From NCBI GenBank assembly GCA_037445065.1, contig JBBILD010000002.1, positions 1 to 64,000 of the forward strand: DNA of 64,000 nucleotides. Reading direction: 5' to 3'. Under the pieces are notes generated by a model that had not been told where the DNA came from, searched no databases, and saw only the letters and a list, made by a program, of their open reading frames with translations. Positions within the stretch are counted from its first letter, which is position 1, and the number at the start of each line of letters is the position of its first letter. The translations under genes were made by a program, and so were the position numbers. Shown in pieces: positions 1 through 64,000 of this stretch. Origin of the DNA: Myxococcales bacterium (GTDB taxonomy: Bacteria > Desulfobacterota > Binatia > HRBIN30).

Positions 1-86
1 TTGCAATGGAGGAGGGGCTGCGCTTTGCCATTCGTGAAGGCGGCCGCACGGTGGGTGCCGGCGTTGTGGCAAAAATCCTGGAGTGA
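1..86 (+). CDS. tuf: Elongation factor Tu, C-terminal fragment (truncated by window edge)
   Basis: Frame from base 3 reads AMEEGLRFAIREGGRTVGAGVVAKILE-stop, the EF-Tu C-terminus; directly upstream of rpsJ. Confidence 0.97.
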   Translation, partial: AMEEGLRFAIREGGRTVGAGVVAKILE

Positions 87-130
87 GGTGAGGGATGCGG
101 TAGCTCCATGACGGTCCCCCAGGAGTGATC

Positions 131-439
131 ATGAATCAGCGGATTCGTATTAGACTCAAAGCGTACGACCACCGTTTGCTAGATGAGTCCGTTCGGGAAA
201 TTGTGGAAACGGTTCGGCAAACCGGGGGGAGGGTAGCTGGACCGGTGCCGCTGCCTACGCAGATTGAGCGATTCACTGTGAATCGCTCTCCGCACGTAGA
301 TAAGAAGTCCCGCGAGCAGTTTGAGATTCGGACTCACAAGCGAATGATTGATATTCTTGAACCGACTCCGCAAACGATCGATGCCCTCGGAAAGCTCGAC
401 CTTGCGGCGGGCGTCGATGTTGAAATCAAGCTTCGCTGA
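131..439 (+). CDS. rpsJ: 30S ribosomal protein S10
   Basis: [12 protein letters not shown]...[22 protein letters not shown] before ATG 131. Confidence 0.98.
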
Positions 440-508
440 CCTCTGGGGTTGTGGTGGTCGATGGCAATCTTCCCTGCTCGGATGTGCTGAGTCGAAGGAT
501 TGAGGGCG

Positions 509-1138
509 ATGTTGGGTTTAATAGGTCGCAAATTGGGCATGACTCAAGTATTTGCAGCCGATGGGACCCTGGTCCCTGTGACGTTGCTGCAGGTGGGGCC
601 ATGCCGGGTAGTTCAGGTAAAGTCTCGAGCCTCCGATGGGTATGAAGCGGTTCAGATCGGCTTTGGACAGAGGAAGGCGGCAGCTGTTTCGAGGGCCTAC
701 CGAGCGCACTGCGAACGCGCGGGTGGCGTATTTGAGGTGTTGATGGAAGTTCCAGTTGAGCCAGGTCGGACCGTCGCGTTAGGCGACGAGGTTCGCGCCA
801 GTGAGATTTTTCGCGTCGGTGATCTCGTGCACGTTACTGGTAGAAGCAAGGGGCGAGGGTTTGCGGGTGTGATGAAGCGTCACGGGTTCGGTGGTTTCCC
901 GGGCAGTCACGGTACACATGAGTATTTCCGGCATGGCGGATCCATTGGAAACCGATCGTTTCCGGGGCGAGTGTTCAAGGGGAAACGAATGGCTGGCCAC
1001 TACGGAGACGAACGCGTGACGGTGCGTAATTTGACGGTAGTGGGCGTTGAAGAAGACGGGGTGCTGTTGGTTAAAGGGGCAGTGCCCGGGGCGACGGGTT
1101 CGATCGTCTTGGTGACGCCATCGGATTGGGGGTCGTAG
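509..1138 (+). CDS. rplC: 50S ribosomal protein L3
   Basis: [32 protein letters not shown] motifs; operon position. Confidence 0.98.
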
Positions 1139-1768
1139 ATGGCTCCGCAGCTTAGCGTGGTCCTTCGCAGAGCAAACGGGGAAGAGCTATCTGTCGACTT
1201 GCCGCCGGAAGTTTTTGGCGGTCCGATCCGCCGCCATTTGCTCTTTGAAGCTGTGCGGGCGTACTTAGCTGCGCGTCGTGCAGGAACTCATTCGACCAAG
1301 ACTCGTGGCGAGGTTAGTGGCGGAGGGAAAAAGCCCTGGCGGCAAAAGGGGACCGGACGGGCACGTGCAGGAAGCATTCGCTCCCCGCTTTGGGTTGGAG
1401 GTGCGACCGTTTTTGGCCCGAAACCTCGCGACTACGCTTATGCACTTCCCAAGAAAGCCCGGCGGGAAGCTATGCGTTCTGCGCTGGCGGCGAAATTACG
1501 CGCTGGTGCACTGATTCTGGTGGAGCGAATCGAGTTACCGGAAGCCAAAACAAGACAGATGGCTGCCTATCTGAAGTCGTTGGGCATAGAGCGCGGTTTG
1601 ATGGTTTTGTCGGAGCCCATTGACGCGGTGGTGCGGGCAGCGCGGAACCTGCCTGGCGTGGAAGTCGTGACCGCTGACGAACTGAGCGTCTACGATCTGC
1701 TGCGGCATCCGAAAGTCATCATGGTGGCTAGCGCTATTGAGCAATTGAAAAAGAGGTTGGGAAATTGA
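1139..1768 (+). CDS. rplD: 50S ribosomal protein L4
   Basis: [31 protein letters not shown] motif. Confidence 0.98.
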
Positions 1769-2058
1769 CTCTGGAAGCGGAAATTCAGTTGCTGCGGCGT
1801 CCAGTGATCACGGAAAAGACGACCGCGCTTCAGCAGCTAGGCCAATACGTGTTTGTTGTACCGCTAAAAGCAACAAAACACGACGTGCGACGGGCGGTGG
1901 AGCAAATGTTTGGCGTACGAGTGACCTCCGTTCGCACAGTGAATGTTTTACGAGTGCGGAGGCGGCTGCGGAGACCTGGGAAAACTCAGCAGCAGTGGAA
2001 AAAGGCGTACGTCCAGTTGGCTCCTGGCCAATCGATCGAGTTGTTTGATTTATCTTGA
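1765..2058 (+). CDS. rplW: 50S ribosomal protein L23
   Basis: RPVITEK...[11 protein letters not shown] start overlaps the rplD stop. Confidence 0.96.
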
Positions 2059-2069
2059 GGTTGAAACTC

Positions 2070-2891
2070 ATGGCGATTCGCGCTTACAAACCGACATCAC
2101 CCGGCCGGCGTTTTCAAACAAGCGTCGATCTCGGCTTCTTGACGAAAGTCGAGCCTGAGCGGCGGTTGCTGGAAGCAAAGAAGAGTACGGGAGGTCGAAA
2201 TAGCCTTGGGCGAATGACCGCAAGGCACCGGGGTGGCGGACACAAGCGGCTTTACCGAATTATCGACTTTCGCCGAGACAAAGACGGTGTCCCCGCGAGA
2301 GTAGTTTCAATCGAATACGATCCAAATCGGTCGGCAAACATCGCGCTGCTTTCGTATGCTGATGGGGATAAGCGGTACATCCTGAGTCCCGTCGGACTAG
2401 GAGTAGGACAGGTAGTTGTGTCGGGGTCGGATGCCGACGTGCGTCCCGGAAATGCGCTGCCCTTGCGGTCCATTCCGGTCGGGACGGTGGTTCACAACGT
2501 CGAGTTAAAGCCGGGACGAGGTGGGCAGCTTGGTCGTGCCGCTGGTGCGGCGATCCAATTAATGGCCAAGGAGGGAGATCGCGTTTTACTGAAAATGCCC
2601 TCCGGTGAGATCCGTTACGTCCATGCCAGTTGCAAAGCCACGATAGGTCAGGTTGGTAACCTCGATCACGAGAACGTTTCGATTGGGAAGGCTGGACGGG
2701 CTCGGTGGCTTGGTAGGCGGCCGCACGTCCGTGGCATTGCCATGAACCCGGTGGACCATCCGCATGGAGGTGGCGAGGGGCGGTCGAAGGGAAATCACCC
2801 GCAATCGCCATGGGGCCAGCCTGCTAAAGGCTTCAAAACGAGAAGGAATAAGAGAACCGAAAGGTTCATTGTTCAGCGCCGTTCGAAATAA
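2070..2891 (+). CDS. rplB: 50S ribosomal protein L2
   Basis: [22 protein letters not shown] motifs. Confidence 0.98.
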
Positions 2892-2908
2892 GGTCGGGAT
2901 CTAAGAAA

Positions 2909-3202
2909 ATGGGGCGATCACTAAAAAAGGGTCCTTTCATCGATGCGCATCTCCTGAACAAGGTGCAGGCCTTGAATGCAGCCCGGGAGAAGAAGGTCAT
3001 TAAGACGTGGTCACGGAGGTCAACAATTAGTCCGGAGATGGTTGGCCACACATTCGCAGTGCATAACGGCCACAAGTTCATCCCGGTTTACGTAACCGAA
3101 AATATGGTTGGTCATAAACTCGGCGAGTTCGCGCCGACGCGCACATTTCATGGGCACTCTGGCGATCGAAAAGCAGAAGTGAAGAAAGCCGGGGGCAAGT
3201 AG
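2909..3202 (+). CDS. rpsS: 30S ribosomal protein S19
   Basis: [10 protein letters not shown]...[13 protein letters not shown]. Confidence 0.98.
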
Positions 3203-3232
3203 GCGGAGATCGAAAAAAGCTGGTGGGCGTTT

Positions 3233-3580
3233 ATGGAGCAGAGAGTCACATGTCGGTATATAAGGATCGCGCCTCGCAAGCTTCGTCTGGTAGCAGACAT
3301 GATCCGCGGGAAGAAAGCTGCAGAGGCGAAGGCAATTCTTCGCTTTCTTCCGAAACGGGGTGCCCGCGTTATCTCAAAGGCCATTGATGCAGCCATCGCC
3401 GGATTGGGCGAGCGAGGGCCGAAGATGGACTTGGACGAGACACTTGTTCGTACGATTTACGTGAACGAAGGTCCGACACTGAAGCGCTTCCTTCCTCGCG
3501 CGCATGGTCGGGCAACGCCGATTCGCAAGAGAACGAGTCATTTAACCATCGTGCTCGCCGCGCAAGGTGTGCCAGAGTAA
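3233..3580 (+). CDS. rplV: 50S ribosomal protein L22
   Basis: IAPRKLRLVAD...PRAHGRATPIRKRTSH. Confidence 0.97.
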   Translation: MEQRVTCRYIRIAPRKLRLVADMIRGKKAAEAKAILRFLPKRGARVISKAIDAAIAGLGERGPKMDLDETLVRTIYVNEGPTLKRFLPRAHGRATPIRKRTSHLTIVLAAQGVPE

Positions 3581-3607
3581 GCGTCTGGCGAGGATCTGGA
3601 GTTCTTT

Positions 3608-4270
3608 ATGGGTCAGAAAGTTCATCCAAAGGGTTTTCGTTTGGGTGTCATTGAGACGTGGGAATCGAGGTGGTACGCAAGGCGCGGTTACGCGGACTTC
3701 TTGCACGAGGATTTGCAGCTTCGTGAGCATCTCAAAAAGCAGCTTTTTCATGCTGGCATTGCGCAGATCGAAATTGAACGGTTTGCCAACAAGCTGAAGG
3801 TCAACATCCACACGGCGCGGCCAGGGATTGTTATCGGAAAGAAAGGTGCCGAGATCGAGCGACTGAAGGACGACATTACGCGCCTAACTTCTCGCGAAGC
3901 GTTCGTGAACGTGCATGAAGTCCGCCGCCCCGATCTAGAAGGCCAATTGGTGGCTGAGAACGTTGCTCTGCAGTTGGAGAGGCGTGTCGCATTTCGGCGT
4001 GCAATGAAGGAGGCAGTGAGCCGAGCGATGCGGATGGGGGCTCAAGGAGTCAAGATCCAGTGCGCGGGACGACTAGCGGGGGCAGAAATTGCGCGAACCG
4101 AGTGGTACCGAGAGGGGCGGGTGCCGTTACATACGCTGCGAGCAAGAATCAGCTACGGCTTTGCCGAGGCAAAGACGACTTATGGAGTTATTGGGATCAA
4201 GGCGTGGATTTTTAGAGGTGAGGTTTTAACGAAGGAGGATGCACGCCCGACGCCCATTGCCGGTAGCTAA
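3608..4270 (+). CDS. rpsC: 30S ribosomal protein S3
   Basis: [33 protein letters not shown]. Confidence 0.98.
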
Positions 4271-4290
4271 TCTTCCCCAGGAATAGAGCA

Positions 4291-4722
4291 ATGTTGCAAC
4301 CGAAAAAGACGAAGTACCGGAAGCAGCAAAAGGGACGTCGTCGAGGGATGGCCTGGCGTGGTAACACCTTGGCCTTCGGAGACTTCGGCCTGCAGGCTAC
4401 GGAGCGCGGTTGGGTTAGCGCTCGAGAGCTGGAGGCGGCCCGGGTCGCACTGACGCGTCACATTAAGCGTGGTGGCCGTGTGTGGGTGAGAGTGTTTCCA
4501 GATAAGCCGTTGACCAAGAAACCCGCAGAAACGCGAATGGGAAAAGGCAAGGGATCGCCGGAGAAGTGGGTGGCTGTGGTGAAGCCTGGTCGAATGCTGT
4601 TTGAGATGGAAGGCGTCTCAGAAGAAGTAGCGCGAGAAGCATTCCGGCTGGCCAGCCATAAGTTGTCTGTCGGGACACAGTTCCGAAGTCGGCTCGGTGG
4701 TGGAGGGATCCATGCCGGTTAA
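4291..4722 (+). CDS. rplP: 50S ribosomal protein L16
   Basis: [23 protein letters not shown]. Confidence 0.98.
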
Positions 4723-4927
4723 AGATTTGCGCGAGCTGACCGACCAAGAACTTGAACAGCGTCTAAAAACAGCGCGGAGAGAGTTAGTGACGTTGAGACT
4801 GCGAAAAGGGGTGGGGCAGTTGGCGGACACGTCCGCCCTCGGGAAGGCTCGCAAGGAAGTAGCACGAATTCTGACAGTTATGCGTGAGCGGGCTCTTGTG
4901 AAGGCGGGGGAGAAGAAGCGTGGATAA
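4712..4927 (+). CDS. rpmC: 50S ribosomal protein L29
   Basis: [10 protein letters not shown]...[17 protein letters not shown]; operon position. Confidence 0.95.
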
Positions 4928-5180
4928 ACCGAGAGGGCACCGTAAGCTTCGAGAAGGGGTGGTCGTGAGCGACCGGATGGATAAGACAGTTGTAGTGTCC
5001 GTCGAGAGACTGGTGCAGCACCCGAAGTACAAGAAGCGGGTGCGGCGACGAGCGAAGGTCAAAGCTCACGATGAAAAAAACGCGTGTAAGATTGGTGATC
5101 GGGTGCTGATTGTCGAAACGCGGCCATTGAGCCGCGAAAAGCGGTGGAGAGTGCAGGCGATTTTGGAGCGTGCGCGTTAA
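4920..5180 (+). CDS. rpsQ: 30S ribosomal protein S17
   Basis: [25 protein letters not shown]. Confidence 0.97.
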
Positions 5181-5242
5181 TCGTTACCGAGAGTTGGGGT
5201 CACAACCGGAACAGGTGATTTGTGGTTTAAGGTGGTAAGATC

Positions 5243-5611
5243 ATGATCCAGTCAGAAACTGTCTTAGAGGTCGCCGACAACTCTGGTGCGCGCAAGGTGT
5301 TGTGCATTAAGGTTCTCGGGGGTACGCGCCGACGGTATGCAAGGGTTGGGGACGTGATTGTTGTCTCGGTGAAAGACGCCCTCCCGAATTCAAAAGTGAA
5401 GAAAGGGGACGTGGCGCGAGCTGTGGTCGTGCGGACTGCAAAGGAAATAGGCCGTCCGGATGGGTCATTTATCCGGTTCGACAACAACGCCGCCGTTCTG
5501 ATTGACAATCAGAGGGAGCCAATTGGGACGCGTATCTTCGGCCCAGTCGCTCGAGAGCTGCGTGCGAAGCGTTTCATGAAAATTCTGTCTCTAGCACCCG
5601 AAGTGCTTTGA
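5243..5611 (+). CDS. rplN: 50S ribosomal protein L14
   Basis: [26 protein letters not shown]. Confidence 0.98.
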
Positions 5612-5642
5612 GGACGTGCAGGGTTACGAGGTGGGCTGAAGC

Positions 5643-5960
5643 ATGCATGTTCGCAAAGGTGACCGAGTTCTTGTGGTTTCAGGAAAGGACAAGGGGAAAA
5701 GCAGCCGAGTGATTCGGTGTTTCCCCAAGGAAGAGAAAGTCATTCTGGAACGGTTGAATCTGGTTCGGCGGCACCACCGACCTCGCTCTCCAGGTGCGGG
5801 CGGCGGGATCCTGGAGAAGGAAGCTCCGATCCACGTGTCGAAGGTGAGGCTAATTTGCCCTCGCTGCGAAAAACCGACGCGGGTTGCTTACCAGCGAACG
5901 GCAAATGGAGAGAAGCTGCGACTGTGTAAGCGGTGCGGACACGAGATACAGGGTGAGTGA
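5643..5960 (+). CDS. rplX: 50S ribosomal protein L24
   Basis: [23 protein letters not shown]-terminal CPRC...CKRC. Confidence 0.97.
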
Positions 5961-5964
5961 AAAC

Positions 5965-6507
5965 ATGCGGTCTCGTTTGCATCAGAAGTACGAGCGCGAA
6001 ATTGTGCCCAGGCTCATGAAGGAACTGGGGTATAAAAACCGGTTTCAAGTGCCGAGGTTGGAAAAGATCGTGATTAACGTGGGCCTTGGAGAAGCCATCC
6101 AAAACCCGAAACTGCTGGAGTCGGCCGTGAGCGGGTTGGCTGCCATAACAGGGCAAAAACCGGTGGCTACGCGGGCTCGCAAAGCGATAGCTAACTTCAA
6201 GCTCCGCCAGGGTATGGCCATAGGATGCATGGTAACCCTCCGAGGCGAGCGAATGTACGAGTTTTTTGACCGTCTCGTCAATGTGGCTCTTCCCAGAGTC
6301 CGTGATTTCAAGGGGGTTTCGGATCGGTCTTTTGACGGCCGTGGGAATTACTCGCTGGGGATCCGGGAGCAGACGATCTTTCCCGAGATTGATTTAGATT
6401 CGATTGAGACAGTCCATGGTATGACCGTCTGCATTGGAACAACCGCACGATCAGATGCGGAGGCCAGGTTTCTTTTGAAGGAGTTAGGGTTGCCATTTCG
6501 CGAGTAG
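5965..6507 (+). CDS. rplE: 50S ribosomal protein L5
   Basis: [29 protein letters not shown]. Confidence 0.98.
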
Positions 6508-6524
6508 CGAGTGGGGAGAATGAA

Positions 6525-6710
6525 ATGGCGAGAAAGTGCCTGAGAATCAAGGCGGAACGCAAGCCAAAGTTTGCGGTTCGAAGGAGAAACCGCTGCCCGC
6601 GCTGTGGGCGTGCGCGCGGCTTCTATAGAAAGTTTAAGCTTTGCCGGCTGTGTTTACGCGCACTGGCTCGGAGAGGGGAGATCCCGGGCTTAATTAAGGC
6701 CAGCTGGTGA
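6525..6710 (+). CDS. rpsN: 30S ribosomal protein S14, short zinc-binding (type Z) form
   Basis: 61 aa, RCPRCGR...LCRLC, GLIKASW. Confidence 0.97.
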
Positions 6711-6728
6711 CTCGGGAGACTAGCGAAA

Positions 6729-7130
6729 ATGTTGACTGATCCAATCGCGGATATGCTGACGCGCATCCGAAACGCTGTGCGTGCCCGTAAGGAGATGGTG
6801 GTTGTTCCGTCTTCCAAGATGAAGCGCCAGATTGCTCGGATCCTGCAGCAGGAGGGGTTTATTGCCCATTTCAACGAGGAGGGCGACGAGAAGGGGCCGC
6901 GACGAGTCCTTCAAATTACGCTCCTGTACGCGAATGGGAACGAACCGGTGATTAAGGAGATTCGAAGGATCAGCAAGCCAGGGCTGAGAGTGTATGTGGG
7001 TGTGGATGAAATTCCCCGAGTTCGTGGGGGGCTTGGCATTAGCATCCTGAGTACACCCAAAGGAGTGATAACGGACCGAGAGGCTCGGAAGCTGAGGGTG
7101 GGCGGGGAGTTGATTTGTTCGGTTTGGTGA
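6729..7130 (+). CDS. rpsH: 30S ribosomal protein S8
   Basis: DPIADMLTRIRNA, SKPGLRVY, GGELICSVW. Confidence 0.98.
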   Translation: MLTDPIADMLTRIRNAVRARKEMVVVPSSKMKRQIARILQQEGFIAHFNEEGDEKGPRRVLQITLLYANGNEPVIKEIRRISKPGLRVYVGVDEIPRVRGGLGISILSTPKGVITDREARKLRVGGELICSVW

Positions 7131-7137
7131 GGTGGCA

Positions 7138-7686
7138 ATGTCACGAATTGGAAACCAACCTGTCAATATTCCTCCTGGTGTCGCGCTAGAAATTGAGGGC
7201 AACATTTGCCGCGCGCGAGGCCCCAAGGGGGAGTTGAACTCAAAACTTCCTCCCAAAATAAAGGTCTTGGTGGAGGGTGGACAGTGTAAGGTCCAACGCC
7301 AAGGTGAAGATCGAACGGCGCGCGCGATGCACGGACTTGCTCAGAGAGTGATTGCCAACATGGTGGAGGGGGTATCGAAAGGTTTCAGGAAATCGCTCGA
7401 GATTGTAGGAGTTGGCTATCGAGCAGAGCTGAGAGGTCCGAACCAGTTGTACCTGACTCTTGGGTTTTCCCACCCGATTATCTTCCAATTGCCGGCGGGC
7501 GTGACTGCAGCAGTCGAGCGGCAGACACTGATAACGCTCGAAGGTGCTGACAAGCAGTTAGTGGGTGAAGTTGCCGCGATGATCCGTCGTCTGCGGCCGC
7601 CTGAACCTTATAAAGGCAAGGGTGTCCGATATGTTGGTGAGGTCTTGCGTCGCAAGGCAGGGAAAGCGGCCGGCGCGGGAGGATGA
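7138..7686 (+). CDS. rplF: 50S ribosomal protein L6
   Basis: MSRIG, GVGYRA, RPPEPYKGKGVRY. Confidence 0.98.
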   Translation: MSRIGNQPVNIPPGVALEIEGNICRARGPKGELNSKLPPKIKVLVEGGQCKVQRQGEDRTARAMHGLAQRVIANMVEGVSKGFRKSLEIVGVGYRAELRGPNQLYLTLGFSHPIIFQLPAGVTAAVERQTLITLEGADKQLVGEVAAMIRRLRPPEPYKGKGVRYVGEVLRRKAGKAAGAGG

Positions 7687-8054
7687 CAAAGATGGCGAGG
7701 GCAAAAAAGTTGACAGCGCGCCTTCGGAGACAGGCGAGGGTTCGCAAGAAGGTGCGAGGCACAGATGCTCGTCCCAGATTGTCCGTGTTTCGAAGCAACC
7801 GGCACCTTTATGTGCAGGCGATCTCCGACGAAAGTGGGCGGACTTTGGCTGCAGCATCGACTTTGTCGGCTGAGATTCGATCGGTTGCTCATGGGGCGAA
7901 TCGTGCATCGGCACGACTGGTTGGAGAAGCAATCGGAAAAAAGTGTAAGGAGTTGGGCATCACAAAGGTTGTGTTTGACCGGAATGGCTTCCTTTATCAC
8001 GGCAAGGTCCGTGAAATCGCCGAGGGAGCTCGCTCGGTTGGCTTAGAGTTCTAG
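7683..8054 (+). CDS. rplR: 50S ribosomal protein L18
   Basis: RPRLSVFRSN, VVFDRNGFLYHG. Confidence 0.98.
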   Translation: MTKMARAKKLTARLRRQARVRKKVRGTDARPRLSVFRSNRHLYVQAISDESGRTLAAASTLSAEIRSVAHGANRASARLVGEAIGKKCKELGITKVVFDRNGFLYHGKVREIAEGARSVGLEF

Positions 8055-8081
8055 TCCATCTCAAGGAGCGAAAGGCTACAC

Positions 8082-8609
8082 ATGGTACAAGGACGGTATC
8101 GTGAGCGCAGTGAGGCTGCGGGCTCCGAGTTCAAGGAGAAGGTGGTACGGGTTAACCGGGTCGCAAAAGTCGTAAAAGGGGGAAGGCGCTTTAGTTTTAG
8201 TGCGCTGGTTGTCGTGGGGGACGGTGCCGGCCGTGTGGGGTATGGATTGGGAAAGGCGAACGAGGTGCCTGAGGCCATTCGCAAGGGTGTGGAGGCGGCA
8301 AAGAAGAACTTAGTGTCGGTTCCCCTCACGCAGGGACTCTCCATTCCATACGAAGTGAAGGGCAAGTTTGGTGCCGGTGAAGTGCTGTTGAGGCCCGCGG
8401 CCGAGGGTACCGGGGTGATTGCTGGTGCCGGGGTCCGTGCGGTACTTGAGCTAGCTGGCGTTCAAAACATCCTCACCAAGTGTATCGGGTCGAACAACCC
8501 TCACAATGTTGTGAAGGCGACATTTGAAGCACTACGTCAGCTTCGCGATCCCGCAGAGGTTGCTAGGATGCGGGGCAAATCACTGGACGAACTCCTCGGG
8601 GCCGCGTGA
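8082..8609 (+). CDS. rpsE: 30S ribosomal protein S5
   Basis: [29 protein letters not shown]. Confidence 0.98.
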
Positions 8610-8627
8610 TTCCTTGGAGCGTGCAAT

Positions 8628-8825
8628 ATGGCACAGGTAAGTTCGCAGAAACCGCTAGTTCGCTTGCGATTGAAGCGAGGGCTGGCTGGCTGCACTGGAC
8701 GCCAGCGAGCAACGGTTCGTGCCCTTGGGCTTAGGCGCGTGGGTGCAACTGTTGTCGTCCCCCGCTCCCCCGCCGTTGAAGGTAGAATTGCGAAGGTGCG
8801 TCACCTGGTCGAGGTGGTTGAATAA
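8628..8825 (+). CDS. rpmD: 50S ribosomal protein L30
   Basis: RATVRALGLRR...KVRHLVEV between rpsE and rplO. Confidence 0.94.
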   Translation: MAQVSSQKPLVRLRLKRGLAGCTGRQRATVRALGLRRVGATVVVPRSPAVEGRIAKVRHLVEVVE

Positions 8826-9277
8826 TGACGGATATCTCTCTGGCGAACTTGAGCCCTGCACGAGGGGCAAATCGCAAGCGTAAGCGCGTTGGGCGCGGCC
8901 CAGGCTCCGGTCACGGAAAGACGGCTGGTCGCGGTCACAAGGGAAAGGGTGCGCGCAGCGGTGGTAATACGCCGCCAGGGTATGAAGGCGGTCAGATGCC
9001 TCTGCAGCGTCGAGTACCGAAACGGGGATTCCGTTCTCTACGGAAAAAGTCGGTGCATGTCGTGAATCTGATAGACTTGGAGAAACGCTTTGCCGCAGGG
9101 GAGGTGGTAGACGTCGAAAAAATGGTGGCTGCAGGGCTGGTCCCGCGTCGGTGCGAGTGGGTTAAAGTTCTGGGTAAGGGCCAGCTGACAAAGCCGCTAG
9201 TGATTCGGGCTTCGCAGTTTAGCAGGGCTGCGCAGCAGCAGATTGAAACGGCTGGCGGAACTGCAGAGGTTGTCTAA
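8825..9277 (+). CDS. rplO: 50S ribosomal protein L15
   Basis: RVGRGPGSGHGKTAGRGHKG, EGGQMPL. Confidence 0.98.
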   Translation: MTDISLANLSPARGANRKRKRVGRGPGSGHGKTAGRGHKGKGARSGGNTPPGYEGGQMPLQRRVPKRGFRSLRKKSVHVVNLIDLEKRFAAGEVVDVEKMVAAGLVPRRCEWVKVLGKGQLTKPLVIRASQFSRAAQQQIETAGGTAEVV

Positions 9278-10588
9278 GTGTTTCAGGGCCTGCAAAACGC
9301 TGCGCGTATCCCCGAACTGCGCCGCCGGTTGGGCTTCACCCTTTTGATGCTCGCAGTGTACCGGGTTGGCGTTGCTGTGCCGACACCGGGAGTCGACGGT
9401 CGCGCGTTGGCAGATTTTTTCGAGACCATGGGTAATTCAATGCTCGGAATGGTCAACATGCTGTCCGGGGGCGCGCTCGAGCGGTTTTCGATCTTTGCTC
9501 TCGGGGTGATGCCATACATTAGTGCGTCGATCATCCTCCAACTGCTGACGGTCGTAGTGCCTCACCTTGAGAGGCTCTCGAAGGAAGGCGAACTCGGTCG
9601 ACGGAAGATCTCTCAGTACACTCGTTATGGGACTGTTTTACTGGCTCTTATTCAGGGAGCCTTTATCAGTGTGGGCCTGGAGCAGCTGACTTCTCCCTCG
9701 GGAAGTCCAGTTGTCTACAACCCGGGCTGGGCTTTCCGCGGTTTGACAGTGCTTACCCTGGCCACAGGTACCGTCTTTTTAATGTGGGTGGGCGAGCAAA
9801 TAACCGAACGGGGAATCGGAAACGGGATTTCCTTGATTATTTTTACAGGGATCGTCGCGGGTCTGCCTTCGGCTGTGGTTACCGTTCTAGAATTCGTCCG
9901 CGAAGGCGAGATGGGGGTTTTAGTCCTCGGGTTCTTACTTGTGTTCATGGCGTTGGTCGTCGGTTTCATCATTTTCATGGAGCGGGGCCAGCGCCGTATC
10001 CCGGTACACTACGCAAGGCGCGTGGTGGGTAAGCGGATGTACGGAGGCCAAACCTCTCATCTGCCTTTGAAATTAAACACGGCAGGGGTAATTCCGCCGA
10101 TTTTCGCGAGTTCGTTACTCGGTTTCCCTGCAACAATTGCGGCGTTTGTGGAACAGCCTTGGGCGAAAACGGTCGAATCCCTGTTGACTCCGGGTACCCT
10201 CGTATACGACCTTTTCTATGTCGGTTTAATCATCTTCTTTTGTTATTTTTACACAGCTGTGACTTTCAATACGTACGACGTAGCAGATAACATGAAGAAG
10301 TTCGGGGGGTACATTCCTGGAATCCGACCCGGGCAAAGGACAGCGGAGTACATTGACAGAGTGCTGACGCGCATTACTTTGATCGGCGCTTTGTACGTGT
10401 CCGCGGTGTGCGTTTTGCCCACCGTCCTGATCCAACAGTTCAACGTCCCGTTTTACTTTGGCGGTACGGCTTTACTCATTGTCATCGGAGTGGCACTAGA
10501 TTCTGTTGCTCAGATTGAGACGCAGATGCTGAGCAGAAACTACCAGGGATTTATGCGGCGTGGCCGGATTCGTGGGCGGCGCGGGTGA
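9278..10588 (+). CDS. secY: Preprotein translocase subunit SecY
   Basis: SIFALGVMPYISASII, GIGNGISLII, IPGIRPG; multi-pass hydrophobic. Confidence 0.98.
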   Translation: MFQGLQNAARIPELRRRLGFTLLMLAVYRVGVAVPTPGVDGRALADFFETMGNSMLGMVNMLSGGALERFSIFALGVMPYISASIILQLLTVVVPHLERLSKEGELGRRKISQYTRYGTVLLALIQGAFISVGLEQLTSPSGSPVVYNPGWAFRGLTVLTLATGTVFLMWVGEQITERGIGNGISLIIFTGIVAGLPSAVVTVLEFVREGEMGVLVLGFLLVFMALVVGFIIFMERGQRRIPVHYARRVVGKRMYGGQTSHLPLKLNTAGVIPPIFASSLLGFPATIAAFVEQPWAKTVESLLTPGTLVYDLFYVGLIIFFCYFYTAVTFNTYDVADNMKKFGGYIPGIRPGQRTAEYIDRVLTRITLIGALYVSAVCVLPTVLIQQFNVPFYFGGTALLIVIGVALDSVAQIETQMLSRNYQGFMRRGRIRGRRG

Positions 10589-10681
10589 CGCCTCGACAGT
10601 TGTAGCCTGCGAAAGCTGGCCTGTTGCACTGGATCGTTCCACCTTAGCGATAGGGAGACGCTGGCAGCGGTTCGTGAAACC

Positions 10682-11443
10682 ATGGTCTGTCTAAAGACGA
10701 GGGATGAAATTGAAATCATGCGTAAGGCCAACCGGATCGTTGCCACGATTCTAGAGCGCCTACAGCGGGAAGTGCGGCCGGGCATTTCAACGGGTGAATT
10801 GGATCGGATCGCGGAGGACTTGACGTTGTCCTTGGGTGCAAAGCCTGCGTTCAAAGGTTACCGAGTAAATGGCCGGGTCTTCCCACGCTCCGTGTGCATT
10901 TCCGTGAATGACGAAGTAGTGCATGGCATTCCGTCGGACTCTCGGGTGTTGAAAGAAGGTGATTTGGTTGGGCTGGACTTCGGCGTCTTTTACCAGGGCT
11001 TCTACGGCGACGCTGCGGTGACGGTTCCGGCGGGAGCCGTAGACGAGGAGGCTCTCCGGTTGATCGAGACTACCCGGCAAGCTCTTTGGGCGGGGATAGG
11101 GGAGATCAAACCTGGGCAGCGGCTCGGGGAAGTGTCAGCTGCGATCCAATCGGTTGTGGAAGCGGCGCATTTCTCTGTGGTGAGGGATTTTGTGGGCCAC
11201 GGAATCGGGCGCAATTTGCATGAAGACCCACAAGTGCCCAACTATGGCGAGCGCGGTAAGGGAATCAAGCTACGCGCCGGGATGGTGCTCGCAATTGAGC
11301 CAATGGTCAATGCTGGTTCGCCGAAGGTCGTTGTTCTGCCGGATGGCTGGACGGCCGTGACGGCCGACGGCAGCCGCTCGGCTCATTTTGAGCATTCGGT
11401 GGCCGTCACCGATGGCGGGCCAGATGTTTTAAGTGTATTATGA
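10682..11443 (+). CDS. map: Type I methionine aminopeptidase
   Basis: SVNDEVVHGIP, GHGIG, AIEPM, SAHFEH. Confidence 0.97.
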   Translation: MVCLKTRDEIEIMRKANRIVATILERLQREVRPGISTGELDRIAEDLTLSLGAKPAFKGYRVNGRVFPRSVCISVNDEVVHGIPSDSRVLKEGDLVGLDFGVFYQGFYGDAAVTVPAGAVDEEALRLIETTRQALWAGIGEIKPGQRLGEVSAAIQSVVEAAHFSVVRDFVGHGIGRNLHEDPQVPNYGERGKGIKLRAGMVLAIEPMVNAGSPKVVVLPDGWTAVTADGSRSAHFEHSVAVTDGGPDVLSVL

Positions 11444-11468
11444 CAGAATTTTGTGAGAGGTCCCAACG

Positions 11469-11582
11469 ATGAAGGTCAGAGCTTCGGTGAAGCCTATTTG
11501 CCGTAAATGTAAGGTGATCCGCAGGGAGCGGGTTGTGCGGGTGATTTGCGAAAACCCGCGACACAAACAGCGTCAAGGCTGA
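11469..11582 (+). CDS. rpmJ: 50S ribosomal protein L36 (not in the ORF track)
   Basis: Manual translation [41 protein letters not shown]. Confidence 0.97.
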
Positions 11583-11597
11583 GAGCGGGAGCGGTCA

Positions 11598-11981
11598 ATG
11601 GCACGAATTGCTGGGGTCGACCTGCCCAAGAATAAGCGAATTGAGGTTGCTTTGACGTATATTTACGGAATTGGCACGTCGTCAGCTCGTAAGATCCTCC
11701 ATGAGGCCGGGGTGGATTTCAACCGCCGCACCGATGCATTGAGCGACGACGAACTGGTTCGGATACGCCAGATCATTGACGCCAATTATCGGGTTGAGGG
11801 CGACCTACGGCGGGAAGTGGCCCAGAACATCAAGCGCTTAATGGACATTAATTGCTACCGCGGTATCCGTCATAGGAAGAACTTACCGGTGCGTGGCCAG
11901 CGCACCCATACGAATGCGCGCACGCGAAAGGGGCCGCGGCGGACGGTGGCTGGTAAGAAGGCTCCTCCGCCGAAGGGTTAG
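11598..11981 (+). CDS. rpsM: 30S ribosomal protein S13
   Basis: [27 protein letters not shown]. Confidence 0.98.
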
Positions 11982-12003
11982 GCTTTCACCTTAGGAGAGT
12001 GCT

Positions 12004-12420
12004 ATGGCTGCAGAGGCTAGACAGGCGAAGACTGCCGAACGGTCTTCATCAAGGCGTAAAAAAGCGAAGCGGACCGTTTCTGAAGGAATTGTGCACATTC
12101 ACTCGACGTTCAACAACACCATCGTGTCTATTTCCGATCCGGCTGGCAACGTGATCGCCTGGGCAAGTGCTGGGTCGGTTGGCTTCAAAGGCTCGCGAAA
12201 AGGGACCCCGTTTGCTGCGCAGCTTGCAACCGAGGCCGCAACGCGAAGAGCGCAAGAGTACGGCATGCGCGCGGTCCAGGTGCACGTTAAAGGTCCTGGC
12301 CCGGGCCGGGAGTCCGCGTTGCGGGCTTTGCAAAACGCCGGGTTTACGGTCACGTTGATCAAGGATGTTACGCCGATTCCGCACAACGGTTGCAGGCCGC
12401 CCAAAAGGCGCCGAGTGTGA
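12004..12420 (+). CDS. rpsK: 30S ribosomal protein S11
   Basis: [26 protein letters not shown]. Confidence 0.98.
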
Positions 12421-12452
12421 ATGTTTTTCACTACTGAAGGAGTGAATCGACA

Positions 12453-13079
12453 GTGGCTCGCTATCGTGGTTCTGTTTGTCGGCTTTGCCGGCGGGAGGGA
12501 ACGAAGCTCTTTTTGAAAGGGGAGCGCTGCTACACGGATAAATGTGCTCTTGAGCGGCGTAACTACCCTCCGGGCCAGCATGGGCAGGCGCGAAGTAAAT
12601 TCACGGAATACGCAGTTCAGTTGCGGGAAAAGCAAAAACTGAAGAGAATGTATGGCTTGCTGGAGAGCCAATTTAAGAGATATTTCCACCTTGCAGAAAG
12701 AAGTCGGGGGATTACTGGAGAGCGCCTGTTGCAGTTGCTGGAACAGCGGTTGGATAACGTCGTCTACCGCTTGGGGTTTGCTACGTCGCGTTCAGAGGCC
12801 CGACAGTTAGTTCGCCACGGCCACTTCCTCGTAGATGGTAAAAAAGTAGACATCCCCTCTTACTTGGTGAAACCAGGACAGGAGATCTCCGTGCGCGAGA
12901 AGAGCCGGAAAATCGCACGGATTGTCGAGGCGCTGGAGAGCGCTCGACGGCGGGGCGTTCCAGATTGGCTTGAGGTTGATCCCGATGAATTCCGAGGGCG
13001 TCTCAAGGCGATTCCGACACGGGAAGAGATTTCTGTCCCCGTGGATGAAAAATTAGTGGTCGAACTTTACTCGAAGTGA
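12453..13079 (+). CDS. rpsD: 30S ribosomal protein S4
   Basis: [31 protein letters not shown]. Confidence 0.98.
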
Positions 13080-13107
13080 ACTGTCTGCACGGGAGGCGTA
13101 GAAGAGT

Positions 13108-14130
13108 ATGGTGCCGCAACAGGTTTGGCAGGGTCTGGTTAAGCCAAAAAGAGTAGAGGCGGACGGGAAAGAACTGACGCGGACGCATGGAAAGTTTGTT
13201 GCGGAGCCACTGGAACGAGGCTTTGGTGTAACGATCGGCAACGCGTTGCGTCGGGTACTGCTTTCCTGTTTGCAAGGTGCAGCCGTGACATCCGTGCGGA
13301 TTGAGGGAGTGCTGCACGAATTTGCCGCCCTGCCGGGGGTTCGTGAAGACGTAACGGATATCCTCCTGAATCTGAAGGAAGTGCGCTTCCGCCTCTCAAA
13401 TGCAAATGAGGCTACCGCTCGGCTTGACGCGAAAGGCGAGCGCGTCGTGACGGCGGCTGACCTGATCGTTGGCCAAGGGGTTGAGGTTTTGAACCCGGAG
13501 CAACACATCGCCACGCTCTCTCGCGATGGGCGATTGCAAATGGAATTGAAGATTAAGACAGGCCGAGGGTATGTTCCGGCAGAGCGTAATAAGGAAGAAG
13601 GCGTGCCGATCGGTACGATTCCTCTGGATGCAGTATTCTCGCCAATCCGAAAAGTGAACTACACGATAACGAACGCCCGCGTGGCTCAGCGCACGGACTA
13701 CGATAAGTTGACGTTAGAAGTCTGGACGGACGGGAGCGTGACTCCGGAAGAGGCGGTGAGCCTTGCGGCGAAAATTCTTCAAGACCAACTGAGTGCGTTT
13801 GTGACTTTCGAAGAAGAAGCTCCGAAGGAGGTCCCAGCCGCAGAACCGCAGCCTACGCTGAACGAGAATCTGTTTCGTAGCGTTGCGGAACTTGAGCTTT
13901 CCGTACGAGCGGCAAACTGTCTGCAGAACGCGGGCATTAAGTACATTGGCGAACTCGTCCAGAAAACGGAACAGGAGATGTTGAAGACGAAGAACTTCGG
14001 CCGCAAATCTTTGAACGAGATCAAGGAAATTCTCCGACAAATGGGGCTTGATTTTGGAATGAAGTTGGAAAATTTCCCGTCGCGCGCCGAGCTGGATGCC
14101 CGGTGGGCAAAGCAGCGAGAGAGTGCGTAA
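13108..14130 (+). CDS. rpoA: RNA polymerase alpha subunit
   Basis: [41 protein letters not shown]. Confidence 0.98.
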
Positions 14131-14181
14131 TCAGCTCGATGGCTCACACGAAGGTCGGTAAGTTTTCCGCAGGAGATTGGC

Positions 14182-14589
14182 ATGCGTCACCTTAAGTCTG
14201 GAAGGAAGTTGAATCGCACCAGTGCCCATCGAAAAGCTCTGATGAGAAACCTCGTGACCTCGCTAATCGAGAGAGGCCGTATTCGTACGACGGACGCAAA
14301 GGCAAAGGAACTGCGTCAGATTGCTGACCGCCTTGTGACCTTGGGAAACGAGCGTCACTGCATGCTCGGAAGGCAAGCCGCGGCGTTTGTCCGCACTCGG
14401 GCGGCGGTCCGCAAACTTTTTGATGAAATCGCTCCTCGGTTTGCAAATCGTTCAGGCGGGTATACTCGGGTCATCAAGCTTGGACGTCGAGTGGGAGACG
14501 CGGCCCCCATTTCTCTCATTGAATTTGTGGAATACCTGGAAGCCGCTGGCAGCGGATCAAAGAAAAGTGGGTCGGGTCGAGCTTCTTAG
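14182..14589 (+). CDS. rplQ: 50S ribosomal protein L17 (contains a short out-of-frame patch, see findings)
   Basis: [27 protein letters not shown]. Confidence 0.97.
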
Positions 14590-14599
14590 CGCGGAAAAA

Positions 14600-15787
14600 C
14601 TACGACTCGGCGCGAGTTCGGAACATCACGTTTAGTTGATCGGGCGAGCGAAAGGCGAGGCCCACGATCCGACCCGGGCAGCCGGGATTACGGCGCAAGT
14701 CCGACAGGCGGTCCAGTAGAACGTTGAGAGCTATTGTCGCTTCGAACCGCGCCAAGTGGGATCCGGCACAGTAGTGCTGGCCAAAGCCAAAGGCCAGATG
14801 CCCGTCGGGGCTGCGATTGAGGTCGAAGTGATCTGGATCCGGAAATTTACGCTCGTCACGGTTTGCTGACCCCAGAGCTATACTCACGAGCATCTTTGGG
14901 GCAAGCCGTGTCCCGCTGAGCATGGCCTCTCGCGTTGTCTCCCGAGTCACATATTGCACCGGGGATTCCCAGCGGAGGGTCTCCTCCAAAAAGGCTGGGA
15001 TCAGGTCTCGTCGCTCCAGAATCGTGGTTTGCAAGGCCGGATACGAGAGCAGTGCAAATAACGCGCTACCGATGAGCCGGTAGGTAGTTTCCGCACCCGC
15101 GGGGAGCAAGAGGCGACAAAAGCTCAGAATTTCCTCGTCTGTTAAACGTTCACCCACTACCTCAGCGGTGGCAAGGGCGCTGATGAGATCATCACCAGGT
15201 GACTCGCGGCGACGGGCGACGATTGGAGTCAAGTACTCGACAATTGCCTGCGCCGCGGCGAACGCTCGGTCAGGATGATCAGCAATCGAGATTAAATCGA
15301 GAGCCCAATGATGGAAGCGATCGGCATCGTCAGACGGGAGGGCCAGGAACTGCTCTGCGAACACGCGGATGGGAAACGAAAAGGCGAACTGGCTGATTAA
15401 GTCAGCGCTTCCCTGATGGCAGAATCGGTCCACGACGTCGTGGGCAAGGGCTTCAATCTGTTTGCCCAGCGTTCCATTCCGCAGTGCGTGGGGTGACAGC
15501 GCGGGTGTGATTAGACGGCGGAAGCGGTTGTGTTCTTCGCCTTCCATCTCCAGGATCGTTCGCCCGAACACTAAGCCGATGCCACGCGCATTTGCGCGCG
15601 AGGAGAAGGTGTTTGCGTCTTTCAAAACCGCGAGCGCATCGTCGTATCTTGTGACCAGGTAATGCTGGCCGAAGATGCCATCCACTAAGGCTACTGGAGA
15701 TTCGTCGCGAAGCCGTTTGTACACTGGATACGGATCGGGGACAGGGCTCATCATCGTTCCGCCGAATAGCTCCACGATGGTAGGCAT
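14600..15787 (-). CDS. Cytochrome P450
   Basis: I-helix AGAETT, ExxR (EETLR), heme loop FGFGQHYCAG; GGAGG RBS. Confidence 0.95.
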   Translation of the reverse strand: MPTIVELFGGTMMSPVPDPYPVYKRLRDESPVALVDGIFGQHYLVTRYDDALAVLKDANTFSSRANARGIGLVFGRTILEMEGEEHNRFRRLITPALSPHALRNGTLGKQIEALAHDVVDRFCHQGSADLISQFAFSFPIRVFAEQFLALPSDDADRFHHWALDLISIADHPDRAFAAAQAIVEYLTPIVARRRESPGDDLISALATAEVVGERLTDEEILSFCRLLLPAGAETTYRLIGSALFALLSYPALQTTILERRDLIPAFLEETLRWESPVQYVTRETTREAMLSGTRLAPKMLVSIALGSANRDERKFPDPDHFDLNRSPDGHLAFGFGQHYCAGSHLARFEATIALNVLLDRLSDLRRNPGCPGRIVGLAFRSPDQLNVMFRTRAES

Positions 15788-16075
15788 TTCGCGACCTCCT
15801 GAGCCGGCCTTCTAGTTCAATCGTCCGATTGAAGTCAATCCATGGCAGTTTCGTACTAAGGTGATCAAGGGCTGGTTTGCGTCACCGCACGACCACAGAT
15901 CGAGAGGGCGGCAACCGGACAGTGACGGGCTGTTAAAGCACGGGGGACTTTGGGTTCGCGAAGACGCTTTCACCAAACGCACCCAAGCACAAAGGTGCGT
16001 TCAGTGAAAAGTGCGGCCGGAGCCGCGGCTCCGGGAGCTCAGCTCCGCTGCCGTTTTCTATTGCAGAACTCAGGG

Positions 16076-16921
16076 TCACGAGAGCTCAGCCAAGACGCCA
16101 GAAGAAGCAGACAAATCACGGATGCCAAGGACATCTGCCATGCTATACCAGCCCGGCGGCTGATGACTCACCCAGAGAGCAGCCCGAAGCGCGCCGCGGG
16201 CAAGACTTTCCCGGCTTTGCAGGCGGTGGGTAAGTTCTAAACGCTCTCCAAGCCCCGCAAAAAGTACGGTGTGATCTCCGACGATGTCTCCTCCACGCAA
16301 GCCGAATACGCCGATTTCGTCGTCCCTGCGCGGGCGCTGTCCTTCTCGGCCAAAACAGAAAGTCCGAGAGAACCCAGGCGGCACCGCCGCCTGGGCGAGA
16401 GCTATCGCCGTGCCGCTTGGTGCGTCTTTTTTCATTCGGTGGTGAATTTCAACAATCTCCACGTCGAATGAGGTACCGAGGAGCTTCGCGGCAACCTTGA
16501 CGAGTTCGAGCATGACCGTGACACCGACGCTCATGTTGGCCGAGACGACGGCACGTACCCCGCGCAGCAGATCAGTGAGTTCTTGGCGTTCTTGCGGAGA
16601 AAATCCGGTCGTGCCGAGAACCAGCGCGCTGCTTTGTTTGCGGACCATCCGCGCGTGCTCGAGCGAGGCGCGAGGAGTGGTGAAGTCCAACACGACACAC
16701 TTCGGATTGAGCAATGGTTCGAGTGCGTCCACGATCGTCACGTCTAGTTTTCCGCACCCTGCTACGACTCCTGCGTCACTGCCCACGGCAGGGTGATCTG
16801 CGGCCTCAACCGCCGCAAGCAAAAAGACGTCGTTTGAGTGGGCGATCAGCTTTATGAGCTCGCGACCCATTCGCCCCGCGGCGCCGCATACGACCAATGG
16901 GATGCAACTGTCAGATCGCAT
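16076..16921 (-). CDS. dapB: 4-hydroxy-tetrahydrodipicolinate reductase
   Basis: GAAGRMG, GTTG, EIHHRMKKDAPSGTA. Confidence 0.96.
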   Translation of the reverse strand: MRSDSCIPLVVCGAAGRMGRELIKLIAHSNDVFLLAAVEAADHPAVGSDAGVVAGCGKLDVTIVDALEPLLNPKCVVLDFTTPRASLEHARMVRKQSSALVLGTTGFSPQERQELTDLLRGVRAVVSANMSVGVTVMLELVKVAAKLLGTSFDVEIVEIHHRMKKDAPSGTAIALAQAAVPPGFSRTFCFGREGQRPRRDDEIGVFGLRGGDIVGDHTVLFAGLGERLELTHRLQSRESLARGALRAALWVSHQPPGWYSMADVLGIRDLSASSGVLAELS

Positions 16922-17801
16922 CCGATGCCTCGAGACCCTGGGCGTGAAGCACTTCCCGCAGACGAGGCCGCAAATGCGGTGACAGCGGCACTAGCGGAAG
17001 GCGAAGCTCGTTGCGGCAAAGGCCCATCATGGCAAGGGCAGCTTTGACGGGGATTGGATTGGTTTCCCAGAATAAAGCGCGAATCAAAGGCAGCAATCGG
17101 TAGTGTATTTCTCGAGCCCCATGCCAGTTCCCGGCGAACGCAGCTTGCACCAGTTCGACGCAACGTGCCGGCACGACATTGGAAGCAACAGAGATCACAC
17201 CATGGCCACCTACCGCCAGGATCGCCAACGTTAGTGAGTCGTCGCCGCTGTACACGTGAAGCCGGTCTCCACAGAGGCGTAAAACTTCTTGCACATCGTC
17301 GAGCGAACCGGTCGAATCTTTGATGCCAACAACTTCAGGCAACTCACACAGGCGCCGAATGGTCTCCGCCTCGAGTTTACATGCTGTTCGGCCAGGAATG
17401 TTGTAAAGAATGATCGGGAAGCGCGTAGCCTCAGCAACGGCCCGATAGTGTTGGAACAGCCCCTCTTGGGTAGGCTTGTTGTAGTATGGCGTGATGAGGA
17501 GGGCGGCGTCGGCACCGGCTTCCTTCGCCGCGCGGGTAAGCGCGATGGCCTCAGCAGTCGAGTTCGAGCCGGTACCAGCGATCACCTTCGCACGTCCACC
17601 CACCTGGTTCACAACGTGCCGTATTACCTCAACGTGTTCAGCGTGGCTAAGAGTTGCAGCCTCGCCGGTGCTGCCACAGGGGACCAAACCAACGACGCCA
17701 CTGGCGATTTGTGCTTCCACGAGGCGCGAAAGAGAATCGAAGTCGATTCCTCCGTCCCTGAAGGGAGTCACGAGAGCGGTGATGCACCCCGCTAGCTTCA
17801 T
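16911..17801 (-). CDS. dapA: 4-hydroxy-tetrahydrodipicolinate synthase
   Basis: GSTGE, TPYYNKP, LYNIPGRT, GIKDS, ETNPIPVK. Confidence 0.97.
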   Translation of the reverse strand: MKLAGCITALVTPFRDGGIDFDSLSRLVEAQIASGVVGLVPCGSTGEAATLSHAEHVEVIRHVVNQVGGRAKVIAGTGSNSTAEAIALTRAAKEAGADAALLITPYYNKPTQEGLFQHYRAVAEATRFPIILYNIPGRTACKLEAETIRRLCELPEVVGIKDSTGSLDDVQEVLRLCGDRLHVYSGDDSLTLAILAVGGHGVISVASNVVPARCVELVQAAFAGNWHGAREIHYRLLPLIRALFWETNPIPVKAALAMMGLCRNELRLPLVPLSPHLRPRLREVLHAQGLEASDAI

Positions 17802-18688
17802 ACCTGACCTCGCACATGGGGCGGTAAACCCCGGAGAAGTTCTTCCACGATCAACTCCCCATCGTATACCCGAACGGCAGGCCCGGTTAGATAGACGTGG
17901 TCATTGTCTTCTGACCAGCGGATTGCCAGCTCGCCTCCACGGAGTTCAACCCGAGCCTCCCTCCGGCATCGATCGGTGAGGACTGCTGCGACCACAGCGG
18001 CACAGGCACCGGTCCCACACGCGAGGGTTTCTCCCGAGCCTCGTTCCCAGACGCGCACTCTCAAGCGCTCCTTAGATAAACATTGTACAAACTCGGTGTT
18101 GATCCGACGAGGAAACACCGCGTGGCGTTCGAAATCGGGACCGATTCGTTCGAGCGGGAGCTGGTCCACGTTCTCTGAAAACACGACGCAATGTGGGTTT
18201 CCCATGGAGACGCAAGTGACTCGGTAAACGCTTTCTCCCACCTTAAGGGGAGCCTCGACGACGCGCGACCCTTCGAGGGTTGTAGGAATTTCCTGTGGGG
18301 CAAGGCGGGGTGGGCCCATGTCCACGGTTACTGCGGTCACCCAACCGTTTTCTACCTGCAATTGGAGTTCTTTTACTCCCGCGTCCGTTTCCACACGGAG
18401 GAGCGGTTTGCGGGCAATGTGGGCGTCGAATACGAGCTTGCCCACGCAGCGGATACCGTTCCCACACATTTCCGCACGGCTTCCGTCCGCGTTGTACATT
18501 TCCATCCGGCAATCGGCAACTGACGACGGGAGAATAAGAATCAACCCGTCGCTCCCGACCCCGAATCGTCGGTCGCTGAGATACCGGGCAAGAGTGGTGG
18601 CAGGCACGGGCAAGGTTTGCCGAAAGCAGTTGATATACACGTAGTCATTCCCGAGCCCGTGCATCTTTGTGAAACTCAGCGAGCCCAT
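17798..18688 (-). CDS. dapF: Diaminopimelate epimerase
   Basis: FTKMHGLGNDY, EMCGNG, MGNPH, ERGSGETLACGTG; alternative start 18712. Confidence 0.97.
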   Translation of the reverse strand: MGSLSFTKMHGLGNDYVYINCFRQTLPVPATTLARYLSDRRFGVGSDGLILILPSSVADCRMEMYNADGSRAEMCGNGIRCVGKLVFDAHIARKPLLRVETDAGVKELQLQVENGWVTAVTVDMGPPRLAPQEIPTTLEGSRVVEAPLKVGESVYRVTCVSMGNPHCVVFSENVDQLPLERIGPDFERHAVFPRRINTEFVQCLSKERLRVRVWERGSGETLACGTGACAAVVAAVLTDRCRREARVELRGGELAIRWSEDNDHVYLTGPAVRVYDGELIVEELLRGLPPHVRGQV

Positions 18689-18699
18689 GGCTGCTTTCG

Positions 18700-19971
18700 T
18701 TAGCAGTCCCATGCTGGAATGCGTTCTCCGCGAACGAGGTCGGTGTACGATTCCCGGACCCGTACCAAGTGGTAGCGGGACCCGTCGACGAGAACTTCAG
18801 GTGGGCGGGGACGAGAATTGTAGTTGGAAGCCATGACGAATCCGTATGCTCCTGCCCCAAGCACCGCGATCAAGTCACCCGATTCAACGACGGGTAGCTC
18901 ACGATCCCGTGCTAGAAAATCTCCGGTCTCACAAACTGGACCAACGATGTCTGCAACATGTACTGCGCTGGCACGAGGTTGGACCGGAACGATTGCTTGG
19001 TACGAACCGTAAAGCGCCGGGCGGATGAGTTCAGTCATGGCAGCATCTACGACGATGAAGGATTTGTCGCCTGTGTTTTTCAGGAAGAGGACTTTCGCGA
19101 GGAGAACACCCGCAAGCGCGACGATTGACCTTCCTGGTTCAAAAATCAACGTGCCCGAAAAGCCGTTGGCGGCTGAGAGAACAGCTGCCACGTACTCCGC
19201 AACAGAGGGAGGAGTTTCATCTCGATAACGTACTCCCAATCCACCGCCGACGTCGATATATCGGATGTCGAAGCCACGCTTTCGAAGCTCGCTTGCCAGT
19301 TCAACCACACGGGAGACGGCTTCGACAATGGGACTGATATCCGTCAGCTGTGATCCAATGTGACAGTCAATTCCCACAACATCGATTCCGGGGAGTTGGC
19401 GCGCAAGCTCGTAAACCTCCCGGGCCTGGTCCATGGGGATACCGAATTTGCTCTTTCTCAAGCCGGTGGCGATGTAAGGATGGGTCTTCGGATCCACGTC
19501 GGGATTGATTCGTAAGGCCACCCGAGCTGCCTTTCCGATCGAGGACGCGACCACGCTGAGTTCCCGCAGTTCAGCGATCGATTCGACATTGAAAAGTAGG
19601 ATTCCTGCCTGAAGGGCCTCATGCATCTCTCGACAGGTTTTACCAACACCCGAAAAAACAACCTTCTCTGGAGCCCCACCGCTATTGAGCACACGGAAGA
19701 GTTCGCCCCCAGAGACAATGTCAAAGCCGAGCCCGAGATGCGCCAGATAACTGAGAATCGCCGCGTTCGAGTTCGCCTTGACCGAGAAACATACTAAATG
19801 CGGTGTTCCCGCCAGCGCCGCCCGAAACTGACCAACCTGCTCGCGGATCGCGCGCAAGCTGTAAACGTAACACGGAGTTCCTTCTCTCTCCGCAATTTGG
19901 GCAAGAGGGACTTCTTCCAGATGCAACTCGCCGTTCTTCAGTTGAAGTACGCTCATAACGTTTCCTGTCAC
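18700..19971 (-). CDS. lysA: Diaminopimelate decarboxylase
   Basis: SVKANSN, HIGSQ, EPGR, GPVCETGD, MASNYNSR. Confidence 0.97.
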   Translation of the reverse strand: MTGNVMSVLQLKNGELHLEEVPLAQIAEREGTPCYVYSLRAIREQVGQFRAALAGTPHLVCFSVKANSNAAILSYLAHLGLGFDIVSGGELFRVLNSGGAPEKVVFSGVGKTCREMHEALQAGILLFNVESIAELRELSVVASSIGKAARVALRINPDVDPKTHPYIATGLRKSKFGIPMDQAREVYELARQLPGIDVVGIDCHIGSQLTDISPIVEAVSRVVELASELRKRGFDIRYIDVGGGLGVRYRDETPPSVAEYVAAVLSAANGFSGTLIFEPGRSIVALAGVLLAKVLFLKNTGDKSFIVVDAAMTELIRPALYGSYQAIVPVQPRASAVHVADIVGPVCETGDFLARDRELPVVESGDLIAVLGAGAYGFVMASNYNSRPRPPEVLVDGSRYHLVRVRESYTDLVRGERIPAWDC

Positions 19972-20438
19972 GATGCTGGAACCATGGCGACATTTGAAGG
20001 CTCACTCCGGTAACCGAAGTGGTTTTCAGTAACCACTCGATATCGACAGGGGCGCGGCTCCGGCGGGAGCTTGTCCAGAAGCTGAAACCGCCGCCGCTTC
20101 CGGATGCGCCCCAGATCGGTGACCTCCACTTTTTGCACGAGGAGGAAAGGGGAACCCTCTGAGCCACACGCTCGCTCGATAAGGAATGATCGGACCTGCA
20201 GCCCACTCACGTTGGCCTGGGAAGCCTTTGGCCTCGTCCAAGTCAGCACCACGGTCTCTTCACGGGTTTCCGCTTGCAGGTCGCGAACCGCGGGTGGAGT
20301 TAGTTCCTCGGGTGCGAGCATCGGGCCTTTTCTCGCGCAACTAATCAAAAGCAGCACAAGTAGGAAAGCCGCAACACGCTGGGCCGAAACGAATAAGGCG
20401 TGGCCCCGTTTGGAGGAACTGCAGTGGATCAAGATCAC
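19968..20438 (-). CDS. Lipoprotein with LptM/YifL-like N-terminus and an Fn3-like extension
   Basis: Hydrophobic stretch plus lipobox LISC, then ARKGPMLAP; VVLTWTRP...YRVVTEN...SEPSN resembles fibronectin type III; GTG start overlaps the argH stop. Confidence 0.7.
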   Translation of the reverse strand: MILIHCSSSKRGHALFVSAQRVAAFLLVLLLISCARKGPMLAPEELTPPAVRDLQAETREETVVLTWTRPKASQANVSGLQVRSFLIERACGSEGSPFLLVQKVEVTDLGRIRKRRRFQLLDKLPPEPRPCRYRVVTENHFGYRSEPSNVAMVPAS

Positions 20439-21820
20439 AACCCCAGCCTTCGTAGCTGCCGAGCGATATTCGACTCGGCCGTCCCTCCCGGCGCACGTCG
20501 CCGGGCGATGGCTGCTTCCGGTGTGAGCCAATCGTATACGTCTTGTTCAAACCTGGACGAAAACGAGCGGAACTCTTCCAGGCTGAGATCCTCAAGGCGC
20601 TTTTGTTTTTCCACGCAAAAGCGTACCATCCTGCCGACAATTTCGTGAGCCTCACGGAATGGCACCCCGCGGCTCGTAAGGTAGTCCGCTACTTCTGTCG
20701 CTAGAAGGTAGCCGTGCCGAGCGGCCTCGGCCATGCGTGCTCGGCAGAAACGAATCTTAGGAAGCATTTCGGACAATACGGGGAGGGCGGTGTTCAACGT
20801 GTCCACAGAGTCGAATACGGGTTCTTTATCCTCTTGCAAATCCCGGTTGTATGCCATCGGTAGGCCCTTCAAAACGGTTAGAAGGTTGATCAAATTGCCA
20901 AACAACCTTCCACACTTAGCACGGATTAGTTCGAACACATCCGGGTTCTGCTTCTGCGGCATCATCGAACTACCGGTCGAGAAGCGCTCGGGCAGCTCCA
21001 CAAAGCCTAGGAGTGGGTTGGCCCAGAAAATAAAATCCTCGGCCAGCCGGCTGAGATGAACCCCGACAAGCGCGGCGAAAAACAGGAACTCAGCAACGAA
21101 GTCGCGATCGCTGACCGCATCCATGCTATTCTCGTGGATACTGGTAAAGCCGAGCTGTCTTGCCACCCACTCCCGGTCTACCGGGAAAGTGGTGCCCGCT
21201 AGTGCACCGCTACCGAGCGGAAGTGTGTTCATCCGGCCAAATTGGCCGAGAAGTCGCTCTCGGTCGCGCTGCAGCATGAAGGCGTATGCCAGCAGGTGAT
21301 GGGCAAGTAGGACCGGTTGCGCCGGTTGGAGGTGTGTGAAACCAGGCATCACCGTCTTGAGTTCTTTACGAGCAACGCTGGCTAGGACCTTTTGGAGCTT
21401 CCGAATTTCGTGATCGATCTTGCGGGCTTCGCGACGGAGGTACAAGCGAAGATCTACAGCCACCTGGTCGTTGCGGCTGCGTGCCGTGTGAAGCTTCCCT
21501 GCGACGCTCCCAACCAGCTCGTAGAGGCGACGTTCTACAGCCATGTGAATATCTTCGTCACTGGGACTGGCTGGGAACGTGCCCTGCTCAAATTCTTTCT
21601 CGATTTGTTTTAGGCCCGAAATGATTTGTTTTGCGTCTTGACGAGGGATGATCTTTTGCTTGGCAAGCATGCGGCAATGAACGATGCTGGCGGCGATATC
21701 TTCCCGGTACAAGCGCTGATCAAACGGGAAGGAGGTCGTGAAGCGTTCGGCTGATGGAGCCGTCGCTTGAGCAAAGCGGCCGCCCCAAGCTTTGCCAGCG
21801 GGTAAGGACTTTGACTGCAT
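20435..21820 (-). CDS. argH: Argininosuccinate lyase
   Basis: WGGRF, LHTARSRNDQ, GSSMMPQKQNPD, YNRDLQEDKE. Confidence 0.97.
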   Translation of the reverse strand: MQSKSLPAGKAWGGRFAQATAPSAERFTTSFPFDQRLYREDIAASIVHCRMLAKQKIIPRQDAKQIISGLKQIEKEFEQGTFPASPSDEDIHMAVERRLYELVGSVAGKLHTARSRNDQVAVDLRLYLRREARKIDHEIRKLQKVLASVARKELKTVMPGFTHLQPAQPVLLAHHLLAYAFMLQRDRERLLGQFGRMNTLPLGSGALAGTTFPVDREWVARQLGFTSIHENSMDAVSDRDFVAEFLFFAALVGVHLSRLAEDFIFWANPLLGFVELPERFSTGSSMMPQKQNPDVFELIRAKCGRLFGNLINLLTVLKGLPMAYNRDLQEDKEPVFDSVDTLNTALPVLSEMLPKIRFCRARMAEAARHGYLLATEVADYLTSRGVPFREAHEIVGRMVRFCVEKQKRLEDLSLEEFRSFSSRFEQDVYDWLTPEAAIARRRAPGGTAESNIARQLRRLGL

Positions 21821-21855
21821 GAATTTGGCGAGCCTGCGCAGTGATCCCGCAGGTC

Positions 21856-22272
21856 TCAGTACACCCACCGGCCGTTAGCGTACCGAAAGATCTCAGTCAC
21901 TTCCGTGGTTTCGATGGGCTGAGGCGGGTTTCGCTCTGCTTCTTCTCGCGAGCTCCCTCGCTTCTCATAGCGGACTTCTAGGTAAGTGATCTTACCGAGC
22001 GGGGTTGCATCTGAGCCTTCCTTGTACGTGCAGGAATGCTGAGAACTGTAGCCAAGGTACGTCCCGCGGATCGTTCCATTTTCCTCGGTCCAGCGAATGG
22101 CCGAGGCGTTGCGCCTTTCCCGCTCTGCTAACTTCGACATCCATTCCTCGCAAAACCGCGGGAAGGAGTCGCGCGCTCCCTCAGCCAAAGCGGACAAACC
22201 AGCGCTCATGGTCACGCACACCACTAAAAAAAAGCGCCACACAGCAGCTCCACTTTTCACAGTTCCACACAC
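21856..22272 (-). CDS. Hypothetical exported protein
   Basis: AAGGAG RBS, signal-peptide-like N-terminus, natural composition, co-oriented between uvrB and argH. Confidence 0.7.
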   Translation of the reverse strand: MCGTVKSGAAVWRFFLVVCVTMSAGLSALAEGARDSFPRFCEEWMSKLAERERRNASAIRWTEENGTIRGTYLGYSSQHSCTYKEGSDATPLGKITYLEVRYEKRGSSREEAERNPPQPIETTEVTEIFRYANGRWVY

Positions 22273-22326
22273 TCCTTTTTACTCGGATTATTACGCGTAC
22301 GGAGCAAAGACAAGCAAGGTGGGAGG

Positions 22327-24381
22327 CTACGTTTCCGGCTCACTGGCGAGGAGCATCCGTTGACGCAACTGCCGAATCTGATCTCGTAAGGCGGCGGCAC
22401 GCTCAAATTCGAGGGCGGCTGCCGCAGATCGCATTTCTTCTTCTAGACGCACCAGCAGTTCCCTAGGTTGATTGTGGTCGGACCACAGGGATTCAGGTTC
22501 TTGCAACGCGGTGCCAGCCTCCATCCCGGATCCTGGCTCCGGCGACATGTCCCAGGGCTCTGCGATGGGCTTGCGAATTGTTTCCGGCACGATTCCATGA
22601 CGGGCATTGAATTCTGCTTGTACCGCCCTTCGTCGGTTCGTTTCGCTGATTGCCCGCTGCATCGAATCGGTGATTCGATCCGCGTAAAGGATGACTTGCC
22701 CATTCGCGTTGCGTGCGGCCCGGCCAATTGTCTGGATCAAGGAACGCTCCGACCGGAGGTAACCCTCTTTATCCGCATCGAGGATTGCAACCAATGAGAC
22801 TTCAGGGATGTCTAAGCCTTCGCGCAACAGATTGATGCCAACCAAGACGTCAAATGTCCCGCGGCGCAGACCTTGAACGATTTCTACTCGCTGCAAAGTG
22901 TCAATGTCGGAGTGCAAGTACCGCACCCGGATGCCGAGTTCCTGCAAGTAATCAGTGAGATCCTCCGCCATTTTCTTGGTCAGCGTGGTTACGAGTACTC
23001 GCTCTCCCTTGGCTATCCGCTCGCGGATTCGAGCTATTAGGTCATCGACCTGAGTTGTTGCGGGCCGTACAAGAACCTCCGGATCCATAAGTCCAGTCGG
23101 TCGAATCAGTTGCTCCACCACAGCGCCTTGAGCCTTCTCCAATTCGTATTCCCCCGGCGTTGCGGAGACGTAAATGACAAAGTCTGTGAGCGCTTCAAAC
23201 TCCTGGAAGTTCAGCGGGCGGTTGTCTAGTGCGGACGGGAGCCGAAAGCCGTACTCGACGAGGGTCTCCTTCCTGGCCCGATCACCGCGGTACATGCCTC
23301 CAATTTGGGGGATCGTCACGTGGCTTTCGTCGATGAACAGGAGCCATCGTTCCGGGAAGTAATCCAACAGGGTTGGCGGTGGTTCGCCGGGACTTCGACC
23401 CGTGAGATGGCGCGAGTAGTTTTCGATGCCGGGGCAGAAACCCATCTCGCGCAACATTTCTAAATCGTACCTTGTTCGTTGCTCTAAGCGCTGTGCCTCG
23501 AGGAGCTTCCCCGCGCTGCGCAGCTCTGCCACGCGTTGTTCCAACTCGGCGGCGATAAGCTCGATGGCCGCTTGCATCCGCTCTGGTTGCGTCACGTAGT
23601 GGCTCGCCGGGTAAATAGCCACTTTGTCCACGGTACGGTACGCCCTGCCTCGAAAGGGGTCAATTTCTTGAATCCGTTCCACGACGTCACCAAAGAATTC
23701 GATCCGAAAAGCCAAGTTGTCCTCGGAGGCAGGGAATACCTCCACGGTGTCGCCTCGAACCCGAAATGTTCCGCGTGAGAAGTCGAGGTCGGAACGCCGA
23801 TACTGGATGTCCACCAGTTTACGAATGAGGCGGTCGCGATCGATGGTGTCACCGCGCTCGAGAAAAACGAGTAGTTGAAAATAGGCCTCAGGCGAGCCAA
23901 GCCCATAAATACAAGACACACTGGCAACGATCAGCACGTCGTTGCGCTCGAGAAGGGCCTTCGTTGCTGAGTGTCGTAACTTGTCGATCTCGTCGTTGAT
24001 GGCGGCGTCTTTCTCGATGTACGTGTCAGTCGCCGGAACATAGGCCTCGGGTTGATAATAGTCGTAGTAGCTCACGAAGTAACGCACAGCGTTGTGCGGA
24101 AAAAGCTGGCGAAATTCGTTGTAGAGCTGCGCAGCGAGAGTCTTGTTGGGCGCAATGACCAGTGTTGGAAGCTGAAGCTGGGCCACAACGTGGGCCATTG
24201 TGAAGGTTTTACCTGAGCCCGTTACACCCAGCAAAACCTGGTGCTTATGTCCCTCCCGCACCCCACGGACCAAGGCGTCAATGGCCTGTGGTTGATCACC
24301 CCGTGGCTCAAATGCTGCCGCTAATTGGAAGCGTCCTTGGCTCACAGCGTCATTTTTAGCGCGGGGCACCTGCATTCTCAT
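22327..24381 (-). CDS. uvrB: Excinuclease ABC subunit B
   Basis: [34 protein letters not shown]-terminal UVR motif. Confidence 0.98.
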
Positions 24382-24574
24382 CTTTCATCTGGGAAGGCAA
24401 GGGCAACTTCACGCTGTTCAATTTCGAAAATTCCGCCCGCCCGGCGCTTCTTGCGAATGGAAACCGCTACGAGGGCGTGGGCAAGTCCGTCGTACATTCT
24501 TTGTCGCGGCATTCGACTTGCTCGTTCCGTTGCAGTGCGTCGGAACGACGCGGTTCAGGCCAAAGGAGAAGATC

Positions 24575-25450
24575 ATGCAGAAACGCTGTGGTTGGAGTGT
24601 GGTTCTTTTGATTTCGCTCTGTTTTGCGGAGGCGAGCTTAGCGGAGGGAATCGAATCGGTTCCTGGTCCGGTCTCGAATCCGACATTGTTTGAGGCTCCG
24701 ACGATCGAGACGAACGTCAGACCGATCTTCGCTTATCATGAGATCAGTCGTGACTTCGTCAGCAGGGGGGGCAATGCCAAAATCGCAGCGTTGCAACTGC
24801 GGGTCGCGATCACCGATCGCTTGGCACTGATCGCCACCAAAGATGGTTATGTGTGGCTCGAACCCGATCAAGTTCTGCCACGCAAAAACGGGTGGGCAAA
24901 CGTAGCTTTTGGCTTCAAGTACTCGTTCCTCAGCAATGCTTCGTATGCGGTCACGGCAGGAGTTCGCTACGAGACCGCGTCGGGGGACAAAGACGTGTTC
25001 CAGGGACGCGGAGACGGTAGTCTGAACCCTTTTCTCTCCGCCGGACTGCTCCTGCATGACCGCTTAGCCGTTCTCGGTTACTCGGGTCCGCGAGTGCCCA
25101 TCTCCGGAAATGACAGCACGTTTTGGGACACGTCCGCTCACGTCAGTTACCGCATCGGTGACTTTTATCCACTGATTGAGACGAATTGGGTGCACACCTT
25201 AGATGGTGGCCGCCGCTTGTTGCTCGATCAAGAAGGCTTCGATTTCTTTAATTTGGGCAGCCGGCGTGGTTCGGGACGTGGGGTGGTCACTCAGGCCTAC
25301 GGATTTCGTTACCGGCTGCCGAATCGCTGGCAGATTGCAGACAAAGAGGTCGGTGCTGACTTCGGCGTAGTTTACCAGACACCGCTGACCGATCGAGAAG
25401 ACCTGTTTGCGTGGCGGGTCACGACGGATGTAACTCTTTGGTTGCGATGA
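24575..25450 (+). CDS. Hypothetical exported protein, possible outer-membrane beta-barrel
   Basis: AAGGAG RBS, signal peptide ending ASLA, alternating hydrophobic beta-strand pattern (AFGFKYSF, AGVRYET, YGFRYR). Confidence 0.65.
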   Translation: MQKRCGWSVVLLISLCFAEASLAEGIESVPGPVSNPTLFEAPTIETNVRPIFAYHEISRDFVSRGGNAKIAALQLRVAITDRLALIATKDGYVWLEPDQVLPRKNGWANVAFGFKYSFLSNASYAVTAGVRYETASGDKDVFQGRGDGSLNPFLSAGLLLHDRLAVLGYSGPRVPISGNDSTFWDTSAHVSYRIGDFYPLIETNWVHTLDGGRRLLLDQEGFDFFNLGSRRGSGRGVVTQAYGFRYRLPNRWQIADKEVGADFGVVYQTPLTDREDLFAWRVTTDVTLWLR

Positions 25451-25765
25451 GTGCGACAGAGTCTCCAAACCAGTAGCGAGCGTTTTCTTGACGCCGAAAC
25501 GGCTCGCACTCTCTGCGGTGGCGCCGCCCGGTCGTTAGCCACAAGAGGGCCTCTCGATCGATTCCCCGAGGGAGCAGGGTCGCATGTTGCTGAAAATGGG
25601 CGCTCGGACTTTTTCCGGATAGTCAATAGGGAATTCTGGCGGCCTCGTCAGCTTGGAACGAATTACCCGGGTGAGAACGAAGTTCCCGGAGTAGCTGTCC
25701 CGTGGAAAAATGTACGTAGGAGACCGGCTGTGTGAGGAGCATTGCGGTGAACATGGCCGGCCAGG

Positions 25766-26302
25766 TTAGACTGATCGTCGGTTGCGAAACTGAGTCAGAA
25801 GCTGTCTCCGCGCGTCTAAGAGGAGCTCGCAAACGTCCGGTTGGGCGTAGTCTGGATAGGTGCTCGGCAAGGGCCGGAATGTCCCACGTTGGAAGAGCAA
25901 CGTGACCTCACCAAAAATTCCCTGCCCGAGGTAGATGCGGTGGGCCGCATTTTTGGTTGACACAAGAACCACATTCCCGAGACTCACGTATCCAGGGTCC
26001 GCATTGATGCGGCGCCTTCCTTGGCACGCCCAACGCTGCTCGAGTTGGTTCGTAGCGAGCTTCCACTGCACAACCTCACCGGCGCTCCGCAACTCTCCGA
26101 AGATCACAAAGGCTCTCCATAGAGGCTCACCCATCTCCCGCGCGTAGTATCGAGAAAACTCCCACTTGCGAAGTTGCGAGCAGTGTTGCACCGGACCAAG
26201 GATCCCAGCGAGTTCGTCCAGGAACTTCACGGGGATCGTCGGTTCCGTAAGAAGCAGACCGCAGATTGGTTTCACGAGCGGTGCCTCACTAGGGTGGCCC
26301 AT
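25766..26302 (-). CDS. DUF4416 family protein
   Basis: YYAREMG, KLATNQLE, RRINADPGY, STKNAAHRIYL, TYPDY. Confidence 0.85.
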   Translation of the reverse strand: MGHPSEAPLVKPICGLLLTEPTIPVKFLDELAGILGPVQHCSQLRKWEFSRYYAREMGEPLWRAFVIFGELRSAGEVVQWKLATNQLEQRWACQGRRRINADPGYVSLGNVVLVSTKNAAHRIYLGQGIFGEVTLLFQRGTFRPLPSTYPDYAQPDVCELLLDARRQLLTQFRNRRSV

Positions 26303-27516
26303 TATTCCCGACGGATGGATTGCCGCACGCGCACCACATGATCAAGGATGGCGTGCGCCACTTCGCTTTTGGGGAGTAAGGGAATTTCCGTCTTCACGCC
26401 GAAGCGATCCAAGATCAGAACAGCGTTCGCGTCACTCTCGAACCCGGTGGATCGGCTGCTCACGTCGTTGGCTACGATGACATCGAGGTGTTTTCGTTCC
26501 AGTTTTAACCGGGCATGGCTTTCAAGTTCCTCAACCTCTGCGGCAAAGCCGACGATGATTCGGTCTTGCTTCTTTTCCCCAAGTTCCTCGAGAATGTCGG
26601 GGGTGCGAACGAGTTCCAAACTGAACGCAGCCGCGCTTTTTTTCATCTTCCCGGGGAGTAGAACCTTGGGCCGGTAATCTGCAACTGCCGCGCACATCAC
26701 GACAATCGTTGCTCGCCCTAATGCAGCGAATACAGCCTCCCGCATCTCTTCGGCCGATTCGACATAGACTACCGAAACGCCAGGGGGAGGGGGGAGAGCC
26801 GTGGGTCCTGAGATCAACGTGACCGCGGCGCCTCTTTGCCACGCAGCCGCTGCCAGTGCGTAGCCCATCTTGCCGCTCGACCGATTACTGAGGAAACGGA
26901 CGGCATCAATTGGTTCGCGGGTAGGACCCGCGGTGACCACAAGCGATTCGCCGGCGAGGTCCTTGGTTGCCAGCGCTCGCTCAGTTTCTGCGAACAAAAC
27001 CGATGGGTCTGCTAGACGCCCCCTCCCGTACCAGCCACAGGCGAGTTCGCCTTCTGCAGGTTCGACAACCCGGACGCCTCGCTGTTTGAGGAGCGCGATG
27101 TTCGCCTGAGTGGCCGCATGTTCGTACATGTTTACGTTCATGGAAGGCGCCACGATGAGAGGGGCACGCGTTGCGAGAGCCACTGTTGTTACGACGTCGT
27201 CAGCCATGCCGGCTGCCAGACGGGCGAGCAAGTTTGCACTAGCGGGGGCGATCACTAGGGCGTCGGCCGAGTCGGCAAGCCGGATATGACCGATGTGGCT
27301 CTCTTGCGCTAAATCGAATACGTCCGTAGCCACTGGATTGCCGGTGAGCCCTTGTAGGGTGAGCGGACTCAGAAACTTTTGTGCTCCCCGGGTCATCAGA
27401 CAATGCACGACAGCCCCTGCGCGGACCAGTAAGCGAACCAGCTCGGCTGTTTTGTAGCACGCAATGCCTCCGCTCAGTCCGACTAGGATTGTTTTTCGTT
27501 CAAGCAGCCGTGACAT
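26302..27516 (-). CDS. coaBC: Bifunctional phosphopantothenoylcysteine decarboxylase/ligase
   Basis: GGIACYK, APSMNVNM, LACG, TAGPTRE, SSGKMG, VGFAAE. Confidence 0.96.
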   Translation of the reverse strand: MSRLLERKTILVGLSGGIACYKTAELVRLLVRAGAVVHCLMTRGAQKFLSPLTLQGLTGNPVATDVFDLAQESHIGHIRLADSADALVIAPASANLLARLAAGMADDVVTTVALATRAPLIVAPSMNVNMYEHAATQANIALLKQRGVRVVEPAEGELACGWYGRGRLADPSVLFAETERALATKDLAGESLVVTAGPTREPIDAVRFLSNRSSGKMGYALAAAAWQRGAAVTLISGPTALPPPPGVSVVYVESAEEMREAVFAALGRATIVVMCAAVADYRPKVLLPGKMKKSAAAFSLELVRTPDILEELGEKKQDRIIVGFAAEVEELESHARLKLERKHLDVIVANDVSSRSTGFESDANAVLILDRFGVKTEIPLLPKSEVAHAILDHVVRVRQSIRRE

Positions 27517-28498
27517 GAGACTCGCGTACCTCTTCGATTTGCCGCAAGCTCAGGCCTTCGTTGACCAGCGAAAACACTCCCGCCGCCACGGTCGCTAGAA
27601 ACTGCGTGGCATGTAAGACGACGGAGAAGGCTAGAGCCTCGCTTTGTTCAACCTGAAAGAAGCCCAATGCCAGAGTGCAACCAAATTGAAATGCTCCGAC
27701 GTATCCTGGTGCCGAAGGAGCGGACACGGCTAGTGCTACCAGGGCAGTGACGACAAGGACTGCGCTTCCTAGAGGGACGGCCAGGTTCAGCGCCAGGATC
27801 CCAAAGGCGTTCACAAGCGCAATGATCGCCCACAAGTAGAGTGTCCACGCACCGAGCAAAAAAAAGGACCACACTCTGTCCAACACCTTAACCGCTTGTA
27901 AAAATCCGGTCACAAACCCGCCAAGCGGATGCGCCAATGGCGCAGGAAGATACTGCGCGACAAAACGCCAAAAGCGAATGATGCGTTCTTCCTGCCAACG
28001 CGCTGCGCCGATCGCGAGGCATAAAACGGCCGCGACGAGGAGGAGAGCCCATCCCATTTTGCGGACGGGCGCTGACACGGGAACCAACAAGACTGCAGCG
28101 CCAAACAGCGCGATGACAGTTAAAAGGTCCAGGATCCGCTCCAGCACAATCGACGCCATCACGCCGCCAAGAGGGAGATGCGTCTTACGGGCAAGGAGAA
28201 CAGGACGGATCACTTCTCCAGCTCGCAAGGGCAGGATCATGTTGGCCATGAACCCGATGTTGGTCGCGTGCACCAGCGGTGGAAGCTCCACCGATCCAAG
28301 CGCCCTCAGCAAGACCTGCCAGCGTTGCGCGCGAATGAGTAGGGTCCAGATCGTGGCTAGGAACACTCCGGGAACAAATATCCAAGCCGTACGCGCTAAA
28401 GCGTCCGACACCCTCGACCACTCGGTTCCGCGAATCGCAATAAAGAGAAAGCAGGCGGAGAGAACGACCGTCAAAAGAATCCGCGCCTTGCGGTTCAT
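27500..28498 (-). CDS. Lysylphosphatidylglycerol synthase TM-domain (flippase-like, UPF0104) protein
   Basis: RAQRW, LPLRAGEVIR, LERILD, PSAPGYVG; multi-pass. Confidence 0.88.
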   Translation of the reverse strand: MNRKARILLTVVLSACFLFIAIRGTEWSRVSDALARTAWIFVPGVFLATIWTLLIRAQRWQVLLRALGSVELPPLVHATNIGFMANMILPLRAGEVIRPVLLARKTHLPLGGVMASIVLERILDLLTVIALFGAAVLLVPVSAPVRKMGWALLLVAAVLCLAIGAARWQEERIIRFWRFVAQYLPAPLAHPLGGFVTGFLQAVKVLDRVWSFFLLGAWTLYLWAIIALVNAFGILALNLAVPLGSAVLVVTALVALAVSAPSAPGYVGAFQFGCTLALGFFQVEQSEALAFSVVLHATQFLATVAAGVFSLVNEGLSLRQIEEVRESHVTAA

Positions 28499-28728
28499 TG
28501 CTCGGTCCCAGCGCCCGCACTCAGAATCGTAGCGTCGCTTTCTCGCGGTTCGCTTGCTTCAGTAGTAGATTCCTTGCGAAGCAACGCTGACAAAAGCAAC
28601 GCCACACCGGCGGCTAGTGTCGGAATCGCGACAGCGGCCGATCCACGGTCTAACAAAATTCCGCAGCCGAGGAAAAGTAAAAACGTTCCCCAACTTTGGC
28701 GTTCACGCGTACGCAATTCAGGCCGCAT
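28495..28728 (-). CDS. Small two-TM hypothetical membrane protein
   Basis: GAGGAG RBS before ATG 28728; two hydrophobic segments; overlaps both neighbours. Confidence 0.6.
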   Translation of the reverse strand: MRPELRTRERQSWGTFLLFLGCGILLDRGSAAVAIPTLAAGVALLLSALLRKESTTEASEPRESDATILSAGAGTEQ

Positions 28729-29479
28729 GTGGCTCCTCTTTCTTGCCAAGCTCTCGCCAGACGTACACCGCTCTTTGGATTGCCGTGACATTGATCAGCA
28801 CAGCAAGCGCCGAAAGGACTACGCTCAGCACAGAAGCATCCTCGAGAGGAACCGCAGGTTGCAGAAGACGGGTGAGCAGGACGCTCAGCATGCAACCGAA
28901 ACCAAGAAGCACATAACGTTCAGGACGTTGTAACAAGCCCACTTTACAGCTTTGCCCGAGACCCTCGGCGCGGGCTCGGGTGTAGCTTACAAGCAGGCTT
29001 CCAACGAGAGCGAACAGTGCGATCCAAAGAAGAGCGGAGTCGCGGAAATAAACAGCGAGACCGATATAGCCGAAGGAGTCCGCGTAGCGGTCAATAACAG
29101 AATCTAAAAATGCCCCGCGCGGACTGGCAGAGTCCGTGCGACGCGCCAGCCTGCCATCAACGATATCGAGGGAACCGGTCACAAGTAAGAGCCAGCCCCC
29201 AGTAAACAACATGCCGGTCGCGAACAGGAGCGCTACCACGGCACTGAGCGCGAGTTGCGTGAAGGAGAGAAAGGAAGGAGTCACCCCAAGCTGCACGCAG
29301 CGCTCCTCGATCGGGTCGAGAAAGGAAACGTACCAGGCTCGGATGCGGGCTCCGAGCAGCGCAGAGCTGCCGGCTGTCGCGGCACCTTGGATGTGAAAAC
29401 GGGCGGCACTCCGCGTAGCTACGAGCAGCACAAAGGTGAGGAGGGCTAAGGCAAGGAATCGATCAACCCAGACTGTCAT
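28718..29479 (-). CDS. CDP-alcohol phosphatidyltransferase (PgsA/PI-synthase-like)
   Basis: DIVDGRLARR...GAFLDSVIDR signature; SYTRARAE, QRPER. Confidence 0.92.
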   Translation of the reverse strand: MTVWVDRFLALALLTFVLLVATRSAARFHIQGAATAGSSALLGARIRAWYVSFLDPIEERCVQLGVTPSFLSFTQLALSAVVALLFATGMLFTGGWLLLVTGSLDIVDGRLARRTDSASPRGAFLDSVIDRYADSFGYIGLAVYFRDSALLWIALFALVGSLLVSYTRARAEGLGQSCKVGLLQRPERYVLLGFGCMLSVLLTRLLQPAVPLEDASVLSVVLSALAVLINVTAIQRAVYVWRELGKKEEPHAA

Positions 29480-29584
29480 TGCGCAAATCGCACGGCTGGA
29501 AGCGTCTCGTTTTCTCCAAGCTCACCGGCATCCGCCCGTTGCTTCAACCTCGTCCGGCTCCCAATGATGGGCCTGTTCAAGGGC

Positions 29585-30655
29585 TCAGTTAATAATCCGG
29601 GGCGCCGGCCGTTCGCCGCTTCTATTCGCAAGTGCATCCATAAGTTGCCCAGCAATGGACTGGAATACCGCGGCGGTTTCGGGGTCTTCTCGCAGCGGGA
29701 AATCACCCCCAGCGCTCGTGGCAGAGCCTCGTAGACTCGCTGTGAGCGGTACTTGGCCGAGCAGCGGAATACCGTACATCTCACTTAGCCTGTTCCCGCC
29801 GCCCGATGAAAACAGGCTCTCCTTTTGGCCGCACTTCGGGCAACGGTAGTAAGACATGTTTTCCACTATTCCGAGTACAGGCACCGCGACGGTTCGGAGC
29901 ATCGCTACCCCACGTTCCACGTCTCGCAACGCAACTTGTTGCGGCGTTGTCACGATGACAGCGCCTGCGACTGGAACTAACTGCAGCAAACTAAGGACCG
30001 CATCGCCGGTTCCTGGGGGGAGATCTACCAATAAAACGTCCACTGCGTTCCACGCCACGTCTCGTAGAAACTGGCGTGCGAGACTCATGACCACGGGGCC
30101 CCGCCAGATGACGGGTGCATCCTCTTCCAGAAAGAATCCAACGGACATAAGCTGTAGCCCACATCGCTCGACAGGAGAAAGGCGGTGCTCGGCAACCAGG
30201 GACGGTGTTCCCGAATGTCCGAGAAATACAGGAAGACTGGGGCCGTAAACGTCAAGATCAAGGATTCCCACCCCGAGACCAAATTGCCGCATCGACAAGG
30301 CAAGATGGACCGCGACCGTCGACTTGCCTACGCCTCCTTTTACGCTGCTGACCGCGACAATGTTGCGAACACCAGACAGTGGGCCCGGTTCCGCGGGAGG
30401 GGAGGGGCCTGGGGGGGCTTCCTGGGCTTCGATCCGGACGTCCGATACCCCAGGCAACGAATGCACGGCGCGCCGAATGTCTGCGTCTAAGACGCGCCGT
30501 GCCTGGTCTTTCATGGGTGGGAGCGCAAGCACGATCGTGACCAGCCCCTGGTCTAACTCGATCCGGCGGACGAACCCTCCAGCTACGATGTTTTGCCGTG
30601 CCCCGAGGATGCGAATTTCGCTCAGGCGATCGCGGATGTCCTCAATCGTCAACAC
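29585..30655 (-). CDS. mrp: Mrp/ApbC/NBP35 iron-sulfur cluster carrier ATPase with N-terminal DUF59-like domain
   Basis: KGGVGKST, DVYGPS, WRGP, DLPPGTGD, ENMSYYRCPKC. Confidence 0.93.
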   Translation of the reverse strand: MLTIEDIRDRLSEIRILGARQNIVAGGFVRRIELDQGLVTIVLALPPMKDQARRVLDADIRRAVHSLPGVSDVRIEAQEAPPGPSPPAEPGPLSGVRNIVAVSSVKGGVGKSTVAVHLALSMRQFGLGVGILDLDVYGPSLPVFLGHSGTPSLVAEHRLSPVERCGLQLMSVGFFLEEDAPVIWRGPVVMSLARQFLRDVAWNAVDVLLVDLPPGTGDAVLSLLQLVPVAGAVIVTTPQQVALRDVERGVAMLRTVAVPVLGIVENMSYYRCPKCGQKESLFSSGGGNRLSEMYGIPLLGQVPLTASLRGSATSAGGDFPLREDPETAAVFQSIAGQLMDALANRSGERPAPRIIN

Positions 30656-30990
30656 AGCCCCACCTTGCTAAGACAGCTTGCGCACGCGCACAGGCGGCGC
30701 AACGTCGAGAAACGGAAGATGCCGTCCGCGTGGCCGTCGCTCCAAATGATACTTAGCGCGTAACGGCCGACCAGTCGGAATCCCAGGGGGAAGACAGTTG
30801 CGTCGGTCACGACTGGCAAGTTCACGCCGCTTTCCCGTTCCTGAGTACACGCTACGCAGGGGCACAAACCGCGCAAATAATTGCTTAAGTAGATGCTGGT
30901 ATGGCCGTCGCCCCACTTGATTTCCACGCTCACCTGCCCGTTTCTGCGGATACGTAGCGGCTCGAAGCTCCTCCGATCCAAGGGCTGCAT
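30649..30990 (-). CDS. DUF971 / gamma-butyrobetaine hydroxylase N-terminal-like protein
   Basis: WGDGH, LRGLCPCVAC, VGRYAL, WSDGHADGIF; overlaps the mrp start. Confidence 0.88.
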   Translation of the reverse strand: MQPLDRRSFEPLRIRRNGQVSVEIKWGDGHTSIYLSNYLRGLCPCVACTQERESGVNLPVVTDATVFPLGFRLVGRYALSIIWSDGHADGIFRFSTLRRLCACASCLSKVGLC

Positions 30991-31129
30991 CGGCGTCACA
31001 ACGTACTCTGTCCTTCTTTCCGCTGCAACCTTCCTTGACTCATTGGCGGATTGGCTTCTAACTGGGGGAGGAACCACTTTGCGAGTGAGAACGTTCGTGC
31101 CACGAGTCGAGCGGAGAGAGATTGAACGC

Positions 31130-32086
31130 ATGGACGCGGACCACGCGTGGACTTTAGAAGACGGAATTGCCGCCGTCGAACGACGGCTGCGAGACCGACT
31201 TCAGTCCAGGGAGCCGTTGCTCACCGAAATCTCCAGTTACTTGGTCGGATCAGGCGGAAAACGCGTGCGGCCCGCAGTGACATTGCTCGTTTATCGTGCT
31301 TGCGGCGGAACGGAGCTCGCAACGATCGTGGACGTTGCCACGGCACTGGAGCTGATTCACTCCGCCACGCTGTTGCACGATGACATCATTGACCGTAGCG
31401 AAACGAGGCGCGGGAAGCCGTCCGCCTTGTTTCGTTACGGTCTAGCACACACACTAGTCACGGGTGACTTCATCTTTAGCCGGGCATTTGAGCTGTGTGC
31501 GCCTTTTGACGAACAGCTGATTCGGTGGGCCGCTGCTGCATGTATTGCCTTGACCGAAGGCGAGGTGATGCAGAGCCGGTTCCGCCACAACCCAGCGGTG
31601 ACACTCGAGGATTACCTGGAAATCGTTCGCCGAAAGACGGCGAGTATCTTCGAGCACGGTAGCCGCGCGGCTGCCTCTCTCGCCGGAGCCTGCCCAGAGC
31701 TGGTCGAGGCAATGGCCGCCGCGGGGTTCGCCGTTGGGATGACGTTTCAGATCGTCGACGACATTCTCGATATTGAAGGAACCGAAGCGAGTACCGGTAA
31801 ACCGATCGGGATTGACTTGCGGGACGGAAATCCAGCTCTCCCGATCGTTCTTGCCTTGAACGCGGACCCAGTCGTGAGGCGCTGGTTTGCTGAAACCGAA
31901 CTTAGTGAAGAGCAGCTAGCAGCTTTTCGGCAACGTATCCGTGCTTCCGGAGCAATGATCAGCGCCAAACGACTGGCTGAGAGTTATGCCGAAGAAGCGC
32001 AAGCTCAGTTGGCACTCCTGCCGGAGAGTACCGACAAACGAACCCTACTGGAACTGGTGGAGCAGTTGGTGCATCGCATCGGTTAG
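31130..32086 (+). CDS. Polyprenyl diphosphate synthase (IspB-like)
   Basis: GGKRVRP, LLHDDIID...RRG, KTA, FQIVDDILD. Confidence 0.95.
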   Translation: MDADHAWTLEDGIAAVERRLRDRLQSREPLLTEISSYLVGSGGKRVRPAVTLLVYRACGGTELATIVDVATALELIHSATLLHDDIIDRSETRRGKPSALFRYGLAHTLVTGDFIFSRAFELCAPFDEQLIRWAAAACIALTEGEVMQSRFRHNPAVTLEDYLEIVRRKTASIFEHGSRAAASLAGACPELVEAMAAAGFAVGMTFQIVDDILDIEGTEASTGKPIGIDLRDGNPALPIVLALNADPVVRRWFAETELSEEQLAAFRQRIRASGAMISAKRLAESYAEEAQAQLALLPESTDKRTLLELVEQLVHRIG

Positions 32087-33231
32087 GTCGCTGGCCTGAT
32101 CTCACGGCCTCGGTCTGGCTCCCAGATGCCCACCCCATCGGGGAAGCTCAAGCCACGATCAAGAGTTTCAGGTGGTTGCGGTTGATCCCCCACGAACCTC
32201 ACTTGCCGGACGGTGCCAAGACCGGCCCCGGGACCGAAGTTCAATCCGCTCTGCCATAATCCGAGGTCCGCATAGTAAAGCGTGCCCAAACTGTCGAGAG
32301 CAAGACCTAGCGGCGTTCCAGTCGAAGGGAATGGCAAGCTCTCTCCGCGCACCGGCTCGACGATCCGGCGGAGAAAACTGCCGTCGCTTCGATACTCGGC
32401 GATCACTCCGTTCAGCACGCTAGAGACATAGAAGGTTCCTCGAGGCGACCGAACCACTCCGCTTGGCGTGCGGATGAAACTGTCTGCAGGAATGAAAAGC
32501 CTCTTCGCAACAGCATCCACGAGTGGCGCTCCTGTTCGGTCGACACGACCGCAGCCATGCGCCGCGTCGTTACCGGTCGGAAACGGACCTTCGTACACGT
32601 AGATCCCGGGTGCCTCCCGTGCGCTTGCTACGAATACCCGGTCTTGCTCGTCCACGTAAATTCCCTGAGCCGTTCCGATTGCCACGTCGAGCTTGCAGTA
32701 ACGCGGATTTGGGTCCGTGAGGGGCGGGAACCATAAAATCAACTGTCCGGTAGGATCTCCGCCAGCCTCGTTGCCGATGTCGGTCGTCACAAGGCGTCCG
32801 TCCGACAGGAACCCGCAGCCATAGTTTTCTGGGTTATCTCCTGATGGCTGGTATGTGGGAACTAGCCTGCCCACTTGTTCTGCAGACAATTCGCCGACTC
32901 TGGAGCCTCGCAGACGAAAAACGCCCCAACCCGGTGGTGGGTTCGGTTGGTTTGTATCCTCACCGGCAATGAACATCCTGGAATCATCGCGAGGAAAACA
33001 TACTTGGCCGTTAACGTCGCGGCCGCGAACTGGGTCGTCCGCGTGGCTGGGTATCACCGTTTGCTTGACCCCGCCGCGCAGGGGCGCGTAAGCGTTGAGG
33101 CGGTTCGTCTCAGGGGCAAAAAGGATCACTCGGTCTGGGGCCGGTTCATCATTGTCGCTGCCGCAGCCCCACATCAGAGCGGCCAGCGTGAGGAGCGAAA
33201 TCGTCAGATGGGCTTTGCACTTACGTGCCAT
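32083..33231 (-). CDS. Lipoprotein, probable beta-propeller (NHL/SMP-30-like)
   Basis: Lipobox MWGC; repeated blade-like motifs (PLGLALDSLGTLYYAD, PSGVVRSPRGTFYVS, AQGIYVD). Confidence 0.7.
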   Translation of the reverse strand: MARKCKAHLTISLLTLAALMWGCGSDNDEPAPDRVILFAPETNRLNAYAPLRGGVKQTVIPSHADDPVRGRDVNGQVCFPRDDSRMFIAGEDTNQPNPPPGWGVFRLRGSRVGELSAEQVGRLVPTYQPSGDNPENYGCGFLSDGRLVTTDIGNEAGGDPTGQLILWFPPLTDPNPRYCKLDVAIGTAQGIYVDEQDRVFVASAREAPGIYVYEGPFPTGNDAAHGCGRVDRTGAPLVDAVAKRLFIPADSFIRTPSGVVRSPRGTFYVSSVLNGVIAEYRSDGSFLRRIVEPVRGESLPFPSTGTPLGLALDSLGTLYYADLGLWQSGLNFGPGAGLGTVRQVRFVGDQPQPPETLDRGLSFPDGVGIWEPDRGREIRPAT

Positions 33232-33267
33232 GGGTCCGTCCGCCAAACCATACACTCGGGGCGACTG

Positions 33268-34557
33268 TCAAGCGACCGATTGATCAGAACGAGTGCCTGA
33301 AACGTTGAGCCCGCGGGACTGTCCTCCCACGGCGCTCCTTCCTTCCTGAGACTCGGCCGGTTTTGCGGGCACCGTGGGGGCGAAGACTTCCTCGTCCTCT
33401 GGAATCATCTCGCCCCCCCCGATCAAGCGAAAGCGTCGCCCGCTCCAAATGACCCGATTGCTGCAAAACGCCGCGGCCCAAACGCCGGCAGTCAGAAGGT
33501 CTTTCACAGGAATCAGCAACAGGTCACGAGCGGCCATCCGCACACCGAGGTAACGCGTCGCAACTCGGTGTGCGCTGTATAAGCGAAGCCCAGTCAAGGC
33601 GAAAGCGATGGCCCAAGCGCCAGCCTGAGTAGGGTGGAGGAGAACGTTGAGAACGGCCCACGCGACGCCGTACGTCAACGACAACGCCAGGTAGCTGTAG
33701 GGCCGAACACTCCGATAGGTCCTCGCCCACCGAAGCTGGTGTTCCCAAAGGCGTTGCCAGCTCGGGATCGCCATTACCGTCTCCACAATCATTGCAGAGA
33801 CGAGCACGCGATATCCGCGCTGGGCCACTTTCTGACCGAGAAAAAAGTCATCGGCCAAGAACGGCGCCAGCGAAAGAAATCCACCGATCTCTTCTAAAAC
33901 CGAGCGGCGAAGCGCCATTGTCGCTCCGAAGGCGTAGCGAGTCACTTCGACCATCTGGGCCACGAACACGCTGGGAGAAAAGTCCGTGTTCACGAAGAGA
34001 GCTTCCAGACGCGCAGGCAGTCCGCCCACTGGGACGGCACGGTAAAGACAAGTCACAACCCCGACGGCCGGCCTCGAAAGAGGTCCAATAAGACGGCGCA
34101 GATAATCCGGCGGCACGCGTATGTCGCTATCGGCCACCACGATGTAATCGTACTTTGCGCGCTCGTATGCGTGGAGCAGGTTACTCACCTTCCGATTCGC
34201 CCCATGAACCCGGTCATCAATCACGAGCTCGATGTCTAGGTGGCGGTATCGCTGACGCAGGCGCTGCACGACTCGAATCGCCGCGTCCGCTGGGTCTGCA
34301 ACCGCAAACACCAACTGAAAACGCGGGTAATCCTGTCGGCAAAAACTGGCCAAGTTTTCGTAGAGGTCTACGTCCAAGCCCTTGAGAGGCTTGAGAACGC
34401 TGATTCCAGGCAGGTCCTCGTCGTACGCTCCTTCGTCCGGGTCCTGCTGTCGGGTAAAAAATCTTCGCGCCGCAAAGTACACGGCGACGAAGTAAGAAGT
34501 AGAAACGAGCAGGCCTAAAGCCACCAACACTTCGAGCGCAGAAAACACTGTTGCCAT
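33268..34557 (-). CDS. hpnI: HpnI-like / ceramide glucosyltransferase-family glycosyltransferase
   Basis: SVLKPLKG, QDYP, GANRKVSNL, DSDIRV, LADDFFLG, QLRWART. Confidence 0.85.
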   Translation of the reverse strand: MATVFSALEVLVALGLLVSTSYFVAVYFAARRFFTRQQDPDEGAYDEDLPGISVLKPLKGLDVDLYENLASFCRQDYPRFQLVFAVADPADAAIRVVQRLRQRYRHLDIELVIDDRVHGANRKVSNLLHAYERAKYDYIVVADSDIRVPPDYLRRLIGPLSRPAVGVVTCLYRAVPVGGLPARLEALFVNTDFSPSVFVAQMVEVTRYAFGATMALRRSVLEEIGGFLSLAPFLADDFFLGQKVAQRGYRVLVSAMIVETVMAIPSWQRLWEHQLRWARTYRSVRPYSYLALSLTYGVAWAVLNVLLHPTQAGAWAIAFALTGLRLYSAHRVATRYLGVRMAARDLLLIPVKDLLTAGVWAAAFCSNRVIWSGRRFRLIGGGEMIPEDEEVFAPTVPAKPAESQEGRSAVGGQSRGLNVSGTRSDQSVA

Positions 34558-34752
34558 ACACCTCTGTTCTTTGACCGACCGGTTAGCACACGGCGCAAAA
34601 GTCTTCCCCCTTTAGGAAACTTGTTTGCGAACGTATCTCTACCCTGGTAGCTATGACGCGTCAATTGATCCTCGGCAGAAGGCCGAACGCGTGGCACTGC
34701 TCCTCCGGGCTGAATTGCATAGAGCCGCAGAGTTGAGGCAGGAAACTAGGAA

Positions 34753-35895
34753 ATGACCCGGAGGGGGAGGTCTGAAAGTCACCGCAAGGGAAACAGCACG
34801 GGTATTCCCACTAGGCTCGGCCGCGATGGTCTGCTCGTTACTGTTGCGGGTGCTCTAGTCGCCTTATCCTTGGTCGCGATGTCGGCTTGGGATTTCCATG
34901 CGGAGCGCACCCCAGTTGGGGGGGAGGCGCTCATCCGACTTCGACCGGGAGAACCGTTCTCAGTGGTGGCCCGTCAGCTCGTCGATGCGGGCGTCGCGAG
35001 GTCCGCGTTGAATCTGAATCTTTGGGCTTACCTGAGCGGGGTGGATCGGCAAGTACGACCTGGCGAGTACTTACTGCGTTCGCCGGTTTCCCCTCGTGCC
35101 GCACTCGAACAACTGCGCAGCGGAGCGGCTGGATATCGCGTGCTGACCATTCCGGAGGGAAGTACGTTGGAAGATATCGCTGCGCTGTACGAGGCTGCGG
35201 GCTTTGGGTCGGCTAAAGCGTTCCTCCAAGCGAGCGGAGAACCAGCATTGCTGGAAGAACTTGGCATGCCGAGCACGGGGCTTGAGGGGTATCTGTACCC
35301 AGACACGTACCATTTTGTTTGGGCGGACCCTCCGGAACGGATGATTCGCACGATGGTACGCCGTTTCCGTCTCCAAACGGCTTCGCTGCAGGCTGACCGC
35401 GAACGACTCGGTTTGTCCGAACACCAGCTTGTTACCTTAGCATCCATCATCGAGAAAGAGGCGAAACGCAGTGAGGAGCGTCCCCTAATCTCGGCAGTGT
35501 TCCACAACCGGCTTCGCAAAGGAATGCGTTTGCAAGCCGACCCCACTGCTGTGTATGGGCTGGGACGAGGGATCCAGCCAGAGCCGGAACATCTTCGCTT
35601 GAAGACCCCTTACAATACATACCTCAATGAGGGTCTTCCTCCCGGACCCATTTGCAATCCTGGATTGCCAGCGCTCGAAGCAGCGGCCCGCCCGGCCCCC
35701 GTGGACTACCTGTTTTTTGTGGCACGGGGTGACGGATCCCACGTGTTCTCCCACACGCTCCAGGAGCACACGAAGCACGTCCGGGAGTTGAGTCAGGCGG
35801 AGGCACCCGCAGCGGTTCAAGAACGGACGAAGAAGCCAGTGCCGCGGGCAGCGCGGGAAAAAGGAAAACGCTTCCGGCGAGGGAAGAAACGTTGA
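34753..35895 (+). CDS. mltG: Endolytic transglycosylase MltG
   Basis: TIPEG, LEGYLYPDTY, LASIIEKE, LQADPT, YNTY, GLPPGPI. Confidence 0.95.
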   Translation: MTRRGRSESHRKGNSTGIPTRLGRDGLLVTVAGALVALSLVAMSAWDFHAERTPVGGEALIRLRPGEPFSVVARQLVDAGVARSALNLNLWAYLSGVDRQVRPGEYLLRSPVSPRAALEQLRSGAAGYRVLTIPEGSTLEDIAALYEAAGFGSAKAFLQASGEPALLEELGMPSTGLEGYLYPDTYHFVWADPPERMIRTMVRRFRLQTASLQADRERLGLSEHQLVTLASIIEKEAKRSEERPLISAVFHNRLRKGMRLQADPTAVYGLGRGIQPEPEHLRLKTPYNTYLNEGLPPGPICNPGLPALEAAARPAPVDYLFFVARGDGSHVFSHTLQEHTKHVRELSQAEAPAAVQERTKKPVPRAAREKGKRFRRGKKR

Positions 35896-36815
35896 TGGCG
35901 GATGGCGACCTTGAAACAAAAGAGACGGGCCCTCCGAGCCGCTTTACCGCAGTGGATCGGATCAGTGTGGGCTTTCTTGGTGCTCTTTTTGTCGCCAGCA
36001 CTGCTTGTGAGAACGTCGGCATAAGCTTCGCGGTTCTCTCGATCGTAGGGATCATTTGGGCGTTGGCCCGCTTGCGTGCCGGAGGCCCCCGCTGGCTGCA
36101 GCTGGCTCACGATTTTCTTCCAGTGGCGGTGATTCCTGTTGTGTTCAATTTGCTGGCCCCCGTGATTCCTTGCGTCAACCCTGTTCTTTGGGATCCGTCT
36201 TTGGCCGAGCTGGATGCGCGTTTTTTTCAATGGATCTCAGAGTCATGGAAGCAGGCTCTGGGACGGCCGTGGTGGTTAGCCGATTTTGCATCCGTTGCTT
36301 ACGTCAGTTTTTACTTGTTGCCCGTACTGCTTGGGGTCGCTGCATTGCGAAAGGGACAGCATGAATTCGAGACGTTCGCCGAGCGAATTGTCCTTGGTTT
36401 TTACGTCCTCTACGTGGCTTATGCGATCTTTCCGACGATCGGGCCACGTGTGCCCGCAGAACTTGAAGATCAGATTCTCGGTGGCTCCGCAGTGAGCCAG
36501 GCGGTTCGCGTTTTCCTCCATCGGGTCGAACTGACCAAGACCGACGCGTTTCCAAGCGGCCACACAGCAATCACTCTGATCTGTTTTGCGTACGCCTGGA
36601 GGGCTGCTCCCCGCTACCGAACACTGTGGACACTGTGGGCGGGCGCGATCGTCTTCTCCACCGTTTACCTGCATTACCACTACGTGGTCGACATCCTGGC
36701 AGGAGTTGGACTCGCGTTGTTGCTCGGCCCGATGCTGAGAGTTTGTCGGAGGCTGAGCATGCACTCGCGGCCGCGATGGTTGGGGTTGCTTCGTGGTCTT
36801 CGAGAGCAAGCTTAA
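35892..36815 (+). CDS. PAP2-superfamily membrane phosphatase/phosphotransferase (Aur1/Ipt1-like)
   Basis: FPTIGPR, DAFPSGH, STVYLHYHYVVD; multi-pass. Confidence 0.85.
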   Translation: MMADGDLETKETGPPSRFTAVDRISVGFLGALFVASTACENVGISFAVLSIVGIIWALARLRAGGPRWLQLAHDFLPVAVIPVVFNLLAPVIPCVNPVLWDPSLAELDARFFQWISESWKQALGRPWWLADFASVAYVSFYLLPVLLGVAALRKGQHEFETFAERIVLGFYVLYVAYAIFPTIGPRVPAELEDQILGGSAVSQAVRVFLHRVELTKTDAFPSGHTAITLICFAYAWRAAPRYRTLWTLWAGAIVFSTVYLHYHYVVDILAGVGLALLLGPMLRVCRRLSMHSRPRWLGLLRGLREQA

Positions 36816-36987
36816 GCCTGCCCGGCTTGCTCGACCCTGTCCCGTCCGGGCCCAGCGATGGTTTTGCCACCAAGGGCAGCATCGTTCACTTGGGTTTTTC
36901 TACTGCTCACGACCGTGGGTTCGCGAAAGCGTCGCCGGCGGTTGCCTTGCCGCACGATGGCTTCATGGGTAGCTGTCAGCCCCTTCG

Positions 36988-38190
36988 ATGGAAAACGGGT
37001 TTCCTCGCGACTTTTGGTTTTATCTACTGAGCCGCTTTGCGGCAGCGACTGCACTCACATTGTTGCGGGCCACTGTAGGCTGGCATGTGTTCGAACTCAC
37101 TCGATCGCCGTTCTACCTGGGCGTCGTCGGCCTCGCGCAGTTTGTCCCGGCGTTTTCGTTGCTTTTGGCGGGTGGCATTGTGGCCGACCGCTATGAGCGG
37201 CGCCGGGTCGTCATTTGCGCCCAGATGGTGCCGTTTGTGGGAGCGCTGCTGATTGCTCTTGCCACGAGCGCGGAGCGGGTGACTGTTGCGCACCTCTTGG
37301 CATTTGTCGCGTGTGTGGCAGGGGCCGCGGCCTTCGACAATCCAGCGCGAGCCTCTTTGTTGCCGAATCTCGTGGCCCCCGCCATTTTTCCGAAGGCAGT
37401 CACCATTGCGACAACGATCCAGGCCTTGGCGTTCGCGAGCGGCCCAATGCTGAGCGGTTTCGCGATTGCGCGGTTTGGGATCGCACCGGCATACGGGCTG
37501 GTCAGTGCATTGCTGGCGGTCGCGGTCGTCGCACTTTCCCGCGTACGCCCCAGTAGACCAAGGGGGCTCTCCCAAACGCTGAGCTGGAGCACTGTGCGGG
37601 AAGGCTTGGAGTTTGTGTTCCGGCGCCCCGTGATCTGGGGTTGTATGGTACTCGACATGTTGGCCGTTATTTTCGGTGGAGCAGTCGCTCTGCTTCCTGT
37701 GTACGCCAACGAGATTCTCGCCGTTGGCGCACACGGGTACGGGGTTCTCTCTGCTTCTTTGGAGATAGGGGCCCTGGTTACGTCGCTATTCCTAGTGAGC
37801 CGCCCCCCAATTCAGAGAGCTGGTTCTGCGCTGCTCTGGGCAGTCGCGACCTTCGGCTTTGCTACGATCGTGTTTGGTCTGTCGCGTTGGTTTCCGCTGT
37901 CGGTAGCGGCGTACATGGTGGCAGGAATGGCAGATCAAGTGAGTGTTGTTCTCCGCAGTACCATTATTCAGTTGAACACGCCGGATGCGCTTCGCGGGCG
38001 CGTGAGCGCAGTAAATTTTATGTTCATCAATGCTTCGAACCAGCTTGGGGCCGCCGAATCCGGGTTCGTCGCCGCGCTGACGTCGCCAACGTTCTCTGTG
38101 GTCAGCGGCGGAGTTGTCTGCCTTCTCGTGGTGCTGCTCGTTGCGCGGAAAGTTCCGAACCTGCGTGGGTACCGGATTGGAAGTGGTTGA
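36988..38190 (+). CDS. MFS transporter (MFS_3/DHA3-like)
   Basis: GGIVADRYERRR motif A, DALRGRV; about 12 hydrophobic segments. Confidence 0.92.
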   Translation: MENGFPRDFWFYLLSRFAAATALTLLRATVGWHVFELTRSPFYLGVVGLAQFVPAFSLLLAGGIVADRYERRRVVICAQMVPFVGALLIALATSAERVTVAHLLAFVACVAGAAAFDNPARASLLPNLVAPAIFPKAVTIATTIQALAFASGPMLSGFAIARFGIAPAYGLVSALLAVAVVALSRVRPSRPRGLSQTLSWSTVREGLEFVFRRPVIWGCMVLDMLAVIFGGAVALLPVYANEILAVGAHGYGVLSASLEIGALVTSLFLVSRPPIQRAGSALLWAVATFGFATIVFGLSRWFPLSVAAYMVAGMADQVSVVLRSTIIQLNTPDALRGRVSAVNFMFINASNQLGAAESGFVAALTSPTFSVVSGGVVCLLVVLLVARKVPNLRGYRIGSG

Positions 38191-38333
38191 CCGCGGTCCA
38201 CGTGTGGCCCGATACGTGCCCCGCGCGTGGAGCAACCCGCAGGGCGACTGCTAGATTCCTGCCACGATGACATCTTGGGCAACCTGCTCCTCGCACCAAA
38301 GCCGGTGCGCTTCGCGGCCCAGGAGGGACGTGC

Positions 38334-38984
38334 ATGCCACGTAGCCTGTTTCCGGACCCGCGTTCCTTGGGGTCGGACGCGCTGGTTGCCATCGGTGGAA
38401 AGATGGATCCAGCGACCTTACTGGAGGCCTATCGCTGCGGGATTTTCCCCTGGCCTGACCCAAACTTGCCGTTGATGTGGTTTTGCCCTCCCGTGCGCGC
38501 GATTTTGGAATTTGCTTCGCTGCACATACCGCGAAGCCTGCGTTCTGCGCGCCGCCGCACCACTTTGCGTTTCACGTTGGATACCGCTTTTCGCGAAGTG
38601 ATCCGAGCGTGCGCAGAAACTCCCCGGCCAGGGCAGTCCGGCACATGGATCACGCCCAAGGTCATCGACGCTTACACGCGTCTACACGAGCTTGGCATCG
38701 CGCACAGTGCTGAAGCGTGGCGTGGTGAAACCCTCGTGGGAGGAGTTTACGGCGTGGATGTGGACGGAAGTTTTTCCGCGGAAAGCATGTTTTATCGAGA
38801 GTCCAACGCATCCAAGCTGGCGTTGTTGTTCGTAATCGAGCACTTGCAGAGTCGCGGGTTGGACTGGATGGACATTCAAATGATGACCGCCCACATGGCC
38901 CGTCTGGGTGCGCGAAACGTAAGCAGGGAGGAGTTTTTGAGCAAGCTCGAGGCGACGCGCGCGCGAGGTCTGCGCCTCTTCTAA
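38334..38984 (+). CDS. aat: Leucyl/phenylalanyl-tRNA-protein transferase
   Basis: AYRCGIFPW, GTWIT, AHSAEAW, LVGGVYG, ESMF, NASK. Confidence 0.95.
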   Translation: MPRSLFPDPRSLGSDALVAIGGKMDPATLLEAYRCGIFPWPDPNLPLMWFCPPVRAILEFASLHIPRSLRSARRRTTLRFTLDTAFREVIRACAETPRPGQSGTWITPKVIDAYTRLHELGIAHSAEAWRGETLVGGVYGVDVDGSFSAESMFYRESNASKLALLFVIEHLQSRGLDWMDIQMMTAHMARLGARNVSREEFLSKLEATRARGLRLF

Positions 38985-40117
38985 GACAGCGGCAGCGCGG
39001 CGCGAAGTTCACGCGCCAGAATTTCTGCTGTACCCCGGGTACCCCCACCGAGCTTCTGCTTCCACTCGCCGTCCGTTTCGAACCGGGAATCCCCGAGATA
39101 CTGCTGCCAGGGGATAAGGAGTTCTTGGAGGGTAGAACGCTCGAACGGATCTCTTCCCGACCTCCGCGCGCAGGCAAGAACATCGGGAACCACCCGGATG
39201 AACGCGCGCAGCGCGGCAGCCGTTTTGATGCTGTATCGCTTGCCGTGCCACGCCTTCTCGAACAAGTGAGAGATCGTTCGAAAATAGTTCAGAAAAAAAC
39301 GATCGGAGCGCTGGCGAAACTCTTCTGCAGGTCGCCCCCCGAATGCCTCGATCGCGGTGAGAACACCACGCAGCTCTTCGGCCAGGGGTGCCTGTGCCAC
39401 CTTGCCTCTGCCCACTCCGAACAGTTTGATTTCCCCGCGGAGCGGTGACTCGGGATCCTCGCTGAGCGAACGAACAATGTCGTGGCTGGCTGCTAAGGCT
39501 GGATCACGGTACAGTCGGCGCCCCGACAACGAGATCAGATGCGATGGATTGAGTCGGGTGTGTTTTGCGTTGATCGTGACGAACAGTTCGACGACCTGGT
39601 CTGGGGTCAAACCGTCGAAAACGATCGCAGGCACCTGAACGTCAGGCGGTTCTTGCTGCTCCGCTAGCTGATGCAAAGCGAGCAGCCGGTGCTGCCCGTC
39701 GAGGGCGCGCAGCGATCCTTCTTCCGCCCGGAACTGCAGGATTCCAAGGACGCGGTGCGAACTGATCGGGACAAAGTCGAGGCGTTGGTCGCTAGTTAGC
39801 AGGACGGCCCCTGGGATCGCCGGCAGGTTTTGCGCCTCCGCACATTGGAGATAGTAATCCATCAGCTCGGCGATTTTACGCCGGATGACGGGTCGCTGGT
39901 AAGCAGTCGCGCTGTGCGCCAGCTTTTGCTCCAGGACTTCCCAGTTCACTCTGCCAGCGCGGCCCGCCTGCAGGGGCCTTCTACCGTGTGTTCGTCCCTC
40001 GTGTCCGTAACTCAGAACCTCGAAGCGCACCAATCGCTGAATATCACGCACGTGGAACGTGCACTGATAAAACACGACGCCGAACTGGTGCAGACGAATC
40101 GCTGGGACAGAGATCAT
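38981..40117 (-). CDS. DGQHR-domain protein (DndB-related)
   Basis: YQR, IPGAVLL, LDGQHRL and FVTIN motifs in the order typical of the DGQHR family. Confidence 0.88.
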   Translation of the reverse strand: MISVPAIRLHQFGVVFYQCTFHVRDIQRLVRFEVLSYGHEGRTHGRRPLQAGRAGRVNWEVLEQKLAHSATAYQRPVIRRKIAELMDYYLQCAEAQNLPAIPGAVLLTSDQRLDFVPISSHRVLGILQFRAEEGSLRALDGQHRLLALHQLAEQQEPPDVQVPAIVFDGLTPDQVVELFVTINAKHTRLNPSHLISLSGRRLYRDPALAASHDIVRSLSEDPESPLRGEIKLFGVGRGKVAQAPLAEELRGVLTAIEAFGGRPAEEFRQRSDRFFLNYFRTISHLFEKAWHGKRYSIKTAAALRAFIRVVPDVLACARRSGRDPFERSTLQELLIPWQQYLGDSRFETDGEWKQKLGGGTRGTAEILARELRAALPLS

Positions 40118-40255
40118 GTTCTCATGTTTCGCGAACCGGAAACGAATTCTACTGGAACCATGGGAGATGGGGAAGTCGGCTTTGCTTGCTTCTCAGGGGG
40201 ATCGCCAAGCGGGCGTTTGGCGGCAAGGCAGGACCACAGTTATCCGCCGCCAGCG

Positions 40256-40579
40256 CTATCTTCTGGACGGAAATACCAACTCGCCCTTCTCGTTGAGCAT
40301 GCCGGCAAAAGCGCCGTGACGCTTGAGCCACCGTTCGTAGTAACCGAGAGTTCGCAACGAGAACGGTTCTCCATCCTCGAAAGCCCACATCCCGGGACGA
40401 CCACGTGCGAACCCCACCCACCATTGGTTGTCTTCGAGGCGGAAAGCCATCGCGGCGTACTCCGGAGGGGTGACCGCTAATCGGTAGATCGGGCCTACGA
40501 CTACCGGATCTTCTCCGCGATCCCAACGCTTGGCGACTTGCCACTTGCGCAAGAACTTCTCTGATTTGGCGCCAACCAC
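40256..40579 (-). CDS. Hypothetical protein (107 aa)
   Basis: GAGGTG RBS, starts 14 nt after the gcdH stop, globular aromatic-rich composition. Confidence 0.65.
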   Translation of the reverse strand: MVGAKSEKFLRKWQVAKRWDRGEDPVVVGPIYRLAVTPPEYAAMAFRLEDNQWWVGFARGRPGMWAFEDGEPFSLRTLGYYERWLKRHGAFAGMLNEKGELVFPSRR

Positions 40580-40593
40580 TGGTCACCTCTGGC

Positions 40594-41763
40594 TCAGCGA
40601 ATCGCGTCGAGTCCGGTGATGTCCCTCCCGACAATCAGCGTGTGCATGTCAAAAGTGCCCTCGTACGTATTGACCGTTTCCAAATTCATCAGGTGCCGGA
40701 TTACGGGATAGTCGTTGACGATGCCGTTGGCGCCAAGCACGTCTCGCGCAAGCCGTGCTACCTCCAGAGCGTGGCCCACGTTATTGCGCTTCGCCAAGGA
40801 TACCTGTTCGGGGCGCACTTTTCCCTGATCCTTGAGCTGACCCAAACGGAACGCGATCAATTGGGCCTTCGTAATCTCGCTCAGCATGTGGACCAACTTT
40901 TGTTGCACCAACTGGAAGCCGGCAATCGGCTTTCCGAATTGGACACGCTCTTTGGCGTACTCCAGAGCCACGTGATAACAGGCCATCGCGGCTCCCACGG
41001 CACCCCAAACGATGCCGTAACGGGCCTGCGTCAGACATGAGAAGGGCCCCTTAAGCCCCTGAACCCCCGGGAGGAGATTGCCAACCGGAACGCGTACCTC
41101 GTCGAGTACGAGTTCCGACGTCACAGAGGCGCGTAAAGAGAATTTTCCTTTGATGTCTTTCGCGGAAAAGCCTCTCCGATCGGTCTCCACGAGAAAGCCA
41201 CGGATTCCTTCTTCAGCCTTCGCCCAAATGATCGCTAAATGCGCCAGTGAGCCGTTCGTGATCCAGCGCTTTGTACCGGTGAGAACGTAACCGTGGGAAC
41301 CGTCACGGTGTGCGCGCGTCTCCATACTGGCAGGATCGGAACCGTGATCTGGCTCGGTGAGCCCGAAGCAACCAATGACTTCTCCGCGCGCCATCGCGGG
41401 TAGCCATCGCTGCTTTTGCTCCTCCGAGCCAAAGGCGTAGATTGGGTACATGCAAAGGGAGCCTTGAACGGAGACCATGGAACGTAAGCCGCTGTCTGCC
41501 CGCTCGAGTTCCTGGCAAATGAGGCCGTAGGCAATGTTGTTGAGACCGGGGCAGCCGTATCCCTTCAAGTTCGCGCCAAACAATCCGAGTTCTGCCATCC
41601 GCGGAATGAGTTCACGCGGGAATGTCTCTTCGGCGTGATGCTTCTCGATGTGCGGCAGAGCTTCTTGTTCGACGAACTGGCGCACCGTGCGCTGCACCAG
41701 CCGCTCTTCGTCTGTGAACAGCTCTTCGATGGCAAAGTAATCAACACCGCAGAAAGGTTTCAT
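40594..41763 (-). CDS. gcdH: Acyl-CoA dehydrogenase, glutaryl-CoA dehydrogenase-like
   Basis: ELERADSGLRS, CFGLTEPDHGSDP, KFSLRASVT, TYEGT; start trimmed to MKPF at 41763. Confidence 0.85.
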   Translation of the reverse strand: MKPFCGVDYFAIEELFTDEERLVQRTVRQFVEQEALPHIEKHHAEETFPRELIPRMAELGLFGANLKGYGCPGLNNIAYGLICQELERADSGLRSMVSVQGSLCMYPIYAFGSEEQKQRWLPAMARGEVIGCFGLTEPDHGSDPASMETRAHRDGSHGYVLTGTKRWITNGSLAHLAIIWAKAEEGIRGFLVETDRRGFSAKDIKGKFSLRASVTSELVLDEVRVPVGNLLPGVQGLKGPFSCLTQARYGIVWGAVGAAMACYHVALEYAKERVQFGKPIAGFQLVQQKLVHMLSEITKAQLIAFRLGQLKDQGKVRPEQVSLAKRNNVGHALEVARLARDVLGANGIVNDYPVIRHLMNLETVNTYEGTFDMHTLIVGRDITGLDAIR

Positions 41764-41889
41764 ACGCGCGCTCGTCCGTTTCGCGACTCTGCATAGGGAG
41801 TCGCTGAGAAGGGCACAAGGTCCGAGGTGACTCATAAGCTGAGATTGGACTTTGTTGACTACGTCATGAGATTTGTTAACGAATCGGCC

Positions 41890-42789
41890 ATGCACATCGA
41901 GACGCTCAAGGTGTTTTGTGACGTTGTCGAGACAGGGAGCTTCTCGCAGGCGGCGTCGCAGAATTTCATCACGCAGTCCGCGGTCAGCCAGCAGTTGCGC
42001 AGTCTGGAGACGCGATACCAGTGCCGGTTGCTGGAACGGAGTCGCTCGGGAGCGCGGCCCACTCCAGAGGGAGCCATTCTGTACAGGGCGAGTCGGGAGA
42101 TCTTGGAGCGATACCGGCAGATCGAAACCGAACTGCAAGAGTGTGCGAAAGTCGTTTCGGGTCCCTTGCGAGTGGCGATCGTGTACAGTGTGGGGCTGCA
42201 CGAGCTGCCCCCATACATGAAGGAGTATCTGCGGCTGTACCCGCAAGTGAACGTGCACGTCGAGTACTCGCGGCCGACCAAGATTTATGATGACACCATT
42301 GCGGGCCGCATCGATCTAGGCATCGTTGCGTACCCAGCCAAGCACCCGCAAATCACGATTGTGCCGTTCCGCGAGGATCGTCTGGTGGTCGTGTGCCCGC
42401 CGGAGCACCCGCTGGCAAATCAAAAGCGGGTGACGTTAAGCAGATTGGCCGACGAAGTGTTCGTCGGATACGAGCGGGAGATAGCGACACGGAAAGCCCT
42501 GGATCAGTTATTCCGTGATCGCGGATTGCAAGTGCGGTACGCAGCGGAATACGACAACATCGAGACGATCAAAAGGGCGGTCGAGATCGGCCAGGGCATT
42601 AGCATCGTTCCCCTTGCGTCGGTCAAGTACGAAGTGAATCAAGGAACACTCAAGGTCGTGCACTTGGCCGACGAAACGATTCTGCGCCCATTGGGGATTG
42701 TTTACAAAAAGAACCGACACCTCTCGCCCGCGGCAGTTCGGTTCATCGAAGTACTCAAGCGGCCAGATTTACAGCGTCTGCACGACTAA
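41890..42789 (+). CDS. LysR-family transcriptional regulator
   Basis: HTH GSFSQAA...TQSAVSQQLRSLE plus substrate-binding domain; divergent from gcdH. Confidence 0.95.
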   Translation: MHIETLKVFCDVVETGSFSQAASQNFITQSAVSQQLRSLETRYQCRLLERSRSGARPTPEGAILYRASREILERYRQIETELQECAKVVSGPLRVAIVYSVGLHELPPYMKEYLRLYPQVNVHVEYSRPTKIYDDTIAGRIDLGIVAYPAKHPQITIVPFREDRLVVVCPPEHPLANQKRVTLSRLADEVFVGYEREIATRKALDQLFRDRGLQVRYAAEYDNIETIKRAVEIGQGISIVPLASVKYEVNQGTLKVVHLADETILRPLGIVYKKNRHLSPAAVRFIEVLKRPDLQRLHD

Positions 42790-45200
42790 ACCCACGCTTC
42801 CGAGAAAGGCCCGCCCAACGTGACCTGCTCGCACGGGTCGGGAATCTCGTGCGGCCGCCAAAGCCCGGAGCGAAAGTATTCAAAGTTTCGCCAGGGACGG
42901 GTTAGGGATCCATGGTACGTGGTAGTTGGGTCTGCACTTGGCCCAGAGCTGTGGGCAAAGAACGCTTCGTCCGGGCGGCTCAAGTCGCAAATGAACCGAC
43001 TGCTGGCTCCGACGACAGGGCGCAACCCCCAAGCGGTTGGAATGGCGACGCTGGGGCTCACCGTGTAGAGGTCACCCGGGAAGCCATCGTCCAAGACGCG
43101 AAAGAAACGGCCCACCAGCGGCAGCTCGGCAAGAAGAATCCCGAGCCGTATCCTATGGACCCGACCCCACACCCAGCTGACAGGATCGGGGCCGCACTGC
43201 GCGGCCAAGCGTTGCACAGTCCGCTCGAACGAGCTGACCAAAAGGGTTTCCCAGGAGCAGTGCAGCGCGGCCTCGATGTGGCGCCGCAGCGGATCGTGTT
43301 CGTCAACGAGGAGCCGGTGCATCCTGGGGATGCCACGGCGCGTGCGCAGGAACCTGTTGCCTACCTCCTCGCCCAATAAACCCAGAAAACAAAAGTGGGT
43401 CAAATCACGCACCAAGTAGGCCAGAATCGTGGGTCCTACCTCGGTGGTTTCGAATTTGCCCTGCCAAGCACGTAGGGCCCGAAACGCGCTGCCGCGTACG
43501 CCGGCTTGATCCTGATATCGAGGTGCCAAGATCGCACACACTGCGTCTCGCAGCGCCACCCCGTAGTCGCTGTGGATATCCGATTGCAAAGCCATGAACG
43601 TGGTGACGCTGTGGCGATCGAAGGAAGCCAAGACGCGCTCGATGCGATGCTGACGATACGAGGGTTCCACATGAGTGCGTGAACTAATCTGCTGGCTTTG
43701 CTCGGGGTCCGTAAATGAGTTGGCAGTGACGACGAAGCCCCGTAGAGGATCGCGAACCTTCGGGCTGTCTGCGAAGTCCAGATACCCAATCCACTGGGCT
43801 GTTGGGTCATGGGCATCCCGTACGAACAGGCCGCTAGCCCGGCGCTGAACCAGGCGCCCGTAAGGCTCCCAGGCAATGGTTCCGTCTCGGTGCGCATAGA
43901 CGTGATTGAAATCGAAAGGCCCCAAATGCATTTCGGCCAGAGCCGCACGGTGTGCTTCGACCGTGCGGGCTTCGATCAAGTTCAGTGCACCGTCAACAAA
44001 CGCTGCTCCATCTGACGGAACGTACCGCAACGCGAGATCGACTCCGTCGTGGTGTTTCCATCCAGGATAAATAATCCCGTGCTCGCAGCTCTCCCAGGTC
44101 AGGATGAAGTCCTGCCCCAAGCGCACGGTGTGTCGCTCGCTGTGTTGCTCGATCCGACCGATTCCTTGGGGTGTCCGGTACAGGCTCGGGTCTTCGGGTA
44201 GCCGGTGAATGCGAAACAAATCCCATGCGTCGCGATACGCAGTGGTAACGCCCCACGCAAGAGCGCCGTTGTGCCCGTACAGGAAGACCGGGCAGCCGGG
44301 AAGGGAACCGCCCTGGACCTTGTACCGCGGGCACTCGAGATGAGCGTGATACCAAAAGGTGGGAAGGGGGAATAGAGGAACGTGCGGGTCGTTGGCCAAA
44401 AGCGGGGCGCCAGAGGCCGAGCGCGAAGCGCTCACAGCCCAGTTGTTGCTGCCCCAACTCGCTGTGTCGAGCGGTAACTCTGGCTCGGGAACCGGCCCCG
44501 TGTGGATTGCAGGGGCCTGTTTCCATGGCGCTTCTGGGAAAAAGTCGCGGGCAACTTCGTCGCCGAGGCGTGCGCGCACCGCATCGAACGCGAGTTCGAT
44601 GTCCAGCGGTGCCAGCGCCACGGTGAGTGCGCAAGCTCGGGCCGTCACCAAGCAGTCCCACGGCCGCCACGGGAACACCGCTCCGAAGAAGAGGTGGTCA
44701 ATCGGATATACACCCTTCATTGCCTCCAAAGCAGCATTGACGCCAGCCGCGAAGGCTTCGAGACACGCTCGCACACGCGCCGGAGCGTTTTCGTAATCCC
44801 GCTCGCTGGCTGCCTCAAAGCCGAGCGGGCGAACGAAGGCGTCGAGGTCCGACAACCGTTTCCCAGGGAAGAACGAGGAGCGGGACGGCATGCGCGGGTT
44901 GCCAATGAGTTCCGTCAGCCGGCCCGCGCCAAAATGTCGCAACAAATCGAGCTGGGTAAAGCGGTCAGCGGCCTGCAAGAAGCCAAGTGCAGCGTACAAG
45001 TCGGCTTCTTGCTCGGCATAGATGTGCGCGATCCCGCGGGCGTCGCGAATGATCTGGACCGGCCCCTGCATTGGCGGCAGGTTTTCGGGCCGTAGGGCAG
45101 GGAACGTTTTTGGTCGCTGGCCGCGGAGAACCCCGGCGGCGACGCGCGCTATGCTGGCTAGACGCCTTTTCGGGCGGAGCGTTCTCGGCGGAGAGTACAT
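42786..45200 (-). CDS. Penicillin acylase-family Ntn hydrolase
   Basis: IIRDARGIAHIYA, GSNNWAV...LLANDPH, TANS. Confidence 0.92.
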   Translation of the reverse strand: MYSPPRTLRPKRRLASIARVAAGVLRGQRPKTFPALRPENLPPMQGPVQIIRDARGIAHIYAEQEADLYAALGFLQAADRFTQLDLLRHFGAGRLTELIGNPRMPSRSSFFPGKRLSDLDAFVRPLGFEAASERDYENAPARVRACLEAFAAGVNAALEAMKGVYPIDHLFFGAVFPWRPWDCLVTARACALTVALAPLDIELAFDAVRARLGDEVARDFFPEAPWKQAPAIHTGPVPEPELPLDTASWGSNNWAVSASRSASGAPLLANDPHVPLFPLPTFWYHAHLECPRYKVQGGSLPGCPVFLYGHNGALAWGVTTAYRDAWDLFRIHRLPEDPSLYRTPQGIGRIEQHSERHTVRLGQDFILTWESCEHGIIYPGWKHHDGVDLALRYVPSDGAAFVDGALNLIEARTVEAHRAALAEMHLGPFDFNHVYAHRDGTIAWEPYGRLVQRRASGLFVRDAHDPTAQWIGYLDFADSPKVRDPLRGFVVTANSFTDPEQSQQISSRTHVEPSYRQHRIERVLASFDRHSVTTFMALQSDIHSDYGVALRDAVCAILAPRYQDQAGVRGSAFRALRAWQGKFETTEVGPTILAYLVRDLTHFCFLGLLGEEVGNRFLRTRRGIPRMHRLLVDEHDPLRRHIEAALHCSWETLLVSSFERTVQRLAAQCGPDPVSWVWGRVHRIRLGILLAELPLVGRFFRVLDDGFPGDLYTVSPSVAIPTAWGLRPVVGASSRFICDLSRPDEAFFAHSSGPSADPTTTYHGSLTRPWRNFEYFRSGLWRPHEIPDPCEQVTLGGPFSEAWV

Positions 45201-45305
45201 GGCTTGTTCAAAGTATCTGGGCAGAGAGCGTCGGCAGCCTTCGCAAGCGCCGATCACCGCACCGGCAATGTGGACGAACTCCTGAGTAGCACGCCGTCGG
45301 ATCCG

Positions 45306-46304
45306 CTACCGATCGCCGTCCAAAGCCCGCAACTCTACGCGCCGGTTTTGCGCCCGCCCGTCCTCCGTTTCGTTGCTGGCAATCGGCTGCAACTCGCCAA
45401 AGCCTACCACGCGCAGGCGCCCGCGGTCAATCCCACCAGCGACCAGATAGTCGGCAACTGCCCGGGCACGACGCTCGGAAAGCTTCTGGTTGTAAGCTTC
45501 GCTTCCAATAGAATCCGTGTGTCCCTCGACCGATACCTGCACGGCCGCGTGCTCCCTGAGTGTTTCAATGGCTTCATCCAGAATAGGCCTCGCATCCGCT
45601 CGAATCTCGGCGCTGTCGAAGTCGAACTGGACCCCTCGCAAGACCAGTTTTTTCTCGCTGGGAGGGGGCATCGGCGCGGGAGTGGGTGGCGGCGGGGGCG
45701 GCGCCGCTTGGGCGACAGCTTGAACCGGCGGCAAGAAGAGATGCTGGAAGGTGAGGCCACCCGTAAAGTACGTGGTATCAGCCGTTGTGCGGCCCTTGAC
45801 CGCACGCATGTCAGCTTGGTCGCGGCGGGCGAAAAGACCGAGCGTGTTGCCGTTGCCGAGCTGGTAGCGCAAAGCTCCCGAGAGAAACCAGCCGCCGCTG
45901 TCGTCGTCAATCACACCGCTGGTGTGACGGTAATATCCGCCGCCGGAGGACAAAGATACCTCAATGTGCTCGTCGAACAAGGAAAACTGCGGCCCAGCAG
46001 TGAAAGAGAAAAGACTTTGCACGTCTCGACCTTTTGTAGAGACCCCGGCCTGGATCGGGAAGGCGGCGAACTGGGGCGAGCCCTCAACCCCAAGCGAAAA
46101 GCTCTCTGCTAGCGTGAAAAGCCTGTAACCCAGCCGACCCGCAATCACTCCTCCGACGTCGGCAGTGCGCTGGAACTTTTCTGTGGGAGCGGCCACGCCG
46201 AGGTCTATTCCCACGTAAGGTTCTCCTGCTTGGAGCCGCTCCGGAACCCACAGGCAGGTTTGCAACGCGAGAAGCCCTGTTAAACACCATCCCCAACGTT
46301 TCAT
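45306..46304 (-). CDS. OmpA-family protein (beta-barrel, Pro linker, peptidoglycan-binding domain)
   Basis: Signal peptide, PPPPPPTPAPMPPP linker, FDFDS, EGHTD, LSERRA, NRRVE; AAGGAGG RBS. Confidence 0.93.
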   Translation of the reverse strand: MKRWGWCLTGLLALQTCLWVPERLQAGEPYVGIDLGVAAPTEKFQRTADVGGVIAGRLGYRLFTLAESFSLGVEGSPQFAAFPIQAGVSTKGRDVQSLFSFTAGPQFSLFDEHIEVSLSSGGGYYRHTSGVIDDDSGGWFLSGALRYQLGNGNTLGLFARRDQADMRAVKGRTTADTTYFTGGLTFQHLFLPPVQAVAQAAPPPPPPTPAPMPPPSEKKLVLRGVQFDFDSAEIRADARPILDEAIETLREHAAVQVSVEGHTDSIGSEAYNQKLSERRARAVADYLVAGGIDRGRLRVVGFGELQPIASNETEDGRAQNRRVELRALDGDR

Positions 46305-46710
46305 CGGCCTCCTCCTTTTTATACAGGGTGCCCTTTGCTTCGCGCTTATCCAAAGGGTAACCGCTCCTCCTTTACCGCATAGCGGAGTTTTTTTGAAGTA
46401 GATCGCAGCATCGTTTGAAGAGGAGAACAGCGGCCGCATCCTGGATCGCGTGTCAGCGTGCCAGCACGCGCCGACCGACGCAGCATCGATCTGCTACTCG
46501 AAGCGGTTGGGTGAAGCTACGGAAGGCGGAGGGAACCCCTGCGCGCAAAATCGCGAACCCCGTTCGGTGACCAAAGGTTCCAGGCTTTGATGCCTTCGAC
46601 GAGCTGCTGGGAAGAAACGAATCCACGTCCCTCACGCTCTTGCCACACGATCGCTAAGGCGAAAGGGCCTTGGAGGAAGGACTCTTCGGAGGAAGCGTTA
46701 GGAGGACGTA

Positions 46711-47172
46711 ATGGTAGCAAAACAAAAAGTGGCCTGGTTCTGCCTGCTCGCGCTGTTGTGCGGCTGTGTCGAGCGCTACCGCTCTAGCGCGACTCCGATC
46801 GTTTTTACAGGCTCGGGGGAGGTGGTGCAGAAAGGACTGCCTTTCTCAGAGGCGGTGCGGGTCGGGAACACGCTCTACCTGTCGGGGCAGATTGGTGTCT
46901 TACCAGGAACCACCCAATTGGTTCCGGGAGGGATTCGGGAGCAAACGATGCAAGCCATGCGCAACGTGGAGTCAGTCCTGCGTGCACACGGTTACAGCCT
47001 TTCCGACCTGGTCCGGTGCACGGTCATGCTTGCGGATATGTCAGACTGGTCCGCGTTCAACGAGGTCTACCAGAGCTTTTTCTCTGGGCACTATCCCGCG
47101 CGGAGCAGCTTCGCTGCTGCCGGCTTGGCTCTTGATGCACGGGTGGAAATCGAGTGTATCGCCGCCAAATAA
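46711..47172 (+). CDS. RidA/YjgF-family protein with lipoprotein signal
   Basis: PFSEAVRVGNTLYLSGQIG, PARS, VEIECIA; N-terminal LLCGC lipobox. Confidence 0.9.
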   Translation: MVAKQKVAWFCLLALLCGCVERYRSSATPIVFTGSGEVVQKGLPFSEAVRVGNTLYLSGQIGVLPGTTQLVPGGIREQTMQAMRNVESVLRAHGYSLSDLVRCTVMLADMSDWSAFNEVYQSFFSGHYPARSSFAAAGLALDARVEIECIAAK

Positions 47173-47272
47173 CTGCGGTGGCGAATGTCCCCTGTTCCGT
47201 GGCTCGCCGGTCATTGAGCGTTACCTCGGTGCGCTTCAACTTGTCTTGAGCACTTTTGCCCTGGATGCCCGC

Positions 47273-49570
47273 GTGCAAAGGCAACGTTCAGCGGTGGAAA
47301 GAACGACACCAGAGGCGCTGCTGCCGGGACGACAGACTAGGGCAAGGATCAGACCTGGCCGGTTTTCCGCACAACTATCATCGAGTTCGCGCGCCGTGTT
47401 GGCGGTGGTTGTCGCATCTGTGTCGATCGTCAGACTGGCACAAGCAATCGAACTCCAGGCTGAGCTTCGTGCGGTTCCTGGCGTGCGCGGCCGTGTTGTG
47501 CAAGCTGGGGTCCCGCTCCCGCGAGCTTGGGCGCGCGAAGCGGCTGCCTTGCAAGTGCGGGAGGGAGCACAGGTTCTACCTGCGCAAGTCGACGTTCGCG
47601 CACGTTGGCCCGATGGGTCACTGCGCTGGATCTGGGTGGATTGGCTAACCCAGAAACCACAGACTGGGAAGCAGGTTTTCGAACTAGAAGGCAAGCCCGG
47701 GGTGAAAGCGGAGCCACAATCAGGACTGCCGCGCGTACGGGTCGAGGAAGACCCGGGCGGTATCATGGTGGACACTGGTCCGTTGCGTGTCCGCTTGCCT
47801 CGCGACCGGGACGTGTGGTTCGAAATTCTTCCCCCCCTCGCTTCGAAACTGAGCAACCCCCGCGTCCTTTCGCATCTTCGCTTTAACGGGCACGACCACC
47901 GCGCACAGAGGCCGCGCACGCTGCGAGTGTTGGAACGCGGGCCGGTGCGCGCGCGGATCGAGCGGCAGGGACAGTACGGTGATGGCTCGATCCGGTACAC
48001 AGTGCGTGTCGACTTTTTCGCTGGCCAACCTTTGGTGCGCGTGTTTCATACGTTCGAGGTCCACGCAGATCTTCCCGGCGGGCAATTGGAGCGGCTGACC
48101 GTAGAGCTGCCTACCCCGCGGGGATCTCCTGTGCGCCTACGCGCGGGTCGGGTAGGGGACGGACCCTGGCAGAAGGAATTGCACCGAGCGCCGGTGTGGT
48201 TGGCACAAATGGATCGCGACCGCGTAACGCTTGCCGAACAGGCGTACTCTGGGTCCTTAGAGGGGCGATTTGTCGCCGCATCGCGTCACGCAGCAGTTGG
48301 CCTGGCGGCCTGGGACTTCTGGCAACAGTTCCCGCAGGGTGTGGGCTGGCTTGGAGATCGCCTGGTCTATGACCTTTACGCCCGGCAGGCGCAGCCTGCG
48401 CTGGCTGGAACTGGGTCGGCAAAAACCCACGAGTTCATGCTTTTTTTCCTCTCGGAGCCGCCTGCTGGCACGTGGCTTCCTGACCTCGCGGCAGTGCCTC
48501 TAGCACGGGTCAATGCAGACTGGTTCGCGACTAGTGAGGCGATGCGAAACGCCTTGGATGCGCGCTCCGAAAAGGCAAAGGCATTCTTGGCAAAATTGTC
48601 CCGTGCCTACGAGGATGTGCTGAGTACCGTAGACCGGGAGGAGTGGGAGGAACGTTCGGTGGCGGAGTGCTTGCCCGAAGGGGATCCCCACATAGGACGA
48701 CGTCGGCGAGGATTCTACGGAATGTGGAACTGGGGAGATTGGAATTTCCCGGGGTACCGCGACTCGGTCAAAGGGTGTGACGCGTGGGGAAACCTGGAAT
48801 ACGACCTGCCGCAAGTCCTAGCCCTTGCGTACGCAGCCACCGGCTCTGGAAACTTCTTGGACGGCCTCATCGCTTCGGCGCGCCATTTTATGGATGTTGA
48901 CCGCATCCACGCCCAGCCGCGTTTTCCACAGTGGGTGGGCATGAACCATCCAAAAAACCCTCTCCATTGGAGTTTTGCGAAAGGTGGCGTGGATTTAGGA
49001 CACACTTGGACCGAAGGCTTGCTTTCCTACTTCTTCCTTACCGGCGACGAGCGTGGCTTGGAGGCTGCACGCGGAATCGGGGAGTTTCTGCTGCGGCGTT
49101 TGCGCGCGGGTGTGAAGGGGAATCCGCGCCAATTCGGCTGGCCGCAAATCGCGTTAATTGCCCTTTATGAGGCAACCCTCGATGAACGCTACCGCGCCGC
49201 TGCCGTGGAGTACGCTCGGCAAGGAATGCAAAAACACCAGCCTGACAAGATTGAGGACTGGAAGTTGGGAATCTTCGCGGAAGGGCTGGTGTATGTTCAC
49301 ACTGTGACGCACGATCCTGAGATCTGGAGCTGGTTGGAGCGTTACACGCGAAAGGTGCTTGCCAGAGAAGCACCGATGGACTCCAGATTTTGGCCCGGGG
49401 TGGCGTACGTGGTGGCCTTGGCGAATGACAGCGCAGGGGTGGGGCGCGTCCAACAGTTCCTCGACTCGTTGGAGTTCGGCCGTTGGGCGAAACCCTTTAC
49501 TATCCAGAGCCGAGTGGGGTTCGCGATTCTATGGTACTTCCGGCACAGCGAGAGGCGGGCGCAACCGTGA
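47273..49570 (+). CDS. Exported PcRGLX/YetA-like (PL26-related) protein; start uncertain (47273 to about 47396)
   Basis: GVPLPR, WPDGSLRW, GPVRA, WQQFP, GMWNWGDW, WGNLEYD; the upstream part of the 934-aa ORF overlaps ridA and was discounted. Confidence 0.7.
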   Translation: MQRQRSAVERTTPEALLPGRQTRARIRPGRFSAQLSSSSRAVLAVVVASVSIVRLAQAIELQAELRAVPGVRGRVVQAGVPLPRAWAREAAALQVREGAQVLPAQVDVRARWPDGSLRWIWVDWLTQKPQTGKQVFELEGKPGVKAEPQSGLPRVRVEEDPGGIMVDTGPLRVRLPRDRDVWFEILPPLASKLSNPRVLSHLRFNGHDHRAQRPRTLRVLERGPVRARIERQGQYGDGSIRYTVRVDFFAGQPLVRVFHTFEVHADLPGGQLERLTVELPTPRGSPVRLRAGRVGDGPWQKELHRAPVWLAQMDRDRVTLAEQAYSGSLEGRFVAASRHAAVGLAAWDFWQQFPQGVGWLGDRLVYDLYARQAQPALAGTGSAKTHEFMLFFLSEPPAGTWLPDLAAVPLARVNADWFATSEAMRNALDARSEKAKAFLAKLSRAYEDVLSTVDREEWEERSVAECLPEGDPHIGRRRRGFYGMWNWGDWNFPGYRDSVKGCDAWGNLEYDLPQVLALAYAATGSGNFLDGLIASARHFMDVDRIHAQPRFPQWVGMNHPKNPLHWSFAKGGVDLGHTWTEGLLSYFFLTGDERGLEAARGIGEFLLRRLRAGVKGNPRQFGWPQIALIALYEATLDERYRAAAVEYARQGMQKHQPDKIEDWKLGIFAEGLVYVHTVTHDPEIWSWLERYTRKVLAREAPMDSRFWPGVAYVVALANDSAGVGRVQQFLDSLEFGRWAKPFTIQSRVGFAILWYFRHSERRAQP

Positions 49571-49685
49571 CCGGCGCAACGGGTATCTACGGCAGGGTGG
49601 CTTCCAGCTTCGCGAAGCGATGGGGCGGAGCTGGCACCACTCTCAGACGGGCCACAGGCTTGAAGATCGTTTTCGCTCGCGGGCG

Positions 49686-50141
49686 ATGCCGAGACTGACT
49701 TCCTTGCCCTTGCCACGACGTCGGTACGTGCCGGATGTTTCCTCACCGGGCCAGCGGCGCTTCATTCGCCAATTCCTGAGCGAGATTCTTCCGGCAGGCC
49801 GCACGGAAGAAGCGGAGAGGGTGCGCTTTTACTACGGCGCAGACCTCTTCGATGCGGGCTTCTATTGGGAAGCGCACGAGGTCTGGGAGCCGCTGTGGCT
49901 GGCCTCCCCGTCACGGAGCGGTCAACGCGCGCTCTTGCACGGGTTGCTCCTGGCCACTGCTGCCCTGCTACGGGCGGAAGTTGGAAAAAAAACGGCCGCG
50001 CAACGGCTGGCCCTGCGTGCCGAGGCTAAGCTGCAGGAGGCCATGCGTTGGGTCTCGGAAGCGGGCATCGGAGGCGGTACTTTCCACCCGCTCACGGAAC
50101 GCGTCCGGACGCGACTCGCGGGTTGTTTGCGAAGCGGCTGA
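49686..50141 (+). CDS. DUF309-domain protein
   Basis: LFDAGFYWEAHEVWEPLW signature. Confidence 0.82.
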   Translation: MPRLTSLPLPRRRYVPDVSSPGQRRFIRQFLSEILPAGRTEEAERVRFYYGADLFDAGFYWEAHEVWEPLWLASPSRSGQRALLHGLLLATAALLRAEVGKKTAAQRLALRAEAKLQEAMRWVSEAGIGGGTFHPLTERVRTRLAGCLRSG

Positions 50142-50152
50142 GCAGTTTGACC

Positions 50153-52453
50153 TCAACGCACGCCGGGTACATTGCGGAAGACACACGGGCCATCGCAAAA
50201 ATTTTCTACACGCCCGTCCGGGCGTAGAAAGGCATCCAATTGCCGCTGCGCCGCGTCGAGTCTGCGCACCGCCTCGTGGACTCCGTTCTCGAATTCGGGC
50301 GCCGTGTTGCTGAGCGGCGGCGCTGAGCCTCCCACGTCGAACGGAACCCAGGCCGAGCCGTCGAACGGCGCCTCTCGTTCAGGAATGCCAAAAGCGGGGT
50401 ACGCAGAGGGGCTCACGGCCGGAATCCCGAGACTTCGTACCTGGATTTCTGTGGCGACGTGCGACACTTGGGAGTCGTTGATTCCGGTATGAATGAGAAT
50501 CTTCTTCGCGGGGGTGCCGGGAAGCGGATCCTCCACCAGGTGGGATAAATACCCATTTGGCTCTGCTCGGTCCCAGAGTTGTTGGAGCAGAGGGTACATG
50601 ACTGCCCGGGCCAGTTCGTCAGGGTACGCCTGCTGAAAGACGAAGAGAAAAGGATTGAAGTCGATACTGCGCTGCAACAGAAAACTGTAATTCGATGCCC
50701 CGACCCCAAGAACACCGCGGGTGATGTTGGGTGCCAAAGCGAGAAACGCTGCTCCTTCGATCGCTCCTTGGCTGTTCCCGTGATAATAAAGCTCGCGCTG
50801 GTCGATGATAGGGATCCCTGCGAACTGAAAGGCAGGATGGGAACTGAGTCCGTCAGGAGCGAGTAAGAGCTGGCCCAGAAAAATTTGATTGATCAGGCTT
50901 TGCTGCAAGCGGTCTACAAGCTGGTTGAAGCGACTCAGATCCCCAATCATCCGCAACGTCCCATCGAGATCCTCGTTCGCCATTCCGATCCAATCGGTTG
51001 CCGCAATAATGAAGCCGAACCGTTGCGCCAAAGTCTGCTGCGGGCCTGCCATGACCTCCCCGGCCCCGCTACCAAAGAGCCCGTGTCCATAGATCATTGG
51101 CCGGCCCGGAATCGGTTCGGGTCCTTCCACCGCGGAACGAGGGATGATCACTGTGAAGGGCGCCTCCATAGTGCCGTTCTGCCGCGGGATACCCTGGTCG
51201 TCCAGATTGTAAACCGCTGGGGGGCGTGCGCTGGTTAAAAACAGAGGCACCGTGTAAAAACCTCGCACGCGACGGAACACCTGCTCGGTTACGTTGTCTT
51301 CGACAGAGGTCACGCGAAACGGCGGTGCTCCTGGTCCGTTCGCTGCCAGCGCCTGATCGCGGGCAGCGAGTGCCCTTCCCGTTAACGCCTCGGTGCTCGC
51401 TACCACGAAATCCCATGCGAGCTGGAGGTCGGTTCGTTCGATACCCGCACGAGCGAGCACGGCAAAGATGTTCTCGAAATGTTCCCTCCGTTGCTCGATT
51501 GCACGTACCGGGGTCGCCACGCGATCGCGAAGTGCAGCGAAGGCGCGCCGGGGTTGGATCAGTTCTCCTCGCGGATCACGCAGGCCGCGCAGGGCAACAA
51601 CATAGCGGCGATTTTCTCTGAGACGTACTCCGGGGCGCAAAATCAGCGAGCGCGTGGCGTAGGAGGTCGCATGCGCGTCGAGTTCGGCAAAGTGTAAAAT
51701 CCGTTCGCCCGTCTCCGCATCGAGTAGAACGGTCGGCGAGGTCGGCCGAAGCGATGCAGCCATGTCCGTGATCGGCGGCAGTCCCGAGGCCAGCGGATCA
51801 ATTCCTTCCGGGAATAGGGCTAACATCATTGCACCTGGGCTGAACCCGTCGAGCGTGTTCCATTCCGCCGGATCAACGTGCACGCCGCGCTGGTTCGCCG
51901 GCATCGCTTGCCGCTCGTAGTTGACCCGGAAGCCGGTCGGTGTGGTAGGATCGGCACGCAAGAAAAACGACGACGGGTAGGGGTAGAGGCAGACTTCGGG
52001 AACGAGGAAATCGCAGATCTGTGGAGCCCGGTCGAGTTCGCACAGGGGTTCGACCCGAGCGACGTCTGGATCGGAACAAGTTCCGGGAACATACGTGTTG
52101 GTCGGCGAGGCCGTGGCGGTGGGCGTGGGTGCAAGCGTGGGGGGCAAGGTCGCTGTCGCTGAGGCAGTCGCGGTGGGCACCCGGGTGGGCGTGAAATTTG
52201 CCACCGGCGTGAATGTGCTCGTGCTCGAAGCGCGGGTGAACGTCAGAGTCGCCGTGGGAGTGGCACTAGAGCGAGGCGGTGTGGGCGTATGAGTTGCAGT
52301 CAAACTGGGGGACGGGCTGGGCGAGAACGGGGCTGGGGATTCCGTGTGGGGAATATTAATATTGTGGTTGTCCCCGTCTCCCCCGCATCCCACGAGTGAC
52401 AGCAACAGACCTAGAGTGAACGCCGCTATGGTTCCCCTCCGCGAAAATCCCAT
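50153..52453 (-). CDS. Lipoprotein with long Pro/Thr linker and alpha/beta-hydrolase-like C-terminal region
   Basis: Lipobox LVGC-GGDGD, ~80-aa PT linker, NTLDGFS, YGHGLFG, GNSQG nucleophile elbow. Confidence 0.8.
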   Translation of the reverse strand: MGFSRRGTIAAFTLGLLLSLVGCGGDGDNHNINIPHTESPAPFSPSPSPSLTATHTPTPPRSSATPTATLTFTRASSTSTFTPVANFTPTRVPTATASATATLPPTLAPTPTATASPTNTYVPGTCSDPDVARVEPLCELDRAPQICDFLVPEVCLYPYPSSFFLRADPTTPTGFRVNYERQAMPANQRGVHVDPAEWNTLDGFSPGAMMLALFPEGIDPLASGLPPITDMAASLRPTSPTVLLDAETGERILHFAELDAHATSYATRSLILRPGVRLRENRRYVVALRGLRDPRGELIQPRRAFAALRDRVATPVRAIEQRREHFENIFAVLARAGIERTDLQLAWDFVVASTEALTGRALAARDQALAANGPGAPPFRVTSVEDNVTEQVFRRVRGFYTVPLFLTSARPPAVYNLDDQGIPRQNGTMEAPFTVIIPRSAVEGPEPIPGRPMIYGHGLFGSGAGEVMAGPQQTLAQRFGFIIAATDWIGMANEDLDGTLRMIGDLSRFNQLVDRLQQSLINQIFLGQLLLAPDGLSSHPAFQFAGIPIIDQRELYYHGNSQGAIEGAAFLALAPNITRGVLGVGASNYSFLLQRSIDFNPFLFVFQQAYPDELARAVMYPLLQQLWDRAEPNGYLSHLVEDPLPGTPAKKILIHTGINDSQVSHVATEIQVRSLGIPAVSPSAYPAFGIPEREAPFDGSAWVPFDVGGSAPPLSNTAPEFENGVHEAVRRLDAAQRQLDAFLRPDGRVENFCDGPCVFRNVPGVR
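52094..52345 (-). repeat. Pro/Thr/Ser low-complexity linker coding region
   Basis: SPSPSPSLTATHTPTPPRSSATPTAT...PTPTATASPTNT. Confidence 0.85.
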
Positions 52454-53606
52454 GGTTCGACCCCTTCCCACTAGAAACTGTTTTGCACTCCGCTGCGTGC
52501 CCTTTTTCTTGACTGCAGCAAACGTGAACAAGCGCTTGAAGCCGTGTTTTGACCCATTGAGGCACTTAGGACAAGGCTGGCGAGGTAGCCGCTAGCTTTT
52601 GCACGGCCAGCAGTCCCGAGTTCGACCCGAGGATACCAGTGAGTGCTTGTGGTCGCTCGCTTCGAACCTGTGACCGTTGGGCTGGCTGGTTATGGTGGTT
52701 CAGCCGAAACCTGGCCGGGGCGGTGTTTGCTGTGGAGATTGATGATCCTCGCAACGCCGTTGCCGACTGAAAACGGCCTGAAGGCTGCGCGCTCGGAAGC
52801 CCTAAAGACGCTTTCGCCTTGTGTTCTGGAGAGCCGGCAGCTTCTGGTGAGGCGGTTCTTCATGGTCCCTTGGTTGAGGCTGTTGGGCTGCACCGCGTCC
52901 AAGGGAACGTCCAGCCGCATGCCCGAGGAGCGGTGCTCTCGACCGTTGCGGCGCGGCTGTTCCGCAGCTCAACCACGGTAGCCTCGAGGCGGTGTGCACG
53001 AAGCCCCGTTGATCTATTGGGCGCTGCCGGTCGGTATCCAACCCGGTATCGGCGTGCGCGACGAAGGTTGCTACCACGTGCTGGTCCGTTCGCATCCGCC
53101 GTGGTGCGCATCGCCGCGGCGACACGTGGTTCGTGCCTGCCTCTCTTAAGTTCACTTCCCCACGGATTGCACCGACGGGGCAAGGTGCGTCGCTGGGCGG
53201 TCTTAGCCATGCGAAGGAATGGCGTTTCGATGACAGGCGGTGAACACCCCACGTCAGATTCGAGGCCCGCTCGCGGGCAGCTCTCCCGAGCCTGTCGCAG
53301 CATTGTTACGACAGCGCTTTGCTCGATTGGCTTTCCTGGGAACTCGAACCGCGCGATCGGCCAACAGACCCGATCGTTTTCCTCCCTTTGCTTTTAGCGC
53401 CACCTTTTGAAGAGGCCCGATCGCTGCGATTCAGGCCGGGAAAGGGTTGCAAGTTGCAAGAGGAGGATTTTCTCCTCGCGCATTTCCCCTTCGCTGCCCA
53501 CGAAGCCGTCCCGTGACACGCAAATACACCTACGGACGCCGCATCAGCGCGGCAACGCAGAGGGATTTTTACCGTTGCTCCGGGACGCAAACCCAACGCC
53601 AGTCTC

Positions 53607-54419
53607 TCAGTTGCTGGTGAACTGGTTCACCCTCCCCGTCACCTCCAGGTTAAAAGTGCCGCGAGGCGGCGGGTTCCCAGCAACAATCAAGTTCGGTCGC
53701 ATCGGTGCGGGCTCGACGTGGAACGTCAGAGCACCTCCCGAAACAGAGTCAATGACCAGTGTGGCCCCGGTCGTTTGCCAGATACGCGGCTGCGGAATAC
53801 CCACATTGGGTGTTTCAACGTACGTCATGGTGCCCAGCGGGGGTGTGATCGGATACCTACCCGGCGCAAAACCGCTGCGCGCTCCAATGATCCCGATTTG
53901 CACGCCGCGACGGAGTTGTCCCGGTGCCTCGCAGGTATTGCCAGTGATGGCCCAAACGTAAAGCCCGGTGTTCGGATCACGAACTTGAGCCGCGGCAGCG
54001 ATCGTGAGCCGTGCCGGGGAGAGTTCGGCATTGGTGTCGACCGGAGCTGACAGAATGGCCGTGATGTCTCCACTGTCACACCCAGGGATGGGCACGGGCG
54101 TCGCCGTGGGCGATCCGAACGTTGGCGTCACTGTCCGTGTGGGTGTGGGAGTTCGAGGGACGCCAGAGCAGCCGACGAGTGCGTTGTTCACCGAAGAAAT
54201 CAGCTCGTTGATGGTGACCTCGCCGTCCCCGTTGATATCACTCGCGGTACAGGTCGAAACCGCTGCCAAGCCAAGCGCGATGTTCACCCCGCGAATGACT
54301 TCGTCAACCGTCACCTGACCGTCATCGTTGCAGTCGCCCGAGCATTGGGCGCGCACGGTGGCTGCCGACAGAGCCACCAGGATCAGATACGTAACCCCGA
54401 TCGCCCGAAAACGAATCAT
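53607..54419 (-). CDS. Exported protein: N-terminal Cys-dockerin-like module, PT linker, unknown beta-rich domain
   Basis: Signal peptide ending VRA; CSGDCNDDGQVTVDEV...DINGDGEVTINEL...LVGC; GGAGG RBS. Confidence 0.85.
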   Translation of the reverse strand: MIRFRAIGVTYLILVALSAATVRAQCSGDCNDDGQVTVDEVIRGVNIALGLAAVSTCTASDINGDGEVTINELISSVNNALVGCSGVPRTPTPTRTVTPTFGSPTATPVPIPGCDSGDITAILSAPVDTNAELSPARLTIAAAAQVRDPNTGLYVWAITGNTCEAPGQLRRGVQIGIIGARSGFAPGRYPITPPLGTMTYVETPNVGIPQPRIWQTTGATLVIDSVSGGALTFHVEPAPMRPNLIVAGNPPPRGTFNLEVTGRVNQFTSN

Positions 54420-55779
54420 CTTCCGACCTCCCGACTGTATTGCCTTTGTCGAAACCCTGCTGCCGTCCCCTCCGAAGCAGGGGAGCGCGTTCGTCACCGG
54501 CCCCCGTCACGGGTTCGGGCACGAGGTGCATGCTCGATGCCCTAGCACAAGGATGCACCCGCACAGACTGGCAGACCGCCGGCAGAGCGGAGAGACATTG
54601 CGCGGTAGGTCCAGCGAGCGAGTGCACCACTGATAGAACCCTCGTGGCCTCCAACGAAGGGGGCAGAGGGGAAGATGAAGGGAGCCAATTCCTATCGAAC
54701 CAACCACGTGCCCGATCCTCTCTTCTCGGCGCGCTTATCGCCGCCCTCCTTCAAGACCTGGCCGTAACGCCTATTATGCGCGGACGATCCGCCGGCAGGG
54801 CCGTACTGCCCGGAGTTGTCGGGAGATCGGCGTCGCAACAACATGGGCACTCCCGAGTACCTTGCGACGTGTCACTTGGCAAGGAGAAACTGTCAGACTT
54901 CGGCTTTGATTTTGCCCCCGTCAACGCGCCCGGGAGGGTGCTCGATGGGTGTGGCTGCCCAGCCAAGGGCCGCGGGTGAGTCCCTGTGAATTTGCGGGCG
55001 GCTCGAGCGAGCTCCGGCGCTGGCTCGCGTTCGTCAAGGGCCCTGCGCATCCGAGTGGGTTGTCGTGGCGCACAACGAGCGATTCCTGAACGCTGCAGGT
55101 GTTCGAGGCCAAGCGGCCGCCGGGCGCGCAGCGCCGTCCCACCGCGCCTACACCGAGTACCTACCTGAGGTCATCTCGGTGCGTTCGTTCCTTTCGTAGC
55201 GACTCAACTCCCGGAAAAGCGCCGTGCTCAATGCACGGGCGCTCCGGCAAGTAAGCCAGGTTGTTTTGCGTTTGTCGCGGACTTCGATGCAACCCCGCCC
55301 AGCGATTGTGTCCCTCGTGTGTGCAGCGAACGCCTATTGGTCGCTTCCGATCCTCGTGCGAAACACACGGGTTGCAGGTGAAGCTGTGTGGTGGAAGTTC
55401 CTTTGTGCCGCAACTCTCACGCCGGTGGCGGATTCGTGTCCTCCCTTCCGAGTTTGTCCATTGTGCGCGTTGTGCTCGCTCGGTGGCTGAACTGGCCGCT
55501 CTGAGTGTGCAGGGGGTTTTTCGCACGCGCAGACGGGCTCGGCAGACCCCGAGAGCGGTCACTTGGCCCGCGGGCAGTGGCTGTCTTCCCGGGTTCGCTC
55601 GGTGCCCAGGCGAAAAGAGGCCCGATTTTCCCCAACCCATCTGTGCTCACGCTGGATTCGCTTCGGATCTGTCGCGCTCAAGCGTGTGGAGTCACGTCAG
55701 TGCTCAGGCAAGACGACAATCGGAAGGAGACCGACCTGCCCGGGTCTGACCGTCCTGTGACAAATCGGGTGCGCTTTTG

Positions 55780-57546
55780 TCACGTGGCGGTCAACAGCGC
55801 ACGCGGCACATCCACAACTTTGGCCCGCAGGTACTCGCCGAGGCTTTTGGCTTGCGGATCGAGTCGCGTCGAAGCCGCGACGCCATCCCCGAGCAATCCG
55901 CGAAGGACGAAGTTCAAGCTCAGGAGATTGGGGAGCTCGTGCCGCTCGATCGGCAGAGAGCGGGCTTCGGGGAGTAACGCGCGAAGCCGCTCGACAGTTA
56001 GAAACGAGCGGAGCCAACTGTAAGCGGCTGCGTCTCGCACCCAAACCCCAACGTTCGCGTTCCCGCCTTTGTCGCCCGAGCGAGCCCCCGCGATCAGGCC
56101 GAGAGGTACGGGCACGGTGGGGCCTGTTGGGGGCGGGGGGAGTTCGGCAGCGGGAGCCGCTGGGGGCGGATAGGACCCCGGTACTTCCACCGCAGGGATT
56201 GGAATTCGCTCCTCCCCCAAGACAACTTCTTGGTGCACCGCGGAGGAGGGAACGAGCGTGGGCCAGTAAACGCCAAAGGGGGAAGCGTCCGTCGGCGGTT
56301 GAGTAACGAAGAACCCTGGATAGTTTGCCAACGCAAGTTCTACCGCCTTGTTCGAGAAGGCCCGGCCCACTTTTGCCGCATCGCCGTCTTTGACGCAGAT
56401 TGTCAAATACGCAAAGGCCTCCTCGTTGCACCGGGGGTTCGGGCGGTCCCAACGGTAAAGTTGCACGTCTACTTCCTCGAACTGCTCTCTGCCGCCAACA
56501 GAATGCCAGAGCGCTCGCTGTACGGCGTCGGCTTTCTCCTCGATATCCAAACCAGTGAGAACAAAAGTGACCGAATTCCGGTATCCGCCCAAATAGTTGA
56601 TGCAGACTTTGGTGGTCGTTGGCGGCGGCTCGCCGCGCACGCCAAAGACCCGCACCCGATCCGGTCCCTCCTGCTGCAGACGGATCGTATCGAAGCGAGC
56701 GGTGACATCCGGGTTGAAATACTGCACCCCCTGGATTTCATACAGCAGTTGAGCTGTGACAGTACCGACCGAGACGATTCCTCCCGTCCCCGCGTGCTTC
56801 GTAATCGTACAACTGCCGTCCGCGTACATTTCGGCAACCGGGAATCCGATGCGCTCGATGTCAGGCACCTCGCGAAAGAATGGGTAGTTCCCCCCGGTGC
56901 ATTGGGCGCCGCACTCGATCACATGCCCAGCGACGACTGCACCTGCCAGAGCATCCCAGGCATCCGGGGCCCAACGGAAGTACCAGGCCGCGGGACCCAC
57001 GACTAAGGACGCGTCGGTCACGCGCGGACAGATCACCACGTCCGCCCCGCGGCGCAAGGCCTCGGCAATGCCCCAGCCGCCGAGATAAGCGTTGGCGGTC
57101 AGGATTGGCTTGCGCAGTTCAGACAACGGGATGTCTTTGTCCATGTGCCGGAGTTCGAAGCCAGCTTCCTGCAAGCCGCGCAGTTTCGGGAGCAGATCGT
57201 CCCCTTCGATGTGAGCGATCCTGACCTCCAGCCCTTGCTGCTCCGCCAGTTCCCTCAAGCGACGCGCTAACCCCGCTGGGTTGAGCCCACCGGCATTGCT
57301 CACAATCTTGATGCCGCGCTTCAGGCAGGTGGCCAGCACGTCCTGCATCTGGCGGAGAAACGTTTTCGCATAGCCGGCGTCGGGATCTTTCATACGGTCT
57401 TTGTACAAGATCATCATGGTGAGTTCGGCGAGGTAGTCGCCGGTTAAGACGTCGATGGGGCCGCCTTCGACCATTTCTCGCGCAGCACTCAAGCGATCAC
57501 CGTAAAAGCCACTACAATTGGCAATTCGCAGGACGTCCTTGGCCAT
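55780..57546 (-). CDS. atuA: Acyclic terpene utilization AtuA-family protein (DUF1446)
   Basis: RIANCSGFYGDR, DYLAELT, NAGGLNP, GHVIECG, ARSGDKGG, DPQAKSLGE. Confidence 0.9.
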   Translation of the reverse strand: MAKDVLRIANCSGFYGDRLSAAREMVEGGPIDVLTGDYLAELTMMILYKDRMKDPDAGYAKTFLRQMQDVLATCLKRGIKIVSNAGGLNPAGLARRLRELAEQQGLEVRIAHIEGDDLLPKLRGLQEAGFELRHMDKDIPLSELRKPILTANAYLGGWGIAEALRRGADVVICPRVTDASLVVGPAAWYFRWAPDAWDALAGAVVAGHVIECGAQCTGGNYPFFREVPDIERIGFPVAEMYADGSCTITKHAGTGGIVSVGTVTAQLLYEIQGVQYFNPDVTARFDTIRLQQEGPDRVRVFGVRGEPPPTTTKVCINYLGGYRNSVTFVLTGLDIEEKADAVQRALWHSVGGREQFEEVDVQLYRWDRPNPRCNEEAFAYLTICVKDGDAAKVGRAFSNKAVELALANYPGFFVTQPPTDASPFGVYWPTLVPSSAVHQEVVLGEERIPIPAVEVPGSYPPPAAPAAELPPPPTGPTVPVPLGLIAGARSGDKGGNANVGVWVRDAAAYSWLRSFLTVERLRALLPEARSLPIERHELPNLLSLNFVLRGLLGDGVAASTRLDPQAKSLGEYLRAKVVDVPRALLTAT

Positions 57547-58105
57547 GCGGCTTCCCTAAAACACAGCGTCGCGTACAAGCAAGGTGTGGACAAACTTCCC
57601 GGTGCTCGCGCGGCATCTATGGCCTCCGGGGGACAAACGAACGGGAGAATCGAGGTGCGACGATTTCGAGGAGTAGCTGGCTGTTGCTGGCCCGGCGGGG
57701 CGCGGGCGGGGTTCTGAAGCGAGGGGTAGTCGCGGCGTTCGCTCACTGGTTGCGCAGTGCCCTAGGGAGGGGATTTGACACCCTCCAAGAGAGCGGCGAA
57801 GCGCTGCGACATTTTGCCACTTTGTGCTCGCCTGTCTCTGACCGATACGAACGATGCCCATGACAGAACGTGCGGACCCAAAACGTCCCTTTGATTTGTG
57901 CCTCCAGAGAGTCGTTCCTCCTAGGAGATTGCAGCTGACCCGCTCGGTTTGCCGAAGCTGCAGCTTGGGCAGGCTGCTTTTCGGCTCGCTTCTCACTTGC
58001 GGGCTTGCGCGCCTGCAAGGCCGCCCGAAGAGGTGCGGCCTAGCTAGGTTTTCAACTCCGAGCGTCTGTGCAAGCTTTGAACACGATCTGCAGTAGGCAT
58101 GGAAC

Positions 58106-59479
58106 ATGCCCAGTGTGGGGAATGAGATGTCGCCGGGGTTCTGGAGTAGGGTCGTTCGTCTTTGTGGCTTTGTGGGGGCGACTTGTGCGTTCTTGTTCGC
58201 AGGCCAGGCACAGGGTGAGCTGCCATGGCCATTTCGTGTTCCTCTCGGTTTTCCGCGCCCCAAAGTGCCGGCAGACAATCCGTTATCCACGGAAAAATGG
58301 GCTCTCGGGCGTTTCTTATTTTACGACCTGAGACTGTCGGGAAACCAGACACAGTCTTGTGCATCCTGCCATCAGCAGGCACGAGCCTTCACAGACGGCT
58401 TGCCACAAGCGATGGGCTCCACAGGTGAGCGGCATCCGCGGAGCGCGATGAGCCTGGCAAACGTTGCGTATGCGACCGCTTTGGGATGGGCAAACCCACT
58501 CTTGGATTCACTCGAGAAGCAGGCGCTCGTGCCCATGTTCAATGAGCGGCCGGTAGAACTCGGCCTAGCAGGGAAGGAGGAGGAACTTTTTGCTCGCCTG
58601 GAAGCAGATCCCCGCTACGAGCGGTTATTTGCGGAAGCGTTCCCGCAGGACCCGCGCCCGGTGAATCTCGGCAACATCGTGCGCGCGATCGCCACGTTTC
58701 AGCGCTCCCTGTTGTCCGGAGATTCGCCCTACGACCGCTACATCCAAGGAGTTGACGATCAGGCAATCTCGGAATCTGCTTTTTTTGGGGGGCGTCTATT
58801 TTTTTCCGAAAGGCTGGAGTGCTTCCACTGTCACGGCGGTTTTAACTTCACAGCCTCGGTGACTCACGAGGGAAACCCTTTTGACGAGACGTCGTTCCAG
58901 AACAACGGCCTCTACAACATCGACGGCCGTGGAGCGTATCCGCCGGACAATACGGGCCTGTTCGAAATCACGCGCCTACCGGAGGACATGGGCCGATTCA
59001 AAGCCCCAACGCTACGCAACCTGAGCTTCACGGCGCCGTACATGCATGACGGGAGCATCGCGACTCTGGAGGAGGTCATCTCCCATTACGCTGCTGGGGG
59101 GCGGACGCTGCACACCGGCCCATACGCCGGTGACGGCTCTAAAAACCCGTACAAGAGTAACTTCGTTCGTGGCTTCGAACTCACGGACCAGGAACGCGAG
59201 GATCTGCTGGCGTTCTTACGTTCGCTGGATGACGAGGCGTTCGTGCGCAATCCGCTCTTCAGTGATCCGTTCACGGGGTGGGACTGCGTTGCGGACTGTA
59301 ATTACGACCAGTTGGTCAGCGTCGATGAGCTGGTGCGCGCGGTCGGTACGGCTCTGGGCCTTTCGGCCTTGGCGCATTGCCTCCCAGCTGACGTAAGCGG
59401 CGAGGGAGAGGTCACTGTGGACGAACTCCTCCAAGGGGTTCGGATGCTGCTTTCCGACTGTCACACCGACAGACGGTAA
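58106..59479 (+). CDS. MbnH-like di-heme enzyme (cytochrome c peroxidase/MauG superfamily) with C-terminal Cys-dockerin-like module
   Basis: CASCH and CFHCH heme motifs, NNGLYNIDGRGAYP, FKAPTLRN, PYMHDGS; signal peptide (start may be 58124). Confidence 0.88.
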   Translation: MPSVGNEMSPGFWSRVVRLCGFVGATCAFLFAGQAQGELPWPFRVPLGFPRPKVPADNPLSTEKWALGRFLFYDLRLSGNQTQSCASCHQQARAFTDGLPQAMGSTGERHPRSAMSLANVAYATALGWANPLLDSLEKQALVPMFNERPVELGLAGKEEELFARLEADPRYERLFAEAFPQDPRPVNLGNIVRAIATFQRSLLSGDSPYDRYIQGVDDQAISESAFFGGRLFFSERLECFHCHGGFNFTASVTHEGNPFDETSFQNNGLYNIDGRGAYPPDNTGLFEITRLPEDMGRFKAPTLRNLSFTAPYMHDGSIATLEEVISHYAAGGRTLHTGPYAGDGSKNPYKSNFVRGFELTDQEREDLLAFLRSLDDEAFVRNPLFSDPFTGWDCVADCNYDQLVSVDELVRAVGTALGLSALAHCLPADVSGEGEVTVDELLQGVRMLLSDCHTDRR

Positions 59480-59521
59480 GGTTCGGTCTGGGTGAGAATC
59501 GTGCGGAGGTGAGGAAGTAGG

Positions 59522-60481
59522 ATGTATGCTCGAAAAGCCTATGTGCGAGTCCTGGGAGTCTCTCTAACGTTCGCGTTCCTGTCCGTCGCAGAGCCCGCTT
59601 GTAAGCAACAACCGGTTGGTAAGGCGCAGCCGTCGGCTGCCACACCAGTTCTGATAATGGCCTCGCCGGGGCCGCGCTTCTCCATGGAGGAACTGCACCG
59701 AATGGGTGGCGTCCCGGCCGGCTGGCAACTGAGTCCGCCCCCGGGCGACGTAAACCGCGGGCGAGAAGCCTTCGTAAGCTTTGGGTGCCACCGTTGCCAC
59801 GCGATTGCAGGAGAGGCTTTTCCCGAGAGTCGAAGCGGCCCTGGCCCGGAACTCACGGGGATGGGGGAGCACCACCCCCCAGCGTACTTTGTAGAAGCCA
59901 TTCTCAATCCAAACGGAATCCTCATCGAGGGTCCGGATTATTTGACAGCGGAGGGCACTTCGCGAATGCCCTCATATCCGGACATGAGCTTGGCCGAGCT
60001 GGCGGACCTGGTTGCCTACCTGTCGAGCCTGAGAGGCAGTGAGGGGACGAGCCATCCCCATCATCGGCCTGAGAGCGCCGAGAAGCACGCTGGGACCCAT
60101 TATGGGCCGGGGAGCGCAGAGGAGCATGCGGGGCACCATGACCACGCTTCTGCGACAGGCGATGCAGAACGCTGGGCTTACGTGCTGCAAGTGTACGAGC
60201 TCCCCGAACACCTACTCGAGTCTTTTTACGATTGGTTCGCCCGCAATGAAGATCGGGCAATCCCCGGTCTTGCGCGTATCGAGACGTATGCCAGTCGCCT
60301 GCGGACGCCCACGGGAAACATTACGGTTGCGACCATGTTTGCCTTCGAAAACGAGGCTCTTGCCTCGTCCTTCCTGAACAGGCAGGAAGCCCAGCCTACC
60401 AACACGTTCGTGCGTCCTGTGGAGCAAGTGCTGCTGAGAAGCCCCGTACTCTTCCGCGCAGTACAAATGAGCCGCCCATAG
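59522..60481 (+). CDS. Exported mono-heme cytochrome c with His-rich linker and C-terminal domain
   Basis: GCHRCH, GPELTG, SRMPSY (probable axial Met), 9-His segment. Confidence 0.82.
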   Translation: MYARKAYVRVLGVSLTFAFLSVAEPACKQQPVGKAQPSAATPVLIMASPGPRFSMEELHRMGGVPAGWQLSPPPGDVNRGREAFVSFGCHRCHAIAGEAFPESRSGPGPELTGMGEHHPPAYFVEAILNPNGILIEGPDYLTAEGTSRMPSYPDMSLAELADLVAYLSSLRGSEGTSHPHHRPESAEKHAGTHYGPGSAEEHAGHHDHASATGDAERWAYVLQVYELPEHLLESFYDWFARNEDRAIPGLARIETYASRLRTPTGNITVATMFAFENEALASSFLNRQEAQPTNTFVRPVEQVLLRSPVLFRAVQMSRP

Positions 60482-60624
60482 TGGCGAGGAGAAAAATACA
60501 AGCGGCGGGCCAGAGTTTAAGAGGCCAGAATCGTGGTTGCTGTTTCCCGGCAGTTGTGGTCGGAAAGAACTACACGGCGCATACGACCGCAGGTGCCGGA
60601 TTCTGAAGCAGAGGGAGGGAGGAG

Positions 60625-61509
60625 ATGAGCGAACGCCTGGCAAATCGCGTGGCGATCATTACCGGTGGGGGAAGCGGGATCGGGCGCGCCTCGGTCCTGC
60701 GCTTTTTGGAAGAAGGGGCCGCGGTGGTGGTGGCGGATTACAATCCTTCTACCGGTGAGGAAACCGTGGAACTTGCCAGGCGTGCCGGTCATGGCTCGCG
60801 CGTGCGGTTTGTGCGAACGGACGTGGCCCAGGAAGCCGATGTACAGCAGGCCGTTCAGGTTGCACTGGAGCAGTTCGGCCGCCTGGATTGTATGTTCAAC
60901 AACGCAGGCGTGGCAGGTGCGTTTGGCCCGATCACGCACATTGCGGTGGAAGACTGGGACTACACATTTGCCGTGCTGGTACGGGGCGTATTTCTCGGCA
61001 TCAAGCACGCTGCTCGGGTGATGAAGCGGCAGGGAAGTGGCGGGGTGATTCTCAACACTGCTTCGATTGCTGGACTCAGTGGGGGAGACGGCCCACAGGC
61101 GTATTCTGCAGCGAAGGCAGCGGTCATCAATTTGAGCCGGGCAGTCGCAATCGAGTTGGCCCCCGACAAGATCCGGGTGAATGCGATTTGCCCCGGCGGG
61201 GTTCTTACCCCGCTCCTCCATCGGGGGAATCCGGAGGGTGCTGTTGCATTTCTGGAGACCTTCCAGCCCTGGCCCGAAGCGGGTCAGCCCGAGCACATTG
61301 CGTCTGTGGCCGCCTTTCTGGCTTCGGACGACGCTCGCTTCATCACAGGCGCTGCCATTGTCGTTGATGGGGGTGCGACTGCGTGCGGTTCGAATGCCAT
61401 CCGCCACTTGCGGGGAGCCTCGCCACTGCCGCTCCAAGGCGTTGCCGGAGTGGATCGAGGCACCACAGGAGAGCAAATTGAACTGCGGCAAGTGTCAGAG
61501 GCGGACTGA
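60625..61509 (+). CDS. Short-chain dehydrogenase/reductase
   Basis: TGGGSGIG, NNAG, YSAAK, IRVNAICPG. Confidence 0.95.
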   Translation: MSERLANRVAIITGGGSGIGRASVLRFLEEGAAVVVADYNPSTGEETVELARRAGHGSRVRFVRTDVAQEADVQQAVQVALEQFGRLDCMFNNAGVAGAFGPITHIAVEDWDYTFAVLVRGVFLGIKHAARVMKRQGSGGVILNTASIAGLSGGDGPQAYSAAKAAVINLSRAVAIELAPDKIRVNAICPGGVLTPLLHRGNPEGAVAFLETFQPWPEAGQPEHIASVAAFLASDDARFITGAAIVVDGGATACGSNAIRHLRGASPLPLQGVAGVDRGTTGEQIELRQVSEAD

Positions 61510-61528
61510 CTCCGAGCTGGAACATGAG

Positions 61529-62047
61529 ATGCACGAGGATTGGACCACGCTCTTCGCACATTTGACCAGCGGGATTTACATCTTGACGACGGGCTCGGGC
61601 GAACATGCCCACGGCATGTCTGCCTCATGGGTATCGCAAGTGTCCGCAGATCCGCCCCTGCTCGGACTGGCCCTCGGCAAGCAATACCGGAGCTGCAGGT
61701 GGGTCGAGGCAAACGGACGTTTTGCCTTGAACGTAGTCGGTAAACGGTCGCGCTTCTTGCAAGACCACTTCCATGCCGCGGCCGTGCGGGGTCATGGTCA
61801 CATGCAAGGAGTGCGCTGGGAAGCCTCGCCGGCCGGGCTTCCCTGGCTGTTGGATGCCCTGGTCTGCATGGATTGCGAGGTAGTGGAGCGTCATCCGATT
61901 GGGGACCGAATCTGGTTTGTTGCGCGTGCCACGGCGTGGCGCGGTGGCGTGCCAGATCTTCCGCTGTCGTCCGCCGACCTGCCGTATGTTTTTGTGGGAC
62001 GGCTGATTTCCGCACCGTGGCGGGGAGCAACAAAGGAGCATGAGTAA
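61529..62047 (+). CDS. Flavin reductase-like protein
   Basis: SGIYILT, GMSASWVSQVSADPP, FALNV, DCEVV; GDR in place of the usual GDH. Confidence 0.82.
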   Translation: MHEDWTTLFAHLTSGIYILTTGSGEHAHGMSASWVSQVSADPPLLGLALGKQYRSCRWVEANGRFALNVVGKRSRFLQDHFHAAAVRGHGHMQGVRWEASPAGLPWLLDALVCMDCEVVERHPIGDRIWFVARATAWRGGVPDLPLSSADLPYVFVGRLISAPWRGATKEHE

Positions 62048-63399
62048 TGCTGCGCAAGAAGTTAGCCGTGGCGTGCCTTGGGCTGAGCAGCGTTTTTGGG
62101 CTGCCAGCCGCGTACGCGCAAGTTTTGCAGTACGCGGGGGCGATCGAACGGAGCGAGGTCGCGCCTCTGGGTGGGGCCCATGGCGTGTCCGTTGCTCCCG
62201 ACGGCTCGCAAATCTTTGCGGTCGCTTTTGATGACAATGCTTTACTTGTCTGGGTTCGTGATGCCAGGACTGGAAGCCTGACTTTTGCTCAAGCGTTTGT
62301 CGAAGGGGTGGGCGGAATCTCGGGATTGTTTCGCGCAGTGCGTGTAACCCCATCCCCAGACGGGACAGGAGTGTACGTAGGTGCGTTCTTTGGCGACTCC
62401 GTTGCTGTTTTTCGGCGCGATTCTCAAGGGGTTCTCCGTTTCGAGCAAGCACTATTCGGTGGGGCGAGCGGGGTATTCGGGCTCACCCAGGTTCGAGATC
62501 TCGAATTTTCCCCCGATGGGCGCTTCCTCTATGTAGCCAGTTACGGGGACAACGCGGTTCTCGTGCTCGAGCGAAGCGAGAGGGACGGTTCGCTGCGGCC
62601 CATAGAGGTCGTCTCCGATCGAGATGAAGGCGGCACAGTCCCGGGACTTGTGCGGCCGACCTCACTCGCAGTCAGCCCGGATGGGCAGCAGGTGTACACC
62701 GCCTGCACCGGATCGCAGAGCTTGGTCGTGTTCGACCGGGACGCTAGGAGCGGGACCCTCGTACACGAAGCAACCTTTTTCCAGGGCGAGGGCGGGATCC
62801 GCGGCTTGAGCGGCGCAGAAGCGCTGGCTGTGAGTCCCGACGGCCGTGACCTTTACGTTGCCGGTGGCGACGGCGTCGCGCACTTCGCGCGCCGCCCTGA
62901 AGGCGTGTTCTACGTCCGCAGCATGGACGGCGAGGTGGTTGGTGAGTCAGGGGTGGCCGGCCCGAGTGACTTGGCGCTAACGCCTCAGGGCAACTACGCT
63001 TTTTTAACGCGAGCTGGGGACGACACCTTGGTCGTGTTGCAGCGAGATGCATCCAGCGGAGCGCTCGATCTTGTGGAGCTGCACCGCGCGGCTGACGAAC
63101 CCCGTCCGGGACTGCGCGGTGCCAGCTCTGTGGCCCTGTCACCGGACGGCAGGTGGGTCTACGTGGCGGGTCAGTTCGACGACGCTGTCGGCGTTTTTCG
63201 GCGGATCCCTGCTTGCCTGGGAGACTGCGACGAGGACGGGGAAGTTACGGTCGACGAGTTGACTCGGGCCGTCCGGGTTGCGCTAAGGCAGACTGTGGAC
63301 CTCGATTGCTGGCAAGCGGACCGTGATGCTGATGGCGAGCTTACCGTGGACGAGATCGTGGCTGCGGTGCGGCGCGCGCTGGTTGGCTGCGGCGGGTGA
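62047..63399 (+). CDS. Exported lactonase-like beta-propeller protein with C-terminal Cys-dockerin-like module
   Basis: Seven SPDG-type blades (APDG, SPDG x5, TPQG); signal peptide ending AYA; CLGDCDEDGEVTVDEL...DRDADGELTVDEI...LVGC. Confidence 0.88.
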   Translation: MLRKKLAVACLGLSSVFGLPAAYAQVLQYAGAIERSEVAPLGGAHGVSVAPDGSQIFAVAFDDNALLVWVRDARTGSLTFAQAFVEGVGGISGLFRAVRVTPSPDGTGVYVGAFFGDSVAVFRRDSQGVLRFEQALFGGASGVFGLTQVRDLEFSPDGRFLYVASYGDNAVLVLERSERDGSLRPIEVVSDRDEGGTVPGLVRPTSLAVSPDGQQVYTACTGSQSLVVFDRDARSGTLVHEATFFQGEGGIRGLSGAEALAVSPDGRDLYVAGGDGVAHFARRPEGVFYVRSMDGEVVGESGVAGPSDLALTPQGNYAFLTRAGDDTLVVLQRDASSGALDLVELHRAADEPRPGLRGASSVALSPDGRWVYVAGQFDDAVGVFRRIPACLGDCDEDGEVTVDELTRAVRVALRQTVDLDCWQADRDADGELTVDEIVAAVRRALVGCGG

Positions 63400-63426
63400 G
63401 AGAATCGTGGTGTCGGGAGGCGAGGG

Positions 63427-64000
63427 ATGTCCTGGTGGTTGGCGCTGTTAGCACTGGTGAGCGGGTGGCTTACGTGGAACGTGTACCGTCCCGCGTACGC
63501 ACCGGGCCGGCGAGCCGCAGTCAGTTTCTTCCTGGGCTGGTTGGTCGGTGAGCTGGCGCTCCACCATGTCGCGGCGCAAGCGGTGCTCGCTTTTGCTCTC
63601 GTGTGGAATGGAGCGCTGGAGCGGGGAGTTGGCGTCCTCGCTGGATTTGGATTGCTGGCAGCCTGGGTGCTCCTGGTGCGGACATACTTCAAGGGCGAAG
63701 AAGCTGCTTGGGTGATGGAACAAGCTCTCCGCGAGGAACTCGGTCCGGACTACCGGGAGCGCGTTCCCCCCGAAATCCGTGAGAAGTGGGTGGAGCGCCC
63801 GGACTGGAAGAAAATCGCGTTTCCGTTTCCGATCCGGGATCCGAACGTCGAACGAATTGCTGATGTTTTCTATCGGCGCGTAGCCGGAGTGAACCTCAGG
63901 CTCGACATCTACCGGCACCGAGACCGCCCGAAGAATTGCCCCTTGCTGATACAGATTCACGGCGGCGGCTGGGTCATCGGGAGCAAGAATGAGCAGGGTC
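63427..64000 (+). CDS. Membrane-anchored alpha/beta hydrolase (HGGG esterase), truncated by window edge
   Basis: Manual translation MSWWLALLALVSGWLTWNVYRP...LDIYR...LIQIHGGGWVIGSKNEQG; open to the end of the window. Confidence 0.85.
   Translation, partial: MSWWLALLALVSGWLTWNVYRPAYAPGRRAAVSFFLGWLVGELALHHVAAQAVLAFALVWNGALERGVGVLAGFGLLAAWVLLVRTYFKGEEAAWVMEQALREELGPDYRERVPPEIREKWVERPDWKKIAFPFPIRDPNVERIADVFYRRVAGVNLRLDIYRHRDRPKNCPLLIQIHGGGWVIGSKNEQG

Follow-up and report, generated by a model that had tools for sequence, protein, structure and literature searches.

A four-Cys dockerin-like module and candidate anchored cohesins suggest a non-cellulosomal tethering system in one order of Binatia

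RESULTS

Three exported proteins share a four-Cys module

The window, the whole 64,000-nucleotide stretch of Binatia DNA that was analyzed, contains three genes whose products combine an N-terminal signal-peptide-like stretch, recognized on inspection and with a crude script, with a common 59-aa module (Table 1). The three modules align without gaps, with 47% identity to copy 1 in translation, and each has Cys residues at C1, C5, C32, and C59 and two loops of the form D-x-[ND]-x-[DN]-G-x-V-T-[VI]-[DN]-E. An earlier note had placed such a module at either terminus of unrelated exported proteins, and the translations agree with it at all three positions.

Table 1. Modules and module-bearing genes in the window
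Feature	Coordinates	Strand	Basis
Four-Cys dockerin-like module, copy 1	54168..54344	-	Translation and HMM; AlphaFold model pLDDT 96.5; dockerins are the best fold matches
Four-Cys dockerin-like module, copy 2	59285..59461	+	Translation and HMM
Four-Cys dockerin-like module, copy 3	63214..63390	+	Translation and HMM
Host 1: N-terminal module behind a signal peptide, then a Thr/Pro linker and a ~150-aa domain without known family	53607..54416	-	ORF
Host 2: MbnH-family di-heme enzyme with signal peptide and C-terminal module	58106..59479	+	TIGR04039
Host 3: lactonase-type beta-propeller with signal peptide and C-terminal module	62047..63399	+	PF10282

Host 1, whose start codon is most likely the ATG at 54416 and not an upstream GTG, carries its module directly after the signal peptide. 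Its cargo domain matched no family in Pfam or NCBIfam, and three relatives with 62 to 64% identity all keep the N-terminal module. Host 2 scored 501.5 bits against its family model (cutoff, 362.85), and the propeller of host 3 scored 96 bits, with a module match in 26 of the 120 homologues listed.

The module has a predicted dockerin fold

In the AlphaFold model of the module, helices span residues 13 to 23 and 45 to 57, and the position profiles of the two repeats matched across 145 unique copies, as for a duplicated calcium loop-helix unit with internal symmetry. Dockerins ranked first in Foldseek (TM score, 0.58 to 0.71; probability, 0.87 to 1.00; zero rows at E ≤ 0.001), whereas EF-hand proteins reached TM scores of only 0.25 to 0.40, with an rmsd of 10 to 12 to calmodulin-like chains. 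Ranks 1 to 13 in VIA-align were likewise all dockerins (best Z, 6.5; rmsd, 3.0; 58 residues aligned). A Z of 6.5 is modest. A canonical EF-hand pair was rejected on the basis of these low TM scores and the absence of a helix ahead of loop 1 in the model.

Compared with the Pfam models, the module is closer to EF-hands by sequence and a dockerin by predicted fold. EF-hand_1 matched 41 of 48 copies and Dockerin_1 matched 16 (E ≤ 0.01). Copy 1 scored 21.6 bits against Dockerin_1 (PF00404) alone and 17.4 bits within its protein, relative to a gathering score of 22.9, and copies 2 and 3 were not among the Dockerin_1 matches listed for their proteins. A sequence search of the PDB with the module returned calcium-binding proteins and no dockerins. 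In type I dockerins, the consensus is Asp at loop position 12 and Asn or Asp at position 9. The module departs from it at both, with Glu at position 12 in 92% and 90% and Thr at position 9 in 65% and 69% of the first and second repeats, respectively, of the 145 copies; a 12-residue loop with a terminal Glu is an EF-hand trait. The GC-type dockerin (NF041540; cutoff, 29 bits) was rejected as an identity, as it matched 1 of 48 copies (E = 0.042), and its sole match in the genome was an ordinary dockerin at 23.9 bits. The earlier proposal of a dockerin variant therefore holds for the predicted fold, a paired loop-helix dockerin, although the sequences fall below the Pfam cutoff.

Co-variation between the two repeats was seen at loop positions 10, 11, and 14 but not at positions 3, 4, 5, and 15. 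At position 11, the same residue occupied both repeats in 63 of 104 copies (50.4 expected). Moreover, in an F-G-N subclass of modules, found on some cohesin-bearing proteins, the recognition residues are switched in both repeats together. Joint switching of recognition residues is a better fit to a protein partner than to a lipid.

The module is abundant within one order and carried on mixed cargo

The genome encodes about 55 to 60 copies of the module, and one relative encodes 139. An iterated HMM gave 64 matches on 62 of 45,092 reading frames, far above chance, a count that takes in approximately 6 broken or partial copies and approximately 9 of other dockerin subtypes; a curated 48-row profile gave 56 matches at E ≤ 1e-5. 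The crude signal-peptide script was positive for 42 of 56 hosts, versus 452 of 1,154 background frames. Module, cohesin, and myxosortase core were each present in 18 of 18 other genomes of the same order and, outside the order, in 3, 2, and 4 of 132 genomes, respectively. Co-distribution counts as one data point because a single clade is involved. We conclude that the module extends well beyond the three window genes, both in this genome and in others, and that within Binatia it is limited to one order rather than spread through the whole class.

The cargo is mixed, comprising redox and copper proteins, peptidases, propellers, and many domains of no known family, with no cellulases found. Families include MbnH, MbnP, cytochrome P460, and TolB-like propellers; also represented are an MtrC/MtrF-type multiheme cytochrome, peptidases of extracellular type, and choice-of-anchor V/Q domains. 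The 53 hosts scanned showed no glycoside hydrolase or CBM family, in keeping with the earlier suggestion of non-CAZyme cargo. A hidden hydrolase is possible, since a scan of 50 of these hosts left 32 with no family assigned to their cargo and one carries BNR repeats.

Candidate cohesin scaffoldins are encoded outside the window

The search for cohesin-like scaffolds that had been proposed returned candidates elsewhere in the genome, namely, a lipoprotein and cohesin-fold proteins with MYXO-CTERM tails. Three tandem domains of the lipoprotein (G000:C11:104185-106497) exceeded the Pfam Cohesin cutoff, as did a domain on contig C4 that the first cohesin HMM had missed. The repeat of a second, MYXO-anchored protein (G000:C11:145793-146863) gave no Pfam Cohesin (PF00963) match, and 14 of 40 members of its family matched at E ≤ 0.01. 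Its model (pLDDT, 87.8) is a cohesin beta-sandwich (Foldseek E, 6e-8; TM score, 0.73), and the top 20 VIA rows were all cohesins at Z 12.1 to 16.6, the next row being at 9.8; the best match had an rmsd of 2.3 over 130 aligned residues. The last 40 residues of this protein reappear at the start of contig C22, which has a terminal MYXO-CTERM.

Cohesin genes adjoin module genes in a conserved operon with the order FG-GAP protein with module, Cys-rich domain with module, and anchored cohesins, such that two module-bearing genes lie next to the cohesin gene. Among 30 loci, the middle gene carried the module in 29, the FG-GAP gene lay upstream in 26, and the cohesin gene lay downstream in 25; the middle gene was present in 51 of 52 genomes of the order. 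The middle gene was considered as a cohesin itself and rejected as weak (hhalign probability, 8.6%; Atlas score, 0.92 to clusters with 13 to 18% Pfam Cohesin). Anchored scaffoldins have one to three cohesins and a MYXO-like tail in the operon and up to six cohesins in database proteins.

Candidate components for sorting such tails are also encoded. Two tails exceeded the TIGR03901 cutoff of 20 with a Cys-TM-Arg arrangement (C22:310-393, 24.3 bits; C21:55290-55388, 20.6 bits), and the genome has 4 tails over the cutoff and about 9 by pattern. The myxosortase core (NF040914) scored 96.6 bits against a cutoff of 100 in this genome and was single copy in 52 of 52 genomes of the order, over the cutoff in 29. 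A type II secretion system was read from the GspD secretin (TIGR02517, 577 bits; cutoff, 351).

The module alternates with lipid anchors

Orthologues of MbnH at 24 loci comprised 9 with a module and an ordinary signal, 14 with a lipobox (called by eye) and no module, 1 truncated, and none with both. A lipobox pattern was set aside, since most of its hits, in 7 of 118 module proteins, were by eye the module's first Cys or a Cys of the h-region. The MbnH tree required three changes and did not reject a single origin of the module (p-AU, 0.14), such that one gain may be compatible with it. No MbnP remnant was found upstream of the MbnH gene of the window. Among 150 multi-cohesin proteins, 41 had a module, 51 had a MYXO-like tail, and 0 had both, an exclusion due in part to competition for the C terminus. 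MYXO-like tails were found on 0 of 62 host frames, and paralogue pairs within the genome exchange the module for a tail or a lipobox. We conclude from these sequence comparisons that the module probably replaces the cargo's own lipid anchor.

DISCUSSION

We favor the interpretation that, in one Binatia order, the module and the cohesins together form a cohesin-dockerin system for non-cellulosomal tethering, with binding predicted from fold and gene context. Dozens of tagged exported proteins and encoded membrane-anchored sockets suggest that this uncultured Gram-negative group probably holds proteins on its cell envelope by plug-and-socket docking instead of by lipid anchors. The module would be a disulfide-locked dockerin serving as a portable tethering tag. 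Hosts would be exported by the ordinary signal peptides seen in their sequences. In the periplasm, two disulfides would form, probably C1-C59 and C5-C32, the former a putative covalent counterpart of the dockerin terminal clasp, and the module would take up two Ca2+ ions. It would then dock, in either of two orientations, onto a cohesin of a scaffoldin that is fixed to the envelope through a lipid anchor of the MYXO-CTERM type or through an N-terminal lipoprotein anchor, where fold, anchors, and gene linkage are computed. Proteins with several cohesins and one module, an architecture seen directly, may serve as adaptors, increasing the number of docking sites. By analogy with Myxococcus MYXO-CTERM proteins, anchored scaffoldins would probably reach the cell surface through type II secretion.

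An unlikely alternative is that the module is an orphan dockerin-like anchor, which would either tether cargo by Ca2+ bridging to lipopolysaccharide, to matrix, or to some unrelated receptor or simply stabilize that cargo, and that the cohesin-fold domains are cargo with either anchor. Ordinary dockerins can expand in the absence of detectable cohesin, as another Binatia family has 4 to 19 Dockerin_1 matches per genome in 7 of 7 genomes and no cohesin by either profile in those genomes. The EF-hand-like loops with their terminal Glu also suit this alternative, as does the excess of approximately 55 modules over approximately 18 cohesin domains in the genome, and the anchor exchange speaks to anchoring rather than to the binding target. 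Nonetheless, anchored tandem-cohesin genes lie immediately downstream of module-bearing genes at most operon loci, cohesins are concentrated in precisely the module-bearing order, and the recognition residues switch jointly in both repeats, including in the F-G-N subclass.

We give still less credence to complexes that are real but periplasmic, organizing envelope enzymes on the inner or outer membrane with no surface coat. Among the cargo, MbnH, MbnP, and cytochrome P460 occur in the periplasm of other bacteria and TolB-like propellers are likewise a periplasmic family, the lipoprotein scaffoldin is without a known surface signal, and the myxosortase match in the genome is slightly below its cutoff. 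Set against this are the GspD secretin, which is over its cutoff, and the cytochrome of the MtrC/MtrF type, the extracellular-type peptidases, and the choice-of-anchor domains among the cargo. Moreover, MYXO-CTERM proteins of Myxococcus become surface exposed via type II secretion, according to the accessible text of PMC11980579. It is possible, if doubtful, that the favored tethering system builds a coat that gathers redox machinery instead of cellulases outside the cell, including the multiheme cytochrome, cytochrome P460, and the MbnP/MbnH copper pair; that MbnP would dock in such a coat by a half-module is a similarly doubtful proposal.

The least likely alternative makes a structural mesh, or an adhesive between cells, the main product, with proteins of several cohesins and one or two modules cross-linked into a branched coat and enzymes secondary. 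Some of the 41 multi-cohesin proteins with a module have up to five cohesins and one module or modules at both ends, and repeat or propeller proteins without an enzyme family are frequent among the hosts. However, most hosts of this genome bear a single module and lack a cohesin (both profiles matched 3 of 62 frames), which would cap a mesh rather than extend it, and the separate F-G-N subclass on some cohesin-bearing proteins suggests ordered tiers.

The proposed tethering system shares predicted dockerin and cohesin folds with the cellulosomes of Clostridium thermocellum, C. acetobutylicum, and Acetivibrio cellulolyticus (PDB 2ccl, 6kgc-6kgf, 3ul4, and 5nrk), as well as a symmetric loop-helix duplication, tandem cohesins that are nearly identical, scaffolds of anchored and adaptor type, and dozens to >100 tagged proteins per genome. 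It differs in its two-membrane host, a MYXO-CTERM or lipoprotein anchor where cellulosomes use SLH or sortase, a dockerin and a cohesin predicted to be rich in disulfides, loops with Glu12/Thr9, lack of detected glycoside hydrolase cargo, and cohesin identity of 11 to 18%. Archaeal non-cellulosomal proteins (Archaeoglobus fulgidus, PDB 2xdh; ANME scaffoldin-like proteins, PMC9012536) also have non-CAZyme cargo and, in the accessible text, one dockerin with up to five cohesins per protein; 2xdh was among the top fold matches of the C11 repeat (Z, 15.6). The archaea differ in having an S-layer envelope and standard Pfam-detectable dockerins, and the same portions of PMC9012536 report neither a MYXO-CTERM anchor nor a swap with lipid anchors. 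The hypothetical "Planctosome" of freshwater Planctomycetes, as far as the available part of PMC6461901 describes it, is likewise a cohesin-dockerin assembly of a bacterium with two membranes; it too has anchoring and adaptor proteins and carries peptidases, but it belongs to another phylum and has few components and a single-cohesin anchor with a lamin-tail domain, in contrast to the conserved operon, recognized sorting signal, and 55 to 139 tagged proteins here. The NagJ/NagH toxin-complex pair of Clostridium perfringens (PDB 2ozn, 2vo8, and 2w1n) is non-cellulosomal and ranked among the best fold matches of both the module and the cohesin; it differs in coming from a Gram-positive bacterium and in linking a few glycoside hydrolases, with no such dedicated anchored multi-cohesin scaffold.

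MYXO-CTERM/myxosortase sorting (TIGR03901 and NF040914; PMC11980579; bioRxiv 10.1101/2023.06.07.544157), as presented in the accessible portions of these sources, has counterparts here in the scaffoldin tail over its cutoff, the single-copy myxosortase core, and GspD. In Myxococcota the tail sits directly on dozens of proteins, whereas here it is on 4 (about 9 by pattern) and the module is on approximately 55. Those portions make no mention of dockerins, cohesins, or Binatia. Our searches found no published description of this system in Binatia/Binatota or of a dockerin-MYXO-CTERM link, and subscription papers or supplements may list such proteins. Annotation of its members as EF-hand or hypothetical would explain why such a system is missed.

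Because cargo families visibly trade a lipid anchor for the tag, the system offers a directly testable case for the role of non-cellulosomal dockerins. If binding is true, small, probably orthogonal cohesin-dockerin pairs with predicted disulfide locks could be of use in display engineering. The system would also join cohesin-dockerin assembly with MYXO-CTERM sorting, two fields between which we found no printed link, and would represent a cellulosome-scale cohesin-dockerin system in a two-membrane lineage that is not for cellulose.

A dockerin-like module on exported proteins

The earlier note had described a module on three exported proteins of the window. All three copies were found where it had placed them, each 59 residues long and gap free, with cysteines C1, C5, C32, and C59, two acidic loops that would bind calcium, and a helix after each loop; the module is real. 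In the source genome (3.79 Mb, 97.7% complete), an iterated HMM returned 64 matches on 62 frames and a curated profile returned 56. Placement at either terminus also held: of the 56 well-scoring hosts, 27 carried the module at the C terminus and 15 at the N terminus, and in the other 14 it was internal or unplaced. Broken or frameshifted copies were seen as well, pointing to turnover of tagged genes.

Locations of modules, hosts, and related features (C, contig of source genome G000; L, individual locus)
Feature	Location	Strand	Description
Host 1	window 53607-54416	minus	signal peptide, module (54168-54344) directly after, Thr/Pro linker, domain of no known family
Host 2	window 58106-59479	plus	MbnH-family di-heme enzyme; module 59285-59461
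Host 3	window 62047-63399	plus	lactonase-type propeller; module 63214-63390
Monoheme cytochrome c	window 59522-60481	plus	exported, His-rich stretch, immediately 3′ of mbnH
Long exported protein	window 46766-49570	plus	weak PcRGLX-like (rhamnogalacturonan lyase) matches, without module
Broken/frameshifted module copies	C2:213058, C20:1525-2526, C20:53255, C23:7531, C11:23012		
Second dockerin class	C5:50583, C8:37841, C14:76725, C17:55057, C18:3973, C25:39806, C29:26942		Ala-Ala-Asp-type positions 10-12
Second propeller/scaffoldin pair, member 1	C21:56885-59491		propeller, two modules flanking one cohesin
Second propeller/scaffoldin pair, member 2	C21:55272-56924		two cohesins, MYXO-CTERM
MtrC/MtrF-type multiheme cytochrome	C7:151986-154454 (L019)		ordinary signal peptide, N-terminal module
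MbnP half-module	C10:7508-8400 (L025); L129:2654-3706; L131:2658-3638; L132:363-1352; L142:328-1359		one loop-helix between two Cys
~190-aa exported domain	C9:5224, C14:75084, C6:204420, C8:173089		plus seven non-host frames

An AlphaFold model built from 48 genome copies had a pLDDT of 96.5. Foldseek placed dockerins on top (TM, 0.58 to 0.71; EF-hand proteins, 0.25 to 0.40), with no match under an E value of 0.001, and VIA-align ranks 1 to 13 were dockerin chains (best Z, 6.5). The fold ranking thus favors the dockerin proposed earlier, but sequence matches lean to the EF-hand: EF-hand_1 matched 41 of the 48 copies and Dockerin_1 matched 16, and a PDB sequence search returned calcium-binding proteins with no dockerin among them. 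The leaning arises because loop position 12 is Glu in >90% of copies. The module also differs from type I dockerins in two of their sequence marks, and the NCBIfam GC-type dockerin was ruled out by profile comparison.

All four cysteines were kept in 127 of 145 unique copies. C1 and C59 were jointly lost, with C5 and C32 retained, in 7 of the 18 other copies, and C59 alone was missing in five, some of these by misalignment. The paired loss suggests C1-C59 and C5-C32 bonds, of which the former would correspond to the terminal clasp known from dockerins (PMC3821032), here made covalent. Dual binding of type I dockerins is reported to rest on symmetric surfaces (PMC12484212). The two repeats of the module agreed above within-genome shuffles at positions 11 (63/104 observed versus 50.4 expected; P = 0.0005), 14 (64 versus 44.8), 10 (P = 0.03), and 7 (P = 0.045), values whose significance is overstated because paralogues are kin; from G132 and G068 (139 and 57 modules in total), only the 30 top-scoring loci per genome entered the comparison. 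The same shuffles gave no excess at positions 3, 4, 5, 9, or 15. Positions 10 and 11 are presumably recognition positions, and one subclass exchanges T-V-D for F-G-N simultaneously in both loops.

Anchored cohesins

The earlier note had proposed docking onto a scaffold or cell surface, and cohesins were detected: Pfam Cohesin exceeded its cutoff on a C4 protein and on each of three domains that stand in tandem in a lipoprotein (C11:104185-106497), and with an iterated profile, 13 frames gave a total of 17 cohesin-like domains. A second dockerin class, closer to the ordinary type, passed the Pfam cutoff at seven places; its partner may be another cohesin, for example that of the tri-cohesin lipoprotein.

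Another protein, C11:145793-146863, has a signal peptide and two identical Cys-rich repeats reaching past the contig end. Contig C22 opens with 120 bases that exactly match both repeats; a Thr/Pro linker follows, and this continuation ends in a MYXO-CTERM tail over cutoff. The modeled fold of the repeat is unmistakably that of a cohesin. The gene stands downstream of two module-bearing genes. One encodes an FG-GAP propeller; the product of the other has a Cys-rich domain, possibly a cohesin that has diverged. The same three-gene order, with one to three cohesins plus tail, was present in 6/6 relatives' regions examined, one with an assembly gap within the repeats. Among 30 shorter loci, which include the source genome and of which some are paralogues or truncated where a contig stops, the middle gene carried the module in 29, FG-GAP lay upstream in 26, and cohesin lay downstream in 25; the middle gene occurred in 51 of 52 genomes of the order. 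The C21 pair repeats this theme of module-bearing propeller plus anchored cohesins.

A third anchor type was seen on the single cohesin of C15:153-1301 (L007), where a Thr/Pro linker leads to a hydrophobic Arg-ended tail without Cys, which we take by its pattern to be IPTL-like. Two contig ends (C40:7876-8754 and C41:2-550) hold longer variants of the Cys-rich cohesin, probably another repeat-collapsed scaffoldin.

Exchange of the module with other anchors

MbnH anchors, classified by eye at 24 loci, were a module with an ordinary signal peptide in 9 (one stop interrupted) and a lipobox without module in 14, of which 11 come from a different order and 3 from the present one; one locus was truncated. 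The MbnH tree needed three changes, and a single gain of the module was not rejected. In the source genome, a TolB-like propeller, a Cys-rich domain, and FG-GAP propellers carried either the module or a MYXO-like tail. Moreover, the lipoprotein at window 50153-52531 (minus strand), without a Pfam family, is 28% identical over 636 columns to C7:154610-156808, which begins with the module where the former has its lipobox. NCBIfam choice-of-anchor V matched three module hosts and choice-of-anchor Q matched one. The module was present in 41 and a MYXO-like tail in 51 of the 150 best multi-cohesin proteins from a 1.8-billion library; none had both, versus ~14 expected by independence, in a pattern-based tally in which both often compete for the C terminus. 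The tail was likewise absent from all 62 module host frames of the source genome, N-terminal-module hosts included. We conclude that the module, judged from sequence, behaves as an anchor.

Cargo

Cargo was scanned in 50 of 56 nonwindow hosts, leaving out six short or broken ones. Families found were FG-GAP/ASPIC, MtrC/MtrF multiheme, MbnP, cytochrome P460 with NHL repeats, trypsin, M10 and M28 peptidases, YCF48/BNR, PD40, DUF3604, and BP74; 32 of the 50 had no recognized family, and none had a glycoside hydrolase. MtrC/MtrF-type cytochromes, one of which carries the module (L019), are normally surface lipoproteins. MbnP carried a half-module in five genomes, with a full-module MbnH alongside in four; in the source genome, mbnP and the window's mbnH lie on different contigs. 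In Ruminococcus, naturally truncated dockerins are reported to occupy a cohesin two at a time (PMC12270676). The monoheme cytochrome c beside mbnH, an arrangement kept in G092, G023, and G041, is a possible copper/electron partner. The unnamed ~190-aa domain was expanded to at least 11 frames, several with dockerin-like modules, and had no Pfam match in the four frames scanned.

Distribution

Relatives bear the label Candidatus Binatia in their source records. Among 150 genomes of the class, the module was found in 18/18 of the same order (presumably HRBIN30) versus 3/132 others (1 to 2 copies each), and a phylum sample gave 0/99 for genomes not belonging to the order. Fifteen same-order genomes had at least 42 copies; three of family f2 had 9 to 13. 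The cohesin profile matched 18/18 versus 2/132 and the myxosortase core 18/18 versus 4/132; the core was present in 52/52 order genomes, 29 over cutoff (source genome, 96.6 versus 100). As the co-occurrence marks one clade, it reflects joint inheritance, not repeated co-gain.

Ordinary Dockerin_1 matches occurred in 39/132 genomes of other orders. Family f7 (G003, G012, G082, G098, G106, G114, and G130), with 4 to 19 matches per genome and with no cohesin by either cohesin profile and no myxosortase core, is by its profile matches an orphan dockerin expansion. Such dockerins count against cohesin docking. That the module uses a receptor other than cohesin nevertheless seems unlikely to us, cohesins accompanying it throughout the order.

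Proposed assembly

Noncellulosomal cohesin-dockerin systems are published for archaea (PMC9012536), and the planctosome is a published hypothetical one (PMC6461901). A genome survey of cellulosome producers demanded dockerin-bearing hydrolases (PMC11557425), and a word search of its available text found no mention of Binatia; the same search of the myxosortase preprint's available text (bioRxiv 10.1101/2023.06.07.544157) found no dockerin, cohesin, or Binat-. No openly accessible article was found whose main text connects either dockerin or cohesin to Binatia, Binatota, or MYXO-CTERM.

In Myxococcus, MYXO-CTERM proteins undergo cleavage, lipidation, and T2SS-driven surface transfer (PMC11980579), and GspD of the T2SS is present in the source genome. 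The sequence analysis established folds, protein architectures, gene linkage, joint distribution, and anchor exchange; calcium binding, disulfides, docking itself, the matching of cohesins to module classes, and cellular location are inferences. Cohesin docking confined to the periplasm has a still smaller chance of being correct than a receptor other than cohesin, and a structural mesh is the least credible reading. The system is not a cellulosome, because no hydrolase cargo was found, but its assembly layer would work alike. We consider it probable that the module docks cargo proteins onto anchored cohesins, that multi-cohesin-plus-module proteins serve as adaptors, and that the scaffoldins, by analogy with Myxococcus, would be cleaved, lipidated, and carried to the surface by the T2SS.
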